Assembly: GCA_020891255.1 (NCBI GenBank)
Contig: BQFW01000002.1
Coordinates: 806,001 to 870,000, forward strand
Reading direction: 5' to 3'
Length of the DNA: 64,000 nucleotides
Origin: Entomortierella parvispora E1425
Lineage: Eukaryota > Fungi > Mortierellomycota
Below are positions 1-64,000 of the stretch, one piece after another. The position numbers and the translations under genes were made by a program. Every line of letters starts with the position of its first letter. The stretch's first letter is position 1. A model generated the notes under the pieces. That model did no database searches and was not told the DNA's origin. It was given only the letters and a program-made list of their open reading frames with translations.

Positions 1-1672
1 CCAAGAACATGAGACCCTTGTTCATAGAGTCGTGGTTCTGCTTCTCCTGAGCCAATCCAGATTCGATCACACCCTGGATCAACAATGCCGTATCCCAAAG
101 TTGAGAACCGTTGGTACCGTTCATCATCATACCCTCGCTCGACATCCTGCGAACAAAAAGAGAGGAAGAGTCACAGTTATTATCAGGTGATTCAGCTTGC
201 GGATGAAATTCAGGGGGCTTCTTCTGACATCCTGCCTTACCACATAAAGTCAATGTTGTTTTTGGCATGCATCTTGAAAGCGTCCGAGTCAGGACCCTCC
301 TCGTAAAAGACAGACAACATGTTCATCATCTTGTTGACAGGACCAATGTCCAGATAGTGCGTGTTCTCATCCTCGTACTTGACCTGGGCATAGGCAGCCC
401 TCAAGGCCTGGGTGCGGATCAAAGTCCTGGACGTGATCTTTTCGATACCGACCAAACCTCCGTTCAAAAAGTTCAAGAGACGGGTATGAGGGTAGTATTC
501 ATCGGCTTTGCAAATGTTGTTTCTCTGCTGGTGCCAAGGGATCGAGTCGTAAGACTGGGTATACAATTCCTCACGCAATTGACGGGTCAGATCGTCCAGT
601 GGTGCTGTGGCCTGACGGCCGTAGAGGTAACTCATGGGAATGTACACGTTACGGGTGTGGCACCAGTAACGGGCTGGGTGGATGGGGAGGAAATGAGGCA
701 ACAACCAGAGCTCTGGGGGCACAGGGTTCATGCCCTCCCAGTCATACACGCCCAAGGTCGCCATCCAGAACTTGCCCCAGGAAGGTGATCCAGTAGCGCC
801 ACCTGCATTGAAATAAATTGACGTTCGAGTCAGTCAAAGTGTCTAACGGGGAAAGGAAGGGAAAAAAAAGACAACAGCGAAATGTGGACGTTACCGAGCT
901 TGTGAAGAGTTCCGCGAGCCTTGACACAGACGGGGTGCTCAGCATCGACACCCAAGAGACGAAGGGCAACATAGTTGAGGGCCGTTCCAAAGACGGTCGA
1001 GTGTCCCTCGATGTGCCTAATGAAATGGAGAAATGTGCTCAACACAAATATTAAGAACGGATTCAGGAAAAGAAAGTCAAACCGAGTTCCTGTAGAAGAG
1101 TCTCCGTTCGACTTACAATCCCCAGCCGCCATCGTCCTTGTGGGCACGGTTGAACAGGTACTGAATGATCTCCTGGCCCCACCCCTCGGGCATCTTGGCC
1201 TTTGTGATATAGTAGGTAATGACAAGACCAGGCAACAAGAACATGGGTCCACCATATTCTCCTGACCAAAAGCCCTCCTCGTTCTGAAGACGCTTAAAAA
1301 ACTCGAATCCGTTTCTGGCAGACTCGAGCGCCGTCTTGGCCTTTGGTAGTTGTGGAGCATCCTGAGAGTGTTTTCAAACAAAAGGGGGGGATGATGGGTA
1401 AGTTCAACGTTTGGTTTGGTCCATGGATCCGATGATTCGAATTAAAAGTACGGAATCGATCAAATATCATTTTTCACATGAAAAAGTGTCCCACTGCAAA
1501 GGAGCGTTACCAAGGGAAGACCGAGCCAGTACTTTTCAATGTCAGTCTGGGGGTTGGCCTTGTGCTCTTGTTCGCTCAGGTAGTGCCAGGTCTGTCGGCC
1601 TTCGTCGGCTCTCAGTCGCCAGCGGGTCCTGTCCGTTGGGAGATGGGTTGTTTTGATGGCAGAGCCAGGCAT
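1..1672 (-). CDS. ERG7: Oxidosqualene cyclase / lanosterol synthase, 5' part (spliced; continues past the window's left edge)
   Basis: ATG at 1672 (MPGSAIKTT...[16 protein letters not shown]). Spliced exons give [79 protein letters not shown] and [12 protein letters not shown], all typical OSC motifs. GT-AG introns, e.g. donor gtaacg at 1510. Confidence 0.95.
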
Positions 1673-2271
1673 TGCAGAAGGAAATGAGGACAAAAGCGAA
1701 AAGGAGAGGGAGAGGGATACAAAGACGAGTACGGTCGGTACGAGAGTGAAGGAATGAAACCAAGGAAGGACTGAAGAGTGGAGAATGCGAGAGATGAATG
1801 GACTGATGAATGAATGAATGAACAAAGAGAAGGAACAGAAAGAAAGGAGACAGAGTGCCACCAATTTATAGAATTCATAGGACCTAATTAGAGTGGCCTG
1901 ATTTTTTGGGTTCCCACTGGTGGAGGTCGGATGTTCGCTCTCTGGAGGACACAGGCCACCCGAACCTGTTTATGTCGTCGGTTGTGTTTGTTTGTTTGTT
2001 TGTTTGTTTGTCTGTCTGTGCGACGTGCAGTGCATGTACTCCTCGGCTTACTGCCTTGTTCAAGGTCAACGCGATGGATCCGATCTGTTCTACAGAGCAG
2101 AGCAGTGAGTAGCTCAGGTGTTTGGTTGCTTGCTCTTTTATTCTTGTCTATCAAAGCACTTTTCTTTTTTTTTTTTATGTTTGTCGTGTTTTCTTACTCA
2201 AGGGTGGTGAAAGGGGGAAAAAGGATAAGGATGGATCGTTACATAGGTTGGCTGTTTGCCAATGGGATTAA

Positions 2272-4841
2272 TTACACAGAGGGGTTAGGTGGCGACTCGG
2301 GGGAGGACGCCGCAGGGGGGGGAGGGTGCGACTGGGGGTCGTCCGTCGTGGGTGCAGAGGTGCTTCCATTGACGTATTTCTCATCTTGCTCTGTGGCCTC
2401 AGTACCCAACAGCTCATGGAGTTTATCTTGGAAGGGGCGCTTGCCCAAAAGACGTTCCATGTCGGCTCGGTTCAGAACCTCCTTCTCCATCAACAACTTG
2501 GCCACCTTCTCAACGTCACTCTTCTTCTCCGTCAAAAGTTCTGTCGTCTTGCGGAATGCTTGACCAATCAAGGATCGCACTTGGTTATCGATCAACTGGC
2601 CAGTCTGCTCACTGTAGGGCTTGGTGAACTGATTCTCCTTCTCAGGGTTGCCATATGAAAGTGGGCCGAGTTCAGAATCCATACCGTACGTGGCAACTAA
2701 TAGAAAGCAAGAATGAGATGTCAGGTCATGTTTTTTTTCTCTCCGCGACAGCCTTCTCTAGAAACATTGGAAACATCGAGAGTCAACACCAACATTGCAA
2801 GATCCATACCTTGGGCATATGCCATTTTGGTCACCTTCTGGAGATCGTCCTGCGCTCCAGTGGTAATGATGCCAAAGAAAATGTGTTCAGACACACGACC
2901 ACCCAAAGTCATGCACATGCGGTCCATCAGCTGATGGGTCGAGTACAGGTACTGGTCCTTGGGCAAGTACTGAGCGTAACCGAGAGCGCCGACGCCACGG
3001 GGAATAATCGAAACCTTGAGCAAAGGATCAGCGTGCTCCAAGTACCATCCGGCAACGGCGTGTCCAGCCTCGTGATAAGCAACAGTCTTCTTCTCTTCAG
3101 GCGACAGAACCTTGGACTTCTTTTCCAAACCAACAATCACACGTTCGATCGCAGCCTCGAAATCTGCCTCCACCACAGTTTCCTGGTTGTGTCTGGCAGC
3201 GATCAGCGCAGCCTCGTTACAGACATTGTGAATATCGGCTCCAGAAAATCCAGGAGTAAGTGCCGCCAATTTCTGGGCTAGCTTGGGGATATCCTCATCC
3301 GTCTTGATGGGTCTCAAATGCACCTTGAAAATGTCACCTCGGCCCTTAATGTCAGGTCTGTCAATGGCAATGTGACGATCGAAACGTCCGGGACGCATCA
3401 AAGCATCATCCAAAACATCGGGTCTGTTGGTTCCTGCAAGAACGACGACGTGCTCATTGGATCCGAAACCGTCCATCTCGACCAAAAGCTGATTCAAAGT
3501 GCTCTCACGCTCGTCGTTGCCTCCAAACTGACCGCCCTTTCCACGAGCCTTTCCGATGGCATCAATCTCGTCCACGAAAATGATGCAGGGTGCATGCTTC
3601 TTGGCGCTCGCAAACAGATCACGAACACGAGAGGCTCCCACACCGACAAACATCTCCACAAACTCGGATCCAGATACGCTCAAGAAGGGAACACCAGCCT
3701 CTCCTGCTGTGGCCTTGGCCAGCAAAGTCTTTCCTGTACCGGGAGGACCGCTCAGAATAGCACCCTTGGGGATCTTGGCGCCCAGCTTTTCATACGCGGC
3801 AGGGTTCTTCAAGAACTTGACAAACTCCATGATCTCAAGCTTTGCCTCGTCCATTCCAGCAACATCCTTGAATTTCACTGTAATGTCGGTTTCCTGATTG
3901 AACATCTTGGCCTTGGACTTGCCCACGCCAAAGATGCCCTGTCCAGCTCCTCCACCGCCCTTCTTGGCCATGTACACAAGCACACCGACCAACAGCAGCG
4001 TGGGCGCAAAGTGAAGCAGGGTGCCCAAGACATTGACCTCATCTCTATAAGAGACGGGGATACGCTCCGATCCAGGGATACCGAGCTCAGTTTGGGCCTC
4101 TTCCAGCTTGCGCTCAAAAGCCTCCACAGATCCAATACTGAAAACATAGGCGGTTCCGTGCTGCGTTCCCAAGTTGCCGTTCATATGTCCTGAGGCATCG
4201 CCACGCAGGTAAACCTTCACCCTGTTCCTGTTCAAGACAACAAGGCGATCCACGAGTCCTCGGTCAAGGAAAGTGGAACGGAATTCCTGCCAAGTGATCT
4301 CGCGAGTGTTCTCTGCTGGTGACATGGCCTTGTAGAGCACATAGGATGTGAAGGCCAAGGGCAAGATCGTGTTGGCGTTCATCTTCATCGAGTAGAACTG
4401 ATTCTCTGGAGGGGGGATAGGCTTGCGGTGGGGAGGGCGATGGCTATTGCTACTGCTATTCTGACCGCTGTTGCGGCTTCCGCTATTGCTGCTGTTGTTA
4501 TTGTTATTGTTGCTGCTGCTGTTGTTGTTGTTGCTGGTGTTGCTATTGCTGCTGGTGTTCTTGTTGGTGCCACTGCTTCCGGATTTGGGAGGCTGTCCCG
4601 ATCCTGCGCTCTCTGTCTTCTTGGCAGCGTCGCGCACCATCTTTCCGAAAAAGTTTTCAAAGCCCTTGGGGATGTTCTCGGGCTTGTTCCCCTGGCCGTC
4701 TGGCTTGGACAAGGGCTGTTTGTCTGTGCTGTAGAACCGGGTGTGGATCCGGCCCTCCCGCAAGAGACCGGATCTGGACTGGCCTGCAAGGCGGGGCAGG
4801 GCCGTGCATTTCCTGGTTGCCCGTGATATGAAGGCGCTCAT
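2272..4841 (-). CDS. AFG3: Mitochondrial m-AAA metalloprotease subunit (AFG3/YTA12 family), 2 exons
   Basis: Likely ATG at 4841 ([11 protein letters not shown], presequence-like). Walker A GPPGTGKT, Walker [31 protein letters not shown] and zinc motif HEAGH. Intron 2809-2698 joins AYAQ to [14 protein letters not shown]3 and YTA12 cannot be distinguished by eye. Confidence 0.93.
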
Positions 4842-5058
4842 GTAAGAATGAGGACTGGTGATTGAGAAGAGGAGAAGGATGTGTCTGGAATGCAAATGAA
4901 GTGACCAATGGGGATGCCATCTTCAGAAAACGCTCGTGTCCTGTTCCAGGCAGAGAATGCCCGGGACAGCACGTGCGACCTCGCTGGCTACCTTGACGTG
5001 TTTTCTTAGGATAAAATTGGTGGCAATTGATATTTATTATTACCGGGCGTTTTTATCC

Positions 5059-7766
5059 CTAGTCCGAATCAGAGTCTGAGCCCGAAGAACCGCTGTCCGA
5101 GCCAGAGCTGGAGTCCGTGTCAGAGTCGGAATCAGAGTCTGAGTCCGAGTCTGAGCTCTCGTCGTCTTGCTGTTGGGCCATAATCGTCTTGGGTGCGTTC
5201 TGTCGTCAAAGAAAGAGATAAACATGGCATGTTTAGAATCCATTCAACAAATTATCACTCATCTGATACCTTCCACAAGTCGACATTTGCGCTAGTGGGT
5301 GCTTACCTTCAAGTGCTCACGAAGATCCGTTGTCAAGGCACCAAGACCAATACTCGTGAAAAAGTTGATGGCAAAACGTGTGTTCTTGGGGTTATCCTTG
5401 GGGAACAGACCCTCAAACCACTCTGCGCAATAAGGATCCTTGACGCGCTCATTCAACTTCTTCAGGCCAAGAGACTCGACCAAGTCCTGGAACAAAATTT
5501 TGATAAAAATACGGGAACTGCTGGTCGTCTCCTCCTCGTTTAAATGAATAGCCCTGAGCACACTCCAGTCGAGACCATCTGTGGACATGAGATGGCCAAA
5601 GTACTTTGCGACGTTTCTCAGAGGATTCGTCTCCAGGCGGTGAATGGTTTCGTAGTTGGTGACGAAACACTCCTGGAAAGCCTCTGCCCAGCCACGGTTG
5701 ATCTTCGAGAATCGCTCGCCCACCAGTCCGTAAAACTTTTCGTATGTTCGTTCCTGAGAGCAACACTCAATGACCATGTTGCACAGTTCAATCTAGGTCA
5801 AGAAAGATCGAGTCAATATCGTGCCTCACACTTGTGTGCTAATAAAATGAAATATAAACGCCACAGTCATAGTTACCTGTTGTCCATCCTCCAGATGGAT
5901 AAGCAGCAGTTTGTGACAACATTCCTCAAAGTTGAGCGAACTCTTGATAGTCAAGTAAATAGTCTTGCGCAGGTTCACAAGGTTGGTGTTGGTTCTATCC
6001 TGAATCTCCATCTTCTTTTGCAAGGCCTCTCGGCTTTCTTCCTCGTCTTCCTCGTCTTCGTCCGAATCATCCGATCCTGACTCTCCTGAATCCGACTCTT
6101 CGCCAAGAATTTCTGCCCTGATTTCTTTATACTTTTCTTCGTTTTCCAGATAGTCGGGGTCATATTTGAAGACACCTAGAATTGACAAGGTCGGAGAACA
6201 TTATACAGTCAGTCATCCATTCCTGGCAAAGAAAATCTGAGGAATAGCTGGGCCAGTGGCTTACCCAATCCTTCCTGAACATCCAGATCCTCTTCGTCCA
6301 ACTCGATGGCATGTGTGATTTGCTCATCATTTTCGACAAGGTCCAACTCGGGCGCAATTGGCGGGTTATCCTTGTACTTGTCCTTTCTGATTTGGAAGAG
6401 AACCTCGATCATATATTGTGTACGCTTCTCAATCTTGCCTTCGTGCAAAATGTTACGAAGTCGTTCAAAAACACCCTCGTTTGCAAGGGAAGCCTCCTGA
6501 GAAAGGAACGATCCAACCTCCTTCATAAGTCCAACTGCGATTTCAATCGAGTCCTCGGTAGGCTGTCCAAGAAGCAAGAGCAGAATCTTCAAAACGAGAA
6601 TCTCTTGTGTGACCCATTGGTTCGTGAGATGGGCAATAAAGGTCGTTGTCGCAAGACAAATAGTCTTGTCGTTTCGCTTGTAGGCTTTCCTGAACTGAAC
6701 GATCAACCGAGTAATCAGAAGCTCTCCAACTTGGGGCAGCTTGGTATTGATGACCGCCACAACTGCAGCATAGACAGGTGTGAAGGGCATCGAAGCCGCT
6801 TGTGCCTTCATAATCGATCTGCAGAATAATCCTCGGCCACGGACCAAGTTCTCGCCAAACAGCTCAGGCAAAATGGCCTTGATGTTGGAGGCCGTAACCT
6901 ACAGCGAGGGAGGAGCAATGTCTTCATGTCAGCATATACACCACAAGTATCCAATGCAGGTACAAGTTAAAACACCCTCAGTGGCATCCTTGAATTACCT
7001 TGTTAATAAGACCGTTGATACTCTTCTTCAATGCCTCCCATGCCATCCTCTGGTATTCCTTTGAGCTCTTGTCAGTGATCTGCTCCTGCATCATGCGCAG
7101 ACGAGCTGGTGGAATATAAACACCTCCGGTACGTGTTGTAGTCATCATCGCCTTCATCTCCTCCTTGGGATCCTGTGCTGGCCTTGGTGCCTCTGGCACA
7201 CGCTCCTCCATCTGTCGCTCGCGCTCTCTGCGACGAGCAGCATCGACATCATAAGTGACTTGATTTCTGGGTGGAGAGTCCCTCCTTCTTCCATTCCGGC
7301 CATTGTGTCGTTCCCTGGAATATCTGCGGCTCCTGTCCGTGGATCTGTCTCTGGAATCTCTACGCCTCCTATCTCTGGATCCAGATCTGTCCCTGGAGTC
7401 CCTGCGGCTCTTTCGAACATGCTTGTCAGTCGAGCGATCGCCTCTGCGTTCTGAACGGTCTGGCGATTGTTCGGGCGTGTATGCCTTTCTTTTGTTGGAT
7501 CGCTTGGGTGAACGCGATCGGGATCTAGAGCGAGAAGGCGAGCGGGAGGGGGACCTGGAGGGCGAGCGAGATCTGCTCATAGATCTTGAGCTAGATCTAT
7601 TCAATGTGCAATGAACAAGGGTAGGGTGGCGCGGTGAATACGATGTTGCATGATCGACTTCTTCACCCTGACCCGATGGACTTCTCGAGTCATCAAGTCT
7701 GAATACACACCTGCGGTGTCTGGCGTCCATTTCGTCAGCCTTGACAATGACGCTTTGGACTTCCAT
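5059..7766 (-). CDS. CWC22: Pre-mRNA splicing factor CWC22 (RS-rich N-terminus, MIF4G + MA3 domains, SD-repeat tail), multi-exon
   Basis: [93 protein letters not shown] and [21 protein letters not shown]. Last exon reads [21 protein letters not shown]... to TAG at 5059-5061. Confidence 0.95.
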
Positions 7767-8662
7767 GGCGATGGGTTGAGGGGGATGTGATGGTGATGAA
7801 TGGAAAAGAAAGGCTGCAGGCATCAAGTGGCATGAGCACAAGTATCGGCTGGCACATTGGCCTCCATAATTACGTCACTGCAAAAAAATTATCGCGAGTG
7901 TTGCGGAGCGCATTGACTATCTCCCTCTCACTGCACTCTTTTTTTTGTTCTTCCTAGAAAATCATCACCGACAAAACCTCGCTCTGGTTTTGATTGCCAA
8001 TGGAGGGAGTTCAATCCAAGTGCATTCTCTGTCATAATTGACAGAGTCAAAGAGAGTAACGTCACTTCAACCTGGTCTAAAACACCAAAATTGACACACA
8101 GTCTCGCAGGTACCGTTCCTGTGGATGACATTTCCCACTGGAGCATCTTTGGTTTCAACATCGCTTCATCCAGAAACCTAGGTCCCTGTTTCTGAACGTA
8201 CAATGCAGAGATACACGAAGCCACAAAAAACAGGACCTTGTTATACCCCAGAAACTCGACCTTTTTTCTTCTTTCACCTTCAGCCCTTCTACTTATCACT
8301 CCATCCGAAAGGACCCCAAGACTAGGAGGTCTCGTTCTCTATCCGTGAGGACAGTGCGTCCAAGCAACCCACAATCTCTGTTCATTCGCCTCAAGATGGC
8401 ACCACCATGACTCTGTCCAAGGCCCTTTTCTTAACATCTCGGTCGAACGTCAAGAGGAATCCGCCCAAGTTGCCGAGAACCCTCTGCCAAAGAACGCTAG
8501 CAAGGATTTCGTAGCCATTGCTACCAAAAGACCAGCCGAGGAGCCTCTTGAATCGAGCGCATCGGCTCCTTTTCATGTTATTATGAAGGACTACTTTGGC
8601 CGAGTCACTAAAAAAAATGATACTCGCAATTTTATTCTTGACTACGCGTTTTCTACGGGCTC

Positions 8663-11600
8663 TCAGGTGCGGACACGCGGTTTGTTCTAACCAGGCCAGA
8701 GACATCATAAATAAGAAGACAAGGTCAGCATTCTCTTCTTCCTCCACACTCGATATCTTCATCATAGCAAGAACAATAAATAAATAAAAAAACTTACGAA
8801 GCATCCGCGACAAAAAGCCTCGCCTTCCCCTTTGGTCAGTGCGCTCGAGTCCAAAACTTTCTTGCAGTCCTTGCAATTCAAACATCTCTTGTGCCACTTG
8901 TCGCCCTTGGGTCCAGGCACTTGATCAAAGACTCCGACCGGTTGCTGGCATCGAGGACAGGTGGTGGTGCCTCCAAACTTCGGCAAGGGTCGTGTTCGAG
9001 TGCTGAAGAGCGACGTAAGTACTGGAGGGGTCGATCGAATCGCCAGAGGAGAGGCCATCATTTGCACAGGGGATGCCACTCCAGCTCCAGCTCCAGACTC
9101 TACACCATGGACACTGCTCTCCCTCAGATCATGACCAGCAGAGTACGAGGGGGAACCAGGTGATCGCATAGGTGAGGATCCTCCATTCAATGGAGAACCA
9201 TACCCGGAACCGGATCGAGAAAGATCTCCAGAGGAGCCCGCCATCATTCCACCAGCTGGGCCAGAGGGATCAAGAGGCACAGCCATGGGTGGGACAGGGA
9301 AATGATCCGCTGCCCTGGCCACAGGTACAATCTTGGGTCGACGGTCTCTCTCATCACAGCACTGTCCACACTCGACTCGGCCGTCGACATCGTAAAATGG
9401 TGTCGCGCTGTTGAGTACTTTGTCACACTGCTGGCATGTAAAGCATTGAGGGTGGTAGTTCAATCCTGCTACACGCACCCAGCGGTTGCCTGTCACCTTG
9501 TTGCATCGCTGGCACTTGGTCACAACGCCGGCTGAGCTCGGAATGGAGGGTGCCAATGGAACACACTATTGTGAAATAACAATAAAATAAAGAGACACAT
9601 GGTTAGACGGTCAAAACTCTTTCAATGTATCAATACCCAGTGCCTTGAAATGCTTACGGCAGGATGGTATGGGCGACCATTCACTACGTGGAACTGAGAT
9701 TCTGTAAAGACTTGCTTGCAGCCATTGCACAAGAAACAACCAATATGGAATTTGACTCCACCCTGGAGCATCACTCCATTTTCAGTCACCATTTCGTGGC
9801 ACTTGTGGCAATGACCGTCAGGAACGACGCCTGCTCGTCGCTGGGAAGGAACCACATCCTCCTCGGTCAAAATGTCGTCCCCTGGGAGACTGATGGCTTC
9901 ACCAACAGTGTTGGACCGTTGTCGTCCATGTCTGAACAGAGACGAGTTGGATCGGTTTGGCTCTGCTTCTAAGGCTGGTGCCTTTGACTCCCTGCTCTCC
10001 TGAGAAGCCAGGTCGTACTTTGTGGAGCCTTTCTTCTCGTCTTGGATCGCGGATGATACTGCAGCGACTCTAGATGTGACTGGACTGCTACCATAGTAAT
10101 GACTTGTTGGTCGAGCTGGAGGCGGAGAGGATGAATGGTTCTGCGCCTGATTCAACAATGCCTCTGTTCGAGCGCGGACCAAACCAGCCGATGATATTCC
10201 AACGGACGATCGTGAGCGCGCCCGGGCCCCAACTGGTCTATCCACAGGTGGAGGTGCGCTGGGGGCAGCTACTGGCTTCGCCGTAGAAACGGATAAGACT
10301 GACGTTCTCTTGACCAGATCCGCCGTATCGACCAACGAGTTGGATGAGGACGATTTAGAATAGCGACCCGTGCTGCCAACCAATGAGCTATTGGAGGTAC
10401 CAGAGCGCTGAATTCCATGGATTTCCTCCTCGTTGTACGGTACCGTAAATCGAGCTGGGGATCGAGTTGGCTCAAACAAAGGGGTGGTCGACCTATCGCG
10501 TGGAGGAGTCCCAGGCAATGGGCGGCCCAATGGCTGGATCAAAGTCGACTCTTCAAGCTCCTCTTCTATATAGCTTTCTTCCTCTCCTGCTGTTTCCGAT
10601 TTGATTTCATCCGGATGATGTTCTTTCTCCTCTGGATGATCTTCTTCCTGGTCAAGCTCCTTCTCTTCTTCCTGAAAATCCTGTCTAGCGGGTGCAGGGG
10701 ACTCTGCTCTAGAGCTGGGGTAAGAGTGAATCGACAATGCAGAGCTTGGTCTTCGGAAGGAATGGATTGAGCTCTCAGCCAAAGGGCTTTGCAAGGCTCC
10801 CGAAGTCGATCCTGCACTGGTTGCGATCAATGAGGGAACTTTAGGATCGACGGGTTTGCGTCCCAAGCTTGAGTAAGTTGAGGAAGTGCCGCTAGTGTAC
10901 CCGCTTGAAGCTGTAGGTCTGAACGATGTCGAGAGTGAAGACTGGCTCGAGTTGCTTTGAGCGGATAGAGGCGAGTTTCCAAAATTAGAGCCATGGTCTT
11001 CAGTAAGATCCAGTGGCGAAAAGTTAATCTGTAGCTTTGCAGGGGGATCTGCAGACAAGAAACGATGATTGTCAGCAGAGCCAGACTCGTTTGAAACAGA
11101 AGAATGAAGGGAAGATGTGGGTGCTGGTGAGGGTGAGCTGGCAAGAGATCGGTCGAGTGGTGTAGACGTGTGGCTGAATGTAGACATCGATGGGCTTGGT
11201 CTGGCGGCCAGCGGACTCTGCTCGGATCCTGCCTGTGCCATCAGACAATCCTCACAACAAGGTCTTCCCTTCAGATCTACCATGGGTCGCGTGGACATGT
11301 CGATGCGACATTTGTAGCAAGTAAAACAGGCCTAGGTGAATAAAAACAACATGGGTGGGTCAATAACTTTGCGTAAGCCCATTCCCCTCGTGGGACGACC
11401 TTGGCATATTGGGTGCTTACTGTGTGCCACGATCGCTTGTTGTGGGTAATGTACACATCGGTCTTGGACATCACAGGCTTGAAGCATGACGGACAGACAC
11501 CCTTTGTGAACTTCTCCGTGTAGCATTTTTCGCAGTAAATGATCGTCGGCTTCCCTGGTTCGACATAGACCTTGGCCTGTGGGATAGAATCAGAGGTATC

Positions 11601-12777
11601 AGTCAGTCCGATAGCTGGAATCCGATCTAGTCCATCCCGTTGGTCAGCTCTGAAAGGGTCTTACCTGGTGAATGGGCTTGCTGCATCCGTTGCATTGCTT
11701 CTGGATGACAAGTGGGGGAGGCTTGTTCAGGGGTGATACAGGAGTAGCAGGCATGGACATGCGCTTATTAGGTTTGGAGATGCCTCCTTCAAGGATATTT
11801 TGGTACCTATTGTATTTTGGAGAGGTGCAGAGAGTTGAATCAGGTTAGTCAGTCGTGCACTTGCTTCGGCAGAGGTGGACAAGAAGGCAGGTCTTCTGCA
11901 AAAAGCTATTCTTGCTATTCTTGTAATAACATGATCGGCCACTTGACCATACATCTCTTTTGCGCGAGCATTTCAGCCCTTTGACGTCCCCCCCTGTTCA
12001 CCTTCGATCTCTCCAGGGGAGGACGGACCACGCAAAGACTGTGCACCCTTTTCCTCAGCCCCTTGCACTTTGCTGATAGCACCCTTCTCTTCCATGTCCG
12101 ATCCCGATGAGAGTGGCCATCATTATCCATGACGGTCGACAGTAGAACCCTTTTGTCTCCTTTGGTCAAAATGCAAACACGGACAAGAGGAAGCACAGTC
12201 GACAACCACCCACATCTCCTTTTTTTTAGACGCAATGTTGAATGTCACGCCTTGGGGGCAAGCCGCGTGATCGGTTGTTGTCCCTGGAGTCTATTCATCT
12301 GTCCTCTTGTCTGTGCTCGTCCCTATCCTGTCGGGCCATGCCCATGTTGTCGCTTCGTCGCTTATTCATCCAAGAGTCCTCTTTTGATCCATGAGACTCA
12401 GGAAGAGACTCATGCCTGGAGAACAAAAAAAAAAAAAAAAAAAAAAAAACGCAGAAAAGACTTACGCGCTGATCCAGGGGTCGTTCCTGGATCCAGTGGA
12501 TGCAAGTCCGCTGGTGACAGACACTAGAAATAAAAAAAAACCAGTTCAGTCATGGACGCGTCTTCTTCATACATGCTACAGAGAGGAATGAGGAATGGAC
12601 TTGTTTTCTTCTGACAATGCATGAGTTCACCCCTGCATTGCGCTTTGAGAGACAAGAAAAGCAAAAGGCAGAAAAGGTAAAAAAAAAAAGAGGCTACAAC
12701 ATACTGACAGAGCGTCCGCCACACTTGAGGCAGTTGGCACCATGGACAAGATCACCACATCGATGACAGAATCCCAT
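8663..12777 (-). CDS. Multi-LIM-domain protein with an N-terminal C4 zinc ribbon and a central Ser/Pro-rich disordered region
   Basis: Exons 12777-12705 (MGFCHRCGDLVHGANCLKCGGRSV) and 12523-12466 splice in phase to the exon starting at 11806. LIM patterns: CPSCFKPV..WHT.CFTCYKC..CCEDC; CHKCHEMV..FHIGCFLCNGC..YHPAC; CQRCNKV..YHPQCFTCQQC..ECGQC; KFGGTTTCPRC..WHKRCLNCKDC..FCRGCF. Final mini-exon NKPRVRT ends at TGA 8663-8665. Confidence 0.88.
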
Positions 12778-13655
12778 CGTAGATAAGTTATGAGTGGATA
12801 CGATGGACGTAAAGAGTGGAAGAGAGAGAGAGAGGGGAGGATATGAGAGTCGAGGGGAGAAAGGAATGTGGGTGCTTTAGATCAGGAAGAAAGAGAGGTG
12901 GGTTGACCCAGGTGTGGTATCAAGAAATATTTCAAGGTGAAAGAAAAGCTGCGGTGCCGCCTCTCGTTGTCTATGCGCAATTGCGATTAGTGTATGACGA
13001 AGTGGGTGAAAATAACGGATGTGAAGAAAAAGAAGAGGGGAGGAACGTTGGAGGAGCGAGAGAGAGAGAGAGGAAAAAGAGGGAAAGTCGTCTTTCTTTC
13101 GCTTCTCTCTTATTCTTTGCGACACCAACAAAGGACCTGGTTGAACGTCAGTCAGGCTGACAAGCCAGGTCAGGTCAGGTCGGGTTGGTCCGTCCTGTTT
13201 TCATGCGCCTTTTAGTCAATGTTGCCCGGTTTCAGGATCAATGCCCACTCCCTCCCGTGGAGGGTATCCTGATAGCCCTTCATTCAATATGTGGTCTTTG
13301 TCTGTTGCGCATTGCGAGCTTGCAGTTCAAGCGACACTCTTGAGTCTCATAAATCGTCCGAGAGGTGGACATTCTCTTTTCGAATCAATACCCTTTCAAA
13401 AAAAAAGCACTTTACATACACATCATAACCACACCTGACATGTCTCTGCTGAGGCTGTCATCATAGACACTCGTCAACGGTGCATGTGGACTTCAGGCAT
13501 TTGCCCTTCCCCTATCTTTTTTGCCTCGGACTGTTGATCACACGCGTTGTTTCCACTTTTCGGAGAAACGCCTTCCAGTCAAATGCATCGGACCGTTGTC
13601 AGTTTATTAATAATGTCGCTTTTGAATTATTAGATAGGTGGAGTGGGAAAGGTGG

Positions 13656-16600
13656 CTAATGGATATGGAAGCAATTGTTGCAGCTACCCCGCTTGAACAC
13701 ATTGGCAGAAAAGTCGCTGCATTGGCATTCGCGGCATGGACCCATGTCCGACTGTGTTGGGTCTGCTGCCTGGCTTGAAAAGTAGTCCTTGGGGATATAG
13801 CCCATCATGGATGCGGCTGAAGGCGTAGCTGGCACAGCACTCGGTGGTGGGGATGGTCCGCCAGCCATTGGGATGGGTGGTGAGACAGATGATCCAGAGG
13901 AAAAGACTGCACTATGTCTCATGGACTCTACGGCTGCGCGACGCGTTGGTGGTGGGGGTGGAGGCATTCTCGTGCCAATCGTGGATGTCCTGTTGGCTGG
14001 CGTGACCGTTGACACGGGTCTACTCTGAGTATTTGAAGTCCGTGCAACAGCCGCTGGTGGTGTTGCCAAGTAGGCAGATGGTTGGCGTGTTGGTGGAGGG
14101 GGTGCTCTTCGGAGAACTGGGACAGGCACTGGCTCTTCCTCGGGCTCGTCGTAATGGACAGTTGGTTCCGTCTCCCGCTCGTAATAGGCAGCCTCGTCTT
14201 CGTCCATGTAGCGGCCTGGATCGGATGAGTTAGAATTGATGGACCCCTGTCTGTGCGTGGAGCCACTATCACTCTGGACCTCCTCGCAGTAGTTTGAGGG
14301 GAACATTCCAGTGTGTCGTACTCCATTTCCATCTACAAGCTCCCCCTCCCACCATCCTTCGTCAATCTCCTCAACAATGCGGATGATATCACCCTTTTGA
14401 ATAGAGAGTTCGCCTTCTGCAGTCGCATCAAAGGTGTAGAGCGCTTTGACCTGTTTCTGCTGTCGACCTCGGATTGGAGGGACAGGGGGTGGTGGTGCCA
14501 TGAACCCGTTGGATCTGACACTTCCTCCTCCTCCGCTGTTTTTTCTCGACTGTGCTGCATTCGGTGTCAAATGGGACATTGAGCGAGTCAACTCAGGGTT
14601 CAACTGATGGTTGTTGGGTCGTCGCACATCCACGGCAGAGGGCGCCCTGTCAAGTGGATGTCGTGGTATTGAGTGTGTGCTGGACTGATCATCAGAGTGG
14701 TTTGAATGTTCTTCGTCTGGATCGTAAGAGTTGTGTCTGCTCAGCTTCCGGCCGTTGCCGTTGCCGTTGCCGTTGCCGTTACCATTGCTCCTGCTGGCTC
14801 CGTTGCCATTCCCGTTGCCATTGTACAGAGACATCCGTGATCCATTAGGGGAAGACTGGAACGTGCTCTCTGGGATACCTTCCAAGATTTCGACCATTCT
14901 TCTGGCATAGGCCAATTGAGCGTCATAGTACGACTTTAGACTGGACATGTTGTCATCCTATGTTGAAAGAGTTTCTGAGATTAGTCTCTGTGCAACATTT
15001 TCACCATGCCTATAACTCTGTCTACCCAAACATACCTGGCATTCATTAATAGTGGTCATAATATTTAGGACATTTTCTCTCGTCTCTTCGTACTTGGCTT
15101 TGGCGGCCTGCATCTCCTCTTCCCATTCAGGCTTCTCCTTCTTGGCCTTTTGCACTTTAGCCAGCTTATTGTCGTAATCTTGGCGCCTTGATTGCAGTTT
15201 TTTCTGCATGGCTTGGTACTCTTTCATCTGCGCCTGAGACTTTTCAATGCTATCCAGGTAAGAGCTACCGAACCGCGTAATCTATATAAAAACGGTACCA
15301 GAGAGCACACAGCCAAGCAACCGTCAATGTCACGAACAAGAGGCAAATGCAATTCAAGAGGTAAAAAAAAAAAAAAAGGGCAAGATACAGATGAACATAC
15401 CAATTCTGATTGTGCAGCACCAATGTTTTGATGGACGTCGCCCATCCTTTGCAGGGCCGTTCTGTAAGGAGAGCCCTCACGAATGGTGTAGCTCTGAGCG
15501 GACATGCCCATGCCAAAGGTCTCGATGGCCAATCCCTTGTGCTTGTCGTCGCCCTCGACGCGCTTGCCTAGGAAAGAAAAGAAAGGGAAGGTAATGAAGG
15601 GTGTGAGATACGAGTCAGGTTCGTTGAGAGAGGTGAACCCTGAACCATAAATTGCCTCCCAAAAAAGGCACTCATTGAAACACCCCTGCAGGAACATGGT
15701 GGAAACCAAACGTGGTGTGGCGTAGCGTAGCTCGGACGGTCACTGTTGTCATTTGGAAACAAGACCATCTGTGCACGAGTGAGAGTGTACATGGGGCAGG
15801 GCAGCCCATGGGAACTGACTCACTCGCGCGCAAAAAAAGACTGGAAGGACGGGAAATGAAAAAGAACAACAAGAAAGAACCCAGTGGCCCGGATGCAGTC
15901 GCCCAACTGGACCCGTGAAATAATCAAACTAATTAACCTTTTTTTTTTTCTTTTTTTTGGCTCCCACACCCCACTCTCGAGTCCCAAGGCACGCACTTCT
16001 ACGACGCCACTAAAATAATGCACGGCTCTTGGACCCAACGGCTGACCTCCTTGTCATCCCATCTCTGCTTGGACGATGAACTCGTGCAAAGAGCAAACGA
16101 ACCCACCGGTGCACAAACAGACACAGTACACAGACAAAGAGTTACAAAGGCTGCTCCTTGCCGTGCCCGGCATGGGATAGGCAATCTGGCCAACATTAAC
16201 TGCATTCGCTACATCGGGAAGACAACAATAGAAAGGCTCTTGAAGCATTGCTCTCGCTCTTTTTCCTCGCGCGCGCGCTCTCTCCTCCCTCTTCTCTCTC
16301 TCTCTCTCTCTCGTTCTATTTTCTTTGTTGACCGCATCTCCTCCCAAACAACACGCCCATCTTTTTCATTCTCTGACTTCTCACTCTACTCTAGTGCTTT
16401 AGCCCGGATGTTTCCCTTGCCTTCTCTTGGTCTTCATTGGTACAATTGATCCTGCTCATGCCTATGCCCACGCTCTGGCTCATGCCACGCCGTATTGCTC
16501 TACCCAAATTCCCCTTTCTTTTACTACCTCTCCCAAACATCCGGCACATGCTGATCACAATGAAAGGTAAAAGGTAGTAAGCATGTCCTCCACACGACCC

Positions 16601-17669
16601 CACATCAAGCGGGTGGCAAGGGAAGAGGGGGGTGTGTGTGTGTGTGTGTGTATACATGAAAGCGAAAAAAAGTACAGTGTGGAGGCATGTGGCTGCTGAT
16701 CAGGCCAATCTGCCATAAGCATGAAAAATAAAAAGGACCCTCCGGAGGGGTTCATCCCCCATTGCAATAGACTACCGGTTCTCTATGGCCATCGCACTCT
16801 AGGACATTTTTTGTGCCACGATGGAATTGAATTCTCACAATGAAGAAAGACACTCGCCAAAAATAACGCACTGCCTGTCCGTCGCTCGTTGAATAAGGAG
16901 GCACCCCCAGGCTCTCTCTCTCTCTCTCTCAAAGACAGGAAGAGGTCAACGTGGCGTGGAGTGGGGAAGGTGAAATGAAGGCACAAAGGGGAAATGAGAG
17001 GCCAGACTTACTTATCGCTTTCAGGTAAGCCTGCGAGGCATCGCTCAGTTTCTCGAGCGCAATCCGCTTTGCCTCGGTTTCGTTTGTGAGACTGTGAAAG
17101 TCTTCGTCCATCCTGGACTTTGAGGCCTTGCCCATCCCCGTCCACTACAGGGCAGGCATGATAGAGAAGAAGAATGGAACAGGGCGTTAGTGACGCGACT
17201 TGCGACAAAAGTGGGACGGGAAGTAAAGCATGTGTGTTCAATGGTAACAGAAGAAAGACGGAATGCATGCCACAATGGAGAATGCTGCAAGGAGAGGCTC
17301 CTTCCTAGCAAAGAAGGAATATAAAACAGCCCCGAATGGGTTTTGTTCCTGGAAGGAGGCAAGCGCAAAGTGGGCGCCATGGGCATGGGTCTAAAAAGGA
17401 ACCGATCGGACGAGCTTGCAGCATCCTGCAGGTTGAATGGTGGGAGCTTCCAAAGGACGTGCACGCTTGCTCAGGTAATAAGGTGATACTGGGCAACAAA
17501 GTATGCCCACAAGCAAACAGGCAGGGGCGCATGGTCGGTCGGAGGAAAGAAGGAAAGGAAGGAGTGGGAGGAGAACGACTGAGGTCGAAGGGAAAAGGGT
17601 CGCGTCCTGTGTTTCTTTGTCAACAGCGTGGTCTCGTACCTGCTTGAGCTTGCCAATGTTTTTGATCAT
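13656..17669 (-). CDS. Endophilin-like N-BAR + SH3 protein with a C-terminal Cys/His motif, multi-exon with a ~1.4 kb intron
   Basis: Exon 1 MIKNIGKLKQ, exon 2 WTGMGKASKSRMDEDFHSLTNETEAK, then helical exons (KKLQSRRQDYDNKLAK) consistent with a BAR domain. SH3: QVKALYTFDATAEGELSIQKGDIIRIVEEIDEGWWEG...GMFPSNYC. Proline-rich segments follow. Confidence 0.87.
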
Positions 17670-17911
17670 GTCGGGTTATGCCAATGAGACTGAAGGTAAG
17701 GAGGGAAGGAAGAAATGCAAAGGCGAGGAGAGTAGGTGAATGAGAGGAGGTGGGTGATGTCGTTGGTTATCGGTTGGAGAGAGAACGTAACGTTGAAAGA
17801 GAGGCGGAGCAGTGGCGGGCTGAGGAACGAAGGAATGAAGGTGGGCGATGAAGAGGATGGAGAGTGTGAGAAGGGATGAAGGGAGATGCCGCGCTGGCTT
17901 GCAAGGAAGGG

Positions 17912-17962
17912 AGGAGAAGAAGAAGAAGAAGAAGAAGAAGAAGAAGGAGGAGGAGGAGGAGG
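17912..17962. repeat. (GAA)n/(GGA)n trinucleotide microsatellite within a purine-rich tract
   Basis: ggagaagaagaagaagaagaagaagaagaagaaggaggaggaggagg, read directly. Confidence 0.9.
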
Positions 17963-18466
17963 CGAGAAGAGAAAGAAAGAGAGAAAGAGAGGCAGAAGAA
18001 GGGAAGCAAGGGAAGTGAAGGAAGTGAAGGAAGGGCGGCGAAGAAGACGAGTGAAAGGGACGACAATTTACGCTTCTTGTCGGTGCACCTCCCCTCTCGA
18101 GTGAAGGCAGCTAGCTATGGCCACAGTGAATAGGGAAATGAGTTGAGTACTTTGACCAGCCAGCAGGCGCCAATCAGTCGCAAGGCACCCTTTCTTTGCT
18201 CTCTTCCTCTTCCTCTTTACTTCATCCTCACTTCACTCTCTCTATTCCCCTCTCTGTCTCTCTTCTTGAACTCCTCTCCCTCCTCTCCCTCTGCAGCAGC
18301 GAAAAGGCAAATCCGGATAACCTTTTTTTCTTTTTTTCCGAAGACCGCCTCTTTCTTTCCCACTCGTTCTCTTGCAGTTGATGTGGGGTGGAACGAGATG
18401 CAGACGGGGGACCTTCCTCTTTTTGAACCTCGCCTTTCCCTATTCACTCACCCGCTATGCCCCACG

Positions 18467-18514
18467 GTTGCAAGGTTGCAATGTTGCATGGTTGCAAGGT
18501 TGCAATGTTGCATG
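18467..18514. repeat. Tandem array: 2 x 24 bp, equal to 6 x 8-mer GTTGCA(AG/AT/TG)
   Basis: gttgcaag gttgcaat gttgcatg gttgcaag gttgcaat gttgcatg, read directly. Confidence 0.9.
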
Positions 18515-19375
18515 GTTGGACAAGCCCAGGTTGTTGCCTGGTTTCCCGCTTTCTTTCTCTTGCCTGGCCAACCTGACTCGCACTTGCATTGCGCTTGACA
18601 CAGGGGTCCAAGTCTATCGGTGACTTCAGAAAAAAAAAACAGCGTCATTTGTTTGTGTTGCTTGCTGCTGTCACGCCTCTCCTTGTCTGCCCTTCTCGTC
18701 TGTTCATCCAGGGCGTTTGTCTGCCCACCCTGTCTGCCACTCACCTTGTCCCCTTTGCTCACTCCGTTGCTCCTTTTGACGCTCCTTGTTGTTGTTGCTG
18801 CTGATGTTTGTTGATGTTTTTTTTGGTTGGGTGTTGGGTTGCTGCTTGGTCACCTTGTTGGTTCACATTTGGCCTGACTGCAGGCATGGGTCCATCCTTG
18901 ATGACAACGACATAAAAACCCCTGTCTATTTACGTTCATTCCTCCTTTTCAACTCCTCCCCGCTTATGAACTCACTCACTTTTGACTGACTCAAGCTACA
19001 CACTAGCTGTGGTCATTCATAGATTGGCTCCCCACTAGCTCCTTGCCAAATGAACCTATCGAACCTATATTGCCTCAAACTCTGGCCTGGCTCCCACAGC
19101 ACGAGCCAATTCTTTTAGAGTTGATTTGCAGCAACATAGTGACATGCGTGAAAAAAAGATATGAACATGATGGATAGGCTGCTGATGTATTGCTGCTATG
19201 AAGCTTTTTTTTGTTTTTTTGTGGATTGCTGCTTTGGTCAATCTCTTCCCAATGAATTTCTTCAAGATAATAGTTTTACACGGCGTTCCGGGTCTGGAAC
19301 TGAAAGGGGGGAATGATATGGCTGACGAGTTAAAAAGATAAACGGGATAAAAAAAACATGTCCGCGTCTCTCTGT

Positions 19376-20952
19376 CTAGCATGCACAGGCTCCCTTGTCC
19401 TGCTGACCACCAAGACGTTGACCATTGGCACCGTCGCGTTGAAGATCCACGCGGCCATTGCTGCCATTGATTCCGCCAGCACGTCCACCACGGCTCGATG
19501 ACAAAATGTGCTCCAAGGGAATCTTCTTGGCAATCTCTGTAAACACCTCGGCAACACCAAGTCCATTCTTGGCAGACGTCTCAAAGAACAAGAGACCTGC
19601 CTCCTGTGCGTACGCGCTTGCCTCCTCTGTTGCGACCTGGCGAGTGACAGCATAGTCCTCATCGTCCTCTTCATCATCATCCACAGTGTCATCATCCTCC
19701 TGCTCGTCCTCGTCAGCCTCGCCATCGCCCTGGCGACGACCCTTGCGTCCTGTTGATACCAAATCGACCTTGTTACCAGTCAATGCAATCACAATGTTGG
19801 GGTTTGCCTGGCGCTGAAGTTCCTTGACCCATGATTTGGCCTTTTCGAGAGAGGACTGATGACGGCATTATACAAAGGTAAGAAAGCGAGCCTCTCAAAA
19901 AAGCATTTTGCCTCACTGATAACACCATGACAGGAAATTACAAGGTCAACTTACAGCCTTTGTAACATCGTACACGACAACAGCAGCCTGTGCGTTTCTG
20001 TAGTACATGGGTGCGAGAGAATGGAAACGCTCCTGTCCTGCGGTATCCCAAATCTCAAACTTGATGACCTTGTCTTCCAGACGACATTTTTGAGTCAAGA
20101 ACGCAGCTATGTACAAAAGTGAACAGGGGTGTCCCCCGAAAAAAAAAATTAGCCCTCTGTATCATCCATGCTGCATGCAATCTCGGTATGTAGTTTCAGT
20201 TGTCTCTTCTTTTCATGCAACTAGGAAAAAATCGCTTTGTATCTTGTTCAAAAAAGCCAATAGTGCAGGTGGGGTACTCTACCTCCAATGGTTGGCTCCT
20301 TATTCTCCTGGAATTCGTCGTTGACAAAGCGAAGTACAAGACTCGATTTTCCTACAGCTGCCTCTCCTATAAACATGATTGAAAATCAAAAAAGATCCAC
20401 CAAGGTCAGATGAGGCTGTCAGTGTGTTTTTTCAGGTGGTGTTGCCATCGTGTTCCTTTGTCCTGTGCTCGGTGAATTATTCTTGATGGTCCTTGCTGCT
20501 GGGTCCTCACAATTTCTGTCGCATCCTGATAAAGTGAGTGTCAAGAACGGACTTTGATGTGCGCCTGCCTCCTTTTGGCGTCCACTGGGGCACAGATAGG
20601 GCAAATATTTACGCAGCCCCGTGCTGTAATGGAATCAAAATTCTCTTCTAGGAGGGAAAAACGATATTGACCCGAAGACAAGGGCTGCAGCTCGTCTCCC
20701 AGAAGAAAAAAAAAGCCGCAAAAAGAGTCCATGCTGTGCTGGCTGGTGGTCGAGCTATTTTCTTCCATCAGCTCAAAAAGAAATCCAAGCGGAGAGGGGA
20801 ATCGAGAGTGCTGAGGGGAATGACAAGTGCGGGGTGAGAGGGCAAAACCGCACTGCGCGAGGACGTTTGTTATTACCAAGAAGGACCAGCTTGACCTGCA
20901 CGGCCTTCATGCTGTTGGCAGCTGGGCCTGCGGCATCATTAGCTTGGGACAT
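19376..20952 (-). CDS. VPS21: Rab5-family small GTPase (Vps21/Ypt52-like), multi-exon
   Basis: Exon 1 [26 protein letters not shown], then [57 protein letters not shown] and FETSAK. C-terminal CAC prenylation motif. Confidence 0.92.
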
Positions 20953-21278
20953 GATGTGTGTTTGTTCTTGTTGTTGAATGTATGGGCGGGTGAGCGATAA
21001 GAGTGGGGGGCAAGAAAGAAGGATGATTGCAGGAAAAGAAGCGGGCTGGAAATGAATTCATGCACGAAGTCGACACATGCCAAGTCTCGAATGACTCTAA
21101 GCCCTCTAATTGACGACACCGATCAAACCCTCTTTATCTGCACATGACGACAGGTCACGTGAAATACCCCCCCGCCACCATTTTTTTATTCTTTCGTTCA
21201 AATTGCCTGCACTTGCTTCCTGCAGCAATCCATTCAGCGACAGCGACGCGACCGAGCAGGGACTCTCAGGACATCAAC

Positions 21279-23572
21279 ATGGCTACCAATGGAAACACAA
21301 TGGAGATCGAATCGAGCGAGTAGGTCTTCAGGCGGATCGGTGATTATATCTGCACATGAGCAGATGGCATTGCTAGGTGGGCTGATCACATGTCTGTTAT
21401 TTCTTCCAATAGTGTCATTCGACTCATTCAGCAGTTCCTCAAGGAGAACAACCTGTTGAACTCTCTCGCGGCGCTCCAGGTAAGATGGGTGAACTGTCCA
21501 CCGCCAGAACGAATCAGGGTTGTCTGTGTTTTCAAACATTTAATGGAATTTTATTGCATTTGTATCTTTTGTAGGAGGAAACCACCGTAGCTTTGAACAC
21601 GGTCGACAGCGTGGAGGCATTTTCCACAGAGATCTTGCAAGGACACTGGGACAATGTTCTCAAAACAGTTGCACAACTGAAAATCCCGGACAAAAAACTC
21701 ATGGACTTGTATGAGCAGGTAAGCCCATCCCAAATGACAGAATGGATGCTGACAGAAATCTTTTTCGTAAGTCCACTCACCCTTACCATTCACATATTTT
21801 CTCTTAATTCATTAGATCGTGATTGAGTTGGTAGAGCTTCGGGAACTTGGAACAGCGCGTACACTTTTGCGCCAGACTAATCCAACACAATTGCTGCGGG
21901 ACCAATTCCCAGACCGATACCTTCATTTGGAGCATCTCTTGTCACGGTCACATTTTGATGCCAAGGATGCATACCCCAACGGATTGCCCAAGGAGAAGCG
22001 TCGCCAGATTATTGCACAGGCATTGTCCAGCGAAGTCACCGTCGTAGCACCCTCCAGACTTTTGACTTTGTTGGGCCAGTCGTTGAAGTTTCAAGAACAA
22101 CAAGGAATGCTTCCTCCAGATTCAGCTTACGATTTGTTCAGAGGCACGGTCCCAGTTGTACAGGCAGAGACGGACGATGTTCCTTCAAAATGCTACAATA
22201 CTATCAAGGTAACCGGGCTGGAGATTGAACATTTACTATGAGGATGATCGGTAATCTCGAATCTAACGCAACTTGCACCTCTAGTTCCCAAAGAAGCAGC
22301 ATGCCGAATGCGTTACATTTTCGCCCAATGGACAATATCTTGTTACAGGAAGCATGGATGGATTTATCGAAGTTTGGAATTATTTGACTGCAAAGCTTAG
22401 AAAGGACTTGAAATACCAAGCAGAGGTAAAGTAATGTTTTTTAAAGACCAGAGTCCTTTTCATCAATTGATTCTAAAGTTGCTGTCCTCCGCCCTCTAGG
22501 ATAATCTTATGGCTATGGAATCTGCAGTACTTTGTCTTGGGTTCAGTAAAGACAGTGAAATGTTGGCCTCAGGAGCGCAGGACGGCAGAATCAAGATTTG
22601 GAAGGTCCAAACGGGTCAGTGTCTCCGTCGTTATTCACCGGCTCATCAGGGAGGCGTGACTTCGGTTTGCTTTTCACCAGACGGCACACAAGTCCTCAGT
22701 GCCTCTTTCGATTTGACTGTTCGGTGAGTACCACAATAGTTGTCCGCTGGGCTGTATTCTCGGCAACTCATATTGGAAGGAGGAGTGTATACTCATATTT
22801 TTATTTTTGTTGTCGGTTGTTTTCGCTGTAGCTTGCATGGACTCAAGTCGGGCAAAATGTTGAAAGAGTTTAGAGGACACACCTCCTATGTTAATCATGC
22901 TTCCTTTTCACTGGATGGCTCTCAGATCCTGAGCTCAAGCTCTGACGGCACCGTAAAGGTACGCACGCGATATTCATGTGTCAATGGCCTGTTTTTTTTT
23001 CTTCCTCTTTTTGTTGGAACCGTTGTTATCTCTGTTTGATCTTGTCGATTGACGCGGATCTCTCTTTTCAATAGGTCTGGGACTACAAAACAGCGTCCTG
23101 TCTTCGATCCTTCTCTCCCCATGATGGCACAGGAACAATTGCGGGAGCCGCAGGCTTGACCGTGAACTCTTGTATTCCCTACCCAAAACCCAACCAGATC
23201 CTCGTCTGTATGAAGAGCCCTACTGCGTACCTGCTTACATTGGAGGGCGAACCGATCCGCAAATTCATTTCGCCCGAAAGTGCGACCGAGGGCGCCACCA
23301 AGGACACGTCAACAAGCGCAGAAGGTGGCGTTAAAAAGGATGCACCTGTGAGTCTGACGGATTACGTGGGCTTGAGCCTCTCACCCCAGGCAGAGATCGT
23401 TTACTGTTTAGCAGAGAACAGTCAGGTCCATTGCTTTTATGCAGACACTGGAAAATTGATCAAGTCGATCCCGATTGCAGAGGGAGAGGTCATTGGGATG
23501 GCGTCACATCCCTTGTCGAACGTCTTGGCAGTGAACACTGTGGATGGTCGCGTTCTGCTTTGGAAAGCATAG
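21279..23572 (+). CDS. SMU1: WD40-repeat spliceosomal protein SMU1 (LisH/CTLH + WD40), multi-exon
   Basis: [81 protein letters not shown] and WD repeats ([33 protein letters not shown]). Confidence 0.95.
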
Positions 23573-23965
23573 AATTCTGCTCCATTTTTGTTGATGTGGA
23601 TCCAAGGATATTCTCGACTGCCAATAAAACAATGGAAAAAAAAAAAGATCATCCCATCCCCATCCATGCATGAAAAGATATAATCGATTATCCAACATGT
23701 TAGTCACGACCTTTGCAGGCTTGAAGGCGCTAACAGAGCGGACGTGTCTTTTTAGGTGGGGGACATGAGAAACATTCATGCATTCACCTTTTCCTCCTCC
23801 TCCTCCACGCCTATACATCAGTTTGGTTGAGATATTATATGTGTGTGCTCATTCATTTGCATACTATCATTTATTACTCATTATTGTTCTTTTCTTTTTT
23901 CTGCGAACAAGGGAGAGAGAGAGAGACACACAGAGAGAGAAAAATCGGGGGTATTGGGTGTCTTT

Positions 23966-26179
23966 TTATCGGCGATGCAAAGTATGCTGCGTCGTCATGC
24001 CACGCTGGTTCTGTTGCAGTTGCTGCGTTGCAGGTCTTGGGGTGGTAACGGCCGAAGGACCGTTTTGAGTTGAGAGTGACGATAATGACGGCGGGGGCAT
24101 CCTCGTGTTCCAGGCGGATGTCATGGTAGGGTATGTTCCTGAGTAGTGGGGCAACTGATATTGTTGTGGCGATTGTTGTGGATGTTGGAGAGGGTACACC
24201 CCAAGCGCGGCCGGGGAGGTATTGCTGTGTCCACTTTCCCCTGCTGCTGCTGCTGCTGCTCCTGCGGATGTGGGTGATACTGTCCCCGAAGGCAATCCAG
24301 CGTTATCTCCCCGCGTCATCCTGGTAAATCTCGATAAACCATGAATGGAGGACGAGGAGATTGTAGATCCTCCTGTGGCAGTGGTCGGCGACGTGGACGT
24401 TATTGTTGTAGCACTCCTCGAGTCAGTACTGGGGCGTATACTTAACAAGTCGACTCGCGCATCTGTCTCGCTTTGATGTCGAAGGTTCGACGGACTGGCG
24501 GCGCTGCTGTGCAAAACACTGTAATCGCTGTCTCGATTCATTCCCCCCCTCTCCAGACCAAGCTGCTGCCAAGAAGGCTCTTCAGAGTCCCGAAAGGGTC
24601 CCTGATTAGATTCATTGTGTCTCTCCTCATTCTGTTGTTGAGGATGCAGGTGCTGCTGTTGGTACCCGGGATCGTTCTCGTCAAAAGGCTCTTCTTTGTA
24701 ATAATACCCTTGCTGGCTGTCTGGGTAGTATTCATGACCGCCGGTACTATAATGAGGTGAATTCCTAGCATAGTCCCTTCTTTGATCTCCTCCAGTGCCT
24801 TCTCTTCCATCTAGGGAATGCAGGTCGTCAAAGTCGATTGCAACATCGTGCTCCATGGCTGAATATCGCTTACTGTCCGTATTGGTAGGATGGTGGTGGT
24901 GGTTATGTTGATGGTTCGTCATGAAAGGAAACCGTTTCTTCTTGATCTGATAGTCGTAAAAAGGACCTCCCGTGATTGGAAAGGGCATGGGGATCGCCAT
25001 TTCTGAAATCAGTTTGGATTGAAAGTCGTGTTGTTTGTGAACCAGCTCCATCTCCTTTTCAATCGAGGGTTCCTTCCACCGCAGTGCTGAAGCCATGAGA
25101 ATCATAATGGAGGCGATGGCAATGATGGCCATGTTCCTATTGATTTTTTTTTTTTTAAAAAAAAAGCGTAGAAGAACCTTTAGCTTTTGTTCGGATGGTT
25201 CTTTCTTCTTCTTCCTTGGCAAGGCAGTCCTGCTTTCGCTTCATTCTTCTTTTTACCAGTAGAACCCGAGAACATCTGCCGCACATCCAATGGCGGGGAT
25301 GCCAGGTTGGGTCTCTCGCAGAGCCGGGAGTGCAAACAAGGTTGTGATACCCAAGGTGAGGACATGTTCATCCGTCACACGATACTTCCGGATCACCTGG
25401 ATGGCAATGATGCCAATCGCAATGCTGAGCGCCCACATGATCATGACAATAAACAAGGAGAATCCAATGGTGGTCGGGGAGCGCCTCGTAAAGATCTCGA
25501 TCGAGATCTTGTACAGGTCATCGTTCGACAAATGGACCGTCGGAATAAACTCGACCGATTGTAACATGCCCAAAAATGTTAAACTGACGGGAATCTTGTG
25601 CAACTGCTCCTTGTCCTTGTTGGCCAGAATCTCAAAGTAGCTCTTGTACGCGTCAAAGGGATAGTCGATCGTGGCTCCCTGCATGTACGGCATCGTCACG
25701 TCCACAGAACGCCTATTCCTCGCCCTCGACAGTGTTAGATGCGAGAAAGAAAAAGAAAAAAAAACACGCACTGCGCTTTGTCGCACGAGCCAATCACCCC
25801 TCCAGTAGATATAAACTTACATGATCTGTGCATCCGGGAATGTCAAAGTCGTGTAGAACAAAGAGACTGAGATGGCTGAGGTGAGCACCCCATCATCGCC
25901 CGCCAAGGTGCCATGAGGCGTAAACTCGAAATGGACCCGAAAGTTCTTGTCTTCGAAATCCACACTGGCCACGGATCCCACCACATGGATATAATCGCCT
26001 GTATGGGACACACCCTGGGGCCCAACTTCGACGACGGACCGGACATTGTCGCCTTCTTTGCGATAGATGGAGAAGATGGGGATGACGATGGCGCAGAGGG
26101 ACCCGATCACAATCACACACCATAGCGTTCTTCGAGCCCAGGTCCGGAGTTCGCCTGTCTGGGCATGGAACAGGGCCAT
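23966..26179 (-). CDS. DUF4436-like membrane protein with pentameric ligand-gated ion channel-like motifs (3 exons)
   Basis: Exons 26179-25821, 25712-25257 and 25136-23966 splice in phase. Product has an N-terminal hydrophobic helix, a beta-rich region with YPFD, three further hydrophobic helices (IGFSLFIVMIMWALSIAIGIIAI; VLTLGITTLFALPAL; VLGFYWNMAIIAIASIMILMA) and a long disordered tail. The DUF4436 label is recalled from the YPFD and LFALPALR..QPGIPAIG..D pattern. Confidence 0.8.
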
Positions 26180-27307
26180 GAAAAAAAAATACGCCTCTTT
26201 CTTTTTTTTTTGGGTTGATGCCTCTGATCAACAAACACGCAGGGTGGTGGAGAGAAACGATTCGGGTACGTGAGGCAAGTGGTTGGCGGTAAAGAGGAAG
26301 AAAGGCGCGGGAAACGTTTGCTGAGTAAGAGATGTATTGACTGTGTACGATGGATGTGCTGACGATGAGAGGATGCCGACCGATAGTCCGAGAGATGTGT
26401 ACCAGGATTTTGATAATTTAGATATGGCGAGCGCAGGGACAAAAGGTGCAAAGGTATAGGAGAGGGAAAAGGCGGGGGACAAATAACATGAAGAGGAGAA
26501 AAGGGCAAGAAAAAGAAAAGGCCCAAGGTGACAGACTTCCAAACGGCCAATCTCACATCGGCGCAACCGCCAATTCCATCTAACCCTCCGAAACGTCTAT
26601 CTGTCGTCGCATTATGGGTGGCCTTCAATGCTGCCACAGGACAAGAGAAAGAAGATTGAGAGGACTGCAAGAGGGGGAAGGGGGGGTTTAGGTTCTTGTA
26701 ACTGCTTCCTCCTGTCGAGGTTCACTCGCAACCCAAATCGTTTTCTTTGCCCATTACCCATGATCAAGAGGAACGGAATAGACAAGTTGCGGGATCATCC
26801 AATCTCATTGTCTGGATCATACATATACCTTTTGGAATGTCATTAGCACAAAAGATGTGGCCATGATAGCGAACGCCTACATTTTTTTTCCTTTTTTACC
26901 ACTTTCGGTCACATCCCCATCCCAAGGGCTCTTCTTTTCTCATCACTCTCTGCTGATCTTGGGTACCCGCATTGCCGGGGCCCTGCATGCCGAGGGAGAA
27001 AGAGAACAACGCCAGAGGAGAAAAGAAGCGACGCGCCTCCTCTCCCCGCAGACTGTGGACTTTTTTTTTTTTTTTTTTTTTTTTGGCATGGTTACCAAAT
27101 CACGCCTGTCCATACTTTTTTTTCCCAATTGTAGTCCAATGGGTTCTGACAACGTCTTTTTGCAACAAAAAGGGGGCCATGGTTCATGCGGAAGGGATAG
27201 AACGTCTTTTTTGGGGGGTTTTTATTTTTTTATTTCTTACAGTAATGGGTATTCATGTTCAAAAGAAAAAAAGTTGTCAAGAACAAAAGGGTATGAAGAC
27301 ACTGTTT

Positions 27308-30300
27308 TTAAACAGCACGAACCACAACACTCTCGTTGGCAAGGAAGCTGTGGTCCAACAAAAAGATATCCAAATCTTGCCATCCACCGCCGACGCGGAC
27401 CATGACTTTGCTCTGACGCTTCTTGGACGACGTCTCGGCCTCGGCCTTTTGCAAAGCAGCCAGACTACCGCTCGAGTAGATCGTGGCCAAAGGGCCCCCG
27501 TTGCGCTTGGGGTCCATCTGGGCCGAGGAGGCCGAGGACAGGGACGAAGGGGGCCTGTTGTTGGGCTGGGGTGGGTTCTGCAAACCATCGTCCGTGCTCC
27601 CACTGTGGGAGCCTCCACTCGACACACCCGAGTCGTCTCCAGTGCCGGACTGGCTACCAGCGGTCGAGGAGACGATGCGACCGTACTCCATCAAGCGACA
27701 GAGGACGACCTTGCCGCCCGTCATGGTTAAACTCCCACCGGGCTGTTCGACCATCCGACCTCCAAAGTAGTACTTGCCCTCGCCCAACCGCTGTACCTTC
27801 ATCTGGATGGGACTCGCGTTCACAACGCGCGCAAATTGCTCATCGAGCTCGTCATTCATCGCGGGCCTGTAGGGCTCGATCTCTTCAATCTGGATCTTTT
27901 CCATCATCTCGGGGAGCTGTCGGCTCTTGGAGGGAGGAGGTGAAGTCACCATGGGCTGCCGGTTGGTGGGCACGGGGGACTGATACCGAGAATGAGATTG
28001 CTGCTGTTGTTGTCTTTGCTGCTGCAGGTATTGCTCTCGCTGAAGATCGCGCTGACGCGCCAAGGACCCGATCGAGGACGTGGACGTCGTGGGGCTACCG
28101 GGTTCATCATATCCTCCATAGTGGTATGAATCGCGGCTCAGACTCGAAGTGGACCCAGAGGCTGAGCCTGGACGCGAGCCGTACAATGTGGACGAAGGAC
28201 GCGAATGTTGTTGTCCACGATCGTCAAAGTAACCACTGTGATGGCCTTGCCGGGGCGTCGTATGGGCCGAGGAGGCAGGAGAACCTCGACCATGGGAGTC
28301 GTAGTGGTTCTGCTGTTGGCCATAGCCCGAAGAGCTCACGGAGCCATTGGCACTAAATTGCCTTTGTCGACCAGAGAGAGCCGAGGTGGGCAGACGCGAG
28401 TTGGGCGTAGTGGGGGAGGCCGCGTAGTTTCTTGGGATCGGGGACCCAGCTTCTCGACTGGCGTTGGGAGTGTTTCCTCTTGACCCAGGTCGTTGCAGCT
28501 GAGGTGAGGGACTCAAGCCTGAGCTGCCCCGCTGGGTGGACGAGGACCGGGACGAAGGCGTGGGCAGTTGCGACTGGCGACGGGAGGCCGTCGTGCCTGG
28601 AGTAGATTCGCCACCGCGAATACCAGTCGAGAGCTTGCTGTTGCTTCCAGCAGGAGAGAATACTGGCTTGTATTGGGCGGGTGACTTTAGCCCTGAAGGC
28701 GTGCTGCCTCTGTAGCCTGCTGGCTCGTCTTGGTATTGGCCCATGATGGAAGTAGGGCGAGGGATATAGGTAGCAGCGGCAGAGAGGACCTGGGGGATCC
28801 CTGGGATGCCAGGAGACGAGACCGACACTGACGGGCACCTATTGACATGAAAAGAAAGGATGGTTTATTAATCAAGGTCAACAGCAGGACAAAGAAGAAT
28901 TACTGTGCGCGACAGTGCAGGATGCTTACCAAGGACGAGAGCGTCGAGAAGGGGAGCGTTCGGGACTGGGGCTGAGAGAGCGATAGTTGTTGAGGGCACT
29001 GGCCGTCAACATGGGCGAGCGAGAGACGCTGCCGTTGGACGTGGCAGGAGACCAAGGACGGTATTGCGACTGCGAGTGACCATTCAAGGGCGAGCGTGTT
29101 CTTGACCGACCAGGAGAGGGGGAGGGCGAGCGGAGCGAAGTCGAAGGAGGTCTTCGTCCACGTTGCATTTGCTGCTGTTGTTGTTGCTGCTGCTGCTTCT
29201 GACGGCTTTGAATAGGCGTCAGAGGCGCGATGGCCGTGGATGACCTCCAGCCGGCGGGCGTGGGCTTTGCGGGGGTCTTCTTGGCAGGGGCCTCTTGCTT
29301 CTTGAGCGGGAGCTTTGGCAAGTATGGGGTTCTCGAGTCATCCAAGATGTCCAGCATGCGCTCGACGCCATCGAGTTCCATGTCTACGCGTTCAAGTCCG
29401 TCCTGAAGCTGGTCCCACTTCAAGTTCATGGCTTGATGCCTCGAGACCACGTCCATGTTGCGGGTCATCCGGCTCTCGATGCCACTCTCGAGCATATCCA
29501 ACATCTTGTTGACAGCAGGAGAATAATACTTTTGTTTGGCCTCGAATGATTGAAAGATGCTGTAGAGATGATCTCGATCGATGGGTGCATCAGGAACAAC
29601 CTTTTGGCGGACCATGCCCTTGATCTGATCCAGGAGACCCTGGCAATGAACAATGGCCCGTTCCATCGACTCCATCATGGACTCGACCTGCTCTGCTACC
29701 TGCTCAAAGACCTCCAGCCACTTGTCCTCCTTGAGCTCCTCACTAACGCGCTCCCGACGGAACTTGAGGTCGTCCCAAAGGGAGAGGACCTGTTGGTATC
29801 GACTTTGCAATTGATCTTTGGATTCATTGCCAAGGGTGGAATCGTCCGAAGTTGGCAAAGAGCCCACCCGGTTATCCAAAAAGTCGATCCGAGAGATCAA
29901 CAGTTCAATGCGAGAATCCACTTGAGCCAGCGTGTCCAAGCTCCGTTGCTTGGCCTCGGCCTCGACTTGACTACCGGGCTTGTGATGGCCACTAGGCAAG
30001 AGGCCCTCCTCGTCCGAAGTCATGGCACTTCGCTCATTGTTGTAATTGTCGATGCTGGTGCAGATATCTTGAATGTCTTGCAAGACATTGTCCATGTGTG
30101 TCAAGAGCTCGCCTCGGAGACGTGCCCCTGCAAGATCGCCCTTGACCTTTTCCAACATTTGCTTGAGGGACGACCAACTGGACATGATGCTCTGCGTCGT
30201 CTGTTGAAGATCGTGTTCTACCTCCGAGGAGGCTGGATCAGGGGTGCCTGGAGAGGCAGCAGCATCCGTCTTGATCCGGGACTCGATGCGCTCCTTCAAC

Positions 30301-30776
30301 TCTACCAACATGTCGACGTTGGGCTGGAACCGGTTCATGATCACATCGATCGCTCCCACATCCCTCTTATCCGTCGCGCCTTCTTGGCCCACATCCATCG
30401 ACAGCGCAAACACGGCCATTTCCGCAGTTTCGAGCCATGTCCTCAAGTCCGAGGCTGCGCCTCTGAACCGTTCGTGCAATGTTTGAAGTGGGATGGTCTC
30501 GTGTGAGGAAAGGGCGTGGTAGATATCGCTGTAAGGGACGGGTAACCGCTTGAGGTTCTCGAGTTGGGAATGGTATGATTCATAGAGGCCTGTGGTTGCT
30601 GGAGTAGAGTTGGGCGGTGATACCGTTGTCGTCGTTGGTTTTGATGGCTCGGCAGATGCGATGACGGTGGCCATTGATGTTGATGCAGAGATGGAAGGAG
30701 AAGGCGTTGGTGTTGTAGAGGGTTCTTGGAAGAGTAGAGAGGACGAGATTGGTGGTGATGATACAAGGGTAGCCAT
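27308..30776 (-). CDS. KAR9-like helical protein fused to a C-terminal GAR (GAS2) microtubule-binding domain, 2 exons
   Basis: N-terminal helical region (DKWLEVFEQVAEQVESMMESMERAI; FEAKQKYYSPAV) resembles fungal KAR9-family proteins. The intron (donor gtaagc near 28928, acceptor near 28838) keeps frame. GAR motif: ELDEQFARVV..KVQRLGEGKYYFGG..KVVLCRLM...VMVRVGGGWQDLDIFLLDH. GAR is confident; the KAR9 label is less so. Confidence 0.8.
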
Positions 30777-30972
30777 TTTGTGTATGTGTGTGGGTGGGTG
30801 TAGTGGTATAAAGTGGGAGTGCTTGATGATATGTGGTGGGTATATAGGAGGGGGGATGCCAGTTCGTCTTTTTGCTGCAGGCGGTTGTCTCTATGTTCAA
30901 AACTTGATGACTATGGAGGGAAGAGAGAGAAGAGAGAAAGAAAATAAAGACATCTGCGGTTAGGGCACCACT

Positions 30973-30979
30973 CTTTATA
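30973..30979 (-). promoter_or_regulatory. TATA-like box upstream of the KAR9-like/GAR gene
   Basis: TATAAAG on the minus strand about 200 bp upstream of the ATG at 30776. Confidence 0.4.
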
Positions 30980-33900
30980 AACCATTGGATGACCATGGCC
31001 GAGTCTGATAAGGGAATATTTGCTACGGCGATGCAACGGCACAGGATAAAAAAAATCAAGACGAAAGGGGGGCTGCCATATGACAATCAGCACTGGCGAC
31101 AGGGCCAAACGAGGGAGAGAAGGGAGCGTTGCCGTCATGGGCGAAGGATGAGGGAAAAAACGCGCACCGTGGACAGTAATTGGGGAGGGGGAAAGAGGGA
31201 GGACGGGAGGCCAGGCAGCCATTGCGCCAGTGATCAAGTCAGTAACCAACTTGGAGAGGGATGAAGTGGCGGGCGATGACTGTGCGGCTGCAAGGAACCG
31301 TGCTCCTGCGAGAGGTGCAGTACCACCGATGATGAAAGAGATAACGCGGGTAGCAAATGAGGGAGAGGGGCACACAGAGAGCAGGGGTGGAAACAGACAA
31401 GGGCAACGCAGGAGGATATGAACGATGGCACAACTAAGAGTGCCCAAGGGTCGGCAAGCAATGCAAGGCAAAGGCAGACAAGTCAATTGGACCCTGGGTG
31501 GAGCGAGTGTTTCGAGATAGGATTAATGCTGCAAACAGCTGTTTTGTCTACCAGCAACAGACAACCGTGTCCTCGCACGAACTCGCCCTCTCTCCCCGTA
31601 TCGATCGTCCTCCTTCAAGGACAAGAGCCACAAAGAGAGCCTTTGGCCATCCGATTGGTCTTGACCCTTTCCATATGGCATCAAACTACATGCCGTTCAA
31701 TGGTACCCATTGACCCAAAAATGCTCACAGACCGCTGTCATATGCCAGCCAAACCAAACCTCCCGAAAAAAAAAATGTAAATAAGAACATGAACAGACAG
31801 CCCCCTCCTTTGTTTGACCTGTTGTTTGTCTTTGCTTGCCCATGGTTGCCCATTGGGCTTGGTGCTTTCACACAAATAACACCTAGAGTCACACCAGGCA
31901 GCACTGGCGGACAACAAATTTTGTAAAGTGCAAACGGGAAACGGGAAACGGAAAGAGAGGGGGGAAGGAGAGGGAGAGAGAGAGAAAAGAAAAGAAAAGA
32001 CACAGAACGAGCGAAGCGTAAAAGGAGGCGCGAAAAGAGGAATATCCCAAAGTGAAAGAGAAGAGGTTCCAGGGGAAAGGGGAAAGGGGAAGGGAGGGAA
32101 GAGCAAGAGAGGCTGATCGCCTGTTCGCATGCAAAGACGGTGTGTCTGTGTCGGGTGTTTGTTGGAGTGTCTATCCTCTTCTTCTTATCGCTGCAGAGGA
32201 ACAAAGAGTTGCCTTGGAGGATAAATATAGGGTGCACTCTTGTGTGTATGGGCATGGGTATGTGTATGTGTATGTGTGCGAATATGAGAAAGGATGTAAT
32301 GCAAGGATGGTATCTATCGTCCTTGGGGGGTTGAGTATGTCGAGTATGTGCGTGTGTGTGTGTGTGTGTGTCTGCAATGTGGTGCTGTGTATTTCGCTCA
32401 AGGTCGGGAATGCTCGTAAGCACGCACATACACACATACGCAGAAAAAAGAGAATAAACACGCCCCCCATTGCCGTTTTGCATCCGATCGCTGTTCTGGC
32501 CCGTATCTCGCCTCTATGCTGTCTTTTTTTCGATCGATGTCACCCTTCCTCTTCCCGTTGTGTTTTGGGCATGGTCGCCTCTTCCTTGTTCCTTTCTTTC
32601 TGTCTCTCCTCGGACTGAACGAAAATGTCTTGCTAAAATAAGACATGGTCCTGAAAGAAAAAACTCACCTTGGGTGTTGTGCTGCAAGACGAGGGCGGAA
32701 ACGTGGACGAATGCGAGTGTGAGTGCGAATGCAAAAGTGTTTGTGTGGTGTGGGAGAGAGTGGATTCTTTCCTTGCAGAGATGAACTGTTGAGAATGGAT
32801 GGGCTGAATGGAGAAAGAAAAAGAAACAGTCGAGAGGCGTGAAGAGTGAGAATAAAGAGAATGGAGAAAGAAGAGTGGAAAAGCGCGTGCTCGTGTTCAG
32901 CAGGGTAGCAAGTGTGGCGACGGAGGAAGAGAGAACGAACGAGTGTGGTTGCGTGAGGATGTGTGTTGAGGTAGCTCTTTGGCTGCTGTCGACAAGAGGG
33001 TAAGTGAAGTGAAAGAGAGAAAGAGAGAAAGAGAATGAAAGTGAAGGAGAGCAGAGAGCGATAATGAAGGGAAATGAAGAGAAATGAACAGCGGAGGGAA
33101 AAAAAAAGACAGAAGAGCAAAGAGAAAAAAGAGCAGAGCGAGGCACGCAGAGAAGAGGGTCCATCATCCACCTCCATGGCCCATGGTCCTTGATCAGATA
33201 TTATTCTAATTGAGAAGTATTCAGTCGACCTGGGATTGAATTGGGCCATGGCCCTGGATCACTGTCGCTCTTTTTTTATTTGGAGGGAAAACAGAGGATT
33301 GGCATGTGGCAGTCCGAAGGTCTGTCTGGCGGACTGGCTGACTGAAGGGCTGTCCAGTTCGTTGTTGATGTTTGTGATTCCTCTTGCATTGTCGGCGATG
33401 CTGATGCTGATGACGATGATGGTGCAGGCTGCTGACGACAATGACAACGACGACGACAACGACCACCGACGGGTATTGGCCGCTGGGGACGTGGTGTCTG
33501 TCCAAGGTCACCAGCTTCTCTTTCCTTCTGCCTCCCCCCTATTTTTTTTCCTTGCCAACTACGGATAGGATGCCCAAGACCACTCTCTCTCCGTTTGTCT
33601 CTCTCTGATGTGCACCGCTCGGGATCTTCTACCTGCATTGACGGCTCACATCATTCTTGGTCTCGCTCTCTCGCGTTACTGCGTGCTCCTTGAGCTGATT
33701 TTCTTTGGATCGCCTCGGGCAATGCAAGATAAAAAAGAGTGTCGCATCCTGCACATGTGTGAGACCAAGCACGACATGGTGACAGGGGCAACGTGGCAAA
33801 CGCTTGTAGCCATTGCCATGCAGCACTCAAGGCGCACCCACCCGGTTTTGCTCTTTCTCTTCCTCCAAAACGGATTGATCCCCGTCTACTCGCAAGAGGA

Positions 33901-36361
33901 GTGAAAAAGAAAAAAAACAGCGCGGAGGGAAAGGCTGATCCCTTGACCGTTTTATTCTTTCTGTTATTCCCTCGGATCCATCCCCCCTGCCCTTCACTCT
34001 CTCTCTCTATCTCTCGGCCTCCTTCCCAGTCTTATCATAACACTTGTTTTGCATGATGTCGCATGTTGCTTGGTCTGCTTACGGCTTGCGCGTTTTTCTC
34101 GTTTGCCCATGCTTGATTTCGCAAAAAAAAAGATGGCCATGCAACTGAAAAAAGGCAAGGCTCTCTCGATCATTAAAAAAAAGTCCTAAAACCATTTGCG
34201 GATCTCCCCACTCTTACCTTCTATCTTGCTCTCTCTATCTCCTTCCTCATCCTTAGCCAATGTTTTTGTCCCTGCCTGTTGGGACCATGGCCCAAGGCCC
34301 ATTAGTCGAATGTTATTTTTGAGAAATGAAAGTCAATTCAATGGCCCTATTTCTCTGGCGGGGGGCCATGGGCCATGGTCCTGTTTCATGAACAAAAAGA
34401 AGGACGGTCCAGGAACGGGATGTTCGCCCTTGACGCCCGCTTCCCTTTTGCTCTCTCGCCGATGCTTTCTCTTATCCGTTTGTTGATGTCGTATCTTCAC
34501 TTGTTAAAGACTACAATTCATTGTTTTGTTTTTCCTTCCAATGCAAAATAGAAAATACGAATGGGTCCAGAGTTCAATGGATTTTTTTTTGAAATGTTTT
34601 CCTCGCGCCCAAAGAGACATTTGGGCCCAAGATCAACCAACATCCCAAAACACTAAAAAAAATTGCAAAAAAAAAAAAGAAAGAGAGCTCTCCTCCTCTC
34701 CCTCGTGCAGATGAACGGAGTTTCGTTTTTTTTTGTTGCAATTGCAATCTCTGACTCCTCCTTGCTGCAGGCGCGCGCCTTTCCCCCTCATCTTCGCACA
34801 TCAGGACAGCATGCGCGCTGCATGGTTTTAGCCCAGTTTGAGTTTTTCTTTGCCCTTTTCATGTTTTCATCTGTGGACGCGACGGTTTCTTTCTTTTCAT
34901 TTTTTTGGGTGGTTGGGTCAGGTTAGGTTGGGGGGACTTTGCGAACCACAGAAAAAACAAATCCGTGGGATAATTTTTGTCTTTTGGGATCTCGAGAATT
35001 GAGATGGAGACGCGTCTGATGGGCAAGAATCGGGCAAGGCAGGGCGCGCTCGAGACAGAAATTGGACCATGGGTGGGGATGCGATCTAATGGAGGAGACC
35101 ACAACAACAACGTGTTCCACATCCCCTCCCCTCCAGCCATCTCCCTCTCTTCATCTTTTTAAACTTCCTCACCCCTCCCTCTCTGTTCTTCCTGCAGAAT
35201 CTCGGACACAACCACAAGAAGCAGTGAAGGGTTTGAAAACAGGCCAGGGGGATTCATGAACGCGTGCTTTCCTCCGATGGTCCTCCCTTTTTTTTTGGTC
35301 TTCCTCTCACTCTTCTTCCTCCGTCCATTGACTCATAAATGAACAGGCAAAGGGAGGAGGGCGTGATGTTGCTCTGTGGCTCGGGGTTTATTGAGACCTT
35401 GTCCCATCCCGTCCTCCTCCTCTTGCCACACGCGCAAATACACACAAACACACACAAACACTCTTCCCAATTCTCTGTCCGCCCGTCATGGGACAACAGT
35501 TTGTCGTAGACTCTCCCTGTTCCTCTTTTTCGTGTGTTTACAGTATCTGCATAGGTGAGTCAGCTGCTTGGCGTGATGATGACAGTTTGTTTCCTTTTTT
35601 TTCTTCCCACTGGCCGACCACAAGATCGACGCGCAGGTTCTCTTTTATCGGAATATCTCACTTTTTTCTTCTTCTTGCAAACAAGCAACACAAGAATGCC
35701 ATGCCTCACTCTTGTTCCTGACCCCCCCCCCCCCTCCCCCCTCCGTCATGTTCCTGACAGCCTGGCCTTTGCCTGCACGGTCTTCAAGACTTGCCATGTG
35801 TCTCTTTTTTTTTTTTTTTTGCATGCACAACTAAATAAAAAAAAAAATGGCGGGAATCATGTGCACGCGTATCCTTTGGACTTTGAGATAAAAAAAAAAA
35901 CAAGCCCATCGCGCACGGGTCGTCATTGACATCGTGTGTCGCTCAAAGACGCAGGGCCAGGGCCAGGGCCAGGGGGAGAGGAGGTAGGGCTGATATAAAG
36001 TATTTGCCATTGCATGGATGGACGCTCCGACTATACTTTTGCAGATCCTTTCGCCCGTACTTCTATTTAAATCCATGTACCTCTTTTTTTTCTCTCTCTC
36101 TCTCTCTCGCGGAACTTCAAAAAGTCCTCTCTCTCTGCTCATACCATCCTCAATAATAAAAGGTTGACTAATGCACAACCCATGAAGCTCGAGTCAAAGG
36201 AACCTTACAACAAAAAAGCCCCAGGAGCAGAACAACCACGAGGCACAGCCCAAGTTCATCGGGTGAGAGGCCCTCTTTAGATCAAAATGTCAGTATTCAG
36301 ACCATTACAACGTAGTTTGTTTGTCTTTGTCATTTATTGGGTATATAGGTATATAGATTTC

Positions 36362-36709
36362 TTAAGACGATGGCAAAGGCACTGCACGAGCTGAAGCCAG
36401 CATCACCAAATCGGCGGTGCGTGCGGACGCAGGGTTGGGGGCCAAAGTCACATTGCCATTGCTATCGGTATTGGTGATACGAATGGCTTGGTTCAAGGGG
36501 TTCCTGCCCACGATACTGGGCTGGATCGTGGTGTTGGTGCCATCCGAATGCGAGATTTGAATGGCTCGACTCTTCAAATCTTGTGTCATCATAGAACTCG
36601 TCCCGTCCGAGTTTTGAAGGTGGACCTTGTTGGAAAACATCTTTTGGGTCATGACAGTGGTGGTGCCATCGGCATTGGTGATCTCGATGGAGGAAGTACA
36701 ATTACCCAT
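36362..36709 (-). CDS. Small (115 aa) predicted N-myristoylated/palmitoylated beta-hairpin repeat protein
   Basis: Uninterrupted ORF starting MGNCTSS with four repeats of (I/V)x(I/L)x(N/H)xD(G/S). Supported by a 5'UTR intron (donor gtaagc at 36864, acceptor cacag at 36731) and TATAAAG at 36926-36932. Confidence 0.8.
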   Translation of the reverse strand: MGNCTSSIEITNADGTTTVMTQKMFSNKVHLQNSDGTSSMMTQDLKSRAIQISHSDGTNTTIQPSIVGRNPLNQAIRITNTDSNGNVTLAPNPASARTADLVMLASARAVPLPSS

Positions 36710-36925
36710 TATATTTTTTTTTTTTTGAATCTGTGAAATAGAAAGAGAGAGAGAGAGAGAGAGAGAAAACAGATGAGGCGATTAGTTGAAAAAAAATTGG
36801 GAAAGAAATAGAGGAGAAAAACAAAGGATGGAGGGTGAAGAGAGTAAAGTGTTTATTGGCTTACCAGGGAAGAAGGGATGTTGCAGTAGGGAGAATGTTG
36901 AGAAGGTGATCGTCAAATGGCCCCG

Positions 36926-36932
36926 CTTTATA
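36926..36932 (-). promoter_or_regulatory. TATA box of the small repeat-protein gene
   Basis: TATAAAG on the minus strand about 70 bp upstream of the 5'UTR intron donor. Confidence 0.55.
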
Positions 36933-37361
36933 GCCAAGGAATCCCCGGTGCTCAGAATCTTGAATGGGTGCTCACCTGGGAATGGACGCCGAGTGGCAGT
37001 GCAAAAAAAGAAGGGCGTAAAACGGACCCTCAACCCGAGTATAAGCCCCCAGAGGTACGTCCATTCGCCCGCAACAGCAGTTCATATCCTGCCTCCCACC
37101 GTTGTGGTAGCTGTCACCATCTTTCTGGGATGCTATGTCCAGGGTATCATGTTGCTTGCCTCCATAACACTGAGAAAACCTTTGTTATCAAACTTCACAG
37201 CTGTCCATGGATTACTTTACAATATTCAAAGAGGATCGTTATGACCCAGAGAAGCAAATCATCGCGTGAAAGATGTTGGAGATCAATATTTTTGAATATA
37301 TTTTTTTTTTTTCCTTTTTTTTTCTTTTTGGCAAATGGGGTCAATTAAAATAATAATAGTT

Positions 37362-40300
37362 CTATGCAACTGTGTCTTCGTTGCCCAAAGTGTTCAACAG
37401 CGGGCCCAGCAGGCCATCGACTTCCTCAATCGACACATTACAGCACAACGCAATCAGTCGCTTGTACTCGTGCCGCCTCTTGCCTTGTTGACTCTTGAGC
37501 TGCACAATCTGCTCCACTTGCTCTTTCCTTCCCTCCTGCAGCTGAGCCAAACTGGTCCTCAGTTCCGCCGCCTCCTTCTCCAAGGCCAACGTCCGTCCCA
37601 TGTCCATGGAGGGGGCCTGTTGTGTGTTCTCAAACTCCACGTCCCGCTTCAACTTTGCTTCCTCGTTCACTACCAGATCCTCGAGTCTCAAGCGTTGACG
37701 CAGATTCATCTCTTGGCGAATCATGCCCTCTAATGTCCGGATCTGCTCCTCAGCCTGACTCAGATACACCGTCTTGGCCCTCAATTCCTCAATGGACTTG
37801 TGGCCCTCCTGGATCTCGCTCTGGATCCCGTGTAGCAGATTTCTGGCGCTGATCAGATCCTGCTCCTTTTCATACAAGTCACTCTCATAAGATTGTGTCA
37901 ATTGCTCAAACAGGTCCGTCACGGCGGGGATCATCCTTTGTGAAGCTCGAGTTCCGTTGCCTGCTGCTCCGCCTCCTGGAGAGAGATTTGCTGCAGCTGA
38001 TGAAAAGGACGATGGAGCCTGAGGCTGCAGGTGATGAGGCGATGGCACCTGCTGATGTGAATGTGACGAAGGTGGAGGCTGGTGGAACGTGCTGGAACTA
38101 GATGAAGGGCCATGGCCGTTTCCCTCGTTGTATCCCCGATGACTTTCGTGCATAGGACTGCCTCGCGCACTGCTCACACGAGGATGATGAGAAGGGGAGG
38201 AGGCGGACTGCGCCTGGAAGGGATTCCTAGGAGATCCCGAATGGCTGTACTCTTGGTATCCAGAATGGGGGGTCCTGTCCATGGGGGCATTGGACGAGCT
38301 GTATCCGTGGTGCCTTGACGGTGGGGGTGTCACTGATCGCAAAGACGATGAGGGGTGACCGTATGGACTAGGAGAATCATGTCCTTGATGCTGACGCGAC
38401 GATGTTGAGGAAGAGTGGTGGTGATGGTGCGCCATCGTGGGACCTGATCGCTGAGTGTTGCTGTTGGCGTTGCTGATGTTGCCGTTACTGCCACTATGGG
38501 GGCTGGAGGGGTGGGGCTGGTTGGGCTGATGAGGGTTAAGCTGTGGGGGTGTAGATGGATATTGTGAGGGATGAGAAGAGGAATGAGAGTGCGACGATGA
38601 TTGCTGGGAGAGGTTCAAGGCCGGTATGGATGAGGTGGAAGCGCCCAAGATCTGGATGTCGGCCTCCTGCATATAATCATCCGCATTTCGGCCAGACTTG
38701 TTTCGAATTTTGGAATCCGCGCCTGCATCCATAAGCAACCGCAGCACCTTTTTGTTACCGATCCGCGCTGCAATCGTCAAGGCCGTATCACCCGCAATGT
38801 CCTGCACATTGATGATCGACTCGAGCTCAGAGGGGTGCAATGCAAGCTTATCGAGCAAACATTCCATATAGTACCGGGACGCATGGACCTTGCCGCGCAT
38901 CCCTGCCGTCACGGCCACATGATGAAACACCGTCTGGTCGTTCTTGTCGATCGTGAAGATGGTCTTTTGGAGGATCTCCAACAGCGAGGGGAATGTCTTC
39001 AGGTCAAAGTTGTTTGTGAAAAGGACCGATCTCATCAACGCTGTCTGCCCCTGATTATTCACCCGATAGACATCCGCTCCATGTTGAACGAGCAGTCTGA
39101 CGATCTTTGTCCTCGCCATAGCCACCGCCCAGTGCAAGGGCGTGTGTCCCTCCTCATCAATGATTAGGTCGAAATCCAGGTCTGCAGGGGGGTTGGTTAA
39201 AATCGGGGGCAAAACGGTTGAATCCGAGACGAAATAGGTGAGCAGCGCCTCTGCGTAATGCCCCTGTGCCGAACCTGCATTGATGGCAGCTTGCCACGGC
39301 TTTTCATCTTCTCCTGCGTCGCCATGTCGTCGTCTGGGATGGTTGTTGGATGAATGTTCCCGGCGAGATCGAGTTCCACCAGGACTTTCGTACCCTGAAG
39401 GTGCTCCGTGGTATCCAACAAAGAGTTCATCTCCTGGTCGGCTGCGCTGCTTCTTACGGTTCCGTGGGGACTGATCCGACGACCGTGGTCTCCGGTGACC
39501 CGAGGTATGAGCGTCATTGTCAGATACATCGCTCGAGTCAAGACGTGATTCCAGAGGTGAAGGAGTTCTACTGGGTCCAGTTACTACACTCATCGTCTCA
39601 TCCATGCTCGCTTCGCTACCTATTCTCGAGAAAAGCCCATAGAGTACGTTAGAAGGAAGAATGACACTTGTCCATTCACCATCAATCGGCATACACAGTT
39701 TTGCAACTCTGAGGAGTATATATATGCAAAAAAAAAAAAAAAAAAGGAATCGTACCTGCGCGACTAGGCATCTCTTCATCTCGATAGTCCCTTTCCACTT
39801 CTGAATTGCTGAGCTCATCATCATCCTCGCCGTCTCTTGCGGTCGACTGTCCATTACCATCCACAGCACCCATAGCCGGGCCGGGTAGACCTTCCTTAGG
39901 CTTTCTTTTCTTCGGTCTTGGGGCGCGTGGTTCGCGAGGCTCCTTCAGTTTCCTAGGCTTGCCAGTCGCAGCCGTGATGTGTTTTGGAGCAAGAGGAGGA
40001 CTACTGGTCTTGGAGGTCTCGTAGTCCAGCAATGGCTGCAGCAGGTCCAGTACATGATATTCCTGACACAATTGTACTCCACGTGCATATGGCACCCAGG
40101 TACCTGAAAAGGCAAAAAAGGTTAAAAAAAGACTCTGGACATCATGCCACATTCATTTATCATTTGATCACATATCCGACAGTTCCTTTTGGTTGTTTTA
40201 CCTTGGTATTTTCCATAGCCTCCTTGGACCTTTTCATGCTCGCCTCTCTGGACTTCTCTTTCCAATATCCGGGTCCTTTGAGCCTTGTCGAATTCGGCCA

Positions 40301-41447
40301 CCTTGAGAATCTGAGTCGCATTCAAGTACGAGTCTGACCGCCGGCGCATGACGGCCACGCCTCTGCAGATCATCTCAAAGACGGGTACGCCAGAATAGGT
40401 CGCCTTGAAGATTTGAGGCGAGCCAATGTCCTTGAGCTTGAGGTTCGGGATAATCACGGTGCTGGTACCTACCATGGGTGGGAGTCGACCCCCATAAGTA
40501 GCCTGTTGCTGATTCAGAGACGGTGGGAGATGAAGCGGACGAACATCTTTGTTAAATTCACCTGTCGTCTGACGCTGGTTATGTGACCCTGTTTTGGGGT
40601 CGCCTTGACGCTCTTGATGCAGCTGGAGTTGATAAAGATCATGCTGTACCTGCTGGGTTGCTGCAGCTGCAGCGACGGCGGCCTGCTGTTGCAGAACCTG
40701 GGCCGAGAGTGAAGGTCCTTGCGGGGCTGGCGTCTCGACGGGGACAGTCGTTCCTCTTGTGGCAGCCAAGGTCGCAGCCATTCGAGCAGCACCTTGAGCA
40801 GCATGAGCCGCGGCCGCCCTTTGAGCTGCTGCCAGTTTTTCTGCAGCGGCGGCCTGTTGGGCAGCCAGAGATTGCTGTTGCAGTTGTGCTTGAGCGGCCA
40901 ATTGCTCTCGAAGAAGTCGCTCGGATGGCGTCATTATAGGAACAGTATAATCTTTTTGCTGATTCTGACCTGTGACGGAAATGCCTATGGTCTGGGAAGG
41001 CGCTGAAGGGACAGGATTGGTAGCGGCATTGCTTGACAATCCGGGCATGGCGGTCGAGATGACGGCAGGTGACGATTGTTGCTGCGGTTGTGGTGGCTGC
41101 TGTGGTGGTTGTGATGGCTGCTGTATCGATGGTTGCTGTAACTGCTGTTGCTGTTGCTGTTGCTGTGGTTGTGGAGCAGGGACGGCACTGCTGGCAGTGG
41201 CCGACAATGACTGAGATGGCGGCTGTACAGTGAGAGGGATCACTTTGGCGGAGGATGATGCGGAAGATGCGGAAGTTGCGGATGGAACTGAGGAGGGCAC
41301 GGTGGGAACAGCAGAGATGGGGGTAGGGGTGATGATGGAGGGATTGGAGAGAGGTGCGGGAGTGGATGTCTGTTCGGTGGACGCGTGGATGGAGTCTGCG
41401 GGAGCTTGGCCCGGCGCGTCCTCGCGTGAGGCAGGAGTTGAGTTCAT
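37362..41447 (-). CDS. APSES (KilA-N) + ankyrin-repeat G1/S transcription factor (Mbp1/Swi4/Res/Cdc10 family), multi-exon
   Basis: [71 protein letters not shown]|TWVP (APSES). Ankyrin repeats [31 protein letters not shown] and [14 protein letters not shown]-terminal coiled coil ending YKRLIALCC. Confidence 0.93.
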
Positions 41448-42098
41448 GATTGCTCTGATGAAGAGGATGGACGTGTTGTTGTGTCTGTCAGTCTAGTAGA
41501 GCGTAGAGTGTAGAGACGATGTGAAGGGAAGGGGGGAAAGAGATGAAGGAGAGCAAGGCGTCGCGCTTTCTGTCGCGTATGGCTGGCTGGTGGTTGGTGT
41601 TGTGTGGCCCAGGATGGGCAGTGACAGCGAAGAGAGGCAAGAAAAGGGGGGGAGGGTAAGGATGCAAAGTAGAAATAGCTGTGATCAGGTCAATGACACG
41701 ACGACGACACGACTCTTTTTTGGACGCGGCGTGGATGGGATGTGTGTGTGACGAGGAGAAGAGAGAAGAGAGAAGAGAGAAGAAGAAGGAGAAGGATGGA
41801 TAAATGAAGCAAGAGTCAAGAAGACAAAATCACACAGAGAGGATGAGAAGGACAATGAAGTCGGAGAAGGAAGGAAGCAAGGAAGGAAGGAAGAACGGAA
41901 GGAAGAGAGCGAGGAACAATGTCCAGGAAGGAAAGGAAGGAGGGAAGGAAGAAAGGAATCACCACACAGACAGTCAGCGTCAAGTCAGTCCATGCCTCAG
42001 AAAGTGAGCAAAATAGAAGAAAAAAGAAAACAAACCTCTCGGACACCCTTTGCGCTCCTGACGCGCACGCGTGTAGATGTCAACGCCCCTTAAGGGAT

Positions 42099-42135
<37 letters not shown>

Positions 42136-42212
42136 GTCTTCTTGTTCATAAATACATGAATATTATGCTGGTGTATTGGGATATCAGACTAGGTGGATAT
42201 GTCGATCTACAA

Positions 42213-44989
42213 CTACAGATCTACCTTGGCAGAGTACTCGCGAATCTTGGAGTAGATCTGCTCCTCAAGACCATCGCCGTCGCGGCCTGCTACAATCGCC
42301 AGCAAGTCCTTTGTCACCTGGTAATTGCCCAAAATATCCACATGATCCGCCGTGCGCTTGCCACCACGAATGTCCACTGGCGAAAGGGAACTCCGGTGCG
42401 TGAACTCGCGTGTGATCACAGGTACGCCAGAGGGATTGTACAACTTCTTCTTCCATCCCTCCACGCACATGTATCCAGTAGACAGTAGCGGCACCGTTCC
42501 ATCTCTAAAAGAGAATTCATACACATTAATCTTCATATTCGCGTGCTAATCCTTGTCCATCGTCGATATTGAACAAAAACAAGATTCTCTGCTTACCCAT
42601 CTCCCTGGTGAATACCGTAGCTAATTCCCAACTTCTCGTCATGGACCGATGTGTCAATGTAGATGTTTGGGACCTGGCCAGTTTCATCCGACACATTGCC
42701 AGGTCGCTGATCAAAGATGGGTGGTGTCAAGTCGCTCATGCGATTGTAGGTATAGCTGCGCTCTGTCGACTTGCCGACACCGTACAAGCAGTAGATCTTC
42801 ATGTTGGGCGCATTGGGAAGCCTGGCCTCCAGGGGGTTCGTCCATGAGGTTGCCAACTTCTCTGTCTTGTCCATCTCCTTCTCTGTCACAGAAGCGCCTA
42901 CAGTGTAGTTGTGGGCCAACATGCTGTTGTAGTCCACGCCAGCCATTTTTGACAAGAGTGTCATACTTTCGTCCATAGTGTGGTGCTTCATATCTGATCC
43001 ATCCGCAAACGCAAGCATGGCCCCGAACGACGGCGACTCCTTGTTACCCCACTTTCCTTCTGTTGTCGCATTGGGCGATTCTTCGTTTTTGGCAATCCTT
43101 TCCTTCACTAGCGTCTCTTCTTCGTCATGAGTTCCGTCATCGGGCGCACCGTCGACGGTTCCCCAAACACGGTCTCCGCCCTTGGGGATCATGCTCGAAA
43201 GACCTCCCCAACTTCTAAAGAGATCGGCACGTTCGCGTCTGGAAAAGAATTTTTCCAAAACATAGGCGCTGACGACGCCGAGTTGAGCAGTATCACGGAC
43301 TTCACCTGAAAGAACTGCCGCCAGAGTCTTTGGAACTCCCAGCATAGGTCCTGCAATGTTGACGAATGTATGGACGTGGTCATTGACCCAATTTGGACCT
43401 CCGTTGCCGCCATCCTTGGATTCGACCCACTTGAAAAAGTAAAACAGGACACACGATCCCATCGAGTGAGCTACAAGGACATGCTTTTCGCCAGTGACCT
43501 TGAGAGACAGTTCCAGGCTCGCCTTTAGTCGAGAAAAGTAATGATCCCTGTTCTCCAAGTTGGCGAAAGAGAGTCTCCAGTCGTAAGAGGCAAGATGCAT
43601 ATTGTTGTTGTCATAGCCAATGGCCGCCAAATTCTAGTCAAAGTAGATGAAAAAAAAAGACCATAAGTGTTAGCGATTGAAGATATGGGGATGGCAGTTA
43701 TCATTTCCTCTTTTTTTTTTCATTGTAGATGAGCTGCATACTTTGATGATCGGGGCCCAGACCCAGTAACTAGAGGCGAATCGTTGAAAGTCAAAAAGTC
43801 AGTTCAAAGGGAGGAAAAGCAATGTCGTCATGATGGGGGAGCTTGAGCGATGGCTTCACTTGTAGGGAGACTCCCGAACCGAGAAGACTCCAAAGAGAGT
43901 TGGGATACTTACCCTTGCACAAAGTAATCTGCAGCCTCAAGACCCTGTGCTGCTCGAAGACGAACGCCTTCTGGATCCAGTCCTGTCTCTGAGTCTAATC
44001 GCAAGTTGGCAATCCAGCAGTCCTTGTCCAACAATACAGCTTTGAACATGGCTACAAGTAGCAAGAGGAAAAAAACAACAACAAACCATGGAGTGTTAAC
44101 GACTGTTGTCAACATGTTGACTAGTTGACTAGTGGGTCCGCCTGCCTGACTAGCGCTTTGGCGAAACTTACTGGTTGTGCCCCACATTCGCTTGCGGAAA
44201 TATTTTTGGGAGCAGTTGTTCGTAGTAGACCACGACTCCAATCCTGTCGAAACAATTCCAGGGATCAAGGTCACCTGTAGTCAAGAGAACATCGTATGAT
44301 CGAGGTGAGCGACTGGGCTGAAGAACGGACAAGATCAACAAATACAAAACTCCAAAAAAAACTGAGCATCTGCTCAGATAGCTTACAGGGTATTTGGGCT
44401 TGTATCCATGTTCCTCCCGCATTTCTTCGCCCGGGTAAAACTCTTCTTCCGTGAGGATTTCCGGTTTGAACATTGCAGACACATTACCGATAAACTCGTC
44501 CGGGATCATACCGGAGGGTACCATCGACGCGATATCAAAGTCCTGAAGGTAATGAGAAAAGGCTTCGATGTAAGCAGCATCTTTGGACTGTCGCATCAAG
44601 ACTGTAGCGAGACCCATGCCGATGATGATGCCGAGCAAGAGGATGACTCTACGCCGGGTGGCTGGCGCGACATGCTTCTTGTGGTCCTTGACCTCCTGGT
44701 CGTGGACAAAGAGGGCTTGGTGGAGATAGTCGGCCACGGATGGGTTTCTGCTCAGGGACGGATGCCTGACCTCAATCTTTGCGTCCTTTGGGAGGTTGTG
44801 AGAGAGCGAGAGTGCCTCTTTGGTATTGTCCTTGGTCGCAGCATTGTCCTTGGGAGTTGCATTGTCCTGGTCATGAGTGGGGCTGTGGCTGTTGGTGGCG
44901 TGGGCATGTGCATTGTGTCCGTTGGGCGCATGGCCGTTGGAGTCGTCGCGAACTGCCTTTTGGGCCTGTTTCCGTTTCCTGGGCGGCAT
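42213..44989 (-). CDS. LRO1: Phospholipid:diacylglycerol acyltransferase (PDAT), multi-exon including a ~28-nt micro-exon (YWVWAPIIK)
   Basis: ATG at 44989 (MPPRKRK) and one TM helix (VILLLGIIIGMGLATVLM). Motifs: LIPGIVSTGLESW, lipase motif VAHSMG, KIYCLYGVGKSTERSY, GDGDGTVPLLS and DHVDILGN. Confidence 0.95.
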
Positions 44990-45151
44990 TGAGACGGTGC
45001 GATGGGGCAATGAGGGAGAGGGAGGGTGTGAAGGGAAGAAGAAAGAAAGAGAGAAAGAGAGAGAGAGTGAGAGAGAGAGAGAGAGTGAGCAAAGGAACAA
45101 CAGAGACCAGCAGGAAAAAAGAGCGGTGATGCTGGGGTGTTCAAAAATGTC

Positions 45152-45203
45152 CGCTCTGGCTGCACGCTCTGGCTGCACGCTCTGGCTGCACGCTCTGGCT
45201 GCA
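45152..45203. repeat. 4 x 13-bp tandem repeat CGCTCTGGCTGCA in the LRO1/GLN4 divergent promoter
   Basis: Four consecutive perfect copies, followed by degenerate ...GCTGCAC and CTGCAC units. Confidence 0.92.
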
Positions 45204-45462
45204 CACTGTTGCTGCACACCTGCACACCCCAACTGACCCCAAATGCACACCAACATCGATCTGCGCTCAGCCTGACCGAACAGGAAGACCGCTGCATCGC
45301 ATGGGCTGCAGGGTCCCTCCTTCGTTATTTGGCTTTTTGACCTGATCACCCATGGCCCTTTTTCTTCTTCTTTTTGCTCCTTCTCTGCAGAGTCTTCATT
45401 TTTATTCCCCCCCTTCATCCATCATCCCATCCCCCCCGTCCTTCCATCCACTCACACACATC

Positions 45463-48400
45463 ATGTCGGACGATCTGGTCATCCTCTTCCAGAACATCGG
45501 CCTGACCGAGCAGAAGGCCAAGGAGACTGTCAAGAACAAGAACTTGGCCCCAACCCTCGAGAAGGCAATCCACGCTGCTGGATTCCAGGACAAGGCGTCG
45601 GACAAGAGCACCGGTGCCCTCCTTTACGCCCTCGCCTCCACCATCACCCCTGGCGCCCAGCCCCATCTCATCTACCTCGCCAGAGTTATCCGCGATTCGT
45701 ACGTGTGCTCATTTTAGATCAATCGCTTGCCTCTTCAGGGTCAGGGGTCTCATGGGAAGATCGCTCTCATGGACTCCCTCTCATGCACTCACTATGACCC
45801 AGTGTCACGCGAAATCTCGCGCTAGTCGCTTGACCTGTGCTAATCTGAATGTAAACCCATCTCCTATTCATTAGAAAACTCACCACCACAGATCAGGTTT
45901 CTGGTAAGAGTCGCGATGAACGTATCCCTTGGAGTGGACAAACAATGACCGAAAAAGTTTGGTTTCGAGTGTACTAAACCGACCCTATTGCATGCTCATT
46001 ATGACGCACATTGAATAGCTGCTATCAAGTTTGTGAATGACAAGGCCGAGATCGACGAGGCCAAGTTCAACGAGGAGTGCGGTGTCGGTATGCTGGATGA
46101 GTCACTCTTGGAGACAGGAAAATTCGAGGCGCAGCTTTGGCAAGGACTCTAACAGTGTGTTTGCCTGATCTGTTTTGCATGCCTGTAGGAGTCATCGTGA
46201 CCAAGGAGGATGTCACCAAGGCTGTCGATGCTTACACAGAAACCGTCAAGGACAGACTCGTCAAGGACCGTTACAAATTCTTTGGCATGTTCTTTGGAGG
46301 CGCCAAGGCCATCCCTAGCCTCAAGTGGGCCAACGGAGGAGACATCAAGGAGGCTGTCGATGCCAAGATGCTGGAAGTTCTTGGACCCAAGGACGAGCGC
46401 GATGTTATTGTCAAGAAGGTATGTTGCCTCTTGTCTCCTGAATGATAGAAAACTGCTTTCAGGAGTCGAGCGGGACGTGATCACAGGGGAAACAATCAGA
46501 CATTTGTCAAGATAAAGGGCACGGAAAACGAGAGCCCAAGCGCAGGATATTGTGCCCACGAGGGGCAAAAGCAGAGGAAACTTTATGTACGCATCTATCT
46601 TTCTGCTGACCATGTCCTTCCTTTACCTCCCTATCTCCACTTGATACTAATCCGAGTAGAAGAAGGAGACCAAGGTTGAGACCAAGGAGGCTCAGAAGAC
46701 TGAGGCTGTTGCTGATGCTAGCAAGGCCCCCGACATGTTCTTTGAGGGCGAGCTTTCTAAGCTTCACGTTCCTGGCGGAAACCCCCAGATTAAGCCCGAG
46801 CTGATGGTCGAGCATTTGAAGGCCACAGGTGGAAAGTACGTTACTCGCTTCCCCCCAGAGCCCAACGGTTTCTTGCACATTGGACACGCCAAGGCCATCA
46901 ACATCAACTTTGGACTTGCCAAGGCCCACAACGGCATTTGCAACCTTCGCTATGACGATACCAACCCCGAGGCTGAGGAGGAGAGATACTTTGAGTCTAT
47001 TCTGGAGATTGTCAAGTGGCTCGGATTCACGCCCAGCCAGGTCACTTACTCTTCAACCCACTTCCATCGCCTGTACGAGCTTGCTATTGAGTTGATCAAG
47101 AAGGACAAGGCCTACGTCTGCCACGTACGTATTGAAGAATGACAGGGACTATGGAACTGTGGAACTGAAAAGTCTCTGAAAGGCCTTTTCGGTGCATGTT
47201 TATTAACATGTGTTTTTTCTCTAATATAGTGCACAGGAGAGGAGATTCAGAAGCACCGTGGTGGCCCAGAGCGTGGTCCCCGTACTGCTTGCGTTCACCG
47301 TGACAGACCTATTGCCGAGTCATTGGAACTCTTCGAAAAGATGAAGAACGGAGGATTCAACGAGGGCGAGGCTATTTTGCGCATGAAGATGGATCTTGAA
47401 AACGGCAACCCTCAGTTCTGGGACTTGGTCGCTTACCGTGTCTTGAAGTCAGCCCACCACCGCACTGGCACCGAGTGGGTCATCTACCCTACCTATGACT
47501 ACACTCACTGCTTGGTCGATTCTTTCGAGAACATTACCCACTCGCTCTGCACTGTCGAGTTTACCCAGTCCCGTCCCTCTTACTACTGGCTCTGCGATGC
47601 CCTTGAGGTCTACAAGCCTGTCCAGTGGGAGTATGGTCGCTTGAACGTTGCCAACACCATCCTGTCCAAGCGCAAGATTGCAGAGCTGGTCAACAAGGGC
47701 CACGTCTTTGACTGGGATGACCCCAGATTGTACACTCTGCCCGCCATCCGTCGCCGTGGTGTTCCTCCTCAGGCTATCAATAATTTTGTCCATACCTTGG
47801 GCGTGACAAAGTCTGACACTGTGATTGAGGTCACCAAGCTGGATACGTTCATTCGGGACTACCTGAACGACACTGCCCCTCGCCTCATGGGCGCCTTTAA
47901 CCCCATCAAGGTCACTCTTGAGAACTTGCCCGAGGGTCATGAGGAGATGATCACTGTCCAGAACAAGCCCAAGGATCCCTCCATGGGCGAGCACTCCATT
48001 CCTTTCACGCGCGAGGTCTGGATTGATGGCTCTGATTTCAGAGAGGTGGATGACAAGGACTTTTTCCGTTTGGCTCCTGGCAAGACTGTCGGTCTCTTGA
48101 ACGTGCCCTGCCCCATCACCTGCACCAAGGTGATCAAGGACAGCAATGGCAAGGTTGTTGAGCTCGTGGCCCGCTACGAAAATGGCACTGGTATCAAGCG
48201 CCCCAAGACCTACATCCAGTGGGTGGCAGAGAGTCCTAAGCATGGATCGCCCGTGCGTCTGGATGAGGTGCGTCTGTTTGAGCGTCTGTTCCACCATGCT
48301 AACCCTCAGGACAAGCGCGAGGTCCCCGGCGGATACTTGAGCGATATCAACGCAGACAGTCTGTCGATCGAGAAGGGAGCCATTGTTGAGATTGGATTCT

Positions 48401-48618
48401 GGGATGTGATGGATCGTTGGGCCAAGACGAGCGAGACCAAGACCGATTACGAGGCCATGCGATTCCAGTTGACTCGTATTGGTTACTTCTGTGTGGACAA
48501 GGAGTCTGATTTGGGCGACTTCCGGTCCCACGGCGATCGTTCGCTCAAGGAATCTGTCAAGAAGATCATTCTGAACCGTACAGTCAGCTTGCAGGTCAGC
48601 AATACGCTCAAGAAGTAA
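45463..48618 (+). CDS. GLN4: Glutaminyl-tRNA synthetase, multi-exon
   Basis: [23 protein letters not shown]-terminal domain. Motifs: [17 protein letters not shown] (HIGH), [38 protein letters not shown] and [12 protein letters not shown]. Confidence 0.96.
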
Positions 48619-49814
48619 AAGGAGAGCATCGATCTAGTGAAGAATGACGATGGCCCGATGTTGTTTGTTGTTTTGTTTGTCAAGCAAGCAGAGCTATCCT
48701 AATATCCATCTGAGAATAATAAAAAAAAACGTCAAAAAAACTCCCCTTTGTTTGTCCATTGTCAACAACTTGCACGAAGGAGGAGGATGTGCCAACAGTT
48801 GACCGTCGATTGCGTCAACAGCAAGGAGAAAAGTGGGAAAACGTGGCCAGGGCTAGTGCAGTACAATATTGTCGGAGGAGGAACAACTGAACAATCCGCT
48901 AGCACCTTAAAGTGATGACTTGCATCTGAAGTACATTTATTTCATGAGCGTCAGGTCAACCGCGCAGGGTAAAATCATGTATCTGTAAGGATGTAAACTG
49001 CATGGCATCCTGCGGTGCTGCAATGCATGTATGTATCCAAGAAACGTTGGATGAAGACTGCACCCTTTTTTTTTCTTCTTCTTCTTTCCCGCACTTTTAT
49101 GATTTACTTCCTCCAAGGCCTCAGAATGCAAGAGCCACATGGCAAGGCAGGAGGCAGGGAGGTGCCACAAGAAAGGCCCTTTTCAGGGTGCTGCGTTACC
49201 TTGAAGCCAAGGAAGGGTGTGGAGCAAAAAAAAAGAGAATTGAGAGCAAGACGCAAACAAAATGAAAAAAAAGATGGTTAAAAGTCCTCCAAGCTGACTG
49301 ACGCCAGGGAGCGAGAACAGAAAGGGAAAAGAAGGGGGGAAAAGGGCAAGCAAGCCAAACAGCCAAACAGCAGAGAGGGTACCGTACCAGCAAAGAAGGT
49401 GCAGCCAGAAGAGAGAAAAAGGCAGAGTGCTCACCTGCAAAACTCAACTTTGTTTCCCGCACATGGTCTCTCTGTTGTGGTTGTGGTTGTTTTTCACTCT
49501 CAAGGTGCAAGTCGAGAAAAAGTGGATCAGACAGAGACGCAGCCTTGCGACGAGTAGGCATGTGCAGCCCATCAGGGAGACTCACGGTAGTGATGGTTGA
49601 AACAGAGAGGACCGACACACCGAGGAGGACATACTGAAGACACATATAAGGCAGCCCAGGTGGAGAGAGAAAGAGAGACGAGCAAAGAGAAGAATGAGAC
49701 AACGTTGTCGAAAAGAACAAAAAAAGTTATGGTTTTCGATCCTCACATTTTTTACAGTTTCCGACAGATGCGAGTCAGCGACGATTTTTTTCGCCTTTTT
49801 CTCCTCAGCTCTCT

Positions 49815-49870
49815 CTCTTTTCTTTCTTTCTTTCTTTCTTTCTTCTTCTTCTTCTTCTTCTTCTTCTTCT
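49815..49870. repeat. (CTTT)n followed by (CTT)n microsatellite
   Basis: Direct reading upstream of the ATG at 49968. Confidence 0.85.
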
Positions 49871-49967
49871 CCATTGTCGTCTTTCTTTTCTCGCTCTCAT
49901 CTTTCTGCACCCTCTTCGTATCCGTATCTCTCTCCTTCCTCCCCTCCCTCTCTCCCTCTCTCCGTCA

Positions 49968-51256
49968 ATGGCATCCATCCGTGCCGCTTCTCCCTCTACT
50001 CATCGCACTCAGCGCTCACTCAGCATGGCTGCAGAAACCAGACGGCCCAGAGATCTTCACGTTCACCACGCTCACCCAACTATTGCCCCTGAATACCTCT
50101 ACAACAGCCCCTCCCCCACCTCTCCCTCGCTCTCCCCACCCTCATCTGCATCTTCCGTCTCTTCTTCTTCCTCGCACATCCACAATATCGCCATTGAGCG
50201 CTCCCTCTTTGGCGAACTCGATCATTTTCAACAACGTCCAGTCCCCGCTTCCTTGGCAGAGCAACGAAAGGAAGCCAGGATTGCACAGCGTCAACGGCGT
50301 GAACAGATCGTGCTCAAGTTGCAACGAGAACAGATCGAGGCCCAGGAAAAGGCCAAGGCCGAGAAGCTGGAGAAACAGCAAGCCAAGATGGAACGCAAGC
50401 AGAAACGTGCAGAACTCGCTGCTGCTTGCCCCGATCTTGACCTCCCCGATCGGGAGCAGCAGCGGTACCGTCTTCAGGATTCTCAACCCTCACCCCTCCC
50501 TGACTTTGCCACTTCATCACAGCACAACAAATCCCTACAGCAACGGTCTTTGCCCATCCACCCATTCACCCCACAGCCTGATGTCCAGTACCATTCGAGC
50601 CAATACTACCATGTGGATGGGGTTGTCTATCAACATTCACATAAAGACCCCTTGGGGCAGCCACAGCATGATGCCCATTCTTCAGCTTCATCCACCACCT
50701 CGACCGCGTCCCGCTCATCTCGCTCAACGCCCGACCGGTTGCGGTCTCTGAGCCTGAAGGGCACCCATAAATCCATGTATGATCTCAGACCATTGCAAGG
50801 CCCCTCGTCACCCACTGTCCCCTCTGTCTATTACGAACAGCAGAGTCCATTCCATCCCCATCATTACGATCAACATTCACCACAAGACCACTACTACCTT
50901 TCTGGGTACGAGAGCGATGAAAACGCATCTTCACGCTCCCATGGGTGGGACTCGTTGATGGATACGCTGCATTCGCCCACAGTCTCATCTCCGTCGGATG
51001 ATAGCTGGGACTCGAGAGATGAGCCCGAGCTGGATCTGATGGATACAATGAGTTCTCTAACAATGTCGCACAACAACGGCAGTGGCAATGGCAAATACCT
51101 TCTTGGTAAGTACTCTTTTTTTTTCTCCTTAGTTTGTGTCCCCACTTTTCTTCATCGTCCTCCCCACCCATCTCTACAGTCAAATCTTTGCACCATCGTA
51201 TGTACGCAATGTACTTTTCTGGCGAAAACTCGAAAGTGGGCTCATATCCAAAGTGA
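49968..51256 (+). CDS. Hypothetical protein (Ser/Pro-rich, charged coiled coil), 2 exons
   Basis: Long ORF from 49968 with LAEQRKEARIAQRQRREQIVLKLQREQIEAQEKAKAEKLEKQQAK. Donor gtaagt near 51107 and acceptor ctacag at 51179 give the C-terminus GKYLLVKSLHHRMYAMYFSGENSKVGSYPK, ending at TGA 51254-51256. Confidence 0.7.
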
Positions 51257-51440
51257 AAGAGCGACAGAAAGTAAACGTTTTCTGGGCTTGTTGCATGCGC
51301 AATTGGCCATTTGTTGCGCTAACAGCGCTACCCTTGCGTCTTGAGAGGCTTGCGCCGCTGAGTAATAACAGGGGGGTAAAACAAGGCGGCTTGGGCATGG
51401 TTCCACCGTGGGCAAACACACCCCACAAACACACGTAGCG

Positions 51441-52712
51441 ATGAGCAACCAACAGGAGGCAGAGGGCGGAATGACGATCGACATTATATCCGCTCACCCA
51501 ATGACGCATCGCCGCCCGTCCCCTCCCCTCTCGCTCGCTGCCGCTGTCCCACGTTTTGTATCACGCAACGCGATAATGCAATTCAGCGGCGCCCAATTGC
51601 CTGCTGGCCACTTGTCTCAAACGTCCCTTTTTGCCCTAGTGCTTCCGCCGATTTAGCCGCCACCAATCTATCCCTCCTCTCTAATCTCGATATCCTTTTT
51701 ATTTTCTCCTAGTTCTCGGTGCCAATGGCAGGACAGGGATCGAGTTGGTCAAGCAGGGCCTCGAGCGCAACTATCGAGTCACTGCCTTTGTTCGGGATGA
51801 CAAGGTGCTGTTGGAAGACAGCTCTTTGCGCAAAAACCAAAACCTGCTCATTGTCCGCGGTTCGCCCACGTCCCAAGCGGACCTGGATCGATGTGTCGAG
51901 GGTCAGGATGTTGTTGTCAATGTTATTGGGGTATGTCATCTGATCCATATTTGTCCCATTTTTTTTATTTCTTTTTTTGGCTGTGTCATATTGTTCTTGG
52001 TCCGTTCTCTGCTGCATGCATGTGCCGCCTTCTCTTTGTTTGTTCGACGGGGGCACAATCAATCAAAGCTCCGCCTTGCATCGTTTTGCTGTGCGAGACA
52101 TCGCCTCTTGTCTTACAATCCCTATCTTGATTATGCAACATCGATACTCATCCTCTTTCTCATCTCTAAAACTAGGCGCGACTCATGGCTAACGACACGA
52201 CCATCAGCTCCCACTCACAAGTGATCTTGAACAATGCCATGAAGAAGCATGGTGTGCGTCGACTGATCGTTGTCACCTCGTATGGATGCCTTGGTTTGCG
52301 GAACTACCTGATCAGCACACGCAGACTCTTTTCTCGTGTCTTTATGACCGGCATCCTCAAGGACAAGGTGTTGCAGGAGGACATTATCCAGCGGGACAGT
52401 GAACATCTGGACTGGACCATCGTTCGACCCATCACTCTCAAGGACGGTGACCTCTCTGAGAAATACTGGGTCAGCTCAGAGGCTCTGCCCAAAACCAACA
52501 AGGTCAAGGTCCTGACGCGCAAAGATCTGGCTCACTACATCTTGACCATCATCAACCAGAAGCAACAACACCAAATGATCCGAAGCATCGCAGGCAAGCC
52601 CAAGCCAAGCAAGCCCAACCCGTTCTGTCCCTTTGAACGGAAAAAGATGGAGTTGACTCGACAGCAAGAGCTCGAACTGGAAAAGCAAATGACAAAAACA
52701 AAAACTTTTTAA
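51441..52712 (+). CDS. NAD(P)-binding Rossmann protein, atypical SDR (flavin reductase / biliverdin reductase B-like); start codon uncertain
   Basis: After an acceptor near 51712: LGANGRTGIELVKQGLERNYRVTAFVR (GxxGxxG), GQDVVVNVIG, AMKKHGVRRLIVVTSYG and LDWTIVRPITL. The first exon was not fixed with certainty. Confidence 0.8.
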
Positions 52713-53563
52713 CCTCAACCCTCAACCCGCAGAACTGGCTCCGACCCTTTGCTAAAAAAAAACACGCGCACACACATGCAACACACAAACCCCGGGTTCT
52801 GCAGCAAGCTTACCTCAGATCCCTTCATCTATTACATAGTACCTCTCTCTTCATTAATCGCATTCTTTCCCTATCTGTCATTCCTCCCCTGTATTTCACA
52901 ATTGTAATCATACTGATAAATAAAAACCATGACCGAACATCTGCATCATGATACCGAGATCACTAACTGCCTCCCCTGAGGACGGAAAAGGGGCAAGAAA
53001 GTCGGTAAAGAACGGAGGGAGACGGGTAGTGGGATGGCCTTCGGACGAGAAGTAGACATGAAGAACAATAGACCCTGCCAAGAAAACGCATTAAACTTTC
53101 TCCCTTTTTGTATAGTTGAGGTGTCTTGGACTCTGGGACCCTGGGCGTCAACCTTGGAAGCAGGGATCTCCTTGATGTTGTTTGGGAAATCTCAAATCTC
53201 TCTGTATTTGAAAGAACCTCGTTTGTGGCACTGGCTTGCGATTGGTAATCAAACCGTTGGCCGAGCCCACAATCTAAAGGGGTAAAGGGGTAACAAGGCT
53301 GAATCAAAGTGGCTTGTCGTTCATCGAGTCCAACAGTGGTGGTGGGTGGGCCCATGCTCACCGCCTGAATTACTATGAAGAACGGCTCCATCAGTCTGTG
53401 TGGAAGGCGCAACTTGAAAGAAACTTCAAGGCACAGAGAGACAAGACTTGATCAGAATGCTCTCTCATCTTCTTTCTGTCTTTTTTTTTCTGGCTATCAA
53501 TCCTCCTCTGAAGCATAAAAGTGCCCTTGCGCCTAAGCATGCAAGCTAAGGCAGTCGGCTTGG

Positions 53564-53565
<2 letters not shown>

Positions 53566-53593
<28 letters not shown>
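53566..53593. repeat. Poly-A tract (~28 nt)
   Basis: Direct reading; one of many homopolymer tracts in the window. Confidence 0.85.
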
Positions 53594-53595
<2 letters not shown>

Positions 53596-54440
53596 GCACA
53601 AAGAAAACCTTCGTGGTTTTTTTGGTGCGACACGGACCTTTCGTGTTTGTGGTTGGCCGCTGTATTTAAAGAGCTGGACATGCTCGCTCCTCTGGCCTTA
53701 TTCTTTTTCCTTTTCAACACTGCCCTCCTCTCTCGGCCCACTCCTCCCTCCTTCCAAGACGATGCACCAGTTCCCTGACTTGGGCTGAATCTGTTCTGCG
53801 TTTTGTTGACTTTTTTTTTCCTTTGTTTTTTCTTTACACATTGTGTCTTTTTTTCTTCCCCCAAAACCCCTGACCATTCCTGTTTTCCCACCTTTCTCTC
53901 TGTCTCTCTCAGGTACAATGTATTTGTTCTTTCAGTCCCCTTTGTTGTTTTTGTTCACTTTGATCATGAGTTTCCGCGGAAGAATCAAGTTGCTTTTCTT
54001 ATGAACACTGGACCTTATAAATTTCCGTGTTCTTGCGCGGATCCAAAACAAATCCAAAGATTCGTCAATTGGCGCCATCCTTGCGCTGAGGCTGTGTGTT
54101 CTCGATCTAGACGCGCGTTCCTACACAAAGTCAAAATACAACACGACTCGCCCGAAAAAAAATCGGGGAGACCAACAGCCCAAAAGAGAGAAAGGACCTT
54201 CGGACAAAAAAGATTACCTTATTGGCATTAAGAATGCTTGCTTCGCCACAAAGCCTTCCAGTTTTCGTCATGGCGCCTCCAGCTCTCCAATTGCTTCTTA
54301 CTGTTGCTTTGCATCTGTATAAGAAAGGATGAAAGCACGTTTCCTGTTCGCTACAATCACAAACTGACATTGTCTCCTTTACTTCGGATCCTACAGGATT
54401 TACATCACTCGATTCTACTTCGGCACCAATATCAATCGAC

Positions 54441-57400
54441 ATGGATCCAAGAACCGAGTTGGCCGATTGGGCTGCCAAGCGCAAGAGAGACCCTTCAATA
54501 CTCGTCCGAGAACTTCAAAAGGACATCATTGCATCGCCTTTGATTGCAGATCCAGCTTTTGGCCAAAAAAAATCCATCTACACAGATTTTTTCGCTTCAT
54601 CCAAGCCTCTAAAGAGGTTTGAGACGATTATGATGGAAAAGGTCTTGCCTTTCTATGCCAACACGCACACCTCCACCACCTCCACTTCCAAATGCACCTC
54701 ATCAAGCGTGAAAAAGGCCAGGGAAACCGTGGCTCGCTGCACGAATGCGATTTCGACCGTTGGACATCAGCATCAGGCAGCTGTCATCTTTAGTGGGTAA
54801 GCCTTCCATTGCAGTTGAGATATTGGACATTCAAATGAAGAATGTGTTTTGGGGGGAGGGGAAAGGGACTCGAGATGAGAATTCATCAGGAACGTGAGAA
54901 AGGCTAAAGGTTGAGGGCAGCCTTGAACCACACCTTTAAACAGCAGCCTTGTTATGGCTCATGGAGTCTGGGTCGCCGATCTTTTACTCGATTTACTTTC
55001 TCCTCGGACAACTTTTTGTTCTCAACTTCTGTATCATTGTCCGCATTTGCTTTCTCGCTAGCGATGGCTCTACATCGGCCATTAACAAAATTCGCAATGT
55101 CTTCCGCCTCGGTGATGAAGCTTACTGGATTCGAAGGGTCCCCCAAGACACGATCGACTTGAACTTGCGGACGCTTGCCGACGAGAGCTCATCCAAACAA
55201 CCCATCCACTGCGCTCCCACATCCATCTCGTTTGCGAACAATCCGAAACAACAATCCCATCCTGCCACTTGCAGCTCTCCTTCGTGTTTTCTTCCAGACC
55301 AATATCGACCTGTCGTCTTCATCTCGATTCAGGAACACCACTCCAACCTCCTGCCCTGGCGTGAGAGTTGCGCGGATGTGATTGTTGTCCCCGAGACCTC
55401 TTGTGGCGAGTTGGACCTTGTTTTCCTGGAAGAGCAATTGATCCAACATCAACATCGACCTTTGAAACTTGGCTCTTTTTCTGCTGGAAGCAACCTCACT
55501 GGTGTCTTGGTAAGGTGTCTCGACCGTGCCCCTTCAAATTCCTCATGCATTCTGGGTGAAGATTTTTGTGGCACCATCCCTTCCCCTGCCCCGATCCCAC
55601 CTGCAAAGAACCACAAACAATCCTGCTTGGACTAACTCCGGTTTCTTTTTTTTTTTTTTTTTTTTTTAGAATGATACTGTCGCCATCTCAGAACTTCTGC
55701 ACAAGTACGGCGCCTTTGCGTTTTATGATTACGCTGGCGTAGGACCCTACACAACCGTCGACATGAACCCCGCTCCCTCTTGCGTGTCCTCAGCACCCAA
55801 CACTCCAAACCTTGCTTACAAGGATGGCGTCTTTCTCTCAATTCACAAATTCCTGGGTGGCCCTGGGGCCTCTGGTATCTTGGTCGCTCGACTAGAAGTC
55901 TTTTCGTGGACGGAAAAGAACAGAGGCCCTTCACTGAGATCCGTCTCGCCTTCATCAAAGTCTGGCTCGCGCTCGTCAACCGGCACGAGCATGTCTGTCA
56001 CGTCCAAGTCCTCGTTGTCATTGTCATCTCTGTCGTCGGTCGACTCTATGGACAAGAGTGAATGGCTCCCCACCAATCCGGGAGGGGGCACGGTCGACAT
56101 GGTGATTCAGGGTCGCCATAAATACACCAACAATATCCTAGCACGCGAAGAGGCAGGAACACCCAACATTCTGGCGACGATCCGCACCGGACTCGTTTTT
56201 AGTCTTCAAGAGATCATTCGTCCGACTTTTGTTCTCCAAGAGGAATACAGGCTCGCCAAAAAAGTTTTGGCCAGGTTGTTGGATCCGGCTTTGGATGGAG
56301 CCATCAATGTTCTAGGCAATCCCAGCGCTGATCGTGTTGCCGTCTTCAGCTTGACGATTGCAGTACCAAGGAATGTCACGATCAGGGATGACGGTGGTGA
56401 AGGACTTCGACTGCAGATCCACTACGCGCTACTGAGCACGCTGATGAACGATTTCTTTGGGATTGAAATGCGAGGAGGCTGCATGTGTGCCGGCCCTTAC
56501 GCGTCTCAGCTCTTGAAGTTTGATGCCGAGAAGGAAATCAAGTTTTGGAACCTCTTGCTCGGAAAGGACCTTCCTCGACACACCAATACTCTAGACGTCG
56601 AGGAGAATGGCCATTCGACTCTCAGCAGCGACACTGTGAGCTATGGAGACAGGGAAAGAAAGACCAACATTCACCAACAGGACCTCTGCTCAAAGAGTCT
56701 CAAGCCCGGGTTTGTCCGGTTTAGCTTTTCTTATTTTACCAAGGACAAGGATGTCGACTTTGTGATTCGATCTCTAGAATGGATGGCTCGCTATGGATAT
56801 CTGCTCGTCCCACTATATAAAGTGGACGCGTCTTCAGGAGAATGGTCTGTCCGCCCAGCCGTTCGGCGTGCGGTGCTGGCCGAAATCTCACCCAAACGAT
56901 TGCGCAACGCGTCTCGCGAGAGCTGTATCCCAGTCGCGGTCGATTGTATCCGTGCCCTGGCTCGTCTTTTTCAGGATCAGCACGCAACGCAACAGGGACT
57001 TGAAGTGAATGGTGCCGAATCCACGATGCATCAACCAAATGACTCTACTGCTCTAGATCCTAACGCGATGGAGGACACCAGCGACGTTGGGCCACACACC
57101 TTCCAATCACGCTTACAACCAAACTCGAGGGGTCGTACATCGACACGACTTTCAAACTCTGTCAGACAAGCAAAACGTTCAGTGAGCTCGGTCTTCAGCA
57201 ATGTCCGGTCTATGGCATCAACCATCTCTATCCCGTCTTTTGCCGCCTCGACACGAATGGATAGGGGCCACCCAGTCTCGTCAGAGTATCTGGCATCGCC
57301 ATTCAATGTGACAGTACCTTCCCTTGAGAATATTGCCGAGCATTCTCACGCGGATCTCACCAGTTTGAACGGCAATGACAGTGCCCGCTTCCCTTCATCC

Positions 57401-57874
57401 ATTGGGCTGCCTTACTGTAACCTGCCCACGTCATCGTCAGATCTCTCGTCGCTCAATTCAGAGATCGATGCAAACAACCACCATAAGAAGGGATATCCAC
57501 ACCCTTCTTCCCAGGCCTTGGCAACCCCACCAACAACGCCTCCTCCAAGCGGTCCCTATTCTTTCGCAGGGGCTCAACCTTCAACATTCACAATAGGCAC
57601 ATCCAAAGGTATTCGACCTTCAGTGACCAAAGATACAGCCGTTTCAGCTACGACTGTGCCACCAGGCGGTTCATTTGCAGCTCGGAAAACCCGACCCAAG
57701 GATCCACAGATATGGGCCAGCGCACTCCAAGAGCTGGGATGGGACAAGTTGGAGCAAGAATTGAAGTCGATCGAGACAAGTCCTTTGACCAAAGAGTTGC
57801 GCTGGTTCGTGACGCCATTGGAGGTAGCACGCGTCTATGCGAGAGAAGTTGAGGCTGTGTCGTCACTGTCGTAG
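54441..57874 (+). CDS. Aminotransferase class-V fold PLP enzyme, cysteine desulfurase/sulfurase-like, multi-exon
   Basis: IYTDFFAS, PFYANTHT, VIFSG|DGSTSAINK, QEHHSNLLPWRE, FSAGSNLTG, PLP lysine motif SIHKFLGGPG, REEAGTPNI, MRGGCMCAGPY and KPGFVRFSF. Confidence 0.88.
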
Positions 57875-58387
57875 TCGCCATCGTCTGGCCTGACTGTGTT
57901 TCCGCTACGAGATGGACCTATTACGATTAATGATAATGAACATACAAAACGAAAAAAAAAAAAAAAATGTAGGTGCTACCCACGTGATCTGTCCAACTTC
58001 TACAGTGTGCACGCGACGCAGAACGACGAGCTCCATGGCTCGAGAGGAGGCACATGTTGAGGATGGACCACACAGAGACAGGCAAACAGGAAATGGGGGA
58101 TGCGCATAGGTCGCCACAGATGGTGACAACAACAACAAAAAGAAAGGATGAACAGCAGTCTGTCACATGACAGCGGGGGGGACATGGGATGGACATGATT
58201 GAAATCCTTTTTTTTTGTGTTCTTTCTCTCTTTCTCTGTCGGCTCTCTCTCTCTTCTTTCATTCCTCTCTCTCTCTTGGCCCATCTTTCTCATCCTCTCA
58301 TCCCTCTTCTTTCTCTCTTTCTCTCTCCGTCTCTCCATCCCTCCATCTCTTCCTCCCCTCCATCCTCCTCCATACAACGCAACCACC

Positions 58388-59327
58388 ATGAAGATCTTTG
58401 CCATCTCTGTTGTCCGCAACAACGTCAAGCCCGCCAAGACCATCGTCGATGAGAAGGACTTGGCCAGCTTCAGCTACTTTCAGCGCTCGAGGTACTGGCC
58501 GGACACACACTCATCGCCATCCTCCTGCACCGCATCCATCCCCTTCTCCTCCTTCCCTTTCTCCCTCTTTCCCTTCTCTGTTCCCCGTCTTCTGTCTCCT
58601 CGTCATTCCACCCCTCCATGATGGCCAAAAGGAGAACACACACACAAAAAAAACGTGGCAGTGACTGACTGGGCGATGTAAACCTGCATTATAAATAGCA
58701 TCGGCGAATTCATGACATTCATGTCACAGACCATTGCCGAAAAGACCCAGCCCGGTCAGCGTCAGAGCATTGAAGAGTCCAGTAAGACGATCGGCCTCTC
58801 CAAATGAATGCTTTTGTGATACCTGCCACCGTCCATCATCCCCAAGCGGATGACGCTTCTTTTTCTTTGGTCTGACCTCATCTTTTTTTCCACAATGTTT
58901 TTTTTTGTTATCATTGTTAGACTATGTCGGACACGTTTATGGACGCAGTGAGGGAGTTGCAGGAGTGGTCATCACGGACAAGGAATATCCTCCTCGTGTG
59001 GCCTTCTCGTTGTTGAACAAGATTTTGGACGAGTTCACGACAAAGTACCCCAACAGCGCACTCTGGTCCAACCCTGGTCAATGCCCCTACCCCGAGTTGA
59101 AGCAGTACATTGTGACTTACCAGGATCCCAAGCAAGGAGATACGATCATGAAGGTCCAGCGGGAATTGGACGAGACCAAGATCATCCTGCACAAGACGAT
59201 CGAGTCGGTGCTGGAGCGTGGTGAGAAGATGGAGAGTTTGGTGGAGCGTTCGGATGTGCTTTCGAGTCAGTCAAAGATGTTTTACAAGACGGCCAAGAAG
59301 CAGAACGCATGCTGTGTGATCTGCTAA
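58388..59327 (+). CDS. YKT6: Longin R-SNARE YKT6, 3 exons
   Basis: MKIFAISV..DLASFSYFQRS, IGEFMTFMSQTIAEKTQPGQRQSIEE, DKEYPPRVAF, MKVQRELDETKIILHKTIESVLERGEK and C-terminal CCVIC (CAAX plus palmitoylation Cys). Confidence 0.96.
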
Positions 59328-59541
59328 AGGACACGTTGTAGCAGGAAGCAACAGAGGATGACTGACTATTCTGTGCTCGATCGGCAATGGCCACAAAAGT
59401 CGACACGACCACAAACATAATAAAAAGGGATACCGTAATATTTGGTGGCAAAATCACCACTCCGAAAAAAAAAGAAAAAAGTGCCACCAGTTCATGCATC
59501 GCCATCCATCTTTCTCAACTTGCTCCACTCCACCCCGCATC

Positions 59542-61423
59542 ATGACGCGACTCAGCAAAAGCGACAACAATACCCTTCGAGGACAGGAATGGCGTCTGAT
59601 GAAGGCATCCGGTTCGGGCTCATTGCCTTCATTCTCAACATCGGCATCCCTGCTGTCGCTCGCCGTTGACCAGCACGAGCTCTCTGAAAAATATCAACAT
59701 GACACGTTCTTGATCAAGACGTTCTTTGCTGCAACAGAAAAGTACTATCTCGTACTGCTGACCAACTTTAAGCAGTGCTGGTTTGAGAAACTGGAGCTGG
59801 AAGGAATTCGGAACCGATCCATGGTACCCTTCTTTTTTTTTCTTTTTTTTTTTTTTTTTTTTTTGAATTATTTTATTTCATTTTTTTTTTCACTTTAATG
59901 CCATCCTGGTCACCCACCTAACCAGGTTTGCTTTGCTGGATGGTTGACAGAGTATAAAAAGTTTTGCCCATGACGAGGACTCTCAGTTGGAAGCCCTGCT
60001 ACTCTCCATCTCGGAAACATTTTCCGATGCACAGGCGGCGAAAGAAGGCTCGGATACTGTCTCGTCGCAACGTCAACTTCATGAACGGAACGGCAAGGTA
60101 ACCGACCGGTCTAGCATTGGTCTCGATGATAACGCACCGTAGAATGTGTTTGTTCTGTCACCCTAACGGTTACTCTGGGTAGAATAGCTTTATCTCACGA
60201 TTGGATTCAATTTTGGATTGGCTACAGTTCAGTGGGAATTCAACCTGTCGCCCTTATTGGCCTCTACATCGGATCGCCCATTGACTACCACCAGAACAGA
60301 GAGTCATCGTGCAAAGAACAGTGCTACAGACAATGGCGAAGATGACGACAACCACGACGACGAAGACCTCCTTTCGTTGCTCCGTGGCAATCGTAATTCC
60401 AACAAGGGCAAGCAGGGACTGAAGAGAGGACACCAACTTTTGGAAGATGATGATGAAGTGGACAGAGAAATCGAGACAGGACCTGTCAAAGGCGTAGATG
60501 GCATGTCTGTCCTGTTTGACCATGTGGTGTTGCCACTCATCTCTTTGACCAATGTCTATCGGAAACAAGTCAGGGCCCAAGAGGCCGTGATCAAGGCCAA
60601 GGAAAACGAGGTGTATGAGGCGCTTGAAATCTTGGAGTTGAGTGGAATCAATCATAGGAACCGACGGAGGGCTACAGAGCCCCACCAAAAGGGCGCCGCA
60701 GAGGCAAAAGTGCAATCGGTAATGCTATGCTCACTCTCTACAGCGGAATGGCATCTGCATTCAAGGCCTAACATCTTTGATCACATCTATTATACTGCAG
60801 GATATCGAATTGCTGGTCAGACCGCAGTTGTATGGACCTACAGAGCTGTTTGGAGAAAAGACGATAGCACATCTATGCTCGATAGTGACAAAAAATGCCG
60901 TTGAAGGTACCTGATCGATCCCAGTGCAAATCAAAAGACAATGTTTGCTCTCCTTGATGGTTGACCAACTGTTATTTTCGCCCGCCTACTTCATTTAGCC
61001 CCTGGACGCCCTTCAGTATCAGCGTTTCTCTTGGATCGAGATACACTCTCAAACGACATGGGACAGCCTAGCCTTACTGCTCGTGGTTCAGGACCAGGAT
61101 CGGCCGATGCTGCAACATTACAGCTATCAATAGATTCAGCCACTATACCCCTTTCGGTCTCTGCCAATTCCGTCGATGCAGAAACGGGAGATGGCAAGGG
61201 CAGGAAGGTATGTCTCTCCCCCAACAACAAAAAAAAAAAAAGGTCCTAGAATCACGCCTGCTAACTGGCCCATTTCCGCCTCACCTATCTATTACAACTA
61301 TCACCCGCATTGTAGTTGACAAAGCAGGAGGAAGAGGAGGAAAACAGGCGCATTCTCTGGGAGAAGCTGGACAAGGAGAGAGCAGAAAAGGCGCGCGCGG
61401 GCAAAAAGAAGAAGCTGTTCTAA
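59542..61423 (+). CDS. XLF/Cernunnos (Nej1-like) non-homologous end-joining factor, multi-exon
   Basis: N-terminal LRGQEWRLM, head domain FLIKTFF..YYLVLLTNFKQCWFEKL and QWEFNLSPL, coiled coil LFDHVVLPLISL..QEAVIKAKENEV. Terminal exon 61317-61423 ends RAGKKKKLF*, resembling the XLF C-terminal Ku-binding motif. Confidence 0.78.
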
Positions 61424-61622
61424 TTTGTTTATTTCCAATCATGGTTGGAAATAAGCCCGCATTCTCTCGGGATTTGTGATCAACATGGACGAGGGCCCGA
61501 TTTCTTTTCACCTTCCCCATTGTTGTCTTCATCTTCATTCCATCGCCCACGCACCTTTCCATCCGGCACTCCATACCACCATAGTTCAACATTGATAATA
61601 CTCTCAAAACATAAACAACAAA

Positions 61623-62109
61623 ATGGCCTCCATTCTTTCCCTCGCCCGCACCACTGCTCGCACCAGCACCTCGTCTGCCTTCCGTCTCTTCTCCACCACC
61701 CGTGCCTCCTTCAACAGCATCGTCTCCTCCACTCCCCCTGCCAGCCTCAACGACGGCGAGAAGCACCTGTATGGCAAACTCTTTGAGGCCTTCCAGCCCT
61801 CCAAGCTTGTTGTCGAGGATATCTCTGGTACATACTCCCTCTTTGGCGTCTGATTCAATGCAATGTCCCCTGTTTCAATATCTTTTTAAAAATTAACGCC
61901 ACTCTCTCTCTCACTCTCTCTCTATCTCTCTCGTTCTCTCTTTCGGGCAATTGCTAGGTGGATGCGGATCCATGTACCAGGTGGAGGTCGTGAGCGCATC
62001 CTTCAAGAACTTGAACATGGTCAAGCAACACCGCCTCGTGAACGAGGCCCTGAAGGAAGAGATCAAGGCCATGCACGGAATCCGTTTGACTACCAAGGCT
62101 TCTGCTTAG
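61623..62109 (+). CDS. BOL3: Mitochondrial BolA3-type protein, 2 exons
   Basis: Arg/Ser/Thr-rich presequence, then LNDGEKHLYGKL..VEDISG|GCGSMYQVEVVS..FK..MVKQHRLVNEALKEEIKAMHGIRLTT. Confidence 0.9.
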
Positions 62110-63395
62110 ATATATCCCGCCCTTCCTCTCTGCTTTCATTTGCCTCTTTCTCCTCTCCCCCTTCCAGCATTTTCCTTTTGTAATTCTACCCTTTTCTAGT
62201 TTAAAACAAAAAGCAATATTATTAGATCCTCACTGTTGTGGAAAACCTACACGGTACTCCCCTTCACCAAGCATGATGACCTGGCATATGTGGAGGACGA
62301 GAGGAGGGCCCAATTACCACACGGTCTGGCTCATGTCTTCAGGATGTGGGCGGAAGCAAGCATGCGACTTTTTTTTTTTTTTTTTTTTTTTTTGTGAGGA
62401 AGCCCGTCAACTATCTTGCCAGCATCAATGAATTCGACTCGCTTGTACGCGCCAACATGGACGGATCAAGTCCCCATTCGATGACAATCCATATGAAAGA
62501 ATCTGACCACACGACTCTACCCTTCCGCGTCCCACCAATACACGAGAACAAACGAGTCGTTTATGATATCCTCCTGGAGAATCCCAAAATACAGTGGGAG
62601 GGGGAGTGTTTTTTTTTTTTTATTTTGTCTTTGCCATCCTTGGTCAGGCCAACGCGCGAAAGAGGTTTCAAGACGAACAGGAAAGAAAGAGCAGTGGACA
62701 GGAACAATGGGGCTCAAAGAGAAAGTAGGGTCCTTGGTTGGCGGTGCTATTCATTCTATTTCACTATTGCTGTTCCCATTGACGAACTCATGCAGTGCGG
62801 CCATTCAACTTTGTACAGCTCTCCGGGAACTCAGGTCTCTGAAGCCCTTCACCTGGAGCAGTCAATGGCAACACAACTTGACTTTGACCCCTCTTTAGTG
62901 TACAGAGAGACAGAGAGGGAAGGAGAGAGTGCGTCGCCATCATCATTTCATAGTGTCAACCCCTTTCCTCTCTGCGTGTCTGTCCGTCACGATCCATCGA
63001 ATGTCGTTTTTTTTTTTTTTTTTGGAATTTTTGAAATTTTTGAAATTTTTCCTGTTCTATCCGCCATGGTCACTTTCGAAAAGAGAGCTTCCAAAGAACA
63101 GAAGTTGAGACAATTGACAACTCTTTCCAACGTTCGTTGAATACCAGTCTGAGATGAAGTTGTGACCAAACGAGCAATGACCAAGAGACTCTTTCTCAAT
63201 ATGACCCAAGCCCCCCTGTTTATATTTTTCTGCATCACTCTACCTACAGGAACTCGACTATGGAGGGTCATTCTTCCGCATCCATAGCTCCGTTAAAAAC
63301 AAAATAAATGAAAACAATATCAGAATACTAGGGCTATCCGAGTTAGGTCAAATGGAGGTGCTTGCTGTCGAGTTCGCTCACAACGGGTCATTGAT

Positions 63396-64000
63396 TTATA
63401 GTCCTTGCCCCATTCCTGGCCGATTCTTGAGACGTTTAGAAGAGTCGTGGTCTGCTTCCCGGAAAGCACTCTTGCTCGATCCAGAGCTAGGACCCGCCGA
63501 GTTAGCGCCGGTGGTACCCGCACCCGAGGAACTGTGGCCGCTCACTGGAGCTGAAGGATGGTGTGGATGGGTCGAGGAGACCGTGCTATGACTGACACTG
63601 CTTTTAACACTGGCCCCACTGTTGGCGCGCGACAAGATGGAGGGACGCGTCGAGCTGGCCTTTGTGCTCGTTGTGGTCAAAGTCTTTGTACTGTCCGAGT
63701 GGCGTTCGTGCAGTTCACGTTCTTTTCGACGTTGCCTCTCTTCCTTGTCCTGATCCTGCTGCTGCAACTCTTCCAGTCGGCGCACCAGCGAGTCCGAGGC
63801 CAATTGGGCTGTGGAGGACGAGGACGCCAAAGACGCGCTATAGTCATGGTCATTTCCTCGGCGGAAGGTCGGAGCGCCTGCAAGGACAGACGAAATATCC
63901 TGTCGGCTATCCCACTCTGAATCCCTGGTTCGGAATGAGGATGTTTTAGAACGGATCGACGCACGATCGTCCTCCAACATGGGTTCGCGAGAAAGCGGGC
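63396..64000 (-). CDS. 3' end of an unidentified gene (Ser-rich region with short coiled coil); runs off the right edge
   Basis: Open frame of at least 194 codons ending at 63396, with low-complexity Ser/Thr and LVRRLEELQQQDQDKEERQRRKERE. No recognisable domain. Confidence 0.6.
   Translation of the reverse strand, partial: PLSREPMLEDDRASIRSKTSSFRTRDSEWDSRQDISSVLAGAPTFRRGNDHDYSASLASSSSTAQLASDSLVRRLEELQQQDQDKEERQRRKERELHERHSDSTKTLTTTSTKASSTRPSILSRANSGASVKSSVSHSTVSSTHPHHPSAPVSGHSSSGAGTTGANSAGPSSGSSKSAFREADHDSSKRLKNRPGMGQGL

Follow-up and report, generated by a model that had tools for sequence, protein, structure and literature searches.

At positions 26179..23966 of the window (the whole 64,000-nucleotide stretch analysed), the minus strand of the contig from the soil fungus Entomortierella parvispora carries a gene of three exons. 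When 26179..25821, 25712..25257 and 25136..23966 are joined, the result is an open frame of 661 codons followed by a stop. The exons and introns are as follows.

25821..26179, minus strand: exon 1; ATG at 26179, residues 1–119 and two bases of codon 120
25713..25820, minus strand: intron 1; 108 nt, GTAAGT...AG
25257..25712, minus strand: exon 2; residues 120–272, with the Pro-loop, M1, the M2 candidate, the M2–M3 loop and the start of M3
25137..25256, minus strand: intron 2; 120 nt, GTAAAA...AG, interrupting codon W272 within M3
23966..25136, minus strand: exon 3; remainder of M3, the predicted cytoplasmic tail and the stop codon at 23968..23966

The spliced product is identical at every residue to EMPS_01129 (P0152, ‘hypothetical protein’, Entomortierella parvispora), and the exon junction at intron 1 reads continuously when aligned to bacterial homologues, which have no introns. 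DUF4436 (PF14494) is the sole significant Pfam match. Residues 1–300 score 104 bits against a gathering threshold of 23.2 and cover profile positions 18–251 of 255, while exon 2 alone retrieves the family with an E-value of 3.4e-20; the ‘DUF4436-like’ label of the first-pass annotation is thus borne out. Homologues of DUF4436 fall into 740 representative clusters at E<=1e-3. When fungal and bacterial homologues are placed in one tree, the fungal members of four phyla sit together and one branch separates them from the prokaryotes. This separation and the GT..AG introns agree with the annotation of a resident, intron-bearing fungal gene. DUF4436 has a long history in early-diverging fungi and occurs broadly among bacteria. 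Neighbouring genes in the window, including one encoding a KAR9/GAS2-domain protein, give no clue to the function of the DUF4436 gene, and in the literature searched the family has been assigned neither function nor fold, its one mention being in an expression table.

The first-pass annotation had proposed that the product shares its fold with pentameric ligand-gated ion channels (the pLGICs, or Pro-loop receptors). The segments relevant to this proposal are listed below; strands and helices marked ‘model’ are those of an orthologue model described further on, and counts refer to 99 non-redundant DUF4436 homologues.

26057..26131, minus strand: TM0, N-terminal transmembrane helix by hydropathy; residues ~17–41, preceded by R12, R16 and R17
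25913..25993, minus strand: beta1–beta2 hairpin; residues 63–89, model strands 63–74 and 79–89
25958..25960, minus strand: Asp74, at the loop-2 position; D kept in 86/99
25652..25663, minus strand: Pro-loop YPFD; residues 137–140, in the beta6–beta7 loop between strands 123–128 and 141–152
25481..25483, minus strand: pre-M1 Arg, R197, closing the last beta strand; R in 96/99
25388..25477, minus strand: M1; residues 199–228 (model helix 199–228), W213 in 98/99
25313..25369, minus strand: M2 candidate; residues 235–253 (model helix 235–253)
25283..25312, minus strand: M2–M3 loop; residues 254–263, with Q255, P256, G257, P259 and G262
25076..25282, minus strand: M3; residues 264–292, the range spanning intron 2 (coded by 25282..25257 and 25136..25076)
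23969..25075, minus strand: C-terminal tail; residues 293–661, predicted cytoplasmic, low-complexity, at the position of the pLGIC M3–M4 loop

Every motif named in the annotation is present in the order given, with YPFD exactly at 25663..25652. The beta1–beta2-like segment is HVVGSVASVDFEDKNFRVHFEF (residues 65–86) and the basic pre-TM junction is IEIFTRRSP (residues 191–199). Within the M2 candidate lies EHVLTLGITTLFALPAL (residues 235–251), followed by RETQPGIPAIGCAADVLG (residues 252–269), which leads from the end of that helix through the M2–M3 loop into M3. No cysteine was found in residues 42–198; thus YPFD is without flanking cysteines, and the entire extracellular beta-sandwich of ~150 residues is free of them. 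TM0 is also present in bacterial DUF4436 members, is a helix from residue 3 to 45 in the orthologue model (pLDDT 88–92), and is probably an uncleaved signal anchor directed from cytoplasm to outside. Neither the hydropathy scan nor the orthologue's model contains a fourth TM helix after M3. The tail of 369 residues, rich in S/T/P/Q/G/H, has no hydrophobic segment (highest 19-residue Kyte–Doolittle mean 0.79), as had been claimed for a disordered tail lacking a fourth helix. Tail length varies among orthologues, whose proteins range from 381 to 661 aa. The predicted topology is a cytoplasmic N-terminus, TM0, the extracellular beta-sandwich, then M1, M2 and M3 running inward, outward and inward respectively, and a cytoplasmic tail.

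Structure was predicted with AF2 for a fungal orthologue (P0001:1–305) instead of the E. parvispora protein itself; the two are 94 % identical over residues 1–305 and 97 % over exon 2, with no indels in residues 1–300. The model (pLDDT 90.2, pTM 0.80) consists of helix 3–45, ten strands, and helices 199–228, 235–253 and 264–290, the last corresponding to M3. Foldseek returned at least 500 PDB matches at E<=1e-3 for this model, of which the best 50 are all pLGICs (lowest E 3.9e-9, probability 1.00). Likewise, the best 50 matches of an AF2 model of a Streptomyces DUF4436 protein (P0245, bacterial alignment, pLDDT 88.8) are all pLGICs, the lowest E being 1.6e-8. Both models are predictions, and they rest on non-overlapping alignments. 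A VIA structure search of 48,161 chains, independent of Foldseek, placed ZAC, GABA-A, GluCl, GLIC, sTeLIC and DeCLIC at the top. Only pLGIC chains covered both domains in this search, with 205–224 residues aligned from beta1 to M3, starting at model residue 58–61 and collinear throughout; generic three-helix bundles reached a similar Z (8–9.3) but aligned over only ~80 residues. In AFDB Swiss-Prot the best 30 matches are all reviewed pLGIC subunits. Shape searching of the ESM Atlas gave Neur_chan_LBD/memb clusters (TM ~0.5, residues 62–293), and an ESMFold-based Atlas model of a bacterial DUF4436 member superposes on residues 1–295 with TM 0.85/0.88. The first-ranked AFDB cluster (28 % identity, TM 0.74/0.85) carries the automatic name ‘Neurotransmitter-gated ion-channel ligand-binding domain-containing protein’. 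Outside DUF4436 itself, the matches spanning both domains in all four structure libraries are pLGIC subunits. On these predictions, the DUF4436 protein and pLGIC subunits have a common fold from beta1 to M3; the structural part of the earlier proposal is strongly matched, each of two independent models giving the same outcome.

Sequence searches reach less far. A profile of the 99 homologues had its best PDB match in a pLGIC, the octopus receptor CRT1, at a marginal E of 0.013. Profile and receptor align in register, with YPFD over YPFD and the pre-M1 Arg over Arg; matches of the profile to pLGICs in the PDB are confined to two related receptors. Language-model features of exon 2 retrieved Neur_chan clusters, ranking after those of DUF4436. 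The Pfam profiles Neur_chan_LBD (PF02931) and Neur_chan_memb (PF02932) gave no match at E<=10 to the E. parvispora protein or five other members scanned singly; both families are also absent among the 25 of 69 Pfam families listed for 44 aligned members. A phmmer search of the PDB with exons 1 and 2 retrieved no pLGIC; its matches were noise, PsaK and geopilin among them. A full-length profile matched connexin-43 in the PDB (E 0.009) over the TM0 region. This match disappeared after TM0 was trimmed and is thus regarded as hydrophobic-helix noise. Mean-field DCA for contacts of TM0 (254 sequences, Neff 134) was uninformative, its top pairs being physically implausible.

A best pLGIC match of E 0.013 in sequence searches, together with TM-scores to solved pLGICs that are modest and below 0.5 (0.30–0.44, with rmsd of 5–6 Å over ~210 residues), would be in keeping with the view that a generic beta-sandwich with helices happened to resemble a pLGIC, through convergence or a modelling artefact, and YPFD had arisen by chance. 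We consider this very improbable, given that two models built from non-overlapping alignments led to the same outcome, that bacterial members modelled by ESMFold for the Atlas superpose with TM 0.85, that one family was returned by four libraries, and that the matches are collinear across both domains over 205–224 residues. Additionally, YPFD occurs in the equivalent loop, and the pre-M1 Arg and loop-2 Asp are conserved as well.

Conservation among the 99 homologues of YPFD, the pre-M1 Arg and an LFALPALRxxQPGxPxxGxxxD block exceeds what chance would give. At the four positions of YPFD the counts are Y 89 and F 10, P 98, F 84, and D 84 and E 14; read as Y/F-P-x-D, this is Y/F in 99/99, P in 98/99 and D/E in 98/99. 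The pLGIC superfamily is said to have its best marker in Y/FPxD, and its conserved residues to gather at the ECD–TMD interface (PMC4795631). A salt-bridged triad with a part in signal transduction is formed in GLIC by the pre-M1 Arg together with the Asp residues of loops 2 and 7 (PMC5760087). Candidates for all three lie at the expected sequence positions in DUF4436: D74 (86/99), D140 (84 D and 14 E) and R197 (96/99). The outer half of the M2 candidate, LFALPALR, is nearly invariant (F246 98/99, P249 93/99, R252 99/99), as are P256 (98/99), P259 (97/99) and G262 (99/99) of the M2–M3 loop; in M3, D266 is found in 99/99 and W272 in 88/99. The upper sensor domain varies across the family. The residues conserved family-wide thus appear to be the sensor–membrane coupling set of pLGICs, namely the loop-2 Asp, YPFD, the pre-M1 Arg and the M2–M3 loop.

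The expectation that both YPFD and LGITT would be conserved held for the former, with its Pro in 98/99. LGITT lies in the cytoplasmic half of the M2 candidate, which varies (L 16/99, G 31/99, I 21/99, T 29/99 and T 8/99); only close relatives show its likeness to M2 of glycine receptors, which is no feature of the DUF4436 family. With 8–31 of 99 homologues agreeing per position, the supposed kinship to anion-selective receptors is not upheld, and nothing indicates anion selectivity. A profile of the M2–M3 region gave no PDB matches at E<=10, hence the M2 likeness to glycine and GABA-A receptors is without statistical support. Anion selectivity as read from M2 was rejected on both grounds; ion selectivity cannot be deduced from the sequence.

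The gene probably encodes a divergent, M4-less, member-like variant of the pLGICs, and the whole of Pfam DUF4436 is probably that variant. Such a protein would assemble into a ring, most probably of five subunits, whose M2 helices face a central pore. TM0 shares the direction of M4 and its poor conservation, and may therefore occupy M4's place at the periphery, packed against M1 and M3. Pore opening or closure would be governed by events in the extracellular domain, relayed across the conserved interface.

With 19 residues the M2 candidate is short; it contains the nearly invariant P249 and varies in its inner, cytoplasmic half, features that were counted against the pLGIC-variant reading. A protein with the fold and descent of a pLGIC could instead be a membrane receptor, sensor or scaffold built on the beta-sandwich and three-helix module, its conserved interface used for folding, or for passing signals to the cytoplasmic tail, and not for gating a pore. 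The missing M4 would suit such a role, as would an upper sensor domain in which no aromatic ligand box is conserved, and the long, variable, disordered fungal tail might act as a platform for signalling or trafficking. Bacterial members, however, are entirely tail-less, so the core module must work alone. The strongest conservation also falls on the residues that in pLGICs couple ligand binding to the pore, and small residues together with the invariant F246 form a stripe along the M2 candidate (239, 243, 246/247, 250) whose spacing is that of a face lining a pore or packed tightly. We therefore regard a non-channel role as rather improbable, and retain the reading of DUF4436 as an M4-less pLGIC variant.

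Compared with prokaryotic pLGICs, DUF4436 resembles GLIC, ELIC, sTeLIC and DeCLIC in its Pro-loop, which carries Y/FPxD without Cys. It also shares with them a compact sensor domain leading directly into M1–M3 and conservation, at the sequence level, of the Asp residues of loops 2 and 7 and of the pre-M1 Arg, and its bacterial members likewise have no long M3–M4 loop. Unlike them, it has no M4, an N-terminal TM helix in place of a cleaved signal peptide, a shorter M2 candidate with a conserved Pro, and no match to Pfam Neur_chan; its sensor domain is also shorter, ~150 residues, where those of pLGICs have ~200. The same order of beta strands and M1–M3 is seen in the animal Cys-loop receptors (GABA-A, glycine, nicotinic, 5-HT3, ZAC, GluCl), at 10–16 % identity, and the long, disordered and variable fungal segment after M3 stands at the position of their M3–M4 intracellular domain. 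However, DUF4436 has neither the Cys-loop disulfide nor a fourth helix closing the intracellular segment, and the model is without the N-terminal alpha-helix that animal receptors carry atop the sensor domain. Within its own family, the E. parvispora protein has the same layout of TM0, sandwich and three helices as bacterial DUF4436 (TM 0.85/0.88), while Mortierellaceae proteins differ from other members by an added disordered C-terminal tail of 100–370 residues.

When related loci were searched for, a bacterial sub-alignment used as query gave loci, whereas exon 2 alone gave none. In many Actinomycetota the DUF4436 gene adjoins agmatine-deiminase-family and TetR genes. For the Actinomycetota branch only, this neighbourhood points to amines or guanidino compounds as ligands. 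A fuller version of the proposal, in which DUF4436 proteins of fungi and bacteria are working homopentameric gated channels with TM0 in the place of M4 as a natural permutation of the pLGIC membrane domain, actinobacterial members sense amines of the agmatine pathway, and fungi own a pLGIC lineage, is possible, though less likely than not.

The premise that pLGICs are regarded as absent from fungi matches a published survey of the superfamily, which detected none there (PMC4795631), and no description of an M4-less pLGIC variant was found in the literature searched. Should DUF4436 prove to be a divergent branch of the pLGICs, early-diverging fungi would come within the range of the superfamily, as would many bacterial phyla whose only representative is an unannotated DUF. 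The four-helix membrane domain would then not be obligatory, as three helices and an N-terminal helix may suffice, with a bearing on what M4 contributes to folding and gating. Bacterial members, being small and tail-less, are practical subjects for structure determination and electrophysiology, and the agmatine-deiminase neighbourhood offers a concrete first ligand panel. An uncharacterized family with several hundred detectable homologues would gain a testable function.

A single gene on the minus strand encodes the DUF4436 protein (Pfam PF14494), and its three exons join into an unbroken frame of 661 codons:

26179..25821, minus strand, exon 1
25712..25257, minus strand, exon 2
25136..23966, minus strand, exon 3

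Both introns (108 and 120 nt) are of the GT..AG type, and the alignment with intron-free bacterial homologues is ungapped across the exon junctions. Its translation agrees at each of the 661 residues with database protein P0152, annotated 'hypothetical protein EMPS_01129 [Entomortierella parvispora]'; thus, the gene model used here equals the deposited one. Intron 2 (window 25137–25256) interrupts the W272 codon in the middle of helix M3 and contains a T9/A13 homopolymer tract. The upstream neighbour (27308–30776, minus strand) consists of two long ORFs matching KAR9 and GAS2 domains, probably a single spliced cytoskeleton-linker gene with no relation to the DUF4436 finding.

Residues 1–300 match Pfam DUF4436 with 104 bits (cut-off 23.2), and exon 2 by itself matches at E 3.4e-20. 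The motifs listed in the first-pass annotation as hallmarks of a pentameric ligand-gated (Pro-loop) ion channel (pLGIC) are all present, in the order and places claimed, including YPFD at residues 137–140 (25663..25652). Hydropathy indicates three strong hydrophobic segments (~17–41, 199–229 and 266–293) and one moderate segment (235–251). The C-terminal 369 residues are S/T/P/Q/G/H-rich, with no hydrophobic stretch by hydropathy and composition.

Residues 1–305 of the fungal orthologue P0001 were modelled with AlphaFold2 from 44 homologues (pLDDT 90.2, pTM 0.80). In this range P0001 and the window protein share 94 % identity (97 % over exon 2), with no indels over 1–300. The model has a long N-terminal helix (3–45), ten beta strands (49–197) and helices at 199–228, 235–253 and 264–290. 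A Foldseek search of the PDB returned at least 500 matches at E<=1e-3; the best 50 are all pLGIC subunits (top E 3.9e-9), comprising alpha7 and alpha4beta2 nicotinic, glycine, GABA-A, GluCl and 5-HT3A. A second search, independent of Foldseek and covering 48,161 representative chains, likewise places pLGICs first (Z: ZAC 9.6, GABA-A 9.6, GluCl 9.3, GLIC 8.8, sTeLIC 8.6, DeCLIC 8.1). Non-pLGIC matches of comparable Z in this search are three-helix bundles, covering ~80 residues of membrane helices only; pLGICs are the sole matches across both domains. Reviewed pLGIC subunits fill all of the best 30 places in AFDB Swiss-Prot, with no characterised protein of fungi among the matches listed. In the ESM Atlas, bacterial DUF4436 proteins come first (TM 0.85/0.88 over 1–295), followed by Neur_chan_LBD/memb clusters (TM ~0.5). 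The best AFDB cluster match is a 264-aa protein (28 % identity, TM 0.74/0.85), followed by DUF4436 proteins and then animal receptors. The automatic name of this one structural relative, 'Neurotransmitter-gated ion-channel ligand-binding domain-containing protein', shows that the DUF4436–pLGIC link was already retrievable from databases.

A replicate model of the Streptomyces homologue P0245, made from a separate bacterial alignment (pLDDT 88.8, pTM 0.79), has the same order of secondary structure, and its best 50 Foldseek matches are again all pLGICs (top E 1.6e-8). Since this replicate also matches pLGICs, the predicted fold applies to the DUF4436 family, beyond one model.

ESM Atlas matches 2, 3 and 6 are unnamed Acidobacteriota/Pseudomonadota clusters without any Pfam family (TM 0.47–0.69 to the model), and may represent more unannotated pLGIC-like families between DUF4436 and the canonical channels. 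AFDB cluster matches 12, 13, 15, 17, 18 and 21 carry the automatic names GPCR family 3, Transporter, DUF2207, MMPL and 'TRP C-terminal domain'. They have a sandwich-plus-helices module in common with the model (TM 0.53–0.65 by query), which suggests that this module is also found within larger membrane proteins.

The signal for pLGIC kinship in the sequence itself is weak but points in the same direction as structure. The best PDB match of a family profile without the N-terminal helix is the octopus chemotactile receptor CRT1, a pLGIC (E 0.013), with YPFD aligned on the YPFD of CRT1 and R197 on its pre-M1 Arg, continuing into M1. When exon 2 is searched by language-model features, DUF4436 clusters come out first and Neur_chan_LBD or Neur_chan_memb clusters follow with a lower score (0.70), as a lead only. 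A profile restricted to M2–M3 found no match. The profile-or-structure check proposed in the first-pass annotation is answered by structure, in two predicted models; on the profile side, the Pfam Neur_chan models give no match at E<=10.

Residues conserved in >=84 % of sequences in a 99-sequence non-redundant DUF4436 alignment

Sensor domain to M1: D74, G132, Y137, P138, F139, D140, R197, F204, W213
M2 candidate: L245, F246, A247, P249, R252
M2–M3 loop and M3: P256, G257, P259, G262, D266, F270, W272

Q255 is kept in 83/99, marginally below the cut-off. The LGITT motif (240–244), earlier likened to the M2 of glycine and GABA-A receptors, is not a family feature, being variable at each position (L 16/99, G 31/99, I 21/99, T 29/99, T 8/99).

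The conserved residues fall in or beside loops that meet at the pLGIC sandwich–membrane interface. Conservation across the superfamily concentrates at this interface, with Y/FPxD as the best marker (Jaiteh et al., PMC4795631). In GLIC, R192 (pre-M1) is salt-bridged to D32 (loop 2) and D122 (loop 7), and this triad takes part in signal transduction (PMC5760087); the sequence positions corresponding to D32, D122 and R192 are D74, D140 and R197. The coupling machinery would thus be retained in the window protein and, if so, the helices would receive a signal from the sensor domain. The protein may also assemble into a ring with a gated pore lined by M2. How M2 lines up with the canonical numbering is ambiguous. 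The acidic residues found at its inner end (E234 in half of the family, D234 and E235 in the window protein) would suit a channel selective for cations as much as one selective for anions.

Basic residues are located ahead of the N-terminal helix, TM0 (R12, R16, R17), in the M1–M2 link (KYR) and past M3. This placement fits a topology with the N-terminus in, sandwich out, M1 out-to-in, M2 in-to-out, M3 out-to-in and tail in. The topology is that of pLGICs, with a signal-anchor helix in the place of the signal peptide of animal precursors; in Foldseek alignments with several pLGIC precursors (AFDB Swiss-Prot), TM0 falls on their N-terminal signal-peptide region. TM0 and the canonical fourth helix, M4, cross the membrane in the same direction and are equally poorly conserved, and AF2 and ESMFold-based models place TM0 alike. 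It is therefore reasonable to suppose that TM0 may fill the M4 position.

Exon 2, used as the query of an exhaustive phmmer search, matched 740 representative proteins at E<=1e-3.

Distribution of relatives of the window protein

Fungi, Mortierellomycota: 82–97 % identity
Fungi, Mucoromycota (Umbelopsis, Rhizopus, Cunninghamella, Phycomyces): 34–45 % identity
Other fungi: Calcarisporiella; Blyttiomyces (chytrid); Neoconidiobolus
Bacteria, many Actinomycetota: Streptomyces, Kitasatospora, Actinomadura, Microbacterium, Mycobacterium
Other bacteria: Verrucomicrobiota, Pseudanabaena-type cyanobacteria, Acidobacteriota, Ignavibacteria, Chloroflexota
Archaea: one Thermoplasmatota MAG

In a quick, unrooted maximum-likelihood tree built from hand-picked named sequences (15 fungal, 19 prokaryotic; unnamed sequences and Dikarya excluded), one branch (SH-aLRT 96) separates all the fungi from the prokaryotes, and the order on the fungal side matches fungal taxonomy. 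Because of this grouping and order, the gene is a long-standing resident of early-diverging fungi rather than a recent transfer or contamination; the earlier claim of a resident gene agrees with this tree. Some Mortierellaceae genomes carry two close paralogues, 89–90 % identical to P0001 (P0005 and P0157 in Mortierella sp. GBA43; P0154/P0179-type pairs). Six Mucorales models of ~680–730 aa (P0011, P0019, P0194, P0195, P0196, P0204) combine F-box domains (PF12937, PF00646, PF19270) with a C-terminal DUF4436, and may be true fusions or merged adjacent genes. One Umbelopsis fragment carries the name 'F-box only protein 9'.

In six actinobacterial genera (Streptomyces, Actinomadura, Paeniglutamicibacter, Agromyces, Microbacterium, Kitasatospora) the DUF4436 gene lies 0.1–3 kb from a PAD_porph (agmatine-deiminase family) gene.

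Bacterial loci with linked DUF4436 and PAD_porph genes

L001:3969-6882
L005:4935-6837
L007:3132-5864
Further loci: L064–L069, L075, L082, L088

A TetR-family regulator gene is within the examined locus in 5/6 of these genera. At the Kibdelosporangium locus (L008), CN_hydrolase and TetR genes are close by in place of PAD_porph. The link is missing at the examined Mycobacterium, Verrucomicrobiota and Pseudanabaena loci; neighbours are a SIS-domain gene in Verrucomicrobiota, and DUF3598/BFA1-like and AAA_33/APH genes in Pseudanabaena. The association is lineage-restricted and suggests agmatine-pathway amines as first ligand candidates there; a link to an amine or guanidino ligand or substrate is possible for the bacterial branch. 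It has no direct bearing on the fungal protein.

In the literature searched, DUF4436 is mentioned in one paper, as an expression-table row only. No description of fungal or M4-less pLGICs was found in the indexed literature searched, and one outside that index is possible. In members of the pLGIC superfamily the sensor domain is followed by four helices, and the Pfam Neur_chan models match; the window protein shows neither feature, and DUF4436 is therefore classed as a variant. As modelled, DUF4436 is a branch of pLGIC-fold proteins that lacks M4 and has an additional N-terminal helix. Descent of the window protein from the pLGIC superfamily is very probable, and it probably works like the members of that superfamily.
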